Part shown: piece after piece, positions 1-64,000 of the stretch | How the letters are laid out: each line of letters starts with the position of its first letter | Position numbering within the stretch: the first letter of the stretch is position 1 | Assembly (NCBI GenBank): GCA_963833985.1 | Contig: CAWIAD010000001.1 | Location: 1,760,001-1,824,000, forward strand | DNA: 64,000 nt | Source of the DNA: an uncultured Planctomycetaceae bacterium | GTDB taxonomy: Bacteria > Planctomycetota > Planctomycetia > Isosphaerales > Isosphaeraceae | Reading direction: 5' to 3' | Notes under the pieces: generated by a model | Seen by the model: only the letters and a program-made list of their open reading frames with translations | What the model was told of the DNA's origin: nothing | The model's database searches: none | Position numbers and translations under genes: made by a program

Positions 1-107
1 ACCGTACCCGCTGAGATTCTTTCGGTTTTCCAGGTTTTTTTGGGGCGAAAAACGACCCAGCCCTGATCCTGGGGTATCAGCTTCCTCTGGATACGGAGTC
101 CGAAGCC

Positions 108-699
108 ATGAACCAGCCGCGCGACCCCAACGAGACCGTTGCCGCAGATTCTGATGCCAATGCCGATTCCGGAGCCGGAGCCGGAGCCAGCCAGACCGGC
201 GCGGACGAGACAACAGATCCGTCCGTCGACCCCGGCCCCCTCGCGGCCGACTCGCTGGAGGTGGGACTGGCCGCCGCCTTCGGCATGAATTCGGGCCCGC
301 CCCGCGCCAATTTCGGCAGTATGCGGTGGTTGCTGCTGAAGGATGCCGAAGGCGAGAGCGGCCTTGCGGTCAGGCCGAACTCCGACGCCGTGCCGACGAA
401 GGAGGAAGCCGGCGACCGCTATCGCCTTGATGGCGAGATCGCCCGCGGGGGCATGGGGGCCGTGCTGCGCGGTCGCGATGTCGACCTCGGCCGCGACCTG
501 GCCAAGGTACTGGCCAAGGGGGGTGTCCATGATGAGGAACGCGCCAGCCAGGCGCATCAAAAGCCGCGAGAAACGGTCACCCACACGGCGCGGAGCACGG
601 GCTCTCACGGAACCTTTGGCACCGACACCGAGGCCGGGTCAGTCCTCGGCACGCCGACCTACATGCCGCCCGAGCAGGCCAGCGGAAAAGCGGAAATAA
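108..699 (+). pseudogene. Collapsed Ser/Thr protein kinase gene (two large internal deletions)
   Basis: Subdomain I-II RYRLDGEIARGGMGAVLRGRDVDLGRDLA joins directly to KVL...TEAGSVLGTPTYMPPEQA (activation loop/subdomain VIII), with HRD and DxG absent. It then jumps to gaaaagcggaaataa (EKRK*, stop at 699), which resembles the kinase-type 3' end at 7861-7875. Confidence 0.8.
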
Positions 700-1128
700 C
701 TACGGGGAGCCGTTACGCGGCGACAGGCCAGGTCGATCGACAAAGCTTTGGCAGGCAAAGCGTCATGAGCGCAGCGAGGAAGTTCACAGCATTGTTGGTA
801 TCGCCATTATCTCTTTCACATGTTTGCTGATGATAGAATGGGGAAGGTTCCTTTGCAAGAAAAGGAGAGCAATCATGGTATCCGACGAGACAAGAGCGGT
901 CATTGATCGTGCCAGGCGGCTCTACGCCGATCGGCTGCGGGCCGATCTGGAATCCCAGCACATGGGTCGGTTTGTTGCCAGCGAGCCAGAATCCGGCGAC
1001 TATTTCCTGGGGCAGACCTTCGATGAGGCCGTCATGTCTGCCAGGACCAAATGTCAGGCGACACTAAAACTGCCCCCCCTGACGACACTAAAACTGACCC
1101 CCTCCTATACACATGACGAGGAGGGGCT

Positions 1129-2469
1129 ATGGACAAGTTGGGATCCGATTTGGTCAACCTGCACAGTATGCAGGCGGACCAATCGGACGGAACGAGTGTC
1201 CACCTGCGGGCCACGCAGGAGGACAACAGGATGCTGGAACCGGAACTCGTGGATCGGATCCACGAACTGTCCGGCCAAGGTTTCGGGAGCAAACGGATTG
1301 CTCGTGAGTTGGGGATCTCCCGTAACTCGGTCCGCCGTTATCTCGCTGGAGCCACGGTCGGCTTTCAAGAACGTCCCGCGGCGCGTCGTCTCGACGACGG
1401 CACGCTTCGCGAAGTGCACGATCTCTACGGTACTCTTGCCGAGGGAAACGCCGTCGTCATTCAACAGGAGCTGGCCAGTCGGGGCATCCACGTCGAGTTG
1501 CGAACCTTGCAACGAGCCGTCGTTCCTCTGAGACAGGAACAGCGCGCTGAGGCTCTGGCCACAGTCCGGTTCGAGACCCCGCCGGGTCAACAAATGCAAA
1601 TCGATTTTGGTGAGAAGACCGTGCGGATCGCAGGTCAGCCCGTGAAGGTGCACTTGATGACCGCGGTCCTGGGGTACTCGCGCCGGATCTATTGCCGGGC
1701 ATTTCTCGCCGAACGGCAGGATGATTGGCTCGAGGGAATCGACGGGGCATTCCGACATTTTGGCGGTCTCACAGAACAGATCCTCTGTGACAACGCGTCA
1801 CCCTTGGTCGTCTCCCACGACCGCCAGTCCGGTGAGGTCGTGTGGAATCCAGGCTTCGAGGCCTTCTGCCGCGATCGTGGAGTTCTTGCCAAGGCGTGCC
1901 GTCCCCGCCGCGCGCGAACCAAAGGCAAGATCGAACGGGGCGTCGGCTACGTCAAGCATAATGCCCTGGCCGGTCGTTCATTCGTTTCCTTCGCTGAGCT
2001 GGAACGACACCTGGCAAGGTGGCAGGTTGACGTCGCCGACCAGCGGATTCATGGCACCACCAAGGAGCGTCCGGCTGTGCGCTTCGAGCGCGATGAACGA
2101 GAGGCTCTGGGGCCTCTGCCCACACGCCCTTTGCCGACGCGGACTCGTCGGTTGAAGCGTCGCGTGAGCACAGATTGCTTCGTTGATATCGATACAATTC
2201 GATATAGCGTGCCCTATCAGCATGTTCGAGAGACCGTCGAAGTGGTCGTCAAGGAGGAAGACGTCGAGATCTGGTTGCGTGGGACCTGCATCGCCAAACA
2301 CATGCGGAGCCGCGAGCCCCGCGCCTGGGTTCGCAATCCGATGCACTTCGAGGGACTGTTCCGCCGCATGAGCGGAGCACAGGCTTTGCCTCCTCCCACG
2401 CCGAGCGATAACTCCGGAACCCGCCCGTTGTCAATCTATGCCGAACTGGTGGAAGGAGGCCGCCTGTGA
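1129..2469 (+). CDS. istA: IS21 transposase IstA (start may be ATG 1231)
   Basis: N-terminal HTH (SKRIARELGISRNSVRRYL), RFETPPGQQMQIDF, DN, KGKIERGVGYVK DDE motifs. Confidence 0.95.
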   Translation: MDKLGSDLVNLHSMQADQSDGTSVHLRATQEDNRMLEPELVDRIHELSGQGFGSKRIARELGISRNSVRRYLAGATVGFQERPAARRLDDGTLREVHDLYGTLAEGNAVVIQQELASRGIHVELRTLQRAVVPLRQEQRAEALATVRFETPPGQQMQIDFGEKTVRIAGQPVKVHLMTAVLGYSRRIYCRAFLAERQDDWLEGIDGAFRHFGGLTEQILCDNASPLVVSHDRQSGEVVWNPGFEAFCRDRGVLAKACRPRRARTKGKIERGVGYVKHNALAGRSFVSFAELERHLARWQVDVADQRIHGTTKERPAVRFERDEREALGPLPTRPLPTRTRRLKRRVSTDCFVDIDTIRYSVPYQHVRETVEVVVKEEDVEIWLRGTCIAKHMRSREPRAWVRNPMHFEGLFRRMSGAQALPPPTPSDNSGTRPLSIYAELVEGGRL

Positions 2470-3332
2470 ACCTCCTTGTTGACCCTGATGACCCGCAAGA
2501 GGAGCGGATCCTCGCGGCGCTGAAGCGGCTTCAGTTGACTCACCTGCGTGAGTCTCTCCCCGCAGTTCTGTCCGAGGCGGCCAAGGGGAGCTGGACCTAC
2601 CTGGAGTTCCTCGATCAGATCCTGCGGCGCGAGATGGACGCCAAGCAGGGCAAGCGGATCCGGATGGGGATGCAGATCGCCCACTTCCCCTGTGTCCGGA
2701 CCATCGAGGCGTTTGATTTCGCGTTCCAACCGTCCGTCGACGAGCGGTTGATCCGGGAGCTGTCGACCGGCAATTTCATCGCTCATGGTGAGAACGTGTT
2801 GATATTCGGACCTCCTGGAGTAGGAAAGTCTCATCTGGCCATCGGCCTCGGCCGAAAAATCGTGGAGCAGGGTCACACGGTTCGATTCACGACAGCCACA
2901 GCGCTTTTAGCGGCCTTGGCGAAAGCCGAGACGGAAGGAGGGCTCTCTGAGAAATTGACCGAGTTCTGCAAGCCTCGCTTGTTGATCATCGACGAACTGG
3001 GCTACCTGCCCTTCGAGCGTCGGGCAGCGCACCTGTTCTTCCAGTTGGTCAACCGCCGATACGAGAAAGGGAGCCTGCTGGTCACGACGAACCAGCGGGT
3101 TTCCGAATGGGGAATCGTCTTCGGAGACGAAGTGCTGGCGACGGCCATCTTGGATCGGTTACTCCATCACAGCCACACACTTTTGATCACGGGAGAAAGC
3201 TATCGTCTGCGGGAGAAGCGTAAGAGCGGGTTGATCCGATCGCGGTTGGCGAACGCCGACCCGGAGAAGCCCCACCTGGGGCCGGAGGTGACGATCGAAA
3301 AGGGACACGAGAAGGCCAGCAAGAACCGATAA
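2466..3332 (+). CDS. istB: IS21 helper AAA+ ATPase IstB
   Basis: Walker A GPPGVGKS, Walker B LLIIDELGY, AILDRLLHH, GESYR; overlaps the istA stop. Confidence 0.96.
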   Translation: MNLLVDPDDPQEERILAALKRLQLTHLRESLPAVLSEAAKGSWTYLEFLDQILRREMDAKQGKRIRMGMQIAHFPCVRTIEAFDFAFQPSVDERLIRELSTGNFIAHGENVLIFGPPGVGKSHLAIGLGRKIVEQGHTVRFTTATALLAALAKAETEGGLSEKLTEFCKPRLLIIDELGYLPFERRAAHLFFQLVNRRYEKGSLLVTTNQRVSEWGIVFGDEVLATAILDRLLHHSHTLLITGESYRLREKRKSGLIRSRLANADPEKPHLGPEVTIEKGHEKASKNR

Positions 3333-3682
3333 CAAGGGAGCATGCTGGGAGTGGGGATCAGTACACGTCCGAGGGGGTCAGAATTAGTGTCGCCTGACAC
3401 CAAATACTCATCGCGTCTATCGTACACGCTCAGGATCGGACAGCGGGCCGCCTTCTCGATGGGAGGGCTGCAACGGTGAAGGGATTCGTAGACGACCAGT
3501 TGCGTGCCTTGCTTCGCGTTCCGGTGTCCGCGTCGCGCGACGGGACTCGTAGGGATCTCGTCGCGTGGATCGACACGGCATTCAATGGCGGATTAGCCGT
3601 ACCGCGAAAACAGATCGCCGAGCCAGGATTCGTGCAGGAGTCGTCCGCTGAGGCAGTTTTGGCAGACGGGCAATATGTTGAG

Positions 3683-4783
3683 CTAGTGTCCTGAGTTAGA
3701 AGTTCGCTCACAAACACTCGTCACTCGATCTAAGATCATATCAGCATCTGCCGTCCATACGAAAGGCTTGGGATTTACGTTGTGTTTTGCCAGGAATTCA
3801 TGGATCGCCTGTTCCAACGCCGCCACGCTCCGGAATACTCCACGGCGAATTCGCTTCTCGGTAATCTCCGCGAAGAATCGTTCAACCTGGTTCAGCCAAG
3901 AGCCGCTGGTGGGAGTGAAATGCAGATGATACTCGGGATGGCGAGCGAACCACCGCTTCACGGCTGGAGCTTTGTGTGTGCCGTAGTTGTCCATGACGAG
4001 GTGAATCTCGACGCCTGGTGCTTTGGCGATCTGGCTATCGATCTCGTTGAGGAATTTGAGGAATTCTTGTTGTCGATGGCGACGGTAGCATTTGCCAATC
4101 ACACGACCTGTCGCGACGTCCAAGGCGGCGAACAGCGAAGTCGTCCCATTGCGTACATAATCCGGAGTTCGCCTCTCCGCCTGGCCAGGCCCCATGGGAA
4201 GCAACGGCTGGGTACGGTCCAACGCTTGCACCTGGCTCTTCTCGTCGATGCTCAAGACGATAGCGCGCTCCGGCGGGCTCATATACAACCCGACGATGTC
4301 GCGGACCTTCTCGATGAAAAAGGGGTCCGTGGAAAGCTTGAACGTCTCGCTGCGGTGAGGCTTCAACTCGAACGCTCGCCAGATACGCGAGATCGCTGTC
4401 TGAGACAAGCCGACGGCTTCCGCCATGCCCCGAGTGCTCCAATGCGTGGCGGCCTTGGGTTTCTCCTCCAGAGTCTTGGTCACAACGGCCTCGACCATTG
4501 CGTCCGTGATTTTGCAGGGCGCCCCCGGCCTTGGCTCGTCGGACAGGCCGTCGAGACGATCGAGGAGGAAACGTTTCCGCCATTTCCCGACCGTCACGAC
4601 ATTCACCCGGAGCTGTGCGGCGACTTCCTGATTATCGAAACCTTGAGCGCAAGCCAAGATGATCCGCGAACGGAGGGCGAGACGCTGGCTGGTCTTGGGC
4701 CGGCGCGACCACGCTTCGAGTTTCTGGCGCTCGACATCATTCAAAGTGAGAGTAGCCTTGGGGCGACCACCTTTATTCATCAT
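3683..4783 (-). CDS. IS630 transposase
   Basis: HTH region, [31 protein letters not shown] motifs; RBS AAAGGAG upstream; the TAG stop uses the target-site bases. Confidence 0.95.
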
Positions 4784-4859
4784 AAATCTCCTTTGAGAGA
4801 TTATATGATGATATAAATGATAAGTCAAGGTTATTTGGCGAAATTGTAACTCAGGACAC
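3686..4859 (-). mobile_element. IS630-family insertion sequence
   Basis: IRs GTGTCCTGAGTTAGAAGTTCGC / GCGAAATTGTAACTCAGGACAC flanked by duplicated TA (3684-3685, 4860-4861). Confidence 0.95.
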
Positions 4860-4862
4860 TAG

Positions 4863-6372
4863 TTCTACTGTATCCTGGGGTTGACGAACTGTAAGGTTTT
4901 TTCTGATATTCGCTTCCGTCAAGGATGTTACAAGGAAGCGAGGGCGTCATGGATCGACGATACGAAGCACGGTTGGCTGACATGCTGGCACAATCGCAGG
5001 TGTCGCCTGACTTGATCGATGGTCTGCTGGAACGGTTGGACGTCTTCATCGAGCCGTTCGCTGCGACCCTGAGCGAACCTGAACAACATCGACATGCAAC
5101 CGAGTACGTTACCGGTCTGCTGTCGAAGCTTGAGCACAAGACCGGCGAGGGAATCGCTTATCTCCACGATCAAGAACGACAAGGAATCCAAAAGTTCATC
5201 GGGCACGTGCCATGGGATCATCAACCCCTGCTCACGATCCTGGCGCAGCAGGTCGGCGAGCAACTGGGCGAGAAGGATGGGGTGATTATCTTCGACCCTT
5301 CGGGCTTCCCCAAGAAAGGGACTATGTCGGTGGGCGTCGCGCGGCAGTGGTGCGGCCGGCTGGGGAAGGTTGAGAACTGTCAGGTTGGCGTCTACATGGC
5401 TTATGCGTCTAGAAAAGAGCATACGATTACCAATGTAAGGCTTTACTTGCCCAAGGAATGGGCCAAGGATCGCGACCGCCGGAACAAGGCTGGCGTCCCC
5501 AAGTCCATCAAGTTCCAGACGCGCCATCAATTGGCCCTGGCGATGCTGGATGAGCAAGGTGGGTTGCTGCCACACGCGTGGGTGGCGGGGGACGATGAAA
5601 TGGGCCGTCCCGCGAGTTTTCGCCAGGCGTTGAGGGAGCGGGGGGAGCAGTATCTGTTGGCGGTTCCGTCGAACACGACGATCCGCGATCTGGAGGCACC
5701 GCCACCGGAATATGGGGGGCGGGGTCAACCCCCCAAGGCTCCTTTCATGCGTGTGGATCATTGGCGTGCGGCCCTGCCGGAATCGGCGTGGACGAGGCTC
5801 GACGTCCGTGATGGCGAGAAGGGACCTTTGGTGGTCGACGCGATCAAGCGGCGCGTCCAATCTCGAGGACCGGGCAATCGTGCAGGTTTCGAGGAGGTCC
5901 TCTTCATCACGCGTGAGCAACAGGCCGATGGAACTGTTAAACATGATTATTATTTATCAAATAGTAAAGCCGAAACTCCGTTGATCGAATTTGGCCGGGT
6001 GGCCAAACTGGCGCATCGGATCGAGGAGTGCCTGGAGCGGGGCAAAGGGGAGGCGGGCCTGGCCGATTACCAGGTGCGGAACTGGATCGCCTGGCATCAC
6101 CATCAAACCTTGTCGCTCGTGGCCGCGTGGTTCCTGAATCAGGAGACGCGGCGGGGAAAAAATACAGACACCGGCATTGACGTCACCGCGGTTGCGGCAA
6201 CTGATCGCAGGGATCATCGAGGAACGTCTCAACGTCAACAGCCCCGAGAAGCTCTCCCGGTGCACCACACGTTGGTTGGAACGCAACGAGCTCGCCCGAT
6301 TCTTCCAGCATTACTCACGCAAACTCTTACCCCCTTTGAAGAACCAACTACGAACGTAGAGATACAGTAGAA
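4863..6372 (+). mobile_element. IS701-family insertion sequence
   Basis: IRs TTCTACTGTATC / GATACAGTAGAA flanked by CTAG (4859-4862, 6373-6376). Confidence 0.93.
4949..6370 (+). CDS. IS701 transposase (C-terminus may be reached by a frameshift at GGGGAAAAAA 6153-6162)
   Basis: FDPSGFPKKGTMSVGVARQWCGRLGKVENCQ, IEECLERGKGEAGLADYQVR, WHHH motifs; alternative +1-frame tail TPALTSPRLRQL ending at 6359. Confidence 0.92.
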   Translation: MDRRYEARLADMLAQSQVSPDLIDGLLERLDVFIEPFAATLSEPEQHRHATEYVTGLLSKLEHKTGEGIAYLHDQERQGIQKFIGHVPWDHQPLLTILAQQVGEQLGEKDGVIIFDPSGFPKKGTMSVGVARQWCGRLGKVENCQVGVYMAYASRKEHTITNVRLYLPKEWAKDRDRRNKAGVPKSIKFQTRHQLALAMLDEQGGLLPHAWVAGDDEMGRPASFRQALRERGEQYLLAVPSNTTIRDLEAPPPEYGGRGQPPKAPFMRVDHWRAALPESAWTRLDVRDGEKGPLVVDAIKRRVQSRGPGNRAGFEEVLFITREQQADGTVKHDYYLSNSKAETPLIEFGRVAKLAHRIEECLERGKGEAGLADYQVRNWIAWHHHQTLSLVAAWFLNQETRRGKNTDTGIDVTAVAATDRRDHRGTSQRQQPREALPVHHTLVGTQRARPILPALLTQTLTPFEEPTTNVEIQ

Positions 6373-6789
6373 CTAGAGACGTTTGGGTGTTTCTTCGATT
6401 GGTTCAGCAGTTCCTACGGGACGCAAGTCGTTGCCAGCGATGGGGAGTATCCACTGCCGGGAACGATGCTACTGGAGCGCCACCGCCTGGACATCGACTA
6501 CGAAGCGAAAACGGTTGAACTTACGTAGATATGCGGTACGAATATGGACGTAGTTTACCTTGCACTTTGCGGAATCGCGCTTCTCTCTGCGCCCCGCCAT
6601 AGGGCCGCCAAGCCGAAGCCTGATCCGAAAACGCGCACTCCATCCCCCTGGATGCGGAGTCCAGACCATGTGCAGTTCGACCCGCTCAGGAGCGTTCGGA
6701 AGGGAAAATAGGACACAGAAGGGAAAATTGGACATCGTTGATTCTTGATTCAGTGACGACCCCTTTTCCTTTTGCCAGCAAACCGCGCA

Positions 6790-6990
6790 TGACCGCCGAG
6801 GACGAGCGGGTGGTCACGCTCTACGAATGGTGGAGCAAATCCGATAAGGCGACGAAGTGGCGGGCCAGGCTGGCAAAGTCCTTTGACGAGTCCATGCTGA
6901 ACCCTGAGACCGCGGGGCTGCCCCAAGCTTGAGCAGAAGGCGTGTCAGGTGCTCCGGGCGGAGGTCGACGCGCTACTGGGCAAGCCGTCG
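6790..6990 (+). pseudogene. Fused remnants of kinase/TPR-protein C-termini
   Basis: ERVVTLYEWWSKSDKATKWRARL, then after a frameshift EQKACQVLRAEVDALLGKP (from 6931), matching the remnants at 7750 and 8901. Confidence 0.6.
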
Positions 6991-7079
6991 ATGAAGTCAG
7001 CCGGGTCAGCCTTCTCGGCAGTGCTGGATGGCCGTAGAATGGGCATTGTGCCGCAGTCCAAGCGTGGGGAGGATCCGCG

Positions 7080-7343
7080 ATGACCCGATCCCTGGAATTG
7101 CCCGAGGGTATCTACGATGCGGTGATCGCCGTGTGCCGCGCTCAGGGGGTCGAACCCGCTGAGTGGGTCGCTTCGCACTTGCCCCCTCCATCCCGGAGGC
7201 ACGGCTCCGAGGCTGAGCGGAAGGCGGCCCGGGAACTTCTGTCGGCCCGCACCTTCAGCCTCGGCTGCCCCGCGGGAACAGACAACGAGCAGATCGACGC
7301 GGATCTCGCCCGTGAATACGCGGATACCCACGAGCCGTCCTGA
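7080..7343 (+). CDS. Putative VapB-type antitoxin
   Basis: 87 aa, RHH-like N-terminus (SLELPEGIYDAV), acidic tail DNEQIDADLAREY; TGATG overlap with the PIN gene; GGAGG RBS. Confidence 0.7.
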   Translation: MTRSLELPEGIYDAVIAVCRAQGVEPAEWVASHLPPPSRRHGSEAERKAARELLSARTFSLGCPAGTDNEQIDADLAREYADTHEPS

Positions 7344-7741
7344 TGTTCCTCGACACATCAGGACTCTTCCGCCTGTTCCATCGCGCGGAGAACGGCCATG
7401 CCGAGGCCACCGAACTGTTCGATTCGGCCGACTGGGCGCTGACCCATAGTTACGTGCTGGCGGAGTTCGTGGCAATCGCCACCGCCCGAGGCGTACCACG
7501 CCGCGAGACGCTGGCGGCCATCGACGCCTTGCTGGCCATCGCGTACATCGAAGTCGTCTGGGTCGACGAAGCTCTGCATCGTCGGGCGATGGCCTTCCTT
7601 CATCAAAGGATCGACAAGACGTATTCGCTCGCCGACGCCGTCAGCTTTCTGCTCATGGAAGAGCGAGGAGTTCGCGAGGCATTGACGACCGACCACCACT
7701 TCAAGCAAGCCGGGTTCGTGCGGCTGCTGCGTCCCTCGTAA
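7343..7741 (+). CDS. vapC: VapC-family PIN-domain toxin
   Basis: FLDTS, VLAEF, YSLADAVS, LTTDHHF(K)QAGF: all four acidic PIN residues are present. Confidence 0.9.
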   Translation: MFLDTSGLFRLFHRAENGHAEATELFDSADWALTHSYVLAEFVAIATARGVPRRETLAAIDALLAIAYIEVVWVDEALHRRAMAFLHQRIDKTYSLADAVSFLLMEERGVREALTTDHHFKQAGFVRLLRPS

Positions 7742-7749
7742 CGAAGTGA

Positions 7750-7875
7750 GACCTTGCCGGCATCCGCGACGCGGCCGCCCTGGCCAGGCCCCCGGCTGAC
7801 GAGCAGAAGAGGTTCACCCAACTCTGGTCCGACGTGGCGGAGTCGCTCAAGCAGGCGGAGGAGAAGTCGAAATAA
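7750..7875 (+). pseudogene. Orphan kinase/TPR-protein C-terminal remnant
   Basis: No start codon; DLAGIRDAAALARPPADEQKRFTQLWSDVAESLKQAEEKSK*. Confidence 0.7.
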
Positions 7876-7945
7876 CCACGAGCGGCCGTCGAGCAGGGAT
7901 GCGCTGGCCGGGGTTGTTCTCTACTGCGGTCAGGGCGGTTTTCCC

Positions 7946-8374
7946 TCAATCCTCGGGAGGGTGCCAGCCAACGATGGCCCACAGTCGACAGGCCGTGACC
8001 AGCGAGGCTCGGTTCAAGTGAAGTGCCAGCACGGTCGCTCGCCCCGTCGGCGTGAGGCCGAGGATGCGGTCGGCTTCCGGAGACCATCGGAAATGCTCGG
8101 TCCAGATCTGGTGACGAGGATCAAAGAGACGAACCACGCTCTCCGTCTCCGGATCGAACGCCGCGATCCGGTCGCTCTTGTGATCGTTGCACAGCGAGCA
8201 GGCCAGCCAAAGGTTGTCTTCCTCAGTGAGTCCGCCATCTGCTTCGGGAAGCAGACGATCCACTTCCATCGGAGTACCGACGACCATCTCCGACGTGAGA
8301 CAGTAGCCGCGACGGTAGCGCGCCTGTGCCGCCACTCGCTCACGTAGCGCCTTCGGGACGTAGGTCCGACTCAT
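7946..8374 (-). CDS. HNH endonuclease, probably inactivated
   Basis: NLWLACSLCNDHK, LFDPRHQIWTEHF, GLTPTGRAT. The first CxxC reads RGYC and the usual DH reads DR. Confidence 0.8.
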   Translation of the reverse strand: MSRTYVPKALRERVAAQARYRRGYCLTSEMVVGTPMEVDRLLPEADGGLTEEDNLWLACSLCNDHKSDRIAAFDPETESVVRLFDPRHQIWTEHFRWSPEADRILGLTPTGRATVLALHLNRASLVTACRLWAIVGWHPPED

Positions 8375-8784
8375 TGCTCGCCGAGCAGTGCCGAGACATC
8401 ATGTCCGCGCTGCTTGAGCAGGGCCGCCGCCTGCGCGCGGACCAGCATGAACCGTTCATACTGGCGAACGAGGGGTGGTAGCTCACGGGCTTCCTCGGCA
8501 TCCAGCCCTTCACGCTGGCGTTTCCGGTGCAATTCCTCGAGCCGATTCGCATCCTCGGGTGCCAGGTGAGCCCGCGCGGCTTGCCGCAAACTCCCGTCCT
8601 CCAGCACGGACAATTGCGACATGGCGTCCGCGAGGTCTTCCGGGATCTCGTCCGCCACGCGTACGAGAGTCACCAGGAGATCGATCGTCTCGTCCTCGAC
8701 CGTCCGGTTGCTACGCTCGGCGCGGTCTCTCGGGCGGTCATAAAGGGGCCCCGGCACTTTCAGGGTCAACGTTCGCATCGCCAT
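8371..8784 (-). CDS. Antitoxin-like partner of the HNH gene
   Basis: RHH-like start (TLTLKVPGPLY), tail LVRAQAAALLKQRGHD; 4-bp overlap with the HNH start; GGAGGAG RBS. Confidence 0.7.
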   Translation of the reverse strand: MAMRTLTLKVPGPLYDRPRDRAERSNRTVEDETIDLLVTLVRVADEIPEDLADAMSQLSVLEDGSLRQAARAHLAPEDANRLEELHRKRQREGLDAEEARELPPLVRQYERFMLVRAQAAALLKQRGHDVSALLGEQ

Positions 8785-8900
8785 CTCTCCTCCACCCCAT
8801 GAATCTAGCATGCCGAGGGGGCTTTGAACACGCCGGCGTGCCGCCGACCATGCGCCTCGTTCTTCTGGACAAACCTTACCTGGCCTTCCCGCTGAACACA

Positions 8901-8999
8901 GCCGCCGCCCTGGCCAAGCTCCCCGGGGTCGAACGGAAGGAGCGGCAGACGCTCTGGGCGGAGGTCGATGCGCTTCTCCAGAGATCTGCCAAACCGTAA
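8901..8999 (+). pseudogene. Orphan kinase/TPR-protein C-terminal remnant
   Basis: AAALAKLPGVERKERQTLWAEVDALLQRSAKP*; DNA gccgccctggcca is shared with 7775-7787. Confidence 0.7.
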
Positions 9000-9066
9000 T
9001 AACCGATGGTCAGGAGACCGCCCGGGGAGTGGGCCGTCCCCGCGAGATCGAAAGCGAGGTCGGAAC

Positions 9067-9321
9067 ATGGCAACTGTGAAGAAGGAAATCCAAGGTCGCA
9101 TCCAGGGGCGAACGGTGAAGCTGGAGGAAGATCCGGGGCTGCCGGATAGCTCTTCGGTCCGCGTGATCCCGGAGTCCCGCCCTCCGTCGGACGAGGCGGG
9201 CCGCGCCGCCCTTCTCCGCGCCGCAGGGGCCTGGGCCGGGGATGACGAGGACGGGCTCGAGCAATACCTCGAATGGAACCGGCAACAACGCAAAGCCAAC
9301 CGGCCCGAGATCGAAGAGTGA
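9067..9321 (+). CDS. Putative antitoxin (DUF104/AbrB-like beta-strand N-terminus)
   Basis: MATVKKEIQGRIQGRTVKLEEDPGLPDSSSVRV...AAGAW; GTGA overlap with the PIN remnant. Confidence 0.65.
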   Translation: MATVKKEIQGRIQGRTVKLEEDPGLPDSSSVRVIPESRPPSDEAGRAALLRAAGAWAGDDEDGLEQYLEWNRQQRKANRPEIEE

Positions 9322-9447
9322 TTTCTCCTCGATGCCGACATCGCCTCCGCCTACTTGTAGAATCATCCCAGCGTGGCCACGCGTCTGACGATGCATCATG
9401 GGAGCCTTCACATTTCGGCCGTGACCGCGGGGGAATTGCCGGCGTGA
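9318..9447 (+). pseudogene. Truncated VapC/PIN toxin remnant
   Basis: FLLDADIASAYL*NHPSVATRL...LHISAVTAGEL, with a frameshift at the start, an internal TAG (9358-9360) and truncation. Confidence 0.75.
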
Positions 9448-9551
9448 GCCGGACGAGCCAAGGTCAGATGCGGCCGCTCACACGCCGGGATCTCGACGCG
9501 TGGGTGGCCCCGATTGTCCCACCGTCTCCTGGGCTGTTTGCGAGCCCCGTG

Positions 9552-11102
9552 TCACGGCCTTGTTGTCCCCGGATCGGAGGGAAGAGGGCCGCCCGATGCC
9601 GAGGCACTTGTGTCGAGCACGCGATGTCCCAACGGCGACGCGGCGTCACTGGTCCGCTCGGCGGCCCGTGCGATGCCGCGGGCCATGCCGCGGAAGATTC
9701 GCCGGTGGATCGGGTAGAGCAAGCTCCAGTAGAGCCGGCCCCACAACGGCGTCGGGCGGAAGTACGCCGTCTGGATCAGCTCCGAGCAGTCGCCGCCGGT
9801 GCCGAGCGGGCGGACGCGGAAGTCCAGCCAGGCGTCGCCCGGGACTTTCATCTCGGCGTGCAGCAACAGCCGCTCCCCGGGTATGACATCCTCGACCCGC
9901 CAGAAGTCGATCGCGTCGCCGACGAAGACGTCCACCGGGTCGCGGCGGCCCCGCCGCAGGCCGACCCCGCCAATGGCCCGGTCCATTCCGCCGCGGACCC
10001 GCCAGAGGAGGTCCGCGTAGTACCAGCCCACCTCGCCCCCGATACATCGCACGCGGTCGAACAGGGCCCCGGCCGAGGTGCCGCACGCGACCCGCTGCTC
10101 GTCGCGGATCGGGAAGTCGGCCGGGACGAAGGCCCGCCGCCCGCGATCGCGGCGTGGCAGGCTCGCGTTGGTCCAGCGCGTCTCCACCACGTGGAGCCGC
10201 ACCTCCTCCAGCGCGGACCGTACGGCCGCTTCGAAGCTGACCGGCTCGACGGGGACCATCGCCTGGATCCGGTCGTCCTCGCAGACCGTCTCGGACTTCA
10301 GGCCCTCGATGATCGGGAAGGCGACCGAAGCGGGCACCGGCGTGACCAGGTTCGCCCAGTAGGCCGAGAGCCGTGGGGTGAGCACCGGCACGACGAGGAT
10401 CAATCGCCTCCTCCCGGTGATCGCGGCGAACCGCTCCATCATCTCCTTGTAGGTCAGGACGTCCGGCCCGCCGATGTCGAGGACCTGCCCGGCGGTGGCC
10501 GGGGCCTCCAGGCAGCCGATCAGGTACGCCAGGACGCTGCGGATCGCGATCGGCTGGGTGCGGTTGGTGACCCAGCGGGGGCAAACCATCGCAGGCAGAC
10601 GGGAGACCAGCGCGCGGAGCATCTCGAACGACGCACTGCCCGAGCCGATGATCATGGCGGCACGAAGTTCCGTGGCGGGCACCGGACCGCCTCGGAACAC
10701 GTCGCCGACCTCGTGGCGGCTGGTCAGGTGCTTCGAGAGTCGCTCCGAGCGCCGGCCCAGGCCGCCGAGGTAGATAATCCGCTCCAGGCGGGCTTCGGCG
10801 GCGGCCGAAGCGAAGTTCCGCGCGGCTCGCAGGTCGCGCTCGCAGAACGACCCCTCGCCGCCGGCCATCGAGTGGACGAGGTAATAAGCGGCTGCGCAGC
10901 CGGCCAGGGCCGGGCCGAGCGAGGCGCGGTCGAGCACGTCGCCCGCGACGACCTCGACCTCCCCGGTCCAGTCCCGCCCGCGCAGCCGCTCGGGATCGCG
11001 GGCCAGGCAGCGGACCCGGTAGCCCCTGGACAGCAACTGTGGCACGAGCCGGCCGCCGATGTATCCCGTGGCCCCGGTGACGAGGATCGGCCTGGTGTTC
11101 AT
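9552..11102 (-). CDS. NAD(P)-binding SDR-like oxidoreductase with C-terminal DUF2867 (YbjT-like)
   Basis: ILVTGATGYIGG Rossmann motif, IIGSGSASFEM, AEMKVPGDAWL, GRLYW. Confidence 0.9.
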   Translation of the reverse strand: MNTRPILVTGATGYIGGRLVPQLLSRGYRVRCLARDPERLRGRDWTGEVEVVAGDVLDRASLGPALAGCAAAYYLVHSMAGGEGSFCERDLRAARNFASAAAEARLERIIYLGGLGRRSERLSKHLTSRHEVGDVFRGGPVPATELRAAMIIGSGSASFEMLRALVSRLPAMVCPRWVTNRTQPIAIRSVLAYLIGCLEAPATAGQVLDIGGPDVLTYKEMMERFAAITGRRRLILVVPVLTPRLSAYWANLVTPVPASVAFPIIEGLKSETVCEDDRIQAMVPVEPVSFEAAVRSALEEVRLHVVETRWTNASLPRRDRGRRAFVPADFPIRDEQRVACGTSAGALFDRVRCIGGEVGWYYADLLWRVRGGMDRAIGGVGLRRGRRDPVDVFVGDAIDFWRVEDVIPGERLLLHAEMKVPGDAWLDFRVRPLGTGGDCSELIQTAYFRPTPLWGRLYWSLLYPIHRRIFRGMARGIARAAERTSDAASPLGHRVLDTSASASGGPLPSDPGTTRP

Positions 11103-11506
11103 GGTGAGGTCGCGTCTCCCGTCTCCCGCGGCCCGATGAATCCGCCGCCATCCCTGCCGGCCCGAAGCCGGACGAGCATCGCCAGGACCGGCCGGACCTT
11201 CAGCTCCACCGGGTCCAGGCCCAGCCAGGCGGCGAGTCGACCCGGGCGGGTGCCCGCGGCGAGGCGGCCGACCTGGCGCTGGCCCACACGGATATGCAGC
11301 TCCAGTCCGGCCCGGCCCAGCGCCGCCTGGACCCGGCGCAGCCAGGCGCGGCGTTCGGGGCGGCGCATCCGGCGGCGGAGGGCGAGCGCCGCCCGCAGGT
11401 CGGGGATTTCAAGGGCCACGACGTCGCCAAGGAACTTGACGCGGAGCGGCCGGCCGCCGTCGGCGAGGATCGTCAAGTGTCCGAGCAGGTCGAGGGCGGC
11501 TGCCAT
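11099..11506 (-). CDS. Hypothetical protein
   Basis: 135-aa ORF coupled to its neighbours (4-bp overlap, 3-bp gap). Confidence 0.6.
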   Translation of the reverse strand: MAAALDLLGHLTILADGGRPLRVKFLGDVVALEIPDLRAALALRRRMRRPERRAWLRRVQAALGRAGLELHIRVGQRQVGRLAAGTRPGRLAAWLGLDPVELKVRPVLAMLVRLRAGRDGGGFIGPRETGDATSP

Positions 11507-11509
11507 GGT

Positions 11510-11722
11510 TCAGTCCCCGGCGGTGTCGCGGGTGCGGATCTTGAGGACGCCGCTCATCCGCCACCTGGCGTGGGTCGCGTCGGCCGAGGCACTGCTGGGA
11601 ATCAGCAGCTCGAAGTCCTCGAACTCATACGTGATCTCGGCCCCACGTCCGGTCAGGCGGTCGTAGAGGCCAATGGCCAGGTCAGGCCAGGTCTTTGTAT
11701 CGGGCAATGCGGTGGTTTCCAT
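11510..11722 (-). CDS. Small conserved-looking hypothetical protein
   Basis: METTALPDTKTWPDLAIGLYDRLTGRGAEITYEF; GAGGAG RBS; first gene of a 3-gene operon. Confidence 0.7.
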   Translation of the reverse strand: METTALPDTKTWPDLAIGLYDRLTGRGAEITYEFEDFELLIPSSASADATHARWRMSGVLKIRTRDTAGD

Positions 11723-12210
11723 CCGGTTCTCCTCTGGTGTCAGATTGCGAAGCATCCGATCCCGTCGAGACGACTGGATCTACGAATTATCACATTTTAG
11801 CGGATAAGCAAGCCTGGTTATGTCACGACGCGTGGGCGCCGTCCGAGCCCGCGAACTCCACCGAGCACTCGCGGACGCCTTCGGCCAAGGCCGCACCGTC
11901 CCTGACCGTCGATGGGATGTCCTGTTCATGGTGCGACCAGGACAGGGATACTCGGGGCGAGCCCCTCCAGAGTTCCCCTGTAAACATCCAACTTGACTCA
12001 TTTCATGATAGGCAGCCGCCGGGCGGCGTAAAGGATAAGTCTGACGGGTTTCCGGATTTCTTACGGTAGATATCGTCCAAAACCATATATGAATGAAACC
12101 GAATACTGAGGCTGCCCGACAACGCTCTCAGGCCGAACGCATGCCGAGGACGCCCGCGGGGACGCGGCCACTGAAAAGAACGAGAAGGGACCGGACGCCG
12201 GAAACCCATA

Positions 12211-12300
12211 GTGAGCACGACCCAGGTCGCCGAGGCCCTGAGGGTCGGCATCACGACCGTCAAGCGTTGAGTGGACCAGGGGACCTTGCCCGGGTCAGAT
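12211..12300 (+). pseudogene. MerR/excisionase-type HTH regulator remnant
   Basis: VSTTQVAEALRVGITTVKR*VDQGTLP; TGA sits where the conserved Trp is expected; no continuation. Confidence 0.6.
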
Positions 12301-12397
12301 AGGGCCACCCACACATCGGAATCTCAAAGCGCAGGTGGCCTCGAATGCCGTCCGAATGTCGTGCAGGCCGCGAACTGAGATGTCCAGTGGAGGCGCA

Positions 12398-13144
12398 TCA
12401 GCGGCGGCCGCCGAGCTTCGAGCGGGAAGGGATCCGCCGCATCGGGTCCTGTCGCCCGGTGTTTCGGAGAGGCCCCGCAGCCGGCTGCGGCTTCGCGGCC
12501 GGCCCGGAACCTTTCGAGGCGTCGGCGGATGCCCCACCCTCGACCAGCGCGGGGACGTCCTTGATCAGTGCGAATGAGTCGAGGAACGCCAGCAGGCGCT
12601 GATCGTTCACCTTGGATTGAGCCCCGACTGCGATGACCTGGTACAGCCTTGGCCCAACCACGTAGATGCGCGCACGCCCCCGTCCGGGTTCCGAACTCTG
12701 GACGCTTCGTGCCTCGAATGCCACGTCGCGTCCGGGATGCGTTCCGGAGAGCATCGTCGGCCCGGTTTCGACCACCTTCCAGTTGCCGGCCTGTTCCATG
12801 GCACGCACGGAGTTGTCGAGCATCGGGTCGACCGATCCCTTCGGTTGTGGCCCCTGAGGAAAGTCCGTGAACGTGACGGTGTAGTTCACATGGTCGGCAT
12901 CGTTCATCGTGGCGATGTTCAGAGTCAGGGGACCGGCGGGAGAGTTTTGGGTCTGACGATCAATCTCCGGCGTCCCTGGGAACTGGATCCGGTAGTTCCC
13001 CGCCTCCGAAGTGAAGGCCTGCGGCGTTGCAGCCCTCTGGGCCTCGATCGGGACGGCTATGGGAGCTGGTGCCTGCGCGGTGCTTCCGCCACAACCGGCC
13101 AGGGCGATGGTGAGCAAGACCAAGCCTGTGAAGCGGGCGAACAT
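12398..13144 (-). CDS. Lipoprotein, unknown function (3' end uncertain)
   Basis: Signal peptide with lipobox LAGC; FTSEAGNYRIQFPGTP ... RIYVVGPRLYQV...FLDSF (PsbP-like pattern). Confidence 0.7.
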   Translation of the reverse strand: MFARFTGLVLLTIALAGCGGSTAQAPAPIAVPIEAQRAATPQAFTSEAGNYRIQFPGTPEIDRQTQNSPAGPLTLNIATMNDADHVNYTVTFTDFPQGPQPKGSVDPMLDNSVRAMEQAGNWKVVETGPTMLSGTHPGRDVAFEARSVQSSEPGRGRARIYVVGPRLYQVIAVGAQSKVNDQRLLAFLDSFALIKDVPALVEGGASADASKGSGPAAKPQPAAGPLRNTGRQDPMRRIPSRSKLGGRR

Positions 13145-13618
13145 GCTTGAGTCCTCTGCGGGGTTTCCGGTGCTGGGTTCACATCGACGGATCATACCAA
13201 CTCTTGCAGTGCGAACGAACAATCGAGTGTTGCCATTTCTCCGCCCGTTGTTGCAAGGATGCAGCCTCGATCTTGGCGACCAAGGGGCAGAACAGCGGCC
13301 GCCGGGTCGCCACGATGAGCGGCACACTTTCAGGAAGCTGATCGGGAAAGCGCTCGACCAGGAACGCACGCCCGCAGTCCCAGGGTGTCGGACCGGGGCA
13401 TCGCGTCATCTTCAGGTTCTTCCCGGGCCGGCGGCTTCCCGGTCGCCAGGTCGCAGGAATGGCGACCACATCCGGAAACCGACGCACGGGAACGCATCCA
13501 TGTTGCTCTTGCCAGAGAAATGCGGATCTGGAATAAACCTCGACCAATCGCTCTTGGATGGACCTGGTCTGCGGGGATCGGTCAACTCGAGGAAGACGCC
13601 AGGAAGGACCTTGCAATC

Positions 13619-14992
13619 ATGATGACATTTCTCGTGCTCATGGGATTGGGGCTGTTTCAGGACAACGACCGGAAGCCCACGGAAAGTGAACTGCACAGCG
13701 CCCACCAGATGCTCTCCGGGGCCTGGCAGGTTGTCACGCTGACAGACAACGGCGACTCAATGGGTCCGGAGCTGGTCCGCCGTAAGATCGTGCAGGACGG
13801 CAGGATCAGTATCGCGAACCGGGTGATCACCCACTTCAACCCGGAGACCGGCGAGACGCGCACCACGGGTTACATCATCAACCCGAGCAAGTCGCCCAAG
13901 CAGATCGACCTGATCACCCCGGAAGAGCGGATCTTGCCTGGCATTTACAAGTTCGAGGGGGACGACCTCGTGGTCTGCTTCGCGAGCCGCGAGGGCCGGC
14001 CCCGTCCCGAGCAGTTCGAGTCGACCAGCGATTCGTTCTTCACGTTGCTGCGCCTGAAGATCGGAAGCGCGGGTCAGCCAGCCGCGCCGCGGCCGGATAC
14101 GAGCTCCCCGGGTGGCGGCCCGGCCACGCGCACGAAGGCCAGGACAGCCTCGCTGTCCACTCCCGCCAGGCCTGAGAGCGACCGCAAGGCCACCCAGGCG
14201 GAGCTGGACCGAGATCGTGCACTGCTCAGCGGCGCCTGGCGGATCCAGTCGATCGTCGATGAGGGCGAGACGCTGTCGGCCGACATCATCCGCACGAAGA
14301 TCGCCGAGGGGGGGCTCGTCCGGATCGGGTTCCGCGGCGTCTCCGCGGTGTCTCCGCGCGACGCCGAGAAACGCATCTGGGCCTACAAGATCGACCCGGC
14401 CAGGTCACCCAAGCAGATGGACGTCACGACCCAGTTCGACACGGTGCTGAAGGCCATTTATCGATTCGAGGGCGATGAGTTCCTCTTCTGTGTGGCCAAG
14501 ACCGAGGACGATGCGCGGCCCACGACGTTCGAGGCTCCGAGCGGCTCGGACCGGATGCTCTACCGTCTCAAGATGGTGAAGCGAGATCCCGCCCAGGCCC
14601 GGCAGGAGGCAGCCGCTCAGGCCCCCGCGCCGGCGCCCCAGCCATCGGCCGAACAGCTCACAAGGCGCAGGGAACAGCAGATCCGCGACATGCTCGTCGG
14701 ATCGTGGAGCATGACCGACCGGAAGGGGAATCTCGTGGCCGTCTTCCGTCCGGACGGCACGTTCACCTCAACCCGGACCTTCGCGAAACGGCGGCTCTTC
14801 GAACCCGACACGACAACCAGCAGCGGGTCATGGGTGTACAGCCAGGGCGTCCTCTCGGCGCGCGTCACCGGCACGACCGACCGGGACATGCTTGGCTACG
14901 GATTCATCGGCCATGTTCAGTCCATCGGCGAGGATGCCATGGTCACCGCCGACAACTCCGGCAAGCTGCTTACGCTCAGGAAGCTGCGCTAA
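13619..14992 (+). CDS. TIGR03067 (planctomycete) domain protein with two repeats and a third lipocalin-like domain
   Basis: Two LSGAW...IxPxxSPKQxD...IYxFEGDxxxxC...RPxxF repeats; then LVGSW domain. Confidence 0.85.
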   Translation: MMTFLVLMGLGLFQDNDRKPTESELHSAHQMLSGAWQVVTLTDNGDSMGPELVRRKIVQDGRISIANRVITHFNPETGETRTTGYIINPSKSPKQIDLITPEERILPGIYKFEGDDLVVCFASREGRPRPEQFESTSDSFFTLLRLKIGSAGQPAAPRPDTSSPGGGPATRTKARTASLSTPARPESDRKATQAELDRDRALLSGAWRIQSIVDEGETLSADIIRTKIAEGGLVRIGFRGVSAVSPRDAEKRIWAYKIDPARSPKQMDVTTQFDTVLKAIYRFEGDEFLFCVAKTEDDARPTTFEAPSGSDRMLYRLKMVKRDPAQARQEAAAQAPAPAPQPSAEQLTRRREQQIRDMLVGSWSMTDRKGNLVAVFRPDGTFTSTRTFAKRRLFEPDTTTSSGSWVYSQGVLSARVTGTTDRDMLGYGFIGHVQSIGEDAMVTADNSGKLLTLRKLR

Positions 14993-15167
14993 GCCGAATG
15001 AGCACATGACCGCAACACGGAGGAAGCGAAAGAGAAGGCCCACTCATTCGTGGGCCGTATTCCCTTCGCCACCGCGATCAACGCCGTGGAAGCCGCAAGC
15101 GTGAACTTCCAACCAGGCCTGACCCTGAAACAGAGCAGTAATCCAAAGGTAGCCAGGCCCCGTCGGC

Positions 15168-16469
15168 TCAGTAGTTGACCAGGGCCTGGTAGACGAGGTC
15201 AGCACGTTGCGGCGTGCCGCGGCCGGTGACCAGGTCGTAGCCGGGGCCGGCGGAGCCGACGCCGTTGGAGCCGGTTGTCACATCGTAGAGTGGTGTGGTT
15301 CCCGCGGTTCCAGAGGCCATGGCGTAGATGGCGGGCAGGGTCTGCGAGACGCCGTCAAGCACTGATTTCTGAGCCGCGACGCGGCCCTGGTTGGCCAGAG
15401 CGAGAAGTGCCGACCAGGACGGCGCTCCCACGCTGGTGCCGCCGTACTGCCCCCAGCGGTAGCCGCCGTAAGAGTCGTACACCGCGACACCCGTGTTCGG
15501 GTCGGCGACCCAGGAGATGTCCGGGTTGGCGCGATAGGAGTAGCTCAGGCCGCTCTGGAAGCTCGGCTTGCCCTCATAGGCACTCACGCCTCCGCCACCG
15601 CCGCTCCAGCCGCTCTCCCCGGTCCATGTGTAGCTGGTGGTGTTGTAACTCAGGGTGGTCCCGCCCACGGCAAGCACATTGGGTGATTCGGCGGGATACT
15701 CCTGCACCCCGCTGTCGCCGGCCGAAAAGACGAAGGTCACGCCCTTGGTGCTGAACGTGCTGTCGTAGCCGGTCTCACCGGAGAACTCACCGCCGCCCCA
15801 GCTATTGGAGATGACCGTGGCGCCATCCTTCACGGCAACGCTGTCGGCCTGGAAGAGCGCGGTGTAGCTGGCCGACGAGGCTTCCACGAGCATGATCTGC
15901 GCCTGCGGGGCAATTGCGTGCATCCATTCGACGTCGAGGGAAATCTCCTGGCCCCAGCCGCGGTTCCCGGCCGGCTTCTTTCCGGATGCATAAACCTTGG
16001 TTAACCAGCTTGTCGCGGCACCGTAGGCCGTGTAGTACGACGTGCTCCCGCCCAGTGTGGTCATGAACTGCTTGTCAAACGTATCTGCATCCTTGGAGAT
16101 ATATGGGTCATCATAGGCATCGACGATGGCAATCGTCTGCCCTTGACCCAGGTTCGTGATCTTGTTCAGACCGTAGATATTTCGCAGCTCCGCTGGAGTC
16201 AGCGCGGTGGAAGGGGGTGACGACGCGGCCGGAACCGGTACGCTGGCTGCGGGGGCGAGCCTGTACAGGAAGGTGTGGGCGCGGTTCGCCGCATTCACCA
16301 CCGAGCTGGCCACCGGGACAGCAACCGGCGCGGGCCCGCTCGCCCGGACCTCGGCCGGAGCGGCGTGACGGTGATGCAGCGCCGCGAACGTGCTCAGCAA
16401 GGTGCGATCCTCGAGACATTGAAGGGACGCACACTGGAACTTGGGAGACGGCCGCCTGGGCGGTTTCAT
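15168..16469 (-). CDS. S53 (sedolisin-like) serine peptidase, secreted
   Basis: WGQEISLDVEW, SNSWG, SAGDSG, GGTSVGAP, GYDLVTGRGTP; N-terminal LEDRTLLS motif. Confidence 0.9.
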   Translation of the reverse strand: MKPPRRPSPKFQCASLQCLEDRTLLSTFAALHHRHAAPAEVRASGPAPVAVPVASSVVNAANRAHTFLYRLAPAASVPVPAASSPPSTALTPAELRNIYGLNKITNLGQGQTIAIVDAYDDPYISKDADTFDKQFMTTLGGSTSYYTAYGAATSWLTKVYASGKKPAGNRGWGQEISLDVEWMHAIAPQAQIMLVEASSASYTALFQADSVAVKDGATVISNSWGGGEFSGETGYDSTFSTKGVTFVFSAGDSGVQEYPAESPNVLAVGGTTLSYNTTSYTWTGESGWSGGGGGVSAYEGKPSFQSGLSYSYRANPDISWVADPNTGVAVYDSYGGYRWGQYGGTSVGAPSWSALLALANQGRVAAQKSVLDGVSQTLPAIYAMASGTAGTTPLYDVTTGSNGVGSAGPGYDLVTGRGTPQRADLVYQALVNY

Positions 16470-16774
16470 GGCTGCGGTTCCTGGGTGATGGATCAAGAAA
16501 GAGGAAAGCTCGATCAGTGCGCTGCGGGACCCGGGAGAGAGGCTGCGATGAGATAGCGGATCAAGATAGCGACGCAATCCCCGACCGTCATCAAGTTGTC
16601 GCGTGATCTGGCAAATTCTCAAATGCAATCACGAAGAATAGCATGCATCTCTCTCGCTCGGGGTGAATCTGGATTTCAGTAGGGTAGTACACGGACGAAA
16701 CGGGGCGGCGTAGGATGGCAAGTCTGGCGGGAGCATGATCCGAGTACTTCAGTGATCCAGCCGGGACATGGAAC

Positions 16775-17536
16775 ATGCGAAGCTTCCACGTGGGTTCGAG
16801 CTTGTGTTCGATGCTGGCTCTGATCGGCAGCACCGGCAGCCCGGCCGCTAGCTTCTTGCCGCACGAGTCAGCGGCCGTTGCGACGGCCCAGGAGCGTTCC
16901 TACGAAGCCAGGCGGCGCCAGATGGTCGAGGCACAGATCCGAGCCCGAGGGATCCGCGACCAGGCCGTTCTGGCCGCCCTGGCCAGGGTGCCGAGGCACC
17001 GATTCGTACCCGCCGAGCTTTCTGACATTGCCTATCGTGATGATGCCTTGCCGATCGGGCACGGGCAGACGATCTCACAGCCCTACATCGTGGCGCTCAT
17101 GACCGAGCTGATCGAACCGAAGAAGACCATGAAGGTGCTCGAGATCGGCACGGGGTCGGGCTACCAGGCGGCGATCCTGGCCGAGTGCGTGGGCGAGGTG
17201 GAGACGATCGAGGTGGTGCCCGAGCTGGGCCGGGGCGCGGCCCGACTGTTCAAGGAACTCGGCTACCGCACGGTGCATCCGCGGATTGGCGACGGGTACG
17301 AGGGGTGGCCGGAGCGGGCTCCGTTTGACGCGATCCTGCTCACCGCAGCGCCGCCGGACGTGGTGCCTCAACCGCTGCTCGACCAGCTCAAGATGGGCGG
17401 CCGCCTGGTGGCGCCGATCGGTCGAGGCGACCAGGAGCTGGTGCGCATCACTCGCACGGACCACGGCTTTGTGCGAGAGCTGGTCACGATGGTCCGCTTC
17501 GTGCCCATGACCGGCAAGGCCCAGCAGTTGCGCTGA
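16775..17536 (+). CDS. pcm: Protein-L-isoaspartate O-methyltransferase
   Basis: VPRHRF, AYxDxxLPIGHGQTISQP, VLEIGTGSGYQAA, VRFVPM. Confidence 0.95.
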   Translation: MRSFHVGSSLCSMLALIGSTGSPAASFLPHESAAVATAQERSYEARRRQMVEAQIRARGIRDQAVLAALARVPRHRFVPAELSDIAYRDDALPIGHGQTISQPYIVALMTELIEPKKTMKVLEIGTGSGYQAAILAECVGEVETIEVVPELGRGAARLFKELGYRTVHPRIGDGYEGWPERAPFDAILLTAAPPDVVPQPLLDQLKMGGRLVAPIGRGDQELVRITRTDHGFVRELVTMVRFVPMTGKAQQLR

Positions 17537-17665
17537 GGGCGCGGACCGCCGATCGCTTGCGGTCGCACCTTGAACGGGGAGTGCGGCCGCGGTACAAGGC
17601 TTCAAGGCTTGCGGAACGATCAGGCCGCTGCCGGCGTGCCGGCCGAAAACTCTCGAGGATGCTCC

Positions 17666-19645
17666 ATGCGATGCGACGTCCGGTTCCTGCGATGGGTGGT
17701 GGCGGCATGGGTTCTCGCCTGCGGAGGGGGCCGGGCGCAAGAGCGGGGCGCGGAAACGCGCGGCGATCAGATCGTGAGCGCATTTCTGGCCCATGATGCC
17801 GAGCTGCTGGAGAAGCAGGAGTTCGAGAACGTCGCGACTCCGGACCAGTGGCAAGCCATCCGGCCGCGGCTCAAGGCGGAGTTGTTCCAGATGCTCGGGC
17901 TCTGGCCGGTTCCCGTGCGTACCCCGCTGGACGCGCACGTCACGGGCAGGCTTGAGCGCGAGGGCTCGGTGATCATCGAGAAGCTGCACTTCCAGAGCCG
18001 GCCCGGCCTTTATGTGACAGGAAACCTGTATCGCCCGGCGCGGCCAGCGGGCAGGCTGCCGGCTGTTCTCTACGTGTGCGGCCATTCGGGCCGCGGCCGC
18101 GACGGCAACAAGACGGCGTTCCAGGACCACGGTATGTGGTTCGCCCGCAACGGGTACATCGCGCTTTTGATCGACACGCTTCAGCTCGGCGAGGTCGCGG
18201 GGGTGCATCACGGAACCTACAATCTGGGACGCTGGTGGTGGCAGGCGGTGGGCTACACGCCCGCCGGTGTGGAGTGCTGGAACGGCATCCGCGCCATCGA
18301 CTACCTGATCAGCCGGCCCGACGTTGACCCGGCGCGGATCGGCGTGACGGGGATCTCCGGTGGCGGGGCCGCCACGTTCTGGATCGCCGCGGCCGACGAC
18401 CGCGTGGCATGCGCCGCGCCAGTCAGCGGCATGAGCGACCTGGAAAGTTACGTCTCCCACACAGTGATCAACGGCCATTGCGACTGCATGTTCATGTATA
18501 ATGAATATCGTTGGAACTGGACGACCATCGCCGCCCTGGTGGCTCCCAGACCGTTGCTCTTCGCCAACTCCGACCACGACGCGATCTTTCCGATGGACGG
18601 CAATGTCCGCGTCATGGGCCGGCTGCGCCGGTTCTACGCGCTGCTCGGTCATCCTGACCGGGTCGCCGAGCATGTCAGCTCCGGCGGTCACGATTACCGG
18701 CCCGACCTGAGGATGGCGGTGTTCCGCTGGATGAATACGCATTTGAAAGGGCAGAACGCGGTGGTGCAGGACGCCGCCGACCCTGCGATCGAGGGCAAGC
18801 GGCTACGCGTCTTTCCGGAAGACGGCGACTTGCCGCGCGACTCCAGGAACGCCCGCATCGACGAGGAGTTCGTGCCCCAGGCGGCGCTGCGGCTGCCTTC
18901 CGGCGGTGGCTGGCCCGAGTTCCAGCGTGCGCAGCGGGCCGCACTGCGATCTTGCTGCTTTCGCACCTTGCCCGAGGCTGTCCCCGCGGCCCGGCCGCGC
19001 GCGGCTGGCAGCGCCGGTTCTCCTTCCCCGTCGCGCGTGCAGTGGCTCGAGACCGAGCCCGGCATCCAATCGGCGGTCCTGGATCTGAGATCGGAGCGCC
19101 CGTCCGCGCCGCGAGGCACGCTGCTGGTCCTGAACGAGGGCGAGGCGGTCGATGGGATACCGGACTGGGGACGGCCGTTGACCGGCGAGGATGCGGTGGT
19201 GATGCTGGCACCCCGGGGGGTAGGGCCCACGGCCTGGACGCACCGGTCGCCGCCCAACTATGTGGAACGCGCGCACGCCCTTCTGGGCAGGACCGTCGAC
19301 GCGGGGCGGGTGCACGACACCCTGTCCGTGCTGCGCTACCTGGCGGAGGAAGCCTTGCCGCGGCGGAGCTGGCGCGTCGCCGGCAGCCGCCAGGCCGGAA
19401 TCATCGCCGCCTACGCGGCGCTCTTCGAGCCGTCCGTGCAGGAAGTGATTGTAGTGGACCCTCCCACCTCGCACCGGGACGGCCCTATCTTCCTGAACGC
19501 GCTTCGCCTCATGGACGCCCCGGCCGCGCTGGGTCTTCTGGCACCCCGGCCGCTCCGCCTGATGGGTGCCCGGGAAGCGGCGTGGACGGCGACCAGAAAG
19601 CTGTACGATTCCGCGGCCGCCGGCGGTAAGCTGAGATTTCATTAA
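17666..19645 (+). CDS. Secreted double alpha/beta-hydrolase (acetylxylan-esterase-like)
   Basis: FQSRPGLYVTGNLYRP, RAIDYLISRPDVDPARIGVTGISGGG nucleophile elbow; signal peptide. Confidence 0.85.
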   Translation: MRCDVRFLRWVVAAWVLACGGGRAQERGAETRGDQIVSAFLAHDAELLEKQEFENVATPDQWQAIRPRLKAELFQMLGLWPVPVRTPLDAHVTGRLEREGSVIIEKLHFQSRPGLYVTGNLYRPARPAGRLPAVLYVCGHSGRGRDGNKTAFQDHGMWFARNGYIALLIDTLQLGEVAGVHHGTYNLGRWWWQAVGYTPAGVECWNGIRAIDYLISRPDVDPARIGVTGISGGGAATFWIAAADDRVACAAPVSGMSDLESYVSHTVINGHCDCMFMYNEYRWNWTTIAALVAPRPLLFANSDHDAIFPMDGNVRVMGRLRRFYALLGHPDRVAEHVSSGGHDYRPDLRMAVFRWMNTHLKGQNAVVQDAADPAIEGKRLRVFPEDGDLPRDSRNARIDEEFVPQAALRLPSGGGWPEFQRAQRAALRSCCFRTLPEAVPAARPRAAGSAGSPSPSRVQWLETEPGIQSAVLDLRSERPSAPRGTLLVLNEGEAVDGIPDWGRPLTGEDAVVMLAPRGVGPTAWTHRSPPNYVERAHALLGRTVDAGRVHDTLSVLRYLAEEALPRRSWRVAGSRQAGIIAAYAALFEPSVQEVIVVDPPTSHRDGPIFLNALRLMDAPAALGLLAPRPLRLMGAREAAWTATRKLYDSAAAGGKLRFH

Positions 19646-19682
19646 GGGACACACTGGCAAGCGAAGGGTACAGGCAAAACCG

Positions 19683-20870
19683 ATGTTCAATCTCGCCGCG
19701 ATCCAGCAGAGCCTTCATGACTTCAGCCTGGACGGCTGGCTGCTCTATGATTTCCGGGCCGGCAACATGCTGGCGCGCCGGGTACTGGACATGGAGTCGC
19801 GGCCGGCCGGAACGCGCCGGTTCCTGTACATGGTGCCCGCCAGTGGCGAGCCCATCAAGCTGGTGCATCGCATCGAGACCGCCGCGCTGGACCATCTTCC
19901 CGGCGGCAAGCTGGTTTACCTTACCTGGCAGGAGCTGGAGGCCGGTATTGCGAGGCTGGTGTCCGGCCGGCACAGGATCGCGATGGAGTACGCGACCCGG
20001 GTGTCCAACCCCTATGTCTCGAAGGTGGACGGCGGAACGATCGAGGCGGTCCGCGCCTGCGGCGTGGACGTCGTCTCCTCGGGCGACCTCATCCAGCAGT
20101 TCGAGGCCACCTGGGACGAGGACCAGTGGCAGATGCACCTGGAGGCCGAAAAATGCACGACGGCGGCCTACGACCTTGCGTGGGGGCTGATCGCAGAGCG
20201 CGTTCGCTCTGGCGGCACGATCCGCGAGACCGAGGTCCAGTCCGCGATCATGGACCATTTTCAGCGCCAGGGCATGACGACCTACAGCCCGCCCATCGTC
20301 GGCGCGGGAGCTCACAGTGGCGATCCGCACTATGAGCCCCAGGCGGGTCACGATGCGGAGATCGGGCCGGGGCAATTCGTACTCATCGATCTCTGGTGCA
20401 AGGTCGACCGGCCGCGCGCGGTTTATAGCGACCTGACACGGGTCGGTTTCACGGGGGAGTCGGTGCCGGAAGTGTACGAGCGCATCTTCGCGATCGTGGC
20501 GCGCGCCCGCGATGCCGCGATATCCTGTGTGCGAGCGGCTTTTGCGGCCGACCGTCCGCTTCAGGGCTGGGAAGTCGACGACGCCTGCCGGCGCGTGATC
20601 GTGGATGCGGGATATGGTGATTCCTTCATTCACCGCACCGGCCACAATATTGGGCAGGAAGTCCATGGCAACGGGGCCAACATGGATAACCTGGAGACTC
20701 ACGAGGAGCGGCTGGTGCTGCCGCGCACGTGTTTCTCGGTCGAACCAGGGATCTATCTTCCGGAGTTCGGCGTCCGCAGCGAGATCAACGTCTTCGTCGA
20801 CGCGGCCGGCGCGGTGCATGTCACGGGCGGCCTGCAACAGCAGGTCGTTTCCATCTTGTCGCGAACCTGA
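19683..20870 (+). CDS. M24 family (Xaa-Pro) aminopeptidase
   Basis: DPHY, LIDLW, YSDLT, HRTGH, FSVEPGIY, GVRSE metal-ligand motifs. Confidence 0.9.
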   Translation: MFNLAAIQQSLHDFSLDGWLLYDFRAGNMLARRVLDMESRPAGTRRFLYMVPASGEPIKLVHRIETAALDHLPGGKLVYLTWQELEAGIARLVSGRHRIAMEYATRVSNPYVSKVDGGTIEAVRACGVDVVSSGDLIQQFEATWDEDQWQMHLEAEKCTTAAYDLAWGLIAERVRSGGTIRETEVQSAIMDHFQRQGMTTYSPPIVGAGAHSGDPHYEPQAGHDAEIGPGQFVLIDLWCKVDRPRAVYSDLTRVGFTGESVPEVYERIFAIVARARDAAISCVRAAFAADRPLQGWEVDDACRRVIVDAGYGDSFIHRTGHNIGQEVHGNGANMDNLETHEERLVLPRTCFSVEPGIYLPEFGVRSEINVFVDAAGAVHVTGGLQQQVVSILSRT

Positions 20871-20974
20871 CGCGCGCCCGCTATGCAGTAATCTGGCCAG
20901 GCCACCGGCGGTATGTCGGTTGCTGCGAAATCCTCCAGCGGAAACCTTCCAGGTTCTTGCGGAGAAGACGAAGC

Positions 20975-21866
20975 ATGGCCAGCCAGATACCCGTCGGTCG
21001 TGAAGCGGTGGCGCGTGATACCGAGCGTGGCAGTGTCCACGAATTATGCGCGAACCTGTCCTACCAGCGGCTCGGGATCGTGAACGTCGTTTTTTTCGGT
21101 CGGCCCGGCGCACCGGACCGAGAATGGGTGCTGATCGACGCCGGGGTGATGGGCACCGCCGCGCTGATTCGCAAGGGAGCCGGCCAGCTCTTCGGCCACG
21201 ATTCACGGCCGTCGGCGATCTTGCTGACCCACGGGCACTTCGATCACGTCGGCGCGCTCAAGCAGCTTGCCGAGGAGTGGGACGTACCGGTCTATGCCCA
21301 CACGCTCGAACTGCCGTATCTGGACGGACGCTCGTCGTATCCACCTCCCGATCCGACGGTGGGGGGAGGACTGATGTCGGCGCTGGCGCCTCTCTACCCA
21401 CGCGGACCGATTGATGTTCGCCCGCGGCTGCATCCGCTGGCGGACGACGGCTGCGTGCCGGGGATGCCGGCCTGGAGATGGATCGCCACTCCGGGGCACG
21501 CGCCGAGGCATGTTTCGTTCTGGAGTGCGGCGGAGCGCCGCGCTCATCGTGGGTGATGCCTTCATCACCACGGCACAGGAGTCGGTCTATGCCGTGGCGA
21601 CGCAGGAACCGGAGCTCCACGGACCACCCATGTATTACACGCCGGACTGGAAAAACGCCAAGGTCTCCGTTGAAAAGCTGGCGCGGCTCGAGCCGGAGCT
21701 GGTGATCTGCGGGCACGGCCGGCCCATGCAGGGCTCGGAGATGCGCGCGGCCCTGCATCGGCTGGCACGCGACTTCGAGCGCGTGGCCGTACCGGAGCAG
21801 GGGCGCTATACCGGGCAGCCCGCTACTGCGGATGCCGGTGGAGTGACCTTCGTTCCGCCGCGGTGA
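20975..21866 (+). CDS. MBL-fold metallo-hydrolase (frameshift ~21540)
   Basis: LIDAG, THGHFDHVG, TPGH, then LIVGDA and CGHG in the next frame. Confidence 0.85.
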
Positions 21867-22369
21867 AACAGGTGGTCCCGGGCGGTGCTCCGCCCGCAGG
21901 CACCGTTCTCCCAGCCGTGCGGCCCTGGCGGGACCGGAGTGCCGGACGGGCCGGTACGCACCCGAGTGAGTGCTCGAAGCGTCATGGATGCGGGTGCGCA
22001 GGCCCATTCACGGTCACTGGCAGGCTGATTCTCAGCAAGGCCTGGCGTTGCGTGCCACGCTGGCGAGAGCCCACCAGATTACCCGGTTTCCGGGATAAGA
22101 TCCTGGACCGCCCTGATCTGGCAATGATTGGCAATTCATTTTTGTGCATTTAACCGTAATGGGATGCGTCCATCCGAGGCGTCCGGGTAGAGCCATGCTT
22201 GCCCGGTTTCCCGGAGTTGGTACTCCGATTGCAAGAGAGATCGGCGACGTGCGACGTGAACCTCGTCGGGCCGGACCCGGCTTTCTTCTGGGACTTCTGA
22301 TTGTCCCCGCCACGGTCCTTCCCGGCGAATCGTCGAGTACCGGAAAAGAGAACCTGGAGGAACGATTCA

Positions 22370-23315
22370 ATGCGTAGCAGAAAGATCTCTGGAATCGCCG
22401 TCGGAGCAGGATTGTTGGGCATGGTCCTCGCCGGCAGCGCACTGCGCTGAGGACAATGGTCTGCCAGGCCCCATCAACAGTATCGAGGACTTGCAGGATG
22501 CCGGCAAGTTGCTGTTCAAGCTCGCCGACACCAATAACGACAATCGCATTTCGCAAAAGGAGGCCGTGGACGCCGGCAACCTGCTGGCGGGCGGTTTCTT
22601 CTTCCGTGCCGACGCCAATGGCGACGGTACGGTGACCGCGGAGGAAGCCCGGACGGCGCGTGAGGCTCTGTTCAACCAGAGGCCTTTGCTGCGGTTTGTC
22701 TTTCAGCGTGGCAAGTCCGCCATCGACGAGCAGAGCGGCAACCGGCAAGCGGGTCAGCAAGGCGGGAACCTGCTTTCCGCCGGCGGCAACCAGCAGGGTG
22801 GCCAGCAGAAGCTCAACATCATGAATCTGCTGGATTCAAACCATGACGGCAACTTCTCCGCTCCTGAGCTGCGCCAGGCAGTCCAGACCGGCGTGCAGAG
22901 CATGTTCATGATGGCGGACCGCAATGGCGACGGTCAGCTGGAGCCCTCCGAGGTGAACCAGGCTGCCCTGGACCTGGGCCGCACCGCCGTGCAGACGGCT
23001 TTCAATGCCGCCGATTCCGACAAGAACGGCGCCGTGAGCGAGCAGGAATTCGACAAGGCGATCATGAACCCGGCTCACGTGATGTTCAAGATCTTCGACG
23101 CCAACGGGGACAGCCAGATCTCCAATGATGAGATGCGCAGCGGGATGCAGATCATCGTCCGGGAGCTGCGTGCCATGAAGGTTCCCGAAGCGTCCAACTC
23201 GCTCTCCAACCAGATCCAGCAGAACGGGACCGCCCCTGTGGCGACCAGTCCGCGACCCGCCACGACCGTGGCTCCGGTCCAAGTGGCTCCGGGCACCGTG
23301 CCTCCGCAGCGCTGA
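22370..23315 (+). CDS. Secreted multi-EF-hand calcium-binding protein (frameshift ~22445)
   Basis: Six DxNxDG-type loops (DTNNDNRIS, DANGDGTVT, DSNHDGNFS, DRNGDGQLE, DSDKNGAVS, DANGDSQIS); signal peptide in the upstream frame with GGAGG RBS. Confidence 0.85.
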
Positions 23316-23532
23316 GTGCCCGTTTCCCTGTCCTGTCAGGTCTTGAGTCGCTCTCCACTGACGGCGACGGTTCATCGAGCTCGGGTCGGGATGCCGGCCT
23401 CCCCGGAGGCCAGGTTTTCCGGCCCGAGCGTCATGATCAGATCAAGCCGGCCTTCACTTCAACTCAACCTTCGCCCTTCGTCGCGTTCTCGAACCGCAGC
23501 CAGGAACCCAGTGAAGTCAGGAGCAATTTGCG

Positions 23533-24048
23533 ATGGCGCAGCCTCTCGATTCGCCAGCGTCCACGGACCCGGCCGCCACGAACCCCGCCGATCTCGATCA
23601 AGGGATGGCCGAGCCCGAGCTGGTCAACCCGAACATGACCGTCGCCGAGGCCATGACCGTGGCGCCACGCACGTGCTCGGCCGCAAGCACCGTGCTGGAA
23701 GCCGTGATGGTCTTTCGCGACGCCGACTGCGGCTCGATCCCGATCACCGATGCCGGCCAGCCGATCGGCGTACTGACCGACCGGGACGTGGCCCTGGCGG
23801 TTCCGTCCTACTCCGAGCTGAGTCGCTTGCCGGTAGGCGAGCTCATGAACAAGGACGTCGTGACCATCCACCTGGATGACACGCTGGACCTCGCCATGGA
23901 GAAGCTGGGGGACCATGGCGTCCGGCGGCTCATGGTGGTGGATAGTGAAGGCGTTCTCCAGGGTGTCCTGAGCTGGACGGACCTGATTCCGTATCTCTCC
24001 AAGAGCAGCCTGGGACGGGTGGTGTCACGGATCATCGAGAACCGCTAG
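23533..24048 (+). CDS. CBS-pair domain protein
   Basis: GSIPI..GVLTDRD, VRRLMVVD..GVLSWTD. Confidence 0.9.
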   Translation: MAQPLDSPASTDPAATNPADLDQGMAEPELVNPNMTVAEAMTVAPRTCSAASTVLEAVMVFRDADCGSIPITDAGQPIGVLTDRDVALAVPSYSELSRLPVGELMNKDVVTIHLDDTLDLAMEKLGDHGVRRLMVVDSEGVLQGVLSWTDLIPYLSKSSLGRVVSRIIENR

Positions 24049-24172
24049 GCCACCCTCCCGCGGGGGCGGTCCAGCGCCGCCGGCGGATTGCTCAGGTGCT
24101 CCGGACCGGTTATTCCTGCAAGGTGTTCGCTCGCTCGCGCGCGGGCCGACGACACCACCCAGGAGACCGGTC

Positions 24173-26287
24173 ATGCCCCGTATGCTCCAGCAACTTCAGA
24201 GGCTCGCACGCCGTTCCGTGCGTTGTCTGCCCCTTTGCCTGTTGCCCATCGCAGCCCAGCTGCCTGCACGGGAGCCGGAACACGCTCCCCTCCGCGCGGA
24301 GATCACGGTCGATGCCGCCAGGCCTATCGGCAAGATCAGCCCATTGCTGTACGGGCAGTTCCTCGAGCACATGTTCCAGTGCATCAAGACCGGTCTGCAT
24401 GCCGAGCTGGTCCGCAATCGCGGCTTCGAGGAGCCGGCCGATCACCTGGGTCTGCCGCGCGACTGGGAACCGTATCCCGATCGGCGCAATGACGACCCGA
24501 TCCAGTTCGCCTGGGACGCGGGAACTTCTTATCCGGATCGGATCAACCCGGACACGAAAGTGCACGAGCGCTCGCTGCGCGTCGACGTCCAGCGCGGGCC
24601 GGCCAGCCGCCATGGCGTCTGCCAGAGCGGGATCCCTGCTGTCAAAGGGGCCCAGTACGAAGGCTATGTCTGGCTCAAGGCCGCGGACTACCATGGGCCA
24701 ATCCAGGTGACGCTCGAGCCGGAGATCGAGGGTGCCCCGCCGTATGCCGAGGCGGAGCTGGAGGCCCCGAGCGACCACTGGAACCAGCACCGCTTCCGCT
24801 TCCGTGCGTCGGCCAGCGACCCGCTGGCGCGGCTCGTCTTCCGGTTCGGGGGCAGGGGCCGCGTCTGGATGGACGCCGTCTCGCTCCTGCCCGGAAGCGC
24901 CGTGGATGGCGTGCGCCAGGACGTCTTCCAGCGTATCCAGGACCTCCGCCCCGCCTTCGTGCGCTGGCCGGGAGGCAATGTCGCGCAGGATTACCGCTGG
25001 CTGTGGGGCGTTGGCCCGCGCGACCAGCGCGTGACATGGACCAACCTCTCCTGGCGCAACGAGCCGGAGCCCTCAGATTTCGGCACCGACGAGTATCTCC
25101 GCTTCTGTCGGAACCTGGGGGCACGGCCGACCATCGTGGTCAACGTGGAAGGACCCGGCATGACTGCCGAGCTTGCCGCCGCCTGGGTGGAGTACTGCAA
25201 CGGGCCGGCCGGCTCGAAATACGGCGCGTTGCGGGCCGCGAATGGACACCCGGAGCCCTATCGGGTGCGGTACTGGGAGATCGGCAACGAGATCTGGGGC
25301 GCATGGGTGCGCGGGCATTCCGATGCGGCGACCTATGCCCGCAACCTGCTGCGCTACCAGGCGGCCATGCGTGCCGTGGATCCCACCATCGAGCTCATCG
25401 CTTGCGGCGACAACAACATGAACTGGAACCGGACCGTGCTCCGCGAGGCCGGCACCACATTCGATTACCTGGCGATCCATCACTACTACGGTGCGCGGGA
25501 GATGGCGGGAAGCTTGAAGAACCTGATGGCCCATCCTCTGGCGTATGAGTCCTTCTACCGATCCGCGGGCGAAGTGCTCCGTACGCTTGTGCCCTCCCGG
25601 CCGATCAAGCTGGCCATCAACGAATGGGGGCTGGGACTTCCCGCGGAACAGCAGTACTCGATTGCCGGGGCACTCTATGCCGGCAGGATGCTGAACGTCT
25701 TCGAGCGCACCGGCGGTTTGGTGGCCATGAGCTCCGTATCGGACCTGGTCAACGGCTGGAGCGGAGGCATCATCCAGGCGAACCGCCACGGGCTGTTCAC
25801 GACGTCGGCTTACCAGGTGAACAAGATTTACAGTCAGAATGCGGGGACCGAGCTGCTCGCTGCCGAAGTTCACGGGCCCGTCTTCGACACCACCCGCGAG
25901 GGACGGTCGATTCCCGACCTCGACGTCGCGGCAAGCCGTTCGGCGGACGGCCAGTCCATCTATCTGAAGATGGTGAACACCAACCTGGAACACCCGCTGG
26001 CCGTTGCCGTCACGCTGCCGCAAGTGCCGATCGGCCCGCACGGGCGGATCGAATCGGTCGTCAGCGGCAACCTCCGGGCGTACAATGATTTCTCGAGTCC
26101 GGATGCCGTGTCGATCCGCTCCGGCGCGGTCGACGCCGGCAGCCGGTTCACGGTCGCACTGCCGGCAGCTTCCGTTTCGGTCGTCTGCTTGAAGGTGTTG
26201 CCAGGGACGGCGGGCGAGCCGCTGGATCGGCGGGAGACCGTCCCGCGTAAGGGAGAGCAGGGCCGTTCGGGGCAAGCCGGCCGGTGA
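24173..26287 (+). CDS. GH51 alpha-L-arabinofuranosidase
   Basis: [38 protein letters not shown]. Confidence 0.9.
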
Positions 26288-26331
26288 ACGTTCCGGTTCG
26301 CCGCAGAGGACCAGGGTCGGAGACCACGACG

Positions 26332-27101
26332 ATGGCAGACTGCCTGATTCAGGAATCGCGCGAAGGGGTGGTGCGGCTGACGCTGAACCGCCCGGAACGG
26401 CGCAACGCACTTTCGCATGAGCTGCTGCAACGGCTCGAGGCGGCCATCGAGGCCATCGGCCAGGACTCATCCGCGCGGGTGGTGATTCTTGGCGGCAACG
26501 GCCCGGTCTTCTCATCGGGGCACGACCTGGGCGAGCTTCAGGGCAAATCCGACGGCGAGTGCCGCATGCTCTTCGAACTTTGCAGCCGGGTGATGCTCGG
26601 CTTGCGGAGGTTGCCGCAGCCGGTGATCGCCAGGGTACACGGGCTGGCCACGGCAGCCGGTTGCCAGCTTGTCGCCTCGTGCGACCTGGCGGTGGCCTCG
26701 TCGGCGGCGACGTTCGCCACCCCCGGCGTGAAGATCGGTCTCTTCTGCACGACGCCGATGATACCGCTGGTGCGCGTCATTCCCCCCGCGCGGCGCTGGA
26801 AATGCTCATGACCGCCAGTCCCATCTCCGCGGCTCGCGCTCTGGAGCTGGGACTGGTGAACCGCGTGGTCGCCGCCGGCGAGCTCGACGCGGCCGTTCAG
26901 TCGCTGGTCGAAACGCTGTGTGCGCTGAGCCCCTCCGTGCTCGGCCTGGGCAAGCGGGCGTTCTACGACCTGGAGGGGCTGGACGAGCCTGAGGCCTACG
27001 CGCGGGCGACCGAGATCATGGTCGGCAACGCAGGCTACCCCGCGGCGCGTGAGGGCATCGCGGCCTTCCTCGAGAAACGCCGCCCAGAGTGGCCGGCATG
27101 A
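26332..27101 (+). CDS. Enoyl-CoA hydratase/isomerase (frameshift ~26790)
   Basis: [30 protein letters not shown], then ALEMLMT...GLVNRVV...[10 protein letters not shown]. Confidence 0.9.
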
Positions 27102-27153
27102 AGCGCGCGGCCTGCCGGTCGAGACCATTGAAGCTCTGTCTGCATCCGTCCCC

Positions 27154-28089
27154 ATGACCATACAGACCCTTCCCACCTTCGGTGAGCTTCACGAGCGTGC
27201 GTCGAGGTCTGCCGCACCGGTGACCGTCGCGGTGGCAGGAGCCCATGACCCGTCCGTGATCGAAGCGGCCGGCATCGCGGCGGCGCGCGGCTGGGTGCAT
27301 CCCATCCTGGTTGGCCCCGACGAGGAGATCCGTGCGACGGCCGCGGCCCTTTCACTCGACCTTGCAGGGATGACCATCCTGCACGCGGATCACGCGAACA
27401 TCGCCTCCGCTGCGGTGGCCGAGGTGCGGGCCGGTCGCGCGGGAGTGCTGATGAAGGGGCAGATCGCCACCCCGTCCCTGATGGCAGCCGTGCTCGACCC
27501 CGAGCATGGTCTGCGTACCGGCAAGGTGATTTGCCAGGTCGTCCTGATGGAGATCCCGCGCGACGACCGCCGGTTCCTCATGGCCGACACCGGAATCACG
27601 ATCCGGCCGAACCTCGTGAAAAAAGCGGAGATCCTCCGGGGGGCCGTCGCCATCGCCCACGCCCTTGGCCTGGCACGGCCTCGAGTCGCGCTCGTGGCCG
27701 CCTCCGAGACGGTCAAGGCGAGCATGCCGGAGACGGTTCACGCCCGGGAGCTCACAGGACGCGGCGAGCGTGGGGAATTCCCGGGCTGCGTCCTTCAGGG
27801 GCCGCTCTCGTTCGACCTTGCTTACGCCGCGCAGGCCGGTAGCCGAAAGCGCATCGACGGAGCAGTGGTCGGGGCGGCTGACATCATGCTCTTCCCCGAC
27901 TTGCTCTCGGCCAACCTCACCGTGAAGGCCGTCATGTACACGGCCGACTGCCGCTTCGGGGGCGTCCTCTGCGGCACCAGTGCGCCGGTGGTGTTCATGT
28001 CCAGGGCGGACGACACCACCACGCGGCTCAATTCGCTGGTCCTCGCCCTGACGATCCTCGCTTCCACGGGAAAGCCGCTGCCGGACTGA
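27154..28089 (+). CDS. Phosphate acetyl/butyryltransferase
   Basis: LMKG, MADTGI, GPLSFDLA, GAADI..PDL..AN, SRAD. Confidence 0.88.
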   Translation: MTIQTLPTFGELHERASRSAAPVTVAVAGAHDPSVIEAAGIAAARGWVHPILVGPDEEIRATAAALSLDLAGMTILHADHANIASAAVAEVRAGRAGVLMKGQIATPSLMAAVLDPEHGLRTGKVICQVVLMEIPRDDRRFLMADTGITIRPNLVKKAEILRGAVAIAHALGLARPRVALVAASETVKASMPETVHARELTGRGERGEFPGCVLQGPLSFDLAYAAQAGSRKRIDGAVVGAADIMLFPDLLSANLTVKAVMYTADCRFGGVLCGTSAPVVFMSRADDTTTRLNSLVLALTILASTGKPLPD

Positions 28090-28142
28090 GCCGCACCGCT
28101 CCGTGCACCGTGCCCCCGCAATTCCAACCCGGCACTCGTGGG

Positions 28143-28193
28143 TTGACCCGTGTTGACGGGACGCCGATAATTCACTAAATAACTAATTGGTTA
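28143..28193 (+). promoter_or_regulatory. Sigma70-like promoter with palindromic operator
   Basis: TTGACC (28143) - 17 bp - GATAAT (28166); near-perfect palindrome TAACTAATTGGTTA (28180-28193) in an AT-rich island upstream of the CoA-disulfide reductase gene. Confidence 0.6.
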
Positions 28194-28235
28194 ACCAGGT
28201 AGGGCCTGGAGGCCGGTCAGGCAAGGAGTTCGACG

Positions 28236-29876
28236 ATGAAGCTGGTGATCGTGGGTGGTGTAGCAGGGGGAGCGTCCGCCGCGGCGCGTGCGAGGAGGCT
28301 CTCTGAGGAGGCCGAGATCGTGGTCTTCGAGCGCGGGCCGGATGTCTCGTTCGCCAACTGCGGGCTGCCGTACTACATCGGCGGCGAGATCCGCGACCGT
28401 GGCAAACTGCTCGTCACCCGGCCAGAGGTGCTGCGGCAGCGCTATCGGCTCGACGTCAGGACCGAGACCGAGGTCATCAAGATCGACCGCGTTGCGCCAC
28501 GGTCACGGCCCGCCGCCTGCCCGACGGTTCCATGTACGAGGAGCCTTATGACGCGCTGGTGCTCGCGCCGGGGCGGCTCCGTTGCGGCCGCCGATTCCGG
28601 GCATCGATCTGCCGGGCGTTCACACCCTGCGAAACCTGGGCGACGTGGACCGGATCAAGGCCGCCGTCGATCAGGGCGTGAACAGGGCCATTCTGGTCGG
28701 CGCCGGGTTCATCGGGTTGGAGCTGGCCGAGAACCTGCTGCGGCGCGGGGTCCAGACCGTGCTGATCGAGCTCCAGGACCAGGTCTTACCACCGCTCGAT
28801 GCGGAGTTGACCACGCCCATGGCCCAGGAACTCCGGGCACGCGGCGTCGAGCTCTTGCTGGGCGACTCGGCGGAGCAGTTCCGGGAATCGCCGGAGGGCA
28901 TTGTGGTCGGCCTCAAGTCGGGCCGGTCGGTGACGGGCCAGCTTGTGGTGCTGGGCGTGGGCGTGCGGCCCGAGAACCTGCTTGCCGTCGACGCCGGCCT
29001 GGCGGTTGGCCCCCGGGGAGGCATCCAGGTCAACGACCGCATGCAGACCAGCGACCCCGCGATCTACGCGGTGGGTGACGCGGTGGAAGTGCGCGACTAT
29101 GTTTCCGGATCGCCCGCGCAGGTGCCGCTTGCCGGGCCGGCCAACCGTCAGGGACGGATCGCCGCGGATGCGATCTTCGGCCGGTCCAGCCGCTATCGAG
29201 GGACGCAGGGGACCGCGATCGTCGGCTTCTTCGACCTCACAGCCGCGGTCACGGGCCAGGGTGAGAAGTCGCTGGCCCGCGCCGGTACCGCCTTCGAGAA
29301 GGTTTACATTCACGCCAACCAGCATGCCGGATACTACCCCGGCGCCGCCCCATGGCGCTCAAGGTGCTGTTCGATCCCCGGACCGGCAGGATCCTCGGCG
29401 CCCAGGCGGTTGGACATGAGGGTGTCGACAACCGCATCAACGTGCTGGCGATGGCGATCCACGCGGGGATGACGGTCTTCGACCTCGAACAAGCGGAGCT
29501 GGCGTACGCGCCGCAGTTTGGGTCGGCGAAGGACCCGGTGAACATGGCCGGCTTCGTGGCCGCGAACCTGGTTCGGGGCGATTACCCGCAGGTTCACGTG
29601 GAGCAGCTCGCAGGGCTGATGTCGGCCGGGGCACTCCTGGTTGACGTGCGGACCCCTCCAGAGTTTGCCGCCGGCGCGATCCCTGGTGCCGTGAACATCC
29701 CCCTGGAGACGCTGCGAAACCGTCTGGGCGAGGTTCCCCGGGACCGCAAGGTCATCGTCCACTGCCAGGTTGGCATGCGCGGCTACATGGCCACGCTTGT
29801 GCTCCGCCACGCCGGACGGGACGCGGCGAACCTGGCCGGCGGCTACAAGACATACCGTCTGGTGCACGACCGCTGA
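28236..29876 (+). CDS. CoA-disulfide reductase with C-terminal rhodanese domain (frameshifts ~28497, ~28575, ~29345)
   Basis: GGVAGGAS, SFANCGLPY, GAGFIGLE, LAGPANRQG, LAYAPQF, DVRT...HCQVGMRG. Confidence 0.92.
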
Positions 29877-30063
29877 GCCACACATGGCAAAGAAATAAGT
29901 TCGGAGAGACCTGTGCGGTGCCTCAGCAAGAGCTGACCAGCGTCCTGGTCTGCTGGCGTGGCCGGGCCCGAGACAACAGGCACAGGGGAACGTTTCTCGA
30001 TTCATTCTTCACAATCAAGCCCAATACCGTTGAAATAGCGTTTACGAGAAGAGGGCAAGCACG

Positions 30064-30212
30064 TTGCGGCAGGCTTGTTCCCTCGCTCTGCGTGGGAATA
30101 CCGGTCGGTAGGCTCTGCGTTCCATGGATTTCCCAGCCTTTAGCACGGGGCCAATCGACGCGGAGCGTTGCAGACGGCATTCCCACGCGGAGCGTGGGAA
30201 CGAGGAACAAAC
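30064..30212 (-). repeat. REP/REPIN-like palindromic element, family A
   Basis: Inverted TTCCCACGC(G/A)GAGCGTGGGAA hairpins at both ends; near-identical reverse complement of 40230-40379. Confidence 0.85.
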
Positions 30213-30496
30213 CTCTGACTGCACTGAACTTATTGCTATTCCAACGGTATTGCGATGAAGCCCGGCGAGATTGCGGGGCGGCGGTGGGATCATTCGCTCG
30301 GCACTTCCGCCCGCGGTGGTGGGTGGCTGGGACGGTTGCGCAGGTTCCACCGCCTGTGCGGACTCCGCGAGCGTTTTTTTGACATATCCTTCGCGTGGGC
30401 TGTATATTGAGAACGGTGCTTGCGAGCCCGCGGGACTGCGATCGCTGGCTGAATCTCATCGTGACTGCGCCTCTCCCACTGGCGTGGAGTCGATTC

Positions 30497-32089
30497 ATGA
30501 TGTCGCGCTCGTCCTCGGCCGTGCTGGTGACGGCATCGCTGGCGGCAGGTCTTGGCCTGGGGTTCGTACTGGGCCGCGGAGCACCGACGCTCTCGGCACA
30601 GGCCGCCAGGGGCGTGCCAGGGCAGGCTGCGGCTGCGGCTGCGACCGCGATTGCGACGCCGCCGGCCGCGAGCGCCGCGCGGGCCGATGACGCGGGCCGG
30701 CGGGATGGCCAGATCTACGATCAGCTTGCCCGGGAATATGAGCGGTTCGCGCATGTCGACCGCATGTTCGAGATGGTGGCGAAGGCCGTCTCGCCCTCGG
30801 TCGTGCATATCGTCGCCCAGAAAACGATGAGGCACGAGGAGACCCAGCGCATCAAGAAGTTCGAGGAGACCGGATCCGGGGTGATCGTCCGCAACGAGAA
30901 GATACCCGGGCTGTTCGTCCTGACCAACCATCACGTGGTGGAAGGCGGCAAGCCCGCGAAGATCCGGATCTTCCTGCATGACGGGCGGACATTGACGCCC
31001 GAGCGGATCTGGAGCGACGCCAAGGCGGACGTGGCCGTGCTCAAGCTCGACCGCGACGACCTGCCGGCGGCCCGGCTAGGCAACAGCGACACCGCCGTGG
31101 TGGGAAGCTGGGTCGTGGCGATGGGCAGCCCATTCGGACTGATGCACTCGGTCAGTCAAGGAATCATCAGCGCCCGCAGTCGCCACATGGACGAGCTTCA
31201 GGACGTGGAAAACCAGGACTTCTTGCAGACCGACGCCGCGATCAACCCGGGCAACTCGGGCGGTCCGCTGGTGAACCTCAAGGGCGAGGTCATCGGCATC
31301 AACAACTCGATCGCCTCCAATGGCGGGGGGAATGAAGGCGTCGGCTTCAGCATCCCGATCAACCTGGCGCGGTGGATCATGAACGAGCTCATCGCCAATG
31401 GCCACGTCACGCGCGGGGCCCTGGGCGTGGACCTCCAGCCCAACTTTCGCCAGGAGGATGCACAGAACCTCGGTCTCGACCGGCCGCACGGCGCCTGGGT
31501 GGACAAGGTTCATCCCGAATCTCCCGCGTCGCGAGGCGGCTTGCGGGACGGAGACGTGATTCTCGGGTTCGGCGGCGTCGACATTCACGACCTCAATCAC
31601 CTCATCAACGCCGTTTCGATGACGCCCGTCGGCGTTCCCGTCGATGTGCGGATCTGGCGCCAACGCAAGGAAATCGCGCTGCGAATCACCGTGGGAGACC
31701 GCGAACGGACGCTGCCGGAAACCGAGGTGGTGCAGGTTCCCCGCCCCGCCGAGCCAGCCGACCTGATTCGCCGTCCGGACCGCCCCGGGCCCACGTCCAC
31801 CTTCGCGCTCGGGCTCGAGCTGTTGACGCTCAATCCGCAGCTCGCGCTGCGGCACCATCTGCCGGAGTCGGAGCGGGGAGCGATGATCCTCACCGTCGAT
31901 CCGCAGAGTCCGCTGGCGACGATCTGCCAGCCCAGCGACGTGATCTCCCGGATCAATGACCACGCCGTGGAGTCGGCCGAGCAGGCGGTCAAGCTGATCA
32001 ACGAACGGGTGGAGCACGACCCGCTGATCGTGAGTCTTGATCGCCGGGGCGGCCAGGGGATCGAGCGCTACACGGTCCGGGTGCCTTGA
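30497..32089 (+). CDS. HtrA/DegQ-family serine protease with PDZ domains
   Basis: GSGV, TNHHV, DVAV, QTDAAINPGNSGGPL, two PDZ-like regions, N-terminal membrane anchor. Confidence 0.93.
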   Translation: MMSRSSSAVLVTASLAAGLGLGFVLGRGAPTLSAQAARGVPGQAAAAAATAIATPPAASAARADDAGRRDGQIYDQLAREYERFAHVDRMFEMVAKAVSPSVVHIVAQKTMRHEETQRIKKFEETGSGVIVRNEKIPGLFVLTNHHVVEGGKPAKIRIFLHDGRTLTPERIWSDAKADVAVLKLDRDDLPAARLGNSDTAVVGSWVVAMGSPFGLMHSVSQGIISARSRHMDELQDVENQDFLQTDAAINPGNSGGPLVNLKGEVIGINNSIASNGGGNEGVGFSIPINLARWIMNELIANGHVTRGALGVDLQPNFRQEDAQNLGLDRPHGAWVDKVHPESPASRGGLRDGDVILGFGGVDIHDLNHLINAVSMTPVGVPVDVRIWRQRKEIALRITVGDRERTLPETEVVQVPRPAEPADLIRRPDRPGPTSTFALGLELLTLNPQLALRHHLPESERGAMILTVDPQSPLATICQPSDVISRINDHAVESAEQAVKLINERVEHDPLIVSLDRRGGQGIERYTVRVP

Positions 32090-33123
32090 TGAGCGTGAGC
32101 GTGCTGAGCCAGGCCGTGGCCCGGCTCGAGGCCGGAGAATCGCTCGACCCGGAATCGTGCCGGGCCGCGATCGCCGCCATGCTCGACAGCGTTGCGGGCG
32201 ACGCGGAAACTGCCGCCTTTCTCACGGCGCTGCACCGCAAGGGAGAGACGGCCGGCGAACTCGCAGGCGCCGTCGCGGCGATCCGCGAGCGGATGATTGC
32301 CTTCCATCCCGGCGGCACGGGGCAATCACTCCTGGACACCTGCGGCACCGGTGGCGATGGTGCGAACACGTTCAACATCTCGACGGCAACGGCCATCGTC
32401 CTGGCGGCATGCGGCGCGCGGGTTGTCAAGCACGGCAACCGGGCGGCTAGCGGCCGGTCGGGGAGCTCCGAGGTCCTGGAGCGGCTGGGCATCGGCGTTG
32501 AGCTCGAGCCTGCCGTGCTCCACCGCTGTCTCGAGGAGCTAGGGATCGCGTTCCTCTACGCGCCCGCGTTTCATCCGGGACTGCGGCGCGTGTCCGCCGT
32601 ACGGCGCGCACTGCCGTTCCGGTCGATCTTCAACCTGGTGGGTCCGCTCTGCAACCCGGCCAGCCCGTCGCACCAGCTCGTGGGCATTCCCGACCCGCGG
32701 CAGGCCCGGCTCATGGCCGAGGTGCTGAGCCGGTTCGAGACCACGCGCCGGGCGGTCGTCGTGAGCGGAGGCGACGGGCTCGACGAGGTCACCCTGGACG
32801 GCTCCACGCATGGGTTTGTGGTCGAGGCGGGAACGATTCGCGACCTGATGTGGACCCGTAATGACTTCCAGCTCCCCCGTGTCCGAGCCGTCGCGCTGCG
32901 TGTCTCCGGCCCCGAGGAGAGCGCCTCTCTGCTGCGTGAATTGCTCGCGGCCCAGCGCGGACCGGTGCGCGATATCGTGCTGGCAAACGCGGCCGCGGCG
33001 CTCTGGACGCTTGATCCGCAACCGCTTCCGCTGCTGGTGGAGCGCGCCGCGAGCGCCATTGATTCGCACGCCGCCGCCCGGCTGGTGGCGCGCTGGAGCG
33101 AGCTGACACGTCCGGTCACCTGA
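32089..33123 (+). CDS. trpD: Anthranilate phosphoribosyltransferase
   Basis: DTCGTGGDG, FNIST, KHGNR, FNLVGPLCNP, GLDE. Confidence 0.95.
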   Translation: MSVSVLSQAVARLEAGESLDPESCRAAIAAMLDSVAGDAETAAFLTALHRKGETAGELAGAVAAIRERMIAFHPGGTGQSLLDTCGTGGDGANTFNISTATAIVLAACGARVVKHGNRAASGRSGSSEVLERLGIGVELEPAVLHRCLEELGIAFLYAPAFHPGLRRVSAVRRALPFRSIFNLVGPLCNPASPSHQLVGIPDPRQARLMAEVLSRFETTRRAVVVSGGDGLDEVTLDGSTHGFVVEAGTIRDLMWTRNDFQLPRVRAVALRVSGPEESASLLRELLAAQRGPVRDIVLANAAAALWTLDPQPLPLLVERAASAIDSHAAARLVARWSELTRPVT

Positions 33124-33274
33124 CCAGCTCGCGGATGGACGGCAGCGCCGGCTGACTCGTATGGCGGGTTCATGCGGCCACGCGCAGAGCTTTGCCAGCC
33201 GGTGGGTTGCGCTGCGCTGACCTGCCCTACGAGCCACGGGCTTTGCCAGCCGGTGGGTTGCGCTGCGCTGACCC

Positions 33275-34722
33275 CATAGCGTCCAACTTAAGGAATTTGG
33301 CCTAGGAAAAAAGAAAGGAAGTCCTTAATCCAGTTCGCGTTGTATCGAGCAAGCGCGTCCTGGAAGAAGGAGCTTCCGTTGGGGATCATAAACAAGGTGG
33401 CCGTGTTGTTGCAATCGAGCTTGGGTTCGAAACTCGACGAGATCGGTCGTGCGACGGGCGTGATCCGGCGGCAACGAAAATTCTCGGGCGCGTCGCTGCT
33501 CAAGACCATGGTTCTGACTGTGATGAAGACGCCTCGCCCCCATACCAACGACTTCGTCGCGACGGCGGCACTGCTGGGTGTGAACGTGACTGCCGAGGCG
33601 ATCGAAAAGCGGTTCTCGGAGAAGCTCGTCGCGCACTTGCCGCGGGTTTGGAACACGTGTTGGAGTCCGTCGTGGAGGCGTCGGCGGCCGGCGTGGCGCT
33701 GCTGGACAAGTTCACCGCCGTCGTGATCGCCGACAGCACCACGGTGACCTTGCCCGACGAATTCGAGGCGGAATTTCCCGGCTGCGGTGGCAAAACGGGC
33801 AGTGGTAAGGCAGCGGTGAAAATTCAGGTGGCGTGGGAACTGCGCCGCGGTCAGTTGGAGAAGTTGGAGGTCCATCCCGGTCGTCACAGCGACGCCACGA
33901 GCGTGGACGTGGACGCACCAGTGGTCTCCGGATCGCTGACGCTCCGCGACCTGGGATACTTTTGCCTGGAGCGGTTCCGATCCATCGGCGCGCAAGGAGC
34001 TTATTGGATTTCGCGTTGGCAACACGGCACGGCCGTTTTCGACGCGGAGGGGCGGCGATGGGAGATGCTGGCGTTTCTCCGACGGCAACCCGCCGGCATG
34101 CCGGTCGACGTGTCGATCGCGGTGGGCGCGGCGGAGCGTCTGGGATGTCGGTTGATCGCCTTGCGAGTGCCTCCGGAGGTGGCGAACCGACGTCGGCAAG
34201 CGGCCTACGAAAAGGCTCAAAAACACGGCCGCGTGCCCACGCAAGAACATCTGGACTTGTGCGACTGGACGATTTTCCTGACCAACTGCCTGGCCGCACT
34301 TCTGACGTGGAAAGAGGTCGTGGTCCTGTATCGGACGCGCTGGCAAATCGAACTGCTGTTCAAACTTTGGAAATCTCACAACCACCTCGCCGAGTCGCGT
34401 GCACACTGGACCAGCATGGAACGCCTGGCGTTGTTCTGGGCGAAACTGATCGGCGTGGTGCTTCAGCATTGGCTGCTCCTGACCGCGAACGCGGCCGATC
34501 CCCGCCGCAGCCACTGGAAAGCGGCCCGCGTCATCCGGAACTGGATGGAATCCCTGACCCGAGCGTTGGATAACATCGACGAGCTCATACGCACCTTGAG
34601 AGACATGGCCACGACGATCGCTAGCGTCGCTCAGAAGAAACGTCGGAAGAAACGGCCCAGCCTATTCCAACTCCTTTTGGATCCAGAACTTCTGGAATGG
34701 AATCCTTAAGTTGGACGCTATG
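33275..34722 (+). mobile_element. IS4-family insertion sequence, 1448 bp
   Basis: Perfect 20-bp IR CATAGCGTCCAACTTAAGGA / TCCTTAAGTTGGACGCTATG; 20-bp flanking direct repeat. Confidence 0.93.
33379..34709 (+). CDS. IS4 transposase (TTG start; frameshift ~33640)
   Basis: IADST, RDLGYF, YRTRWQIELLFKLWKS (YREK signature); AAGGAG RBS. Confidence 0.9.
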
Positions 34723-34913
34723 GGGTTGCGCTGCGCTGACCCACCCTACGGGCTCGCGGATGGACGGCAGCGCCGGGTGACTCGTATGGCGCGGGTTCAT
34801 GCGGCCGCGCAGAGCTTTGCCAGCCGGTGGGTTGCGCTGCGCTGACCTGCCCTACGGGCCACGGGCGGCAGGCGGTTACTTGCGGGCATTGTGGGACGAT
34901 GCCGGCTGGACGG

Positions 34914-35279
34914 TCAGCTCGTTTTCATGCTCTCCAGCGCCGTTCTCTGGTCGCGGTCGATGGTGAAGAGGCGGTCCAGGTTCGCGGTGCGAAAGACCTG
35001 CTGCAAGATCGTGGAGAGCTCGCAGAGGCGCATCTTGCCGCGCGTGGCATCGACCCGGCGCTGGATCAGGATCAGCTTGGAGAGCGCGGTGCTGGAGATG
35101 AGGTTGACGTCCGAGAAATCCAGGATCAGCCGGATGGGCGTGCCGTCGCTGGGCAAGCAGAGCGAGATCTGCTCCGCGACCTCGCGGACGGTGCGCTCGT
35201 CAAAGAGCTGCTGGTCCTGGAAGCGGACGACCGTGACACCGTCGACGGTGTTCACCTGGATGCGAGCGGTCGCGGGCAT
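34914..35279 (-). CDS. STAS-domain anti-sigma-factor antagonist
   Basis: LILDFSDVNLISSTALSKL...LCEL...VFRTANLDRLF. Confidence 0.88.
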   Translation of the reverse strand: MPATARIQVNTVDGVTVVRFQDQQLFDERTVREVAEQISLCLPSDGTPIRLILDFSDVNLISSTALSKLILIQRRVDATRGKMRLCELSTILQQVFRTANLDRLFTIDRDQRTALESMKTS

Positions 35280-35346
35280 GATCGGAACCCTGAAAAAAGC
35301 TCGAGGTGCAAGGCGCGAGACGCGAGTCCTTCGCACGCGGGACGAC

Positions 35347-35864
35347 TCACGATGGATCCGGATCCACCTTTTTGCGCCTCAGCCGGCCAACGCCTGCCAG
35401 ACCTCCGGACTGCGGTGGCGGCTTGCTGGGTGTTTCGGACGCGGAGCTCGCTTGTCCCGCCGGCTGGCCGTTGCCCGCGGCAGCGGCCCGCGCGGACGCG
35501 GAGGAATTGCCGCTGGCAATGAGTTCCAGGGCGGCAGCCCGATCCGCGGCGAACTCGAAGAGCGGCTCGAGCTTGCTGGCACGAAAGACCTCGCGCACCG
35601 TGGGCTCCACGTTGCAGAAGATCAAGCGGCCGCCGTTTTGACGCACCTCGCGGTGCACGGAAACGAAGATCCCCAGCGAGGCCGAACCCGCGAAGCCGAC
35701 TCCGGACAGGTCGATCACCAGCTCCGGGCGCCCTTCTTGCCGCGATGCGCCTCATAGTGGGACCTCAACTCCTGGACGGGAGCCGGGTCCAGCCTCCAGC
35801 AGTCCCAGAACTCGGCGATCAGGATCCCGTCGTGCACGTGGAGCTGGACCGAGGGCTTTAACAT
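35347..35864 (-). CDS. STAS-domain anti-sigma-factor antagonist (frameshift ~35728)
   Basis: MLKPSVQLHVHDGILIAEF... then VIDLSGVGFAGSASLG...VREVFRASKL. Confidence 0.8.
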
Positions 35865-36300
35865 GGACGACCTGTCCGTGGAGAATGTCTGAGCAATGGG
35901 GTGGCAGCATTCAGGCTTCAGTCTAGCAAGGACGATCGTGCGCCTTCCAGTACGGAATCTCCAGGGGCCACCGGGCCGCCTGGGCAATCGGTACACCCGG
36001 CAAGGTGCGGCGAGCGAACCCGATCCTTCGCTCAAGCCATCGGCGCGGTCATCCGATGAGGCAAGAAGAGGGCTGCTCAGAGCGTGGTGCCACGTGCGAG
36101 CGGGGACCAGCGGCGACAACGGCATGGGACCACACGGCCTTGCCCGGTGCAACGGCCGCGGAGCCCAGGTTCCATTCGCCTCCGCATTTGCTACCATGAG
36201 GCAAGGCCGGATCTTGCGGCGAACCGAGACGAGCCGGATAGCGCCGGCCGTCCATCAGCCGGGGAAAAGGTACACGAGGCTTGGAAGGGGAGACAGGCTG

Positions 36301-37302
36301 ATGCTTCGCACGATGCTCATGGGGCTTCTGGGCCTGCTGATCGCGAACCCGGCCGCGCCGGCACAGAACTTCGACTGGACGGCCTCGGCACTTCCTGAGC
36401 GCGCTTACGATTTCGGTACGGTCGCTCGCGGTTCGCAGATCCGCCATGCCTTCCCCCTGGTGAACCGCTCAAACCAGGAGATCCGCATCGCCGACACGCG
36501 CACCAAGTGCGGCTGCACGAACGTCCGCATCGGGGCCAGGGTCATCCCGCCCGGGACGCAGACGACCATCGAGGCCACCATCGACACCACCAAGTTCCTG
36601 GGTTTCAAGCCCTCGGGACTCACGGTGATCTTCGATCGGCCGTCCTTTCTGGAGGTCGACCTGAACCTCACCTGCTTCATCCGCGGCGACATCGTTCTGA
36701 CCCCGGGACAGGTTGACTTCGGCATCGTCCGGCGCTCGGAGAAGATGCCGCCGGCCACGCTCACCTTGACCTACGCCGGGGGACGTTCGGACTGGGAAGT
36801 CACCAAGATGAAGACTCTGAGCTCCAAGGTAAGGGCCGAGCTGCGGGAGCTATCGCGCACCGCGGACGGCCAGATCCATTACTCGCTCACGGCCACGCTT
36901 CAGCCGGGTGTCACCAATGGCTACTTCAAGGACGAGATCACGCTTCTGACCAATGACCAGGGAAGTCCCACAATCCCGATCTCGGTCGTGGCGAATATCC
37001 AGAGCGCCGTGGCCGTGACGCCGTCGATCATCAACTTCGGCAGCGTACGCCCCGGCCAGTCCGTCTCCAAGACCATCCTGGTCCGCTCGAAGGACCCCTT
37101 TGCCATCACCCGGCTCGCGCCGAGCGCCGATGCGGTGAAGGCGGGCGATGAAGGCAAGGAATCTCGGGCCGTGCACACCTTGAAGGTCACATTCCAGGCT
37201 CCCGAGCAGCCCGGCCCGTTCCACGCCACACTGAATATCGACACCGACATCCAGGATGAGCCGCCCGCGGTGCTCAAGATGTTCGCCACGGTCGCGCCCT
37301 GA
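36301..37302 (+). CDS. DUF1573-type secreted Ig-like repeat protein
   Basis: Signal peptide, YDFGTV, KCGCT, repeated P..V/I.FG.V units. Confidence 0.85.
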   Translation: MLRTMLMGLLGLLIANPAAPAQNFDWTASALPERAYDFGTVARGSQIRHAFPLVNRSNQEIRIADTRTKCGCTNVRIGARVIPPGTQTTIEATIDTTKFLGFKPSGLTVIFDRPSFLEVDLNLTCFIRGDIVLTPGQVDFGIVRRSEKMPPATLTLTYAGGRSDWEVTKMKTLSSKVRAELRELSRTADGQIHYSLTATLQPGVTNGYFKDEITLLTNDQGSPTIPISVVANIQSAVAVTPSIINFGSVRPGQSVSKTILVRSKDPFAITRLAPSADAVKAGDEGKESRAVHTLKVTFQAPEQPGPFHATLNIDTDIQDEPPAVLKMFATVAP

Positions 37303-37416
37303 GCCACGACCACGCAACATCGCATTGACTGGACGCCGACAGTCCGCGTATCTTCTTGCCACTGCCCGGGCAGAGGCCGCGTTTCTTCTTGCCACTGCCC
37401 GGGCCCGGGTGCACTG

Positions 37417-38687
37417 GTGGCCGAGGACGCGACGATGCTCGCAGGGAAGGAACCGACCGCCGGTGCGGCTTCTTGGCCGCTGGCGCTGGCCGTCGCTGAT
37501 ATCAACTGGTTCACCACCGAGAGCCTCTTCCGGGAAATCGACGGCCCAGGCGTCTCCCTGCTCGCCCTGCGCTGCCTCGATTACCTCAATGGCTGGCGCC
37601 AGGGCGCTTCCCCTGGTCACGCACGGGCAGGCCCCAGCCATGGGGACGCGGCGCTCAGACGCACGACCTGATCTTGCCCAGCGGCTGGATGAAGCAGTTT
37701 CCCCGCTGGGGCATGCGGCCCATCGCGGCGTCGATCCAGGCGTTCTGGCAGCGCTCCGATGCCCGGGCCCGCCGCGGCCTGGTCCTGACCTATCCGCATT
37801 ATCTCTATCTGTGCGAGCAGCTTGCGCCCGATATCGTGCTCTACTACAACATTGATGACTACACGCTCTACTGGCCTCGGCACGCCGCCGAGCTACGCCG
37901 CCTGGAGCACGAACTGGTGCGCCGCGCGGACGCCACGATCTGTGTCGCACGCTCTCGGGCCGACGAGCTCCGCGCCGCGCTTCCGGATGCCGCCGGCAAG
38001 ATCCATCACCTGCCGCACGGCACGCCGGCACCGTTCCTGGCGGATGAGCCCTGCCATCGGCCCGCGCGCGCACCGCAGGAGATCGCCGGACTTCCCCGGC
38101 CGCTGCTGGGATACGTCGGTTCCATCGGTCCGCGTGTCGACTGGCGGCTCATGACGCGGCTCAGCGAGGCCTTCCCGCTGGCGTCGCTGGTCGTGGTGGG
38201 CGACCGGCCTCATCCAAGACGCAAGAAGGAGCCGTGGTTCGGGGACTGGCTGGGCTTCGCGTCACGGGCCAACGTGCATCATACGGGTCCACGGTCCCAG
38301 GACCAGCTTCCCCTGTACTACCAGGCCTTCGACGTGAACCTGATTCCATACGTTCAGGATCATCCCTTCAACCGCGCCTGCTGTCCCACGAAGATCGCCG
38401 ACGGTCTGGGCTCGGGCCGGCCCATGGTTGCCACGGCCATCCCGGAATGCCGGCTCTCCGCGCACCTCTTCGACGTGGCCGAGAATGCCGACGCCTTCGT
38501 GGACGCCGTGCAGTTCATCCTGGCGCACGGGTCGGACGACGGTCGCTGCGGCCTGCGACACGAGCATGCCCGGGAGCACACCTGCCGCGCGACGGCGGCG
38601 TCGATTCTGCGGCTCTTGCAATGGGTGATCGAGCCGGAGCCGTCGTTCGGGGAAGCGCCGCGGCAGGCCGCCACGGCGCCAAGTTGA
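37417..38687 (+). CDS. GT4/GT-B glycosyltransferase (frameshift(s) ~37600-37670)
   Basis: YYNIDDY, LPRPLLGYVGSI..RVDW, FDVNLIPY, PTKI..LGSGRPMVAT. Confidence 0.8.
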
Positions 38688-38804
38688 GAACCCTGTGGCA
38701 ACCGGTCCGACCAGGCGTTAAAGTTTGCAGGTCGCTACTCCGGCCGCCGCCCATGTTCCGCATCTGGACCACACCTCCGCAACCTTCAAGCTCCGAGACC
38801 CGCG

Positions 38805-40070
38805 ATGAATGCCGTAACCCGGATCAAGCTTTCGGTGATGATGTTCCTCGAATACGCCATCTGGAGCGTGTGGGCCTTGATGCTTGTGCCGCATCTGCAT
38901 GAGCTCCAGATGAGCGAGGTCTCCATCGGGCTGGTCATGGCGTGCGGGGGCCTGGGCTCCATTCTCGGTCCGTTCATCGTGGGGCAGCTTGCCGATCGCT
39001 ACTTCGCCACCGAGAAAGTGCTTGCGGTCTGCCATCTGCTCGGTGGCGTGCTGCTCATCGCCGCCTCGTACTGCACCACGTTCTGGCCCATCTTCCTGCT
39101 GATGCTCATCTATTGCAGCCTTTACTTTCCCACCGTCGGGCTCACCAATTCCCTCACGTTCCGGGCGCTGGGGGACGAGCACACCAGCCAGTTCGCGCCA
39201 ATCCGTTTCTGGGGAACCATTGGCTGGCTCACGGCGACGTTCCTGGTCGGCCGTTACCTGAACCTGGGCAGCGAGAACAGCCCCGGGCTCAAGTCCTGGT
39301 TCGACCTGGTCGGTGAGCCCGGCAAGATGGAAGTGCTGCGCATACCCGGTCTGATCTCGCTGGTGCTCGGCGTCTACAGCCTGTGGCTGCCGCACACTCC
39401 TCCGGCCAGCACGAGCACGCAAGGCACGCACCGCGAGAAATCGGCATTCGTGGAAAGCCTGGAGCTCATGAAGGACCGTTCCTTCGCCGTCCTGCTGCTG
39501 GTCTGCGGCCTCTTCGGCTTCGCCCTTTATTACTATTTTCAGTGCGAGGGCCGGTTCCTGCCGGACGTCGGCTCCACGTCGAACAACGTGGGCACGCAGA
39601 TGACCGTGGGACAGATTGGCGAGATGATCTCGATGGCCCTCGTGCCGTTCATGGTTGCCCGCATCGGCATGAAGTGGACCATGGCCCTCGGGGGCCTGGC
39701 CTACGTGCTCATGTTCGCGCTCAACATGCTCGGCCAGCCGTGGGCCCTCATGGTCGGAGTCAATATCCTGCACGGCTTCTGCTTCGGGTTCCTCTTCGTG
39801 GTGGCGTCGATGTACGTGGACAAGGCCGCGAGCGCGGATATCAAGGCGTCGGCGCAAAGCCTCTTCGTGTTCGTGGTCTACGGTCTGTTCAACGTGGTGG
39901 GCAACGTGGGTGCGGGCTACATCCGCGACCTGCTGCTGCCGAACTGGACCGCCGTCTGGGCCATTCCCCTGGCCGTCACCGCGTTCTTCCTGCTTGTCTT
40001 CGTGGCTCTCTTCCACGAGAAGAAGACCGTGGCCGAGCCGGAACGCGCGATCGCCCCGGCCGGAGTCTAG
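38805..40070 (+). CDS. MFS transporter, nucleoside:H+ symporter (NupG/YegT-like)
   Basis: LSVMMFLEYAIW, GQLADRYF, IRFWGTIGW, GQIGE, LHGFCF; about 12 hydrophobic segments. Confidence 0.88.
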   Translation: MNAVTRIKLSVMMFLEYAIWSVWALMLVPHLHELQMSEVSIGLVMACGGLGSILGPFIVGQLADRYFATEKVLAVCHLLGGVLLIAASYCTTFWPIFLLMLIYCSLYFPTVGLTNSLTFRALGDEHTSQFAPIRFWGTIGWLTATFLVGRYLNLGSENSPGLKSWFDLVGEPGKMEVLRIPGLISLVLGVYSLWLPHTPPASTSTQGTHREKSAFVESLELMKDRSFAVLLLVCGLFGFALYYYFQCEGRFLPDVGSTSNNVGTQMTVGQIGEMISMALVPFMVARIGMKWTMALGGLAYVLMFALNMLGQPWALMVGVNILHGFCFGFLFVVASMYVDKAASADIKASAQSLFVFVVYGLFNVVGNVGAGYIRDLLLPNWTAVWAIPLAVTAFFLLVFVALFHEKKTVAEPERAIAPAGV

Positions 40071-40498
40071 GCCCGGCGGCGGACGCTCGCCTGCCTACTC
40101 GCGGTGCAACAGTCCCCGGGCGCGGAGGAAGCCGCGCGCGACGTCTTCCGGCTTCTTTTCCTCGTTCCCACGCTCCGCGCAGGAACAAGTCTGTCGCAAA
40201 CCTATTATACTATTTATTTTACTCTCTATGTTTGTTCCTCGTTCCCACGCTCCGCGTGGGAATGCCGTCTGCGACGCTCCGCGTCGATCGGGGGCCAGTG
40301 CTGAGGCTTGGAAATCCAGGGAACGCAGAGCGTCCCGACCGGTGTTCCCACGCAGAGCGTGGGAACAAGTCTGTCGCAAGCCACTTATCTCCTTCTCGTT
40401 GACGCGTCCAGGCCCAGCGGCGGACGCTCGCCTGCCTACTCGCGGCGCAACAGTCCCCGGGCGCGGAGGAAGCCGCGCGCGACGTCTTCCGGCTTCTT
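40065..40498. repeat. ~93-bp direct repeat (40065-40157 / 40406-40498) enclosing family-A REP elements
   Basis: Copies differ at about 3 positions. Inside are an internally deleted element (40160-40199), an AT-rich spacer and a full element (40230-40379). Confidence 0.85.
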
Positions 40499-42004
40499 CT
40501 TCTCCTGGTCCACTTGCCGGTTCATCTCGCGCATGTCCTGAGCGCTGATCTTTCCCGCGAGGCCGTTGAGGATCTCGCGCAGCACGGGAAGCTGCTCGAG
40601 CGTCGTCCCGTGCACGAGCGGCACGGCCTGGTAAGGCGGGAAATAAGGGCGATCGTCGTCCAGCGGGACGAGGTGGAAGGCCGCGATCCGGCCATCGGTG
40701 GAATCGCCGGCGGCCACGTCGATCGATCCCTGTGCCAGAGCCTGGTAGAGCAGGTTCCGGTCCATCTCGCGGGGAGAGACCGCGAACTTCAGACCGTACG
40801 CTCGAACCAGGCCGGGATAGCCATCGGGCCGGTTCATGAACTCGGGGCCGAAGCCGCTCCGCAATTCCCGCTGATGGGCCAGCAGGTCCGAGATCTTGCG
40901 GATGCCAAGACGCTCGGCCTCGTCTTGCCGCATCAGGATGGCGAAGGTGTTCTCGAACCCCAGGGGATCCAGGCAGACGACCTGGTCACGCTGCTGCAAC
41001 CGCGCACGCACGAGATCGAATACGAGCTGCGGGTCGCTCTGCACGGGTTCCTTGAGAATCGTTGTCAGCGCGGTGCCTGTGTACTCGACGTAGGCGTCCA
41101 GGCCGGCGAGCCGGAGTGCGTTGTAACAGACGAGCGTTCCGCCCAGGTTGAACCGGCGGTCGACGACAATCGAGGTCTGGTCCTCGACCAGATCGGCAAG
41201 CATGTGGCCGAGCAGGATCATCTCGCTGCCATCCTTGGAGCCGATCGTGATCGTGGTTGCGCGCGGGCCGAACCACGTTTCGGGAAGCATCCATCTCCAG
41301 CCCGCGGCCACGAGCAGCGCTCCGATGGCGAGGCCGGCGAGCCAGCCGCGCAGCTTCACTCCGCGCGGGCGCGTCGGATCGAGGCTCCGCTCCAGCGCGC
41401 CCAGCGACGCGTCGCAGCCAATCGCCAGCAAGGCCGAGGGGACGGACCCCAGGAGGATGAGCCTGGTATCCGCCAGCGACACGCCTCGAAAGATGTAAGT
41501 GCCCAGTCCGCGCGCCCCGATGGCGGCCGCAATGGTCGCCATGCCTACCGAAGCCACGGTCGCGACCCGCACGCCGCCCAGCAGGATGGGAGTGGCCAGC
41601 GGAAGCTCGACGAGCCTGAGCCTTTGCCAGCCGGTCATGCCGAGGGCCACGGACGCCTCGTGCACGCCCGGGTCGATGCTGCGCAGGCCGAGCACCGTGT
41701 TCTTGACGATTGGCAAGAGGGCGTAGAGCACCAGTGCCGCCAGCGCAGGGGCCTCTCCAATCTGGCCCCGGAAGGCGATCATGAGGAAGCCCAGCAGGGC
41801 GAGGCTGGGAATCGTTTGCAGCACGTTGGCGAGCCCGAGGATGCCCCGCTCCAGCAGCGGATGGCGCGTGGCCGCGATTCCTGCCGGGACGCCGATCAGG
41901 ACCGCCAGGGCGACCGCCTCCAGTACCAGGTTCAAGTGTGCCGCGGTGGCTCCCAGCAGGGGCCACCACTCCGACGCCAGCAAATCACGCCAGGAGAGGA
42001 ACAC
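40436..42004 (-). CDS. Osmoprotectant (glycine betaine/choline) ABC permease fused to substrate-binding domain
   Basis: LQTIPSLAL, EAA-like EASVALGMT, IGSK, YVEYTGT, GFENT, FPPY. Confidence 0.93.
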   Translation of the reverse strand: MFLSWRDLLASEWWPLLGATAAHLNLVLEAVALAVLIGVPAGIAATRHPLLERGILGLANVLQTIPSLALLGFLMIAFRGQIGEAPALAALVLYALLPIVKNTVLGLRSIDPGVHEASVALGMTGWQRLRLVELPLATPILLGGVRVATVASVGMATIAAAIGARGLGTYIFRGVSLADTRLILLGSVPSALLAIGCDASLGALERSLDPTRPRGVKLRGWLAGLAIGALLVAAGWRWMLPETWFGPRATTITIGSKDGSEMILLGHMLADLVEDQTSIVVDRRFNLGGTLVCYNALRLAGLDAYVEYTGTALTTILKEPVQSDPQLVFDLVRARLQQRDQVVCLDPLGFENTFAILMRQDEAERLGIRKISDLLAHQRELRSGFGPEFMNRPDGYPGLVRAYGLKFAVSPREMDRNLLYQALAQGSIDVAAGDSTDGRIAAFHLVPLDDDRPYFPPYQAVPLVHGTTLEQLPVLREILNGLAGKISAQDMREMNRQVDQEKKKPEDVARGFLRARGLLRRE

Positions 42005-42010
42005 GACTGA

Positions 42011-42772
42011 TCAGTCCTCCCGTGACAGCTCGACGGCCGCGGCGTCGCGGAAGAAATCCCGAACGTATGGATCGGCGGGGCTTTCCAGGAAATGGGCCGC
42101 CGGCCCTTGCTGGAGCAGCGCTCCGTCGTGCATGAGCGCCAGCCGGTCGCCCAGGCGGCAGGCCTCGCGGAGATCGTGGGTGACCAGGACCACCGTGGTG
42201 TGCAGTTGCCGCTGGAGCCTGCGAAACTCATCCTGTAGCTCGCGCCGGGTGATCGGGTCCAGGGCGCCGAAGGGCTCGTCCATCAGGATCAGGTCCGAGC
42301 TGGCCGCAAGGGCCCGCGCCACGCCCACGCGCTGCCTTTGCCCGCCACTGAGCTGACGGGGAAAGAGCGAGCCGAACCGCGCCGGGTCCAGACCCACCAG
42401 CTCCAGCCGCGAGACGGCGAGCGACTGCTGCTCCCGCTTCGGACGCCCCTGAACGCGCGCGGCCAGGGCGACGTTGTCCAGCACCGTGAGGTGCGGCATC
42501 AGCCCGCCCTCCTGGATCACGTAGCCGATCGAGCGCCGCAGGGCGATCGGGTTCCACTCCGTGGTGAGTCGATCGCGGATTCGAATCGCTCCCGAGGACG
42601 GATCGATCAGCCTGTTGAGCATCTTCAACAGGGTCGTCTTGCCCGAGCCGCTCGTACCCAGCAACGCCAGGATCTCTCCCTGGGCCACGCTCAGGCTCAC
42701 CCCGCGCACCGCCTGGTGGCCGCCGGCATACACCTTCGAGACCTGGTCCCAGACCACGGCGTACGCAGGCAC
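42011..42772 (-). CDS. Osmoprotectant ABC transporter ATP-binding subunit
   Basis: GTSGSGKT, LSGGQ, LMDEPFGALDP, H-loop VTHD. Confidence 0.95.
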   Translation of the reverse strand: MPAYAVVWDQVSKVYAGGHQAVRGVSLSVAQGEILALLGTSGSGKTTLLKMLNRLIDPSSGAIRIRDRLTTEWNPIALRRSIGYVIQEGGLMPHLTVLDNVALAARVQGRPKREQQSLAVSRLELVGLDPARFGSLFPRQLSGGQRQRVGVARALAASSDLILMDEPFGALDPITRRELQDEFRRLQRQLHTTVVLVTHDLREACRLGDRLALMHDGALLQQGPAAHFLESPADPYVRDFFRDAAAVELSRED

Positions 42773-42979
42773 GTGCAGTTTCCCCAGGGTGCGTTCCCGC
42801 CCAGGACGACCCCCGTCAGGCCAGTCTCGAAGGGCGAGAATCCATGCTGGCGAGTTGCCCCGCCAGGCACAAGCCGATTGTCGTCCGGGATCGGGTTCGG
42901 GATATAATTCCTGGGCCCATCGGCTGGTCCATGAATTCCCGCACCCTTCAAGGACTTCTCAAACGTGCCTGGTTCCCGA

Positions 42980-45368
42980 ATGGATCATCGAGTCGTTGCA
43001 GGGACGCTCGCACTCGTGCTGATGGCGGGCACATGCCCGAGGGCTCAGGAGCCAGCCGCCAGTGCCGAGCTGGAAGAGCATCTGGCGACGCTCAACAAGC
43101 AGGTGGAAGATACCTCGCTGGCAATCAGCCAGCGCGAGTCGCTGGTGCAAGAGATGGCCGGCACGCTCGATCGTGCGGCGCAGGCCGCCGACACCTCCCG
43201 GCAGCGCAGGGAACGCTGGAGCCAGGCCGTGGGCTTGCTGGACGGGTTCGAGAACCAGAACCCGGGCCATCCCCGGGCGCGTGAATTTGCGCTCCAGGCC
43301 GCGGTCTACCGCTGGGCCCAGGGGCAGACCTGGCGTGACGCCATCAGTCTGAACCCGGGCGACGGCCAGGCTGTGGACGAGGCGTCCCGGTCATTCGATG
43401 ACGCGATCGGCCGGCTCCATCGCATCGTGCTGGAGAATGCCGATAAGGCGCTGGTCGACAACGTCCGGTTTCGCCTGGCCCAGGCGCTGGCGGACCGGGC
43501 CGACCTGGAACCGGCCGGCGCCGACGCGCAGGTCGCGCGAGGCCGAAGCCCTGGCACTGCTGCAAGAGCCGCCGGCAGAAGCCGGCCTGCGCGGTTTCGC
43601 GGGTCTGCTCCAGGCCGATTTGCTGCGGCGCTCGGGGAAACTGTCCGAAGCGGCGGCCTCGCTTGACGCAGCAGCGCGCACCCAGCCTCCGCCTCCGGAG
43701 CCGGAGGTGCTCGGTGTGCGCGTGTCCCTGCTGATGGCCGAGAAGAAGTACCAGGAGGCCGAGGCCGCGATCGCGGCAGCACATCTTCCCCAGCCGGCCA
43801 GGGCGCTGAAACTGCTCGAGCTCAAGCTGGCCCAGCGTGCCGTCTTGCCCGCCGGTGCCGGGCGGTTCGCCGCGGAAGAAGAGATCTTCCGGCTGCTGAA
43901 AACGCTTGGACAGGGCAAGGGGAGCGAGGCGCGGCTGGGCATGCTGGCCGTCACCTCCGGCGCCTTCGAGCCCGCCCCCGGGCACGCCGCGGAAGCGTGG
44001 GCCCTGCTCGCCCAGGCGTATGAGCTGAAGGGCGATGCGGCTCGCGCGGCGGCCCTCAACCTGCGCGCCGCGACCCGGGCCGAGGAGCTTGGGCACTTCG
44101 AGCCGGCCGCGGGCTACCGGCTGCGGGCGGGCGGGCTGCTCTTCCAGGCGGGCAAGTTCGCCGACGCCGATGCGCTGCTGTCGCGCGTGTCCGACGATGC
44201 CCGTGCGGGGGCGCTCCGTGCCCGGGCCAGTATGCTGCGCGCCATGGCTCGCGGCCGGGCCCTGGCCGCCGGCAACCCTGGCGTCACGCCCGAGTCCTAC
44301 ACCCTGGCCCTGGAGCAGCAGATCCACGACTTTCCCAAAGATGCGACCACCGACGAGGCGCGCTGGCTGCTCGGTTCGCTCTGCTACGCCGCAGCCGAGA
44401 AAGACCGGGCGAAGGGGCTCTGGACGGCCATTGCACCCGGCTCCCCGCGCTGGGTGGATGCGCGCCTTGCCGTTGCCGAGCTGGACCGCGCGGCGGTCGA
44501 ATCGCAGCTCGTCAGCGGCGACAGGCACCGTATCGGCGAGGCTTACAACCGGGCCAGAACGTTCCTGACCGAAAGCGAGGCCGCGGCGCGCGGTGAACGC
44601 GCGCAGGCCGAGCTCTGGCTGGCCGAAACGCGCCTGGAACTGGTGCCCCTCGCGGGCAAGCCGCGGCAGGCATTGAACCTCCTCGAACGCCTCGGGCGGA
44701 TGGTCCTCACACCGCAAGAGCGCTACCGGTCTCGGCTCCTGCGGATGATCGCCCTGGTGCAGGTGGGCCCTCCGTACCTCGACGCCGAGCGCGAGGCCCA
44801 GACGCACGCGAGCTGGGCCGAACCCGCGGCGCGCGGTGCATTCCTCGACGCGGTCCGGCTCATCGACGCGTGCGCCAGCTATTCGGCCATCGATCTGCAC
44901 CAGCGCAGGCTGGGTCTCATCCAGCGGCTGCTGGTCCAGCCCGTGGCGCAGGTGGACGACGAGGACCGCTGGACCGCCCAGGAGCGGGCCGAGCTCAAGC
45001 TCCGTCTCGCCCGAGCCTACCTCTTCCTGGGCGACGAGCGCAACGCGCGGGAGGCGCTGCGGAACTGGACCGGAGTGGGGAGCTCGGCCTCCGACGACCT
45101 GCTCCGCGACCTGGCCGACACGTACAACCGCCTGGAAGCCTATGAACTGGCCATCGACGTGGAACGGCTTCGCTCCAGGAACCTGCACACCGGCTCCGTG
45201 GCCTGGTTCGAGGCGCGCTACGGGCTGGCCCTGGCGTACTTCCACGCCGAGCGCCTCAAGGACGCGGCCCAGCTCATCGACGCCACCGCCATCCTGCACC
45301 CGGACCTGGGCGGAGGCGAGCTCCAGAAGAAGTTCGTCAAGCTGCGGCAGCGGCTGGGGACGCGGTGA
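42980..45368 (+). CDS. Secreted TPR-like alpha-solenoid protein (frameshift ~43530)
   Basis: Signal peptide; Ala/Leu-rich helical repeats (RFRLAQAL, EARWLLG, KLRLARAY, EARYGLALAY). Confidence 0.7.
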
Positions 45369-45395
45369 CCGCGCTGGATTGAAGAACCGTGCCGC

Positions 45396-46334
45396 TCAGC
45401 GTGCAAAGACAACTTGCAGCACGCGGCCAATCTCGTCGATCGCCGCCTTGCCCTGGTCAAAGAAGGGGAAGCGGCGGATGAAGCCGTGTATCATTCCGTG
45501 GTACCGCCTGAGCGTGACGGGCACGCCAGCCGCCTCGAGCCGGCGCGCGTAGGCCTCGCCCTCGTCGCGCAGGACGTCGTACTCGGCCGTGATCACCAGG
45601 GCAGGGGGAAGCCCGCGGAAGTCGGCCGCCCGGAGCGGCGACGCCTGCGGATTGAGCCGCTGCCGGGGGTCGGCAACATAGTGGTCCCAGTACCAGGCCA
45701 TCTCGGCACGGGTCAGGAAGTAACCCTCGGCGAACTGGCGATACGACGGAGTGTCCAGGTCGCAATCGGTGATGGGGTAGAGCAGCACCTGGAAGTTCAC
45801 GCGCGGTCCGTCGCGCTCCTGGGCCATCAGGCAGGCGACGGCGGCAAGATTCCCCCCGGCGCTATCGCCGCCGACCGCGATCCGCGCCGGATCACCGCCG
45901 AAGCCGGCCGCATTGGCCGCAACCCAGCTCGTGGCGGCGTAAGCGTCCTCGGCCGCGGCCGGAAACGGGTGCTCCGGCGCCAGGCGATAATCGACGTCGA
46001 CAACGATCGCACCGCTGGCACTGGCCAGCGCCCGGCAGACGCCCTCGTGCGAGGCGATGTTCCCCAGCACCCAGCCCCCGCCATGGAAGTACACCAGCAC
46101 GGGACGCGCACCGGCCGGAGAGCCGTGCGGCGTGATGATGCGCACGCGGAAATCGCCGCCGGTTCCCGGCACCCGCAGATCCTGAACCCGTGCGACTCCC
46201 GGCAGCTCTCCGAGGAATGCCGTCGACATGTCCATCTGGGCGCGCAGCTGCTCGACTGACTGCGTGTGGAACGGCGGCAGCTTCGCTGCTTCCAGCCTGT
46301 TGAGGAAGTCCTGAGCCTGGGGATCCAGCGGCAT
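45396..46334 (-). CDS. HSL-family alpha/beta hydrolase (esterase)
   Basis: HGGGW, YRLAPEHPFP, GDSAGG, YDVLRDEG, HGF. Confidence 0.93.
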   Translation of the reverse strand: MPLDPQAQDFLNRLEAAKLPPFHTQSVEQLRAQMDMSTAFLGELPGVARVQDLRVPGTGGDFRVRIITPHGSPAGARPVLVYFHGGGWVLGNIASHEGVCRALASASGAIVVDVDYRLAPEHPFPAAAEDAYAATSWVAANAAGFGGDPARIAVGGDSAGGNLAAVACLMAQERDGPRVNFQVLLYPITDCDLDTPSYRQFAEGYFLTRAEMAWYWDHYVADPRQRLNPQASPLRAADFRGLPPALVITAEYDVLRDEGEAYARRLEAAGVPVTLRRYHGMIHGFIRRFPFFDQGKAAIDEIGRVLQVVFAR

Positions 46335-46389
46335 GAGCGAGTCTCTCCGTGATGGGCCCGCGAGCAAGCTGCCGGCCCGGCTTGTGTCC

Positions 46390-48535
46390 TTACGGGGCGG
46401 CCTGGAGCACCAGCGCGTTCCTGTCATTCCCGTACGCCCGGAGGCACGACGCATAGGCGGCCTCGAGCTCGGATCGAGACACGTACGAACCGACGGCGCT
46501 GGTGGGGTTCTCGATGCGGAGCGGCAAGGGGGCCATGCGCACCGCCAGGTCGGGAAGGTCGTAATAAGCCAGGACGCCCGGGACGGCCTGATCGAGCTGG
46601 TTGCGGCTGATGCCACGCTCCACGACGTCGACGAAGGATATGAGCGAATGGCTGATCGTGACCTGCTTGATGAGCCCGTTTGCATCGAGGGCGGCAGCGT
46701 GCAGCACGGCCGGGCCCGCCGGGCCTGTTCCGGCGAGCTCGAAACCTGACGCCGAGGCAAGCTCCGGCTGTGCTCGCAAACTGTGGAGCAGGCAAAGCAG
46801 ATCGTAGACCCGCTGGCCCAGCAGGGGCCGGCCAATGTGCAGTGAGAGGAAGGCATCCCTGGGGTTGCCGCCGAGGGGGTTTGCCTGCGGCCTGGCCGCG
46901 ATCCTGGACGCCTCCGCACCCAGCCCGCGCAGCTCGGCCACCACCACGCGCCGGCCATTGCGCAAGCTGGCTGGCAGTGCCACCCGTGGACAGCTCGACG
47001 GCAAGGTCACACCCCACCTTGACGATGGCGGGCGCCCTGCTTTCGTGCGCATCCGGCAAGAGCAAGACGCCCGCGACAACCGCCCCTGGCTCCGGCTCGA
47101 GCTCGAAGTGGCGGATGCGATAACCGGGCCCGGCCTGCTCGCCCACGGTACGCAAGGGCCGCGCGCTGGCTCTCGCGACGGCCAGCCCAGCAGTTGTTTG
47201 ATCCGTGCGCGAAAGGCGGCCGGATCCTTGCCGGAGAGGAACGCGGCGCACTGCGGAGCCAGCTCCCGGGCGCGGCGGGCGTTCAGGTCGAACACCGAGA
47301 CGCCCGGCTCGTCAGCCAGCACCTGGCCGGTCCGGGTGCACTGGAGACTCCGAATCGGGGGCGATCGGCAGGTCGGGCTCGGTGATGGCGTCATCCTTTC
47401 CGAGCAGCCAGCGCCTCAGCCAGCGCACCGCGGCGACCCGGCGCGGCGCGGTGAACCCGTGCGGCTCGTCCGATTCGAACAGGTCAACCCGCTCGCCGAA
47501 GCCGAGCCGGCCGTACAGCAGCTTGACCTCGCGAAAGGTGTCCCAGCTTCCCTGGATGTCGAAGAAATCACGCGTGCCCACGCACAGCAGGGTCGGCCTC
47601 GGCGCGCGCATGGCGATGTAGTCGGCATGGTCCATTCCCGCGGCCACCTGTCCGGTGATGTTCTGCTCGGCGTCCTGCGGGCCGATGGTCGCGAACAGCC
47701 GCTCCAGCGAGGTGATGTAGCACGACGGCGCCGCCACGCGGATGCGGTCATCCAGCGCCATCAGGTAGGCGGTCATCGTGCCCCCGCCCGAGTTGCCCGT
47801 GCAGCCCAGCCGATCCGGGTCGATCTCGGGCCGGCTCGCCAGGTAATCGAGCGCGCGCATGCCGTCCCAGATCCGGTAACTGGCCGCCTGGCGGCCCACC
47901 AGGAGCGCCCCGATGCCCGCCAGGGTGTGCTCGCTGGTTGATCCCTCCCGGATCGCCGGCTTCCCTTCCGCATCCAGCTTCTGAATGCGTTCGCCCTGGC
48001 CGATGGGATCGTAGCAGAAGGCCGCCATGCCGTTCCGGGCCAGCAAGATGCAGATGCGCTGATAGGTGGCATCTGCCTTGCCGTTGGCGGAATGGCCGCA
48101 GGGCACCAGCACGCCCGGGAATGGCGGCATGCCCGCCGGCAGGTAGAGCAAGGACGGCACGCGATGACCGGGCCGGCTCTCGAAGCTGACCCGCTCCACG
48201 ATGTGGTCGGCAGACCGGCGCACGCCGATGGTCCGTGCGTTCAACGGCGTGCGCTCGGGAAGGTCGCCCAGGGATCGCAGGAAGAACGCCCTCAGCCGCT
48301 CTTGCCTGCGCACGATCTGCTCGGGCGAGGTGGCCGCGGCCACCTCCTTGCGGCGCAGGGCGAATTGCTCGGCGGCCTGCTTCTTGAGAAACTCCGCGAG
48401 CCGGTCCGGCGCGGCTGCCGCGGGTTGGCCCTGCTCGGCCGGAACCTGCCGCGGCCGGTCAGACCGGGCCTGCGGAGCGTCGGCCCCAGGAACGGGCGGT
48501 GCCAGCAGCCAGAGCCCGGCGCCAAGGAGGCTCAT
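46390..48535 (-). CDS. Secreted double alpha/beta-hydrolase, paralogue of 17666-19645 (frameshifts ~47350, ~47160, ~46970; start uncertain)
   Basis: FESRPG, CGHS, RALDYLASRPEIDPDRLGCTGNSGGG; C-terminal GRPLLGQRVYD, PGVLAYYDLPDL in other frames. Confidence 0.8.
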
Positions 48536-48689
48536 CAGCACCAATGGATGCTTCCGGCTGCCTCCGCGCCGCGCTCTCAGGTCCTGTGCGGTTTCCAATA
48601 CGACTCCTCCCCGGGCAAGGCCAAGATCCACAGGGTATCCCGCGGATGGCTTTGCCGGTAGAGCAATCAGCGACCCCCCGGGCGACTCC

Positions 48690-51600
48690 TCATCGATGAA
48701 ACCTGAACATAATTGGTACGCATTGCCAGTGCGCTGAATGCCGGTCCCCGCGGATGCGGGCTGGCGGACTGAAGCCGCCGGGTCGCGCCGTGTCCGGGTC
48801 GGTCGGCGATCTTTGAGCTCGTCTTGCCGGATCCCACGAGGACGGGACGCTTGAACCGAGACAGCCGGCCCGGCGCGGCTGCGGGCGGGTCGCCTCCGGT
48901 GCCGGGGCTGGTGGACGTGGAAAAGATCGGGCTGCCCCGCGCGGGATGGCGGGCACCCAGATACCGCTGTGGATCGGCGCCACGGGCGGACCGCCGTTGC
49001 CGCCATTGCCGGCGTTCGCGGTACCGACAATGGTCTGCGGGGCGAAGACCTTGTTGTGCACCCCTTGCAGCTCGGCCACGAAGTCCCCGCCGTTGATCCC
49101 ATTGCCGGATGGGAATGCGCCGTAAAACTCGCCGTCCAGGTGGTTGCCGGCCAGGTCCTGCACCGAGGCGTTGCCGCTGCTCGAATCGCGGATCGTGAAC
49201 AGGTAATACCCGCCGCGCAGCATCGCCCCGCTGTTGAACGTCACGGCCACGTCGTAGGCGTTGGGAATGGTGGGATCGGGGGTGTCGGTGATCGTGGTCG
49301 CGACCCATTTGCCCGGATAGGCCTTGTTGGCGTGCACCTTGGTCAACTGGTAATTGGCCGAATCGAGGATGCCGGGCAGCCAGACGCCCGAGGGAGTGGC
49401 ACCAGGGTCCTTGATGATGTAATCCACCTGCCCGTTCAGCCGGTTGAAGAACATCCCGGCGATGACGGGCCCATGCGTGTCCACCAGGAGGTTCGCCGTA
49501 ATCACGGCCGGAGCCGCGGTGTGGGTCACTCCGAACTGGTCGACCGCGGTGGCGGTGATCTGGTAACGGCCGTCCGCAAGTACCACGCCGGATGTGATCT
49601 TCCAGGCGCCGTCGCCTCCGGCCTGCACCTGGCCGATGACCATTGGGCTGCCGCCGGGCAGGGACGTGGCGAACAGGGTCACGTGCGAGAGTGGCTCGGA
49701 GGTGCCAGAGAAGTCGGGCTGGGTGACGTCCGTCGTGTCCAGCGTGCCGGTGGCCAGGCCGCTGTCGGCACTGGGATCGAGGGTCCCGCCCAGCGCGATC
49801 GGGTTGTCGGCGACGGTCGCCGTGTTGGTCAGGGTCAGCTTCGCTCCTTCGGTGTCCACGACGAAGACCTCGATGGCGTACGAGCCCGCGCCGCCGTTCA
49901 CGCCGGAATCGGCATAGGTGTGCGAGCCGCTCACGAGGAACGCGGTGCCGACGCCGCCCGGCTGGGTGATCGTGCCGGCCGAGAGCGGCGTGCCGTCACC
50001 CCAGTAGATCGACGCGACGAAGTCGCTCTGAGGGGCCGTGGGGTTGCTGTTGGCAAAGGACGCCACGGTCCCGTGGAACAGAGGGGGTGCGTACACGGGA
50101 ACGGGAAACAGAGCGGCCTCGACGGTGCTCACCACCGGCTGCACCGGCGCGGCTGCCAGCGCTGCGTCCGCGATGAAGGCCGTGCCGGAGAACACCGTCT
50201 CGGCTCCGCCCGCATCCCTCGCGATGACCGTGTAAGCGTACTTTCCTGCCTCGGCATACGTGTGCGCCGCACGCACGCTGAACACCACCCCGGCGGGCGA
50301 GCCGCTCGCGGACAGGTTTGCGGCCGTGAGGGCCTCTGGAGGCGTTCCGTCACCCCAGTTCACGGCAATCGAAGCAGGGGAGGTGGTGAAGTCGGCGAGG
50401 GTGGCGCCCGGGTTGGCATCGGTGAAGGTGCCCAGCAGGACGGCTCCCGTGGAGCTGCCCTCGATGCCGGTGATCGCCGTTCCGTTGGAGCTGGAAAGCG
50501 GGGCGTCGAGCACGGTGGCCAGTGCCGCGCCGGGTGAGCCGGCCGCCGGGGTGGTCGTCGTCGCGCCGGGGTTGTCGACGATCTGCACCGGTACACCGCC
50601 AGCGGGCGTGAAGCTGCGCGTGCTCCCCAGGTCGGTGATGACCACGCTGATCGGGTAGGGCGGGTTCGCCGCGGTCTCCTCGGCGTAGGTGTGGCTGCCG
50701 AAGACCTGGAAGATCACCTGGCCACTCGCGTCGGGCCCCGTCTGTACGATCGTGCCGGCCGAAGGGGCGGTGCCGTCTCCCCAGTCGATGGTGGCGACGA
50801 AATTCGAGGCACTTCCCAGCACCGGGGGCGGTACGCCGTCACTGAACTGGAATGTGCCCACCAGAGCGCTGGAGAATGGCAATCCCTCCACTGCGCTGGT
50901 GATCGCCGCACCCGTGCTGGTCAAGCTGTCCAGGGCATGAATCACGCTCACCTGCTGGATGCCGGTGTAGCCAACCGGTACCGGAGTGGCGACGGGAATG
51001 TTCACCTGCGCCGCGGTGATCATGGAAGACTGCACGACCTGGTTCTTCGCGTCGACCACAAGCGTGTTGCTGCCGGCCTGGCCATCGACGCTGATCGCGG
51101 TCAGGCCGGTCGGAGTCGTGCTGTTGTTGATGGCGAAGGTGTCGTCGCCGTTGCCTCCCTGGAGCGTGAGCGTGGTCTTGTGTGAGAACTCGAGCGACTC
51201 GAAGTTATCCACCGTCACCATGCCCGTGCTGTCGCCGTTGTAAGGGGCCGACGAATTGCCGCTGTTGGGGCCGGCCTCGTAGTTGATGGTGTTGTTCGAG
51301 GCACTGCCGACAACGGTGAGTGGCGCGGGGACGTTGTCGTAGACGGGAGCGAGGTTCTGGAAGTTGATTGTCTGGGTGCCACCCGGCCCGGTGATGACGT
51401 CGCTTCCCTGCCCGGGGTTGGCGAAGACCGAGTACGTGTCGCTGGTTTCGGCCGTCCCTCCCGTCTGGAGAAGCTGAAGGCTGTTGCTGCCGGTCCCGCC
51501 GTCATACTGGATGCCGCCCGAGAGGCCAAGCAGGCTCTGGCTGTCATCCACCGTCATCAGATCGTTGCCAGCGCCGCTGTTGAAGGTGAACTGGTTGATG

Positions 51601-54274
51601 TTGCTGAACGAATAGGCCGGCGAGCCGTCGAAGGTCATGCTCGCCGAGGCCGAGCCGGTCGGCGTGAGCGCCAGGGTATCGTTTCCACTCGTCCCCAGGA
51701 CGATCATCTGGTCGCCCGGTGCGCCCGGAGATCCCCCCCGCTGAAGCTGATGGGCGTGTTCACCACGCCGTTGCCCTCGTTGATGGTCACCGCGTTGTTG
51801 TTGATATCGCCGACGATCGCAATCGGCGCCGACGAGTTGTTGGCGTAGGTCGCCACGACGGTGCTTGTCCCCGTCACCAGCACCTGCACGTTGGCGGAAT
51901 TGAGCGGGTCCACCTGGATGGTCACGTTCTCATCGGTGCTGCCGAGCGCCACCACGGCCGCCGGTGACGAGGGGATGCCGCTGGCCGTGACGATCACCGA
52001 ACTGTAGTCGGAGATCGTCTTGCCGGTGGGAAGCGCGAACTGGACGCTCTGCGGAGTGCTCCCGCCGGCCACGCCGGTGCTGCTCCAGTTCGAGGTCCGC
52101 GCGTAGGTGACTTTCCCGCTCGAATCGGTGAGCTGGACGATCGGGTAGTTGGTCGCCATGGTGGCCTCGTCGCCGAACGAGCCGCCTTCGGAAATGCCCG
52201 TGAGCTGCGTGCCGGTCATCGTGTAGTTGCTGCCGCCGTTGCTGGCAATGCCCGTGATGACGGGCCGCCAGGCTGCCTGGGGCGAACCGGACGGCGTGTA
52301 GATCTGGATGCCGCCGGGGCCGGCCTGGTTGTCCAGCAGCGCCTGGCCGCTGGGCAAGGCAATCATGAACAGGTAATCGCTGTTGTCGCTGATGCCGCCG
52401 GAGGGAGTCACGTTCGTGTAAGTCCCCGTGGTCGGGTCGAACTCGTAGACGTAGCTGGGTTGCGGGAACGTGTAGCCGCCCCCGGCGCCCAGGCCGCCCA
52501 GCGGCGAGAGATCCAGCAGGATGTCGCCGTTGGCCATCATGCAGCCGGGAGCGTCGTCCATGCTGAGCCGCGACGACGACCAGGTGCCTCCGCTCGTGTA
52601 GGTGCCGTTGCCTTGCGGGCCCACGAGCTGGAACGAGCCGGACTGGAGGTTGGTGATCGTCCAGCTGCCGTTGGCCGCCGTGTTTCCCCCCACGCCGGAG
52701 ATGCTCACGAGCTGGCCGTTGCTCAGCCCCGTGGTGCTCGACGTGTTCACGGTGATGCCCGCGAACCAGGTGCCTCCGCCGGTGTAGGCTCCATTGCCCG
52801 TGGAGCCCTTCAATTGAAACGACGTGGAGTTCAGGTTCTGGATCGTGAAATTGCCGTTGGCCGCGGCATTTCCCGTGACCCCGGTGACGGTCACCAGGTC
52901 GCCGTTGCTCAGGCCGGCGGTGCTCGGAGCCGTGATCGTGATGGGCGACGTGTTGCTGGCCCCGGTGATCGTGCCGCTCACGTTGCTGGCCCCGGTGATC
53001 GTGCCGCTCACCGGCAGCGTGGGCTGGTCCGGGCCGGCCGTCCAGAGGTCGGTCGAGGGGTTGTAGATGGCCGTGTGGCCGTTGCCGCCAAAGAAGATGG
53101 CGTTGCCGTTGGGGAGCAGGAAGGCCGGCCCCAGTTCGTCACCCTGGCCGTCTCCGGGCGAAGGCAAGGCTGCGCTGGGTGGGGGCGGGCCGTCGCTCAG
53201 CAACGACGGCGGATTGGTCGGGCTGAGGTTGCTGGCGTTCACCCATTTGTCCTGGGACGGGATGTACCGCTGGGCCTGGAACACGCCGTTGCTGATGCTC
53301 GAATAGATGTCGTAGGAGAGAATGCTGCCGTCGGGCAGCTTCAGCCAGGTTTCCTCATCACTCCGGTCGCCGTTCACCTTGCTGCCGGCGGTCGGCGTCC
53401 AGGTGTTCGTGGCCGGAGAATAAATGTAGGTGCTCGGACTGTTGAAGTAGCCGGCCAGGATGTTGCCGCCGGGGAGGGTCTCGATCGGATCGTCGCCGAA
53501 CTGAGAGACGCCGAATGACCCTCCGCTCGTGTAGCTGCCGTTGCCCGTGGACCCGACAAGCTGGAAGGTCGTGGCGGTCAGGCTGGCGATGGTCCAGGTG
53601 CCATTGGCCGCGGTGTTCCCACCCACGCCGGAGATGGTCACCTGCTCGCCACTCAGCAGCCCGGCGGTGTTCACCGCGGTGATGGTGATCGGTGCGGTGT
53701 TGCTGGCCCCGGTGAGCTTGTTCGACGTGAAGCGGATGCTCGTGGGAGGCGTCGGGATGTTCGCCGTCCGGGCCCAACTTCCCGGCCCGCCCGTGGTCGA
53801 GGGCGTGAAGATCTCCGACGTGCCGGTGAACGGGTCGGGAGACGTGTATTCGCCGCCGATCGTGAACAGGTTGCCCGACGGCAAGACCGCGGAGGTGTTG
53901 AAGAGCCGCTGCTCCGCCGGCGTGAGCCAGGTCCCGGAATTCGCGAGCGCGGACCAGGTTCCGTTGACGTAGTTCCCCGTTGCAATGGACGTCCCCTGAA
54001 AGGTGTTGCCGGTGGCACCAGGGGTCAGGTCGTACCAGGTGTTCGACGAGGCGTTCTGCCCCGACTGCACCATCACCGAGCCATCGGATAGAATCGCCAG
54101 CGCCTGCATGTACGTGGGCCCGGACCCCGGGTTGGTGGCGGCAAGAGCCTGCCAGGTGCCGGGCGTGGTCAACACCAGGCGGTCCTCCAGGATCTCCAGC
54201 CGGAACCGGCGGCCTCGCCTGGGCTGGACATGAACCTTGCTGCGCGTGGATCGGATTGCCGGGCGGAAGCTCAT
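48690..54274 (-). CDS. Giant secreted protein (~1850 aa): LEPR-XLL-type motif, kelch-like propeller with inserted repeats, PKD-like and Ig-like domains (frameshifts ~51730, ~48940)
   Basis: LEILEDRLVL; kelch-like AVLPSGNLFTIGGE/LLPNGNAIFFGG; three GLxxG..VxISGVGGNTAANG repeats; three IxWGDGT..HTYA repeats; DLAGNHLDGEF..PSGNG tail. ORFs 51704-54274 and 48690-51707 join at a G-run. Confidence 0.8.
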
Positions 54275-54834
54275 GACGTGTGTCCTTTCCTTAGGTGCAA
54301 GAACGATGCGCGCTCGCTGAGCGCACAGAGCCAGCGTGCTCAATGGAAGCGGCGAGACGACCCCGCCAGTCCGGGAGCAGCCGATGTGGGCACTTCACTG
54401 CCAGCCGGCCGGCCGAGATTTCAGGAGCATCTGCAAGAGCGTGTGTCGCCGGCCAGGTCGAGCCTTAACAACAATTCAAGAAAGCTCGTGCGAACCCGTC
54501 ATCGATTGCCGTCAAAACCCGATCCCCAGGCTGGCCCCTTCCGCTACAACCGTGAAATGCCAACCCCAGCTCGAGTAAACCCAGGAAGACTCGATCCAGA
54601 CCGGACGACCCTGCCGAAAGGTGATCTTAAAGTGGATGATTTAGGGTAAATAAGAATTCTGGGAAAAGCAAAGTCTTTTTCATGGAGATTCTTTGCCCGG
54701 CCTGGGAGGCTCCGACGGCTGCCGGCCGAGAACTGGCTCGCCTTTGCGGGCATCGCGCCGGAAAGTTGTATTCGAGCGCTGGGTCTGCTGCACTAGAGGT
54801 GCAGTAACAGACTGGGAACCGGGAGGACGTTTCG

Positions 54835-56694
54835 ATGACCGGCCGCGGGCTCGATACAGTTCGCCGCGAACTCGACGTGTTGTTGCACGTGGGCACGCTT
54901 GCCGGCGCCGCGGACGAGCAACTGCTCGAGCAGTTCACGAGCGGGGCGGCGCGCGTGCAGCAGGTCGCGTTCGAGGCGCTGGTGCAGCGTCACGGCCCGA
55001 TGGTGCTGGGCGTCTGCCGCCGGATATTGAGCGACTGGCAAGCCGCCGAGGACGCTTTTCAGGCGACCTTCCTGGTGCTCAGCATGAAGGCGCAAACGGT
55101 CCGTCGCCGCGGCTCGCTGGCAGCCTGGCTGCACGCCGTGGCATCCCGGGTGGCACGGCGCGCCCTGGCGGCGAAACGCAGGCGCTGGGAGTTGCCGCTG
55201 GCCGTCGAGCCCCCGGCCCGCGCTCGTGGCGATGCCGACCTGGCGGAGGTGCAAGCGATTCTTGACGATGAGCTCGCACGGCTGCCGGAAAAGTATCGCC
55301 GGCCGGTCGTACTCTGTTACCTGGAAGGGCGCACGCAAGAGGAAGCAGCCCGGCTGCTCGGGTGGAGCAAGGGGACGGTTTCGGGCCGGCTGGCACGCGC
55401 CAAGGAGGTGCTGCGCGGCCGCCTCGCTCGCCGCGGGCTCTCCTCTGCCGGGGCCGTCATCACAGCCTGCCTGACGCCGGAAACCGCTTCGGCCGGCGTC
55501 CCGGCGCCCCTCTTGCTCAGAACGGTTCAGGCCGCGACCGCCCTGGGGTTGGCCGTCATGGAGAACAGCCCGGCCGCGGGGCGGGCCATGGTGCTGGCGC
55601 GTGGAACCGCGGGCGCAATGGCCCTGCGGCCGCTCAGGTCGGTCCTCTCCGTGCTCCTGGTGGGCCTGGGCGCCACCGCGGTGGCAGGGCCCCTCTACTG
55701 GAGGTTCCACGTCGCCGGTTCCATGAAGCCGCCAGCCCCTGGCTCGCGCCTGGGCGAGGAACTCGCGGACACCGCGTCGATCGTCGGTGTCGCCTACACG
55801 CCGGACGGAGCCGCCGTGATCGCGCTGCGAAGCGACGGCCAGTTGCGCATCGATCGCCTTGCGAGTACGTCGGACGTGAGCCTCATCGATCTGTTCGCGG
55901 GCGAGCAGGGCGTGACCGCTGCCGCGGTGCGCGAGCTCGCACTCTCGGCCGACGGCACGCGGGTCGCCGCGATCGGCACGGTGCGCGTGGCCTCGCGCGG
56001 GCGGCCGATCGACGGAGTCTGGCTCTGGAACCTGCCGGATCGCCGGCTGGTGCGGAGGATCGAGTTCGGCGGCACCGCCGTGGACGCGCTGGCGTTTTCT
56101 CCCGAGGGTGCTAGCCTGGCCACCGGCGATCATGCGGGTCAGATCCAGCTCTGGGACATCGCCAGTGGTGAAGAGACCTTGAGGCTCAAGCTGGGCGACA
56201 AGCCGGTGCGCGGCATCGCCTTCTCGCCGGACGGGATGACGCTGGCCGCGGCCGGCCCCGAGAGTGGCGTGCAGCTCTGGGACCTGGGCGGAGGCCGTTC
56301 CCTGGGCCCCGCGCAGGCCGATCCGCAGCCCGAGGCGTCTCATCCCTGCTTCTCTCCGGACGGGAGCTTGATTGCCTTCGGCACGCCCGGGTCCGGCGTA
56401 TTCGTCGCGGAGCGGGATGGCGGCCAGGTCCGCTGCCGCGTGGATGTCGGCCATGAAGACTTCCTGGCCCTGGCATTCGCGCCGGACAGCCGGTTCCTGG
56501 CCGTGGGCGGCGGCCGCGCGATCACGGTGGTGCGCACCGCGAACAGCCAGGTCCTGTGGCGGGCCGGCCTGGAGCGCTCCCTCGGGCCGGGCAGCCTGGC
56601 GTACGCGCCCGACGGCAAGACCATCGCCGCGGGCCAGGGTGGCAGCTTGACGTTGCTCGATGCCGCGACCGGCGCCTTGCTGGAGAATCGCTGA
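54835..56694 (+). CDS. ECF sigma factor with transmembrane segment and C-terminal WD40 repeats
   Basis: RHGPMVLGVCRR, AEDAFQATFLVL (sigma2); LPEKYR..VLCYLEG..GTVSGRLARA (sigma4); hydrophobic segment; repeated AFSPDG...LWD. Confidence 0.93.
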   Translation: MTGRGLDTVRRELDVLLHVGTLAGAADEQLLEQFTSGAARVQQVAFEALVQRHGPMVLGVCRRILSDWQAAEDAFQATFLVLSMKAQTVRRRGSLAAWLHAVASRVARRALAAKRRRWELPLAVEPPARARGDADLAEVQAILDDELARLPEKYRRPVVLCYLEGRTQEEAARLLGWSKGTVSGRLARAKEVLRGRLARRGLSSAGAVITACLTPETASAGVPAPLLLRTVQAATALGLAVMENSPAAGRAMVLARGTAGAMALRPLRSVLSVLLVGLGATAVAGPLYWRFHVAGSMKPPAPGSRLGEELADTASIVGVAYTPDGAAVIALRSDGQLRIDRLASTSDVSLIDLFAGEQGVTAAAVRELALSADGTRVAAIGTVRVASRGRPIDGVWLWNLPDRRLVRRIEFGGTAVDALAFSPEGASLATGDHAGQIQLWDIASGEETLRLKLGDKPVRGIAFSPDGMTLAAAGPESGVQLWDLGGGRSLGPAQADPQPEASHPCFSPDGSLIAFGTPGSGVFVAERDGGQVRCRVDVGHEDFLALAFAPDSRFLAVGGGRAITVVRTANSQVLWRAGLERSLGPGSLAYAPDGKTIAAGQGGSLTLLDAATGALLENR

Positions 56695-56763
56695 ACCCGC
56701 GTGCCGCTTCGAGTACGATGGTCTCCGTGCAACCGGGATGGTTCCCGCTGAAAGGGTTTCAAG

Positions 56764-58992
56764 ATGCTTGCCACGATGCTGCTTTCCGCCTGTGTGCTCG
56801 CCGCTTCCGCACCGGCCGCGGACCCTCCAGCGGAAGCCCCCCGTCTGAGGGCCTATGAGCAGGCCAGGGCGGCCGCCGGCCATGATGCCGACGCCCAGGT
56901 GAAGCTCGCCCTCTGGTGCGAGGCCCATGGGCTTTCAGCCGAGCGCATCAAGCACCTGACGCTGGCGACGCTCGCGGATCCTTCCAACCTGGTGGCGCAC
57001 GGGCTTCTGGGGCTGATCCAGTACCACGGAAAGTGGCAGCGACCGGACCAGATCAGCCGCGACGCACAGCAGGACGCCGCCCGCAAGGCCGTGCTCGATG
57101 AGTACCTCGAGCGGCGGGCGCACACGCCGGACAAACCCGATGAGCAGTGGAAGCTGGCCCTCTGGTGCGAGCAGCACGGGCTGGCCGATCAGGCCACGGC
57201 CCATCTGCACCAGGTGCTGCGCCGCGACCCCCGGCGCGACGCGGCCTGGAAACGGCTCGGCTACCGGAGGCAATCCGGCCGCTGGGTGAAGCCGGAGCTC
57301 GTCGCGGCACAGAAGGCGGAGAACGAAGCGCAGGGCAGGGCAGACAGGTACTGGAAACCGAAACTCGAACGCTGGCGTGACGCGCTGTCGGGCCGTGACA
57401 AGGCGAAGCAGGCCGCGGCCGACGAAGCCCTTGCTGCCGTGACCGAACCGCGCGCCGTGCCCGCGGTGTGGTCGGCGTTCGCCCAGGGGAGCCTGGCGCA
57501 GCAGCAAATGGCCATCCGCACGCTGGGCCAGATCGATTCACCCGCCGCCTCCCGCGCCCTCGCCCTGCTGGCGGTCTTCTCGGGCCATGCGCAGGTCCGC
57601 GGCGACGCGATCGCCACCCTGCGCCGGCGCGATCCGCGTGAGTTCGCCGACATGCTCATCAGCCTGATCCGCGAGCCCATCCAGTTCGAGGTGCGGCCGG
57701 TGGGCGGGCCGGGAAGCCCCGGCGAGCTGTTCATCAAGGGTCGCGGCGACAAGGCCAACCTGAAGCGAGTCTACGCGCCCCCACCTGCCCCCGAGGTATC
57801 TCTTCAGCCCGGTGACCGCGTGGTGTACGACGACGCCGGCATGCCTGTCATCCAGCGGACAACGTCAGTCCTGGCGCAATCAAGTTTTATGCACCCGGCG
57901 GATCTCTTTGCCGGGCAGACTCCGGCTGTGAGCGCGGAACAAAAGCAGAAGATCATAGGACTGCTTTCCAGCAGTGGTCTTGGGGCCCACGCACAGCAGA
58001 TTGGTCAGCAGCTCATCTCCGCATACCAGAACCAGCCACAGTTCGGACTGAACGTCTTTTATCAGTTCGCCGCCTTGAATGGTGCGCTGAACGACCCGAT
58101 CTTGCCGACGACCCGGTTATCGTTCACCTTCGGCCAGGGCGTGCTCATCCCCGTTGGCAGCATGCAGCTCGAGGCGCAAAGGACCGCCGTGGCTGCCGCC
58201 CAGCAGCTCCAGCGCGACGCCGGCCAGTTGCGGGCCTACAACGATTCCCTCCGCGAGCTGAATGACCGCGTCGTCCCTGTTCTGAAGGATGTCTCTGGTC
58301 TCGACCTGGGCACGAATCAGGGCGACTGGCAGAAATGGTACACCGACCTGGTCGGCTACCAGGCGCTCTCCGCGAGCACCACCGAGCCGCCCACGGTCAT
58401 CGAGCAGGTGCCGCTCGATTACCAGCCGCAGCCGGTGCCCATCGGTCAATTCATCGGGCCGATTGCGGTCCAGCGCATGAGTTGCTTCGGCGCGGGCACG
58501 CTGGTGCGAACGCTCGGCGCCGTGCGGCCGATCGAGGAGCTTGCCGTGGGCGACCAGGTCCTCTCTCAGAGCACGCGGACGGGTGCCCTGGCCTACCGGC
58601 CCATCCTCGTCACGCACCACAACCCGCCCAGCAAGACCTTCGAGATCTCGCTGGGCCGCGAGACGCTTGTCAGCAGCGCTTTTCACCGATTCTGGAAAGC
58701 GGGGCAGGGCTGGGTGATGGCACGCGAGCTGAAGTCCGGCGACCTGGTCCGGACCCTGAACGGAGTCGTCCGGATGGCGTCGATCGGTCCCGGCAAGATC
58801 GTTCCGGTGTTCAATCTCGACGTGGCCGAAGATGCCGATTTCTTCGTCGGTCACACCGCTGCGCTGGTCCATGACAACACGCTGCCTGATCCGCGGCAGC
58901 TTGCCTTTGACGCGCTGGCGGACCCGGCCGCGCACGAGACAGAGCGACCGGTCGAGCCGGCACGCGGCAACCCCGGGGGCCCTGTACGATGA
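56764..58992 (+). CDS. Secreted helical-repeat protein with C-terminal Hint domain, paralogue 1
   Basis: Signal peptide; 2x KLALWCExHGL repeats; HEAT-like region; Hint 58483-58878 (CFGAGTLV...SAFHRFW...VFNLDV...VHDN) followed by a 37-aa tail starting with Thr. Confidence 0.88.
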   Translation: MLATMLLSACVLAASAPAADPPAEAPRLRAYEQARAAAGHDADAQVKLALWCEAHGLSAERIKHLTLATLADPSNLVAHGLLGLIQYHGKWQRPDQISRDAQQDAARKAVLDEYLERRAHTPDKPDEQWKLALWCEQHGLADQATAHLHQVLRRDPRRDAAWKRLGYRRQSGRWVKPELVAAQKAENEAQGRADRYWKPKLERWRDALSGRDKAKQAAADEALAAVTEPRAVPAVWSAFAQGSLAQQQMAIRTLGQIDSPAASRALALLAVFSGHAQVRGDAIATLRRRDPREFADMLISLIREPIQFEVRPVGGPGSPGELFIKGRGDKANLKRVYAPPPAPEVSLQPGDRVVYDDAGMPVIQRTTSVLAQSSFMHPADLFAGQTPAVSAEQKQKIIGLLSSSGLGAHAQQIGQQLISAYQNQPQFGLNVFYQFAALNGALNDPILPTTRLSFTFGQGVLIPVGSMQLEAQRTAVAAAQQLQRDAGQLRAYNDSLRELNDRVVPVLKDVSGLDLGTNQGDWQKWYTDLVGYQALSASTTEPPTVIEQVPLDYQPQPVPIGQFIGPIAVQRMSCFGAGTLVRTLGAVRPIEELAVGDQVLSQSTRTGALAYRPILVTHHNPPSKTFEISLGRETLVSSAFHRFWKAGQGWVMARELKSGDLVRTLNGVVRMASIGPGKIVPVFNLDVAEDADFFVGHTAALVHDNTLPDPRQLAFDALADPAAHETERPVEPARGNPGGPVR

Positions 58993-61166
58993 CTGTGAAC
59001 TGGCTGGCGACCTGTCTTCTCTGCCTGGCCTTTGAACCGCCCCAGACACCGGCGCCCCTGGCGCCCGCCGGCCCGGATCTCGCCGCATACCAGCAGGCCC
59101 GGGCCCGGGCCGGCCATGATGCCGACGCCCAGGTGAAGCTCGCCCTCTGGTGCGAGGCCCATGGGCTTTCAGCCGAGCGCATCAAGCACCTCACGCTGGC
59201 GACGCTGAGCGATCCGGCCAATGCGGCCGCGCGCGGCTTGCTCGGCCTGGTGCTGTACCAGGGCAAGTGGCAGCGACCCGACCAGATCAGCCGCGAGATC
59301 GCCGTCGAACCCGCACGCAGGGCGCTGGTGGACGAGTACCTGCGGAGGCGCGCCGCGACACGCGACCGGGCCGACGATCAGTGGAAGCTGGCGCTCTGGT
59401 GCCAGCAGCAGGGGCTGGGCGAGCAGGCGGTCGCTCATCTCTACCGGGTGGTCCAGCTCGACCCGCACCGCGATGCGGCCTGGAGACGCCTGGGTTACCG
59501 GAAGACCGGCGCGCGCTGGGCCAGGCCCGAGCTGCTCATCGCCGAGAAGGCCGAGCTGGAAGCCCAGGTGCGGGCCAACCGGTTCTGGAAGCCCCGGCTC
59601 GAGCACCTCCGCGCTGCGCTGGGCGAGCACAACCCGGCGAAGAAATCCATGGCCGTGCACGCCCTGGAGCAGATCACCGATCCGCGTGCCGTGCCCATGG
59701 TCTGGGCCGTTCTCGCGCGGGGCAGCCAGGCCGATGAGCAAACGGCCGTCCAGCTGCTGGGGCAGATCGACGCCCCGGGCGCCGCGCGTGCACTTTGCCT
59801 GCTGAGCCTCTTCAGTCCCTTCCCGGACATCCGCGGCTCGGCCGTGGCGATCCTCCGCCGGCGCGATCCCCGCGAGTTCGCCGCGCTGCTGGTCGGCATG
59901 ATCCGCGAACCTATGAAGTTCCAGGCCAGTCCCGTGGGTGGGCCGGGCGTTCCGGGCATGCTCATGGTGCGGGGCGACGCGTTTGACACCCAGCGCCGCT
60001 ACAGCCCGCCGCCACCGCCCGTGTACATTCCGGCCTTCAACGACACGGTCTTCCCCGACGCCTCCGGTCAGCCGGTCATCTTCCACCCGCTCGGTTTCTA
60101 TTCGGCGGCGGTTGGCGACGACATCCTGGGCCGCATCCAGGCCCGGGTGAGCCAGGCGGAACGTCTGCCGGCGCTGCTGGCCCAGGCGGGGGCCGGGCAG
60201 GCGGCGGTCCAGGCCGGCGAGCAGGTTGCTGCCCAGGCCCGCACCCAGGGCGCAAGCCAGACGGCCGCAACCCGGAACCTGATCGGCCAGAGCGGTCCCA
60301 CGGCCGGGGCGCCGCATGGCTTTGAAACCGTGCAGCTCGGCGTTCCTTATCTTCAGATCCCCATCGGCCAGATGATGGCCGCGGCACAGGCCACCGCCAT
60401 GCTCGCCCAGCGCCAGCTCGAGGCCGACGTCCGGTCGATCCACGAATTCAACGCCGTCGTCACCGCGTGGAACGCGCGGGCGCTCTCGGTCCTGACCGAG
60501 GTCTCCGGCCGGGACCTCGGCTCGGATCGACAAGCCTGGGACCGCTGGCTGACTGACCTCCAGGGCTACGCGTACGTCTCTCCCACGCAGCCGGTCGACA
60601 AGCCCACCGTGGTCGAGGAGGTCCCCGTGTCGGCCGTCCCGCAGCCATCGGTCGTCCTGAACGCGATCGAGGGTCCGATCGCGAACATCCCGCGGCATTC
60701 CTGCTTCGCCGCGGGCACCCTGGTGCACACCCTGAGCGGACCGCGGCCGATCGAGGAGCTGAGCGCCGGCGACCTGGTACTGAGCCGTGACACGGCAACC
60801 GGCACGCTCCGCTTCGCGCCCGTGGTCGTCGTCTACCACAACCCGCCCAATGCGACGAAGCGGATCGAGACCGAGAGCGGATCGATTGTCGCCACGGCCA
60901 TCCACCGGTTCTGGAAGGCGGGCTCCGGCTGGGTGATGACACGCGAGCTGAAGCCCGGCGACAGGGTGCGCACGATTGCTGGCAGCCTGGTGGTTCGGTC
61001 GGTCCAAACGGACAGCGTTCAAAACGTTTTCAACCTTCAGGTCGCCGACAGCGACAGCTTCTTCGTGGGCACCGAGGGCGTGCTGGCCCACGACAACAGC
61101 CTGGTGAACCCTCCGGAGCATCCATTCGATCGCGTGCCAGCCCTGGAAGACATCGCCCGACCCTGA
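58989..61166 (+). CDS. Secreted helical-repeat protein with C-terminal Hint domain, paralogue 2
   Basis: Same architecture; ATGA overlap; Hint 60702-61097 (CFAAGTLV...TAIHRFW...VFNLQV...AHDN) followed by a 22-aa tail starting with Ser. Confidence 0.88.
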   Translation: MTVNWLATCLLCLAFEPPQTPAPLAPAGPDLAAYQQARARAGHDADAQVKLALWCEAHGLSAERIKHLTLATLSDPANAAARGLLGLVLYQGKWQRPDQISREIAVEPARRALVDEYLRRRAATRDRADDQWKLALWCQQQGLGEQAVAHLYRVVQLDPHRDAAWRRLGYRKTGARWARPELLIAEKAELEAQVRANRFWKPRLEHLRAALGEHNPAKKSMAVHALEQITDPRAVPMVWAVLARGSQADEQTAVQLLGQIDAPGAARALCLLSLFSPFPDIRGSAVAILRRRDPREFAALLVGMIREPMKFQASPVGGPGVPGMLMVRGDAFDTQRRYSPPPPPVYIPAFNDTVFPDASGQPVIFHPLGFYSAAVGDDILGRIQARVSQAERLPALLAQAGAGQAAVQAGEQVAAQARTQGASQTAATRNLIGQSGPTAGAPHGFETVQLGVPYLQIPIGQMMAAAQATAMLAQRQLEADVRSIHEFNAVVTAWNARALSVLTEVSGRDLGSDRQAWDRWLTDLQGYAYVSPTQPVDKPTVVEEVPVSAVPQPSVVLNAIEGPIANIPRHSCFAAGTLVHTLSGPRPIEELSAGDLVLSRDTATGTLRFAPVVVVYHNPPNATKRIETESGSIVATAIHRFWKAGSGWVMTRELKPGDRVRTIAGSLVVRSVQTDSVQNVFNLQVADSDSFFVGTEGVLAHDNSLVNPPEHPFDRVPALEDIARP

Positions 61167-61317
61167 CGCGCCGCTTCGTGCCGCCGGGGAGTTCCCGCCC
61201 GGGCAAGTGATTGCGGCGCCTCAAAGCGCGGCATAAGATCAGGGCAACCCGCGTGCTGACGATCGTCGTGCAGCCACACCGTCATCCGCGTGGAGAATCC
61301 CCAGCGGAGGTTCGCGC

Positions 61318-62451
61318 ATGTCTCGCCTGGCAATCGCCTCCGGACTTGTCTTCTGGATTCTCTGGGCCACGACGAACGTGCACGCCCAGACCGGGCAAGA
61401 CATCCGCGAGCTCAAGCTGCGCGACTGGCAGCCGCGTTCGATGCTCGTCACGAAGACGACGCAGGTGCCGAAGGCGAAGTTTCCCGTCATCGACATTCAC
61501 AACCACCTGGGCGGAGGGAAGGCCTGGCTGACTCCGGAGCGGGTGAACCATTACCTTGCCGAGATGGACGCGACCGGAGTGCAGACGGTCGTGAACCTCG
61601 ACGGCGGCTGGGATGAGCGGCTGGCCGAGACGCTGGACGCACTGGACAACGCCCATCCGGGACGGTTCCTGACCTACGCCCTGATCAACTTCCAGGGCAT
61701 CGAGGAACCCGGCTGGACCGACCGCGAGCTGAAGCGGCTGGAGGCCGGGTTCCGTGCGGGCGCCAAGGGATTGAAGATCCACAAGACGCTCGGGCTGGGC
61801 CACCGCTACAAGGATGGCCACCTGGTCTCGGTCGATGACCCCAAGATCGACCCGCTCTGGGAAATCTGCGGCAAGTACAAGCGGCCCGTGGTGATCCACA
61901 CCGGCGACCCGGGTGCGTTCTTCACGCCCCTCGATCAGAACAACGAGCGCTGGCACGAGCTGAATGAACATCCGAACTGGCTCTTCCACGGCAAGGACTT
62001 CCCTCCCCGCGCCGAGCTGCATGCCCAGCGCCTGCGGGTGATTGCCCGCCATCCCCGCACCACCTTCCTCTGCGCCCACATGGCCAACGACGGCGAGGAC
62101 CTGGCGGCCGTGGGCCAGTGGCTCGACCGCTACCCGAACATGTACGTTGATGTGGACGCGCGCATCTCCGAGCTGGGCCGGCAGCCGTACGCGGCGCGGC
62201 GGTTCCTGATCAAGCACCAGGACCGCGTTCTCTTCGGCACCGACACGCCGCCTTCCCGCGAGGCCTACCGCATGTACTTCCGCTTCCTGGAGACCGATGA
62301 CGAATACTTCGACCCGGCCGGCGGCCATCATCGCCAGGGCTTCTGGATGATCTACGGCGTGTTCCTGCCCGACGACGTTCTGGCCAGGATCTACAACGGC
62401 AATGCCCGCAAGCTGCTCTTCGGACTTGCCGATCCTCAGGCTCCTCATTAA
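61318..62451 (+). CDS. Amidohydrolase family 2 protein, secreted
   Basis: IDIHNH, GLKIHK, IHTGDP, CAH, RVLFGTD, IYNGNA; signal peptide. Confidence 0.88.
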   Translation: MSRLAIASGLVFWILWATTNVHAQTGQDIRELKLRDWQPRSMLVTKTTQVPKAKFPVIDIHNHLGGGKAWLTPERVNHYLAEMDATGVQTVVNLDGGWDERLAETLDALDNAHPGRFLTYALINFQGIEEPGWTDRELKRLEAGFRAGAKGLKIHKTLGLGHRYKDGHLVSVDDPKIDPLWEICGKYKRPVVIHTGDPGAFFTPLDQNNERWHELNEHPNWLFHGKDFPPRAELHAQRLRVIARHPRTTFLCAHMANDGEDLAAVGQWLDRYPNMYVDVDARISELGRQPYAARRFLIKHQDRVLFGTDTPPSREAYRMYFRFLETDDEYFDPAGGHHRQGFWMIYGVFLPDDVLARIYNGNARKLLFGLADPQAPH

Positions 62452-62466
62452 CCCGGAGGCACTGCC

Positions 62467-63309
62467 ATGCGCGCGGGGCCGCTCACTCCCCTGCAACTGG
62501 ACCGTTACCAGCAGGCGGGTCACCTGGTCGTGCCCGCCATGTTCGATGCCGAGGAGATTGGCCTCCTGCTGCGGTCGGCCCGGGAGGATCGGGCACTCGA
62601 CCAGCATGCCTTCGCCAAGGACGACGGCGAGGGGGGCCGGGTCCGGCTCTCGCTCTGGAACCATCCCGGCGACGGCATTTACGGCATGTTCGCGCGCTGC
62701 CGGCGGATCGTGGATTCCTGCGAGCAGATCCTCGACGACGAGGTCTACCATTATCATTCCAAGATGATCATGAAAGATGCCAGGGTGGGCGGGGCCTGGA
62801 CGTGGCACCAGGACTATGGCTACTGGTACCAGAACGGCGTGCTCTTTCCCAACCTGGTGAGCGCATTCATCGCCGTCGATCCGAGCACGCGCCAGAACGG
62901 CTGCCTCCAGGTGATTGAGGGCTCGCACCGGATGGGCCGCATCGACCACGTGCTCAGCGGCGAGCAAGCCGGCGCGGACCGGCAGCGGGTGGAGGAAATC
63001 CTCCAGCGTTTACCTTTGGTGCACGTGGAGATGGAGCCCGGCGATGTGCTCTTTTTCCATCCGAACCTGCTGCACCGCTCCGACCGCAACACGTCGGACC
63101 GCCCGCGCTGGAGCATGATCTGCTGCTACAACGCTCGCCACAACGACCCGTACAAGGAAGCCCACCACCCGCGCTACACGCCGCTCTCCAAGGTGGACGA
63201 TGCGATGATCCGCGCCGTCGGCATCAAGCGATTCGGCGACGACGCCAGCGACGTGGCCTGGCTCAATCCCGAAGTCGACGTCAGCGCCCGCTCGCTGGGG
63301 AAGACGTAA
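62467..63309 (+). CDS. PhyH-family Fe(II)/2-oxoglutarate dioxygenase
   Basis: WHQD, NGCLQVIEGSH, PGDVLFFH..LLHRS.N.S...R. Confidence 0.9.
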   Translation: MRAGPLTPLQLDRYQQAGHLVVPAMFDAEEIGLLLRSAREDRALDQHAFAKDDGEGGRVRLSLWNHPGDGIYGMFARCRRIVDSCEQILDDEVYHYHSKMIMKDARVGGAWTWHQDYGYWYQNGVLFPNLVSAFIAVDPSTRQNGCLQVIEGSHRMGRIDHVLSGEQAGADRQRVEEILQRLPLVHVEMEPGDVLFFHPNLLHRSDRNTSDRPRWSMICCYNARHNDPYKEAHHPRYTPLSKVDDAMIRAVGIKRFGDDASDVAWLNPEVDVSARSLGKT

Positions 63310-63596
63310 CGAAGATCCAAAGATTTACGATGGCCGGCGTGATTTTACAGTTGTGACGAATCAACGTCTGACTTGTTCGACTTGAAAGAGATGCTTTCGG
63401 GCTTCGAACCGCCCGAGATGAAAGTCCGCGGGGTTTCTCGATTAACGACGGGGTGTGCAAACCGGCACGGACGAAACTCTGACACGAAGATTCCGAGACA
63501 ACCATGGCATCTCGCTCGAAGTCCGGCTCGTCCGAGCCCGCACGCGGGGGTAAGCAACCATATCCTCGCTCCGGTTCTCAAGAGACTTCCGCTTTC

Positions 63597-64000
63597 TCAC
63601 AGTCGGAATACCCGACACCGGACACCCCAGATTACGTCATCTGCGAACTGGACTACGGAAGCCCGGTTGCGGTGCTGCCGGGAGCGGACGCGTTCGAGGG
63701 GCCGGAGTTCGTCGCCGATGTCCACGGCGCTCTGAATCAGGTGCTCGAGCAGTTTTCGATAACCCGGGTCGCCCCGCTCTTCGAGACCGGTTTGAAGAAG
63801 CGGGATTTCGCAGTCCGAGTCGAGCTCGCGTCCCAGGCGTACAGTCCTCGGACGCCCGCGGCGCAGGCGCTCTTGCGTCCCCGGCACGGGGCTTCACCGC
63901 GCCATCGCGCGAATTCAAACTGGCGGGATTCGTACAGATCGTGCCGGAAGACCCGGGGTCGTGCCAAAAGCTCGTCGAACAGCTGCTTCGAAATCCCGGA
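63597..64000 (-). other. Possible 3' part of a gene entering from the right edge (frameshifted)
   Basis: Open frame at the edge (SGISKQLFDELLARPRVF...) and a second protein-like frame 63597-63887; no recognisable motif. Confidence 0.3.

Follow-up and report, generated by a model that had tools for sequence, protein, structure and literature searches.

What does a Hint domain do when it closes a secreted protein and no toxin stands behind it? The question is raised by a locus in the window, the whole 64,000-nucleotide stretch of planctomycete DNA analysed here, in which a sequence-only reading had seen a sigma factor gene, a 69-bp gap and two translationally coupled paralogues with C-terminal Hint domains (Table 1). 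This layout stands: the gap is as described, an ATGA overlap joins the two Hint genes, and their products are 48% identical. The absence of a toxin domain or an immunity gene downstream is likewise borne out, the tails being short and the next gene encoding an amidohydrolase; neither this gene nor that for a PhyH dioxygenase, also located 3′ of the second Hint gene (both from profile matches), is an immunity gene. The separate ECF-WD40 gene is likely to form one operon with the Hint genes that it precedes. At the window locus, no sigma-70-type promoter was found, terminator-like sites occurred at the frequency expected by chance, and PADLOC matched 0 of the 4 proteins submitted. Beyond the identical 83-bp block, the longest stretch common to both Hint genes is 18 bp, and in the orthologous pair of locus L135 shared blocks do not exceed 27 bp. 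To judge from the nucleotide sequences, the identity likely stems from recent gene conversion.

Table 1. Features of the sigma factor–Hint locus (positions in the window).
Feature	Positions	Strand	Basis
ECF sigma factor with C-terminal extension (P0003, 619 aa)	54835..56694	+	Pfam/NCBIfam above cut-off
Predicted transmembrane segment of P0003, residues 269-287	55639..55695	+	KD19 1.9
WD40 propeller of P0003, predicted extracytoplasmic	55777..56691, start approximate	+	Pfam WD40 62 bits; alignment
Hint protein 1 (P0001, 742 aa): signal peptide, TPR/HEAT base, stalk and variable head, Hint, tail	56764..58992	+	
83-bp block identical in both Hint genes	56875..56957 and 59109-59191	+	
Hint domain of protein 1, Cys574-Asp704, 131 aa	58483..58875	+	
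Tail of protein 1: Asn+1, Thr+2, then LPDPRQLAFD	58876..58989	+	
Hint protein 2 (P0002, 725 aa)	58989..61166	+	model pLDDT 86.6
Pair of TPR-like repeats (W-C-E invariant) followed by HEAT-like repeats, P0002 residues 28-305	59070..59903	+	model, HEAT_2
Hypervariable head, P0002 residues 345-456: predicted beta strands and helical hairpin	60021..60356	+	conservation, model
Predicted 48-residue stalk helix, P0002 residues 459-506	60363..60506	+	model
Final, variable beta strand of P0002 plus Ser571, at which the cleaved protein is predicted to end	60654..60701	+	model, conservation, Hint-less clade
Hint domain of protein 2, Cys572-Asp702, 131 aa	60702..61094	+	
Conserved tail of protein 2, N-S-L-V-x-P-x-x-x-P-F-D	61095..61163	+	pLDDT 77-86

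Both Hint proteins are likely exported. Their signal peptides, called from hydrophobicity alone, reach KD11 values of 2.35 (P0001) and 2.27 (P0002), and values of at least 2.0 were found in 389 of 407 unfused relatives; pattern searches for lipoprotein or Tat export signals gave 0 of 372. The signal peptides and helical repeats claimed for the pair are supported by these hydrophobic N-termini and by TPR-like and HEAT-like helices in the predicted model, but Pfam support is uneven, HEAT_2 exceeding its cut-off in P0002 only (28.1 bits) and TPR_14 in neither protein. Column conservation drops to 0.16 in the head, as compared with 0.54-0.64 in the base and the Hint, the latter being the best-conserved region (0.64). 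A membrane beta-barrel was considered for the long strands and rejected, as on inspection they are not amphipathic. Fold searches with the model of a Hint-less relative retrieved generic TPR/HEAT proteins only (Foldseek best E 4e-3; best Z 8.3); these searches barely probed the stalk and the head, and their results do not show a new fold.

Of the profiles named in the sequence-only reading, PT-HINT, Sigma70_r2/r4 and WD40 found matches, PT-HINT scoring 41.3 in P0001 and 54.8 in P0002 against a Pfam cut-off of 27.7. The model of the P0002 Hint superimposes on the BIL domain 2LWY with a TM-score of 0.88; the comparison with type A BIL/PT-HINT domains gave Z 19.2 (rmsd 1.5, 132 residues aligned) and that with the Hedgehog Hog domain Z 17.7 (rmsd 1.7, 129 residues). 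At the end of the domain, VLAHD aligns with VLVHN of 2LWY, and the structural alignment of complete inteins ends at model residue 702. Asp704 and Asp702 occupy the position of the terminal Asn, and therefore each Hint measures 131 aa and the Asn that follows is residue +1. The 132 aa first reported thus hold for the count up to this Asn but not for the domain itself, which ends in His-Asp; Cys574, Cys572 and the tails of 37 and 22 aa were as originally given. Protein 1 carries the Ser573/Cys574 junction, His619 (position 46), Ser638-x-x-His641, Asn684 and His703-Asp704, and protein 2 has His617, Thr636-x-x-His639, Asn682 and His701-Asp702.

How general these residues are was counted in 495 non-identical Hint segments of relatives. 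Cys1 is present in 488 of them, the block B His in 489 and the block B Thr/Ser in 491, while position -1 is Ser or Ala in 441. At G7, the position of the catalytic Asn, 489 segments have Asp and none has Asn. At +1, Asn occurs in 393, Phe in 37, Ser in 16, and elsewhere also Tyr or Asp; Ser or Thr occupies +2 in 448. Further near-invariant residues, namely R640, W642, W648, R652, R661, F713 and D714, fall outside the standard catalytic set of inteins, the last two being found in 485 and 488 segments, respectively. Position 46 is His in 394 segments, Arg in 62 and Lys in 10, as well as Arg in the distant relative L073. It aligns, weakly (E 0.038), with His in 6TYY, the structure of the D46H variant, which is reported to retain activity and to accept a wider range of substrates (PMC9163320). 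Since some members have Arg or Lys here, and the umbrella-toxin chain 8W20 also has His, position 46 is not diagnostic.

The conserved tail, mostly coil in the predicted model of protein 2, probably belongs to the processing module as an accessory element. Of 333 relatives, 326 have a tail of no more than 45 aa (median 25 aa), and at 207 of the 208 Hint ends in the loci no C-terminal domain follows. Tail and block B covary, with z up to 9.5, and their pattern tracks two Hint lineages (4 changes versus 15.6 after shuffling); because these two lineages carry it, the covariation is confounded by descent. In poorly resolved trees, the tail type goes with the Hint lineage and not with the N-terminal body.

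Of 60 related genomes, 50 encode the family, often as tandem arrays and with up to 17 matches per genome. Its members share a signal peptide, a TPR/HEAT base, a stalk, a hypervariable head, the Hint and a short conserved PFD tail, without a toxin. Among the best 120 of 257 matches, a sister clade of 121 proteins has neither a Hint match nor a PFD motif; no allele in which both flanks are joined was found in this set. In the same set, the Hint-less proteins end in D-S/T in 99 of 121 cases, and their C-terminus lies 18-24 residues past a Y-x-P anchor in 106 of 114, while in Hint-bearers the distance from this anchor to residue -1 has a mode of 22. The genome to which the window belongs contains a second Hint-less gene, whose product also has a C-terminal Ser. 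The Hint-less clade stops near the predicted Hint cut, which makes the N-terminal part the probable product. The earlier view that this large part is the cargo is upheld, given also the short tails and the Asp in place of the canonical Asn. Among 65 loci there was no universal partner gene, the commonest neighbours occurring in 8-12, and no recurrent immunity-like small neighbour. Obligate pairing of two Hint subtypes within arrays was discarded (15 of 41 mixed, 19 expected), as was a link to hopanoids, a cyclase and two of its neighbours flanking L002 alone among loci L001-L072 and the window. A literature search, to which most subscription papers were out of reach, returned no description of the family.

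Starting from the established architecture, fold, residues, family breadth, Hint-less clade and sigma fusions (see below), we favour Hedgehog-like autoprocessing in which the N-terminal part is handed to a nucleophile of the envelope other than water, a reading to which we assign a probability of roughly 0.45. The His-Asp Hint would form a thioester at the Ser/Cys1 junction, the N–S acyl shift that this entails being quite probable. An external nucleophile of the cell envelope would then take over the N-terminal part of 570 residues, and the Hint protein would be held there by the terminus of its final beta strand, the Hint leaving together with the PFD tail as one piece. Consistent with a Hedgehog-like reaction are the intact N-terminal catalytic set, the non-canonical C-terminal chemistry and the retention of the motifs in 18 of 23 fusions. 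A subdomain of the size of the Hedgehog SRR is absent, which speaks against the likeness. It is tempting, if rather doubtful, to specify further that the Hint couples the tip of the secreted stalk protein covalently to an envelope molecule (a glycan, a neighbouring subunit or a lipid, for instance a hopanoid), that sigma fusions thereby become self-installing sensors tethered across the periplasm, and that the ECF-WD40 protein of the window reads the same structure non-covalently.

The Hint domains resemble several known systems, none of them entirely. With the Hedgehog Hog domain (Hint plus SRR; 1AT0, 6TYY) they share a C-terminal location after a secreted cargo (export being predicted from hydrophobicity), a residue other than Asn at the intein terminal position, a polar and conserved position 46 and an accessory segment behind the Hint. 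They differ in having His, Arg or Lys at position 46 where Hog uses Asp46 as general base, Asp instead of Cys near G7, Ser instead of Gly at -1, no helical SRR and an unrelated cargo. Type A BIL/PT-HINT domains (PF07591; 2LWY; umbrella toxin chain 8W20; MafB) have the same fold, Cys1, block B T/S-x-x-H, Asn at F4, penultimate His and a secreted host, whereas the window family ends in His-Asp rather than His-Asn, has only a conserved tail of 14-45 aa, lacks toxin and immunity genes and places its variable region before the Hint. As in type B BILs (Hint_2, PF13403), cleavage is expected to be uncoupled from splicing and the hosts are likely extracellular; however, Hint_2 matches the first 32-37 residues only (profile positions 2-33 and 2-38 of 147 in Pfam), while block G is still recognisable and aligns to 2LWY. 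Type C BILs of predatory bacteria likewise have extracellular hosts and cleavage uncoupled from splicing. Finally, inteins with a C-terminal Asp or Gln (PMC4031507) share the His-Asp end and Cys1, but the window family has no Cys, Ser or Thr at +1 as a rule, and its Hint does not interrupt a conserved housekeeping protein.

Alternatively, the Hint may be a self-removing pro-domain: water would hydrolyse the thioester to leave a free C-terminal Ser, and the Hint would only time or chaperone maturation. The free C-terminus of the Hint-less clade suits plain hydrolysis at least as well as ligation, its conserved D-S/T end falling at the matching strand and the Hint-less gene of the same genome ending in Ser; moreover, type A BILs give mainly cleavage products (PMC4031507). 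Such a role would leave unexplained the extra near-invariant residues, the PFD tail and the persistence of the Hint, which has as many as 17 matches in a genome, and we consider it unlikely, though to be taken seriously. Less plausible is splicing of an Asp type, in which Asp cyclisation would excise the Hint and the tail would be joined to the N-terminal part through aminolysis by Asn+1 or through Ser/Thr+2. His-Asp is invariant, Ser/Thr+2 is frequent, Asp-ending inteins (still able to cyclise) and aminolysis in type A BILs have been described (PMC4031507), and Hedgehog C143, near the same site, is reported to give a branched intermediate (PMC12054796). Against this, the +1 residue varies (N, F, S, Y, D) and is no nucleophile, the PFD tail occurs in 0 of 121 Hint-less relatives among the best 120 of 257 matches, and the tail type follows the Hint lineage and not the N-terminal body, as far as poorly resolved trees tell.

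The sequence-only reading had further proposed that the processed N-terminal part is a ligand of the WD40 sensor of the neighbouring sigma factor. The membrane-anchored ECF-WD40 protein itself is as it described: Sigma70_r2 (45.8 bits) and r4_2 (52.1 bits) exceed their Pfam cut-offs, as does TIGR02937, the WD40 match covers residues 363-613, and the predicted membrane segment is a single hydrophobic 19-mer, the sole peak above 1.5. P0003 is a putative member of the ECF57/ECF01-Gob group. It has all the parts of a planctomycete ECF with C-terminal extension, of which there are 6-131 matches per genome: sigma2 and sigma4, one predicted transmembrane segment and a variable extension (PMC7671368, PMC7826278). 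The extension can also be a Hint unit with predicted autoprocessing; the main text of both papers does not mention a Hint as ECF extension. In 23 proteins, a sigma factor, a membrane segment and a Hint protein are fused, and the sigma factor would be anchored in the membrane with the Hint unit on its extracytoplasmic side; in the window, the separate ECF-WD40 may control or sense the Hint proteins. Orthologues of P0003 (49-54% identical) precede Hint genes in L008, L009 and L135, 5 of 101 other loci have an ECF-WD40 immediately upstream, in two cases of non-orthologous Hint genes, and L061 has an ECF plus kinase-WD40 pair upstream. Of 60 loci, 9 had an ECF within 6 kb against an expectation of 3.0, a baseline (4.9 ECFs per Mb) that is a lower bound. 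The proposed linkage in other genomes recurs, at 15 of 101 loci within 6 kb, but it finds no support as a general system, 86 of 101 having no ECF at that distance. In the genome of the window, an ECF adjoins only 1 of 7 Hint-family loci, the fusion occurs in at least 2 of 121 family genomes, and the neighbouring ECFs have assorted extensions, the capture of unrelated extensions by chance insertion having been proposed (PMC7671368). The ECF connection of the family is real but optional, and a dedicated signalling module is improbable.

A catalytically silent Hint, kept as a structural or binding domain, would agree with the loss of the canonical Asn and with the few members that lack Cys1 (6 of 146 diverse ones) or jointly Cys1 and the block B His, but the near-universal conservation of both residues makes it very unlikely. 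The database name 'polymorphic toxin-type HINT' points to an ordinary precursor of a polymorphic toxin, and so might the PT-HINT scores and the tandem arrays with a hypervariable region, but this reading is largely refuted by the absence of a C-terminal domain from 326 of 333 relatives and from 207 of 208 Hint ends, the lack of a recurrent immunity-like neighbour and four control planctomycete Hints that end in His-Asn and are followed by an extra domain.

If Hedgehog-like autoprocessing is correct, an invariant terminal Asp and a tail of its own would define a new Hint subtype, into which hundreds of toxin-less proteins, at present labelled toxin precursors, would fall. The family would represent a natural bacterial case of Hedgehog-type C-terminal ligation, with a bearing on the evolution of Hint domains and on protein-labelling tools. 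No experimentally determined signal mechanism for planctomycete membrane-anchored ECFs was found in reviews, and the sigma fusions open a route to how these sigma factors receive a signal.

The gene arrangement described in the sequence-only reading, with its three open reading frames, 69-bp gap, ATGA overlap, two cysteines and short tails, is present in the sequence. Profile searches bear out the domains: the first gene matches sigma2, sigma4 and WD40 above cut-off, with a single hydrophobic segment placed between the sigma and WD40 matches, and both following proteins exceed the PT-HINT cut-off. The Hint length of 132 aa has to be corrected, because that count ran to the Asn of H-D-N; the domain has 131 aa and ends at the Asp. 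In the HMMER alignment VLAHD pairs with VLVHN of the type A BIL 2LWY, and structural alignments to complete inteins stop at model residue 702 (protein 2 numbering), so that Asp occupies the place of the cyclising Asn; Asn is then +1 and Ser/Thr +2. The pair is followed by genes for an amidohydrolase and a PhyH dioxygenase. The identical block listed in the table, shared by genes otherwise 48% identical as proteins, likely stems from a recent gene conversion in the array.

Features and their coordinates (own genome, G000, with contig C2; L, family loci)
Feature	Location	Strand	Remark
ECF-WD40 sigma gene	window 54835..56694
Hint protein 1 gene	window 56764..58992		Cys574
Hint protein 2 gene	window 58989..61166		Cys572
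Identical block	window 56875-56957 = 59109-59191		83 bases; next longest common block 18 bp
W-C-E in each TPR-like repeat	window 59148-59156, 59397-59405		invariant, 114/114 in alignment A1
S-A-F-H subtype	window 58675-58686		protein 1, Pro in tail
T-A-I-H subtype	window 60894-60905		protein 2, no Pro in tail
Two overlapping ORFs	window 48690-54343	-	match Kelch, E1_FCCH-like, Ig-like; possibly one large secreted protein, frameshift-split
Hint-less paralogue	L005:7419-8756	-	own genome
Hint-less paralogue	G000:C2:4202887-4204420	-	own genome
Frameshift-split paralogues	G000:C2:832150-834178, C2:3770790-3772902		assembly error or decay
ECF sigma and Ser/Thr kinase-WD40 pair	L061:2565-5821		directly upstream of two-gene Hint array
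ECF sigma-TM-TPR/HEAT-Hint fusion	L141:8036-10963		intact
ECF sigma-TM-TPR/HEAT-Hint fusion	L123:3522-8319		broken by DDE transposase gene
427-codon ORF	L070:2472-3755	-	likely signal peptide, no Pfam match; such ORFs divergent, upstream of Hint arrays, in 12/65 loci
Squalene-hopene cyclase and two neighbours	L002:3130-7065		convergent with own genome's second Hint pair, whose second gene ends Y-D-F-S

Conservation was assessed on 495 non-identical Hint segments (effective number 383) from all collected proteins and loci L008-L072 and L078-L137, segments with >25% gaps being left out. Cys1 is kept in 488, the block B His in 489, the F4 Asn in 492 and the penultimate His in 481; the terminal position is Asp in 489 and Asn in 0 of the 495, while Asn stands at +1 in 393 and Ser/Thr at +2 in 448. 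The 146 independent representatives (<50% identity) give a similar pattern (Asp 144, next-residue Asn 112, Cys1 140). P0178 and a few other representatives have lost both Cys1 and the block B His and kept the Asp, and the Hints of such members are, by their residues, likely inactive. Among the five of 27 non-self matches examined, four planctomycete control Hints have a His-Asn end and then an extra domain, and a distant true relative from another family (L073) keeps H-D-V-S.

In sequence and fold the family is nearest to type A BILs, but it has neither their His-Asn end nor a toxin; its proposed mode of working most resembles that of the Hog domain, from which it differs in having no Asp46 and no SRR. 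Type C BILs of predatory bacteria are a further class of Hint domains for comparison. The absence of a toxin and an immunity gene, noted earlier for these two genes, extends to the family: in 326 of 333 proteins 45 aa or fewer follow the Asp, and among 65 loci no immunity-like gene is a repeated neighbour, which makes the database name 'polymorphic toxin-type' misleading.

The predicted model of protein 2 (pLDDT 86.6, pTM 0.58) contains the helical repeats expected from the sequence. In order, it shows two TPR-like repeats, HEAT-like repeats, a small sheet and a helix of 48 residues. The head, made of strands and a helical hairpin, comes next, and after it the last strand (556-565), a linker modelled with low confidence, the Hint, and a tail that is fairly ordered. 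The Hint is the most conserved part (0.64), ahead of the base (0.54-0.60) and of the head and last strand (0.16); the lengths of head and last strand correlate (rho 0.48, n=124, relatedness uncorrected). A hydrophobic N-terminus in 389 of 407 unfused members without an internal membrane segment points to Sec export; lipobox and Tat patterns occur in 0 of 372 proteins.

The Hint-less paralogue at L005 is the lead member of a conserved clade that has no Pfam match and is marked by a GVPGSK turn and D-S/T at the C-terminus. Neither a Hint nor the conserved tail motif PFD is present in any of the best 120 of 257 matches (121 proteins); D-S/T closes the sequence in 99, and the penultimate residue is Asp in 114. 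In 106 of 114 the C-terminus lies 18-24 residues past a Y-x-P anchor; in Hint-bearers, where the pattern often catches an earlier motif, the scissile residue is 19-28 past it in 107 of 175 (mode 22). The agreement is to a few residues and inexact. In the paralogue's model (pLDDT 88.5) the chain finishes with the last strand known from protein 2. That Hint-less proteins end near the scissile site upholds the earlier view of the N-terminal part as cargo, since this part is then a complete protein on its own, likely the product of the predicted cleavage at Ser|Cys1. In a quick tree, whose backbone is without resolution, they group in a single clade (support 100) that lies among the Hint-bearers, which, together with the Hint of the distant relative, suggests that they arose by Hint loss.

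The architecture, fold, residues, distribution, Hint-less clade and fusions are established. As to mechanism, a thioester would quite probably form at Ser|Cys1, Hint and tail would be released as one piece, and the N-terminal part may be transferred onto an envelope nucleophile, a reading to which we give a probability of about 0.45 and which is preferred because so many positions outside the standard catalytic set are invariable as well. Simple hydrolysis of the thioester is the foremost alternative, albeit a doubtful one. Asp-type splicing is improbable. In its favour, cyclisation is described for inteins ending in Asp, and aminolytic splicing for type A BILs, though in the latter cleavage dominates (PMC4031507). 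Regarding the chemistry of transfer to an envelope nucleophile, position 46, weakly aligned to the Hedgehog general base, is His in 394 of 495 segments and Arg or Lys in 72; given the latter, and the His also found in 8W20, the likeness is a lead only. A Hedgehog D46H variant is reported to stay active (PMC9163320). Alignment of 1AT0 258-402 on 572-704 places Hedgehog C143 near Asp702, judging from the range ends only; C143 forms a branched intermediate (PMC12054796).

Covariation connects tail residues 706-709 with residues 636-638 of block B (z up to 9.5 in the 495 segments), higher-ranked pairs within 538-551 being likely gap artefacts. The window carries one of each of the family's two Hint subtypes. 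Subtype clusters on the Hint tree, so that this covariation is confounded by descent, and not on the N-terminal body tree, both trees being poorly resolved. Hint and tail nonetheless travel together, and the mismatch with the N-terminal tree hints at module swapping.

The family search gave 1189 matches among 8000 scored candidates, the source-named ones all from Isosphaeraceae or Isosphaerales; of 60 genomes from the window's family, 50 gave matches, between 1 and 17 per genome. In the own genome there are seven Hint-bearing genes, spread over five loci and including two with frameshifts, and two Hint-less paralogues. Tandem arrays, counted by span, occur at 44 of 101 distinct loci. Recurrence of the 427-codon ORF may reflect synteny only. 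The cyclase and its two neighbours, presumably hopanoid genes, were absent from this position at the other loci tested. As the sequence-only reading supposed, literature searches found no functional description; none was met in passages of PMC5874633, PMC7765530, PMC7826278 and PMC8103513, and figure 3D or the supplements of PMC7671368 could list the Hint domain. In the Atlas such proteins form clusters with automatic names, one of which counts 516 members; the sequences are already known, but unexplained.

The proposed link to ECF genes stands in part. Against it, 15 of the 101 loci (125 minus 24 duplicates) have an ECF domain within 6 kb, and the loci were selected by similarity to protein 2, which biases them toward synteny with the window. 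In the own genome one of seven loci adjoins an ECF gene and a second has one 2.8 kb off. ECF genes are abundant: 24 relatives, together 244 Mb, gave at least 1203 matches, with at most 136 candidates scored per genome. ECFs near Hint genes carry extensions of many kinds; planctomycete ECF sigma factors with a C-terminal extension are labelled ECF57/ECF01-Gob. In the proposal of Pinto and da Fonseca, sigma2-sigma4 modules of planctomycetes acquire unrelated extensions through chance insertion (PMC7671368). In favour of the link, an ECF gene is nearby at 9 of 60 loci vs 3.0 expected from per-genome baselines (P 0.004), or at 7 once the fusion and the syntenic locus are set aside (P 0.03), kin being non-independent in both tests. 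A related ECF-WD40 gene does lie directly upstream, on the same strand, at five loci (L008, L135, L009, L015, L026); at L015 and L026 it is frameshifted, with a propeller 33-36% identical and downstream Hint genes only 40-51% identical to the window's. That the N-terminal part is a dedicated ligand of the WD40 is an improbable reading.

Also on the side of a link are unexpected fusions of sigma, TM segment and Hint protein in 6 of 150 representatives. A targeted search found 23 among 494 collected proteins (median identity 46%), 18 of them with Cys1 motif and His-Asp tail intact by pattern; one, P0403, was confirmed by Pfam. The ORFs listed for about 7 kb on either side of the intact L141 fusion include no unfused copy. 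Fusions are infrequent: with 7 candidates scored per genome, they turned up in 2 of 121 family genomes. Fusions cluster on the quick tree (3 changes vs 5.8) and may have a single origin; by this clustering, the joining of sigma factor and Hint protein is old and maintained.
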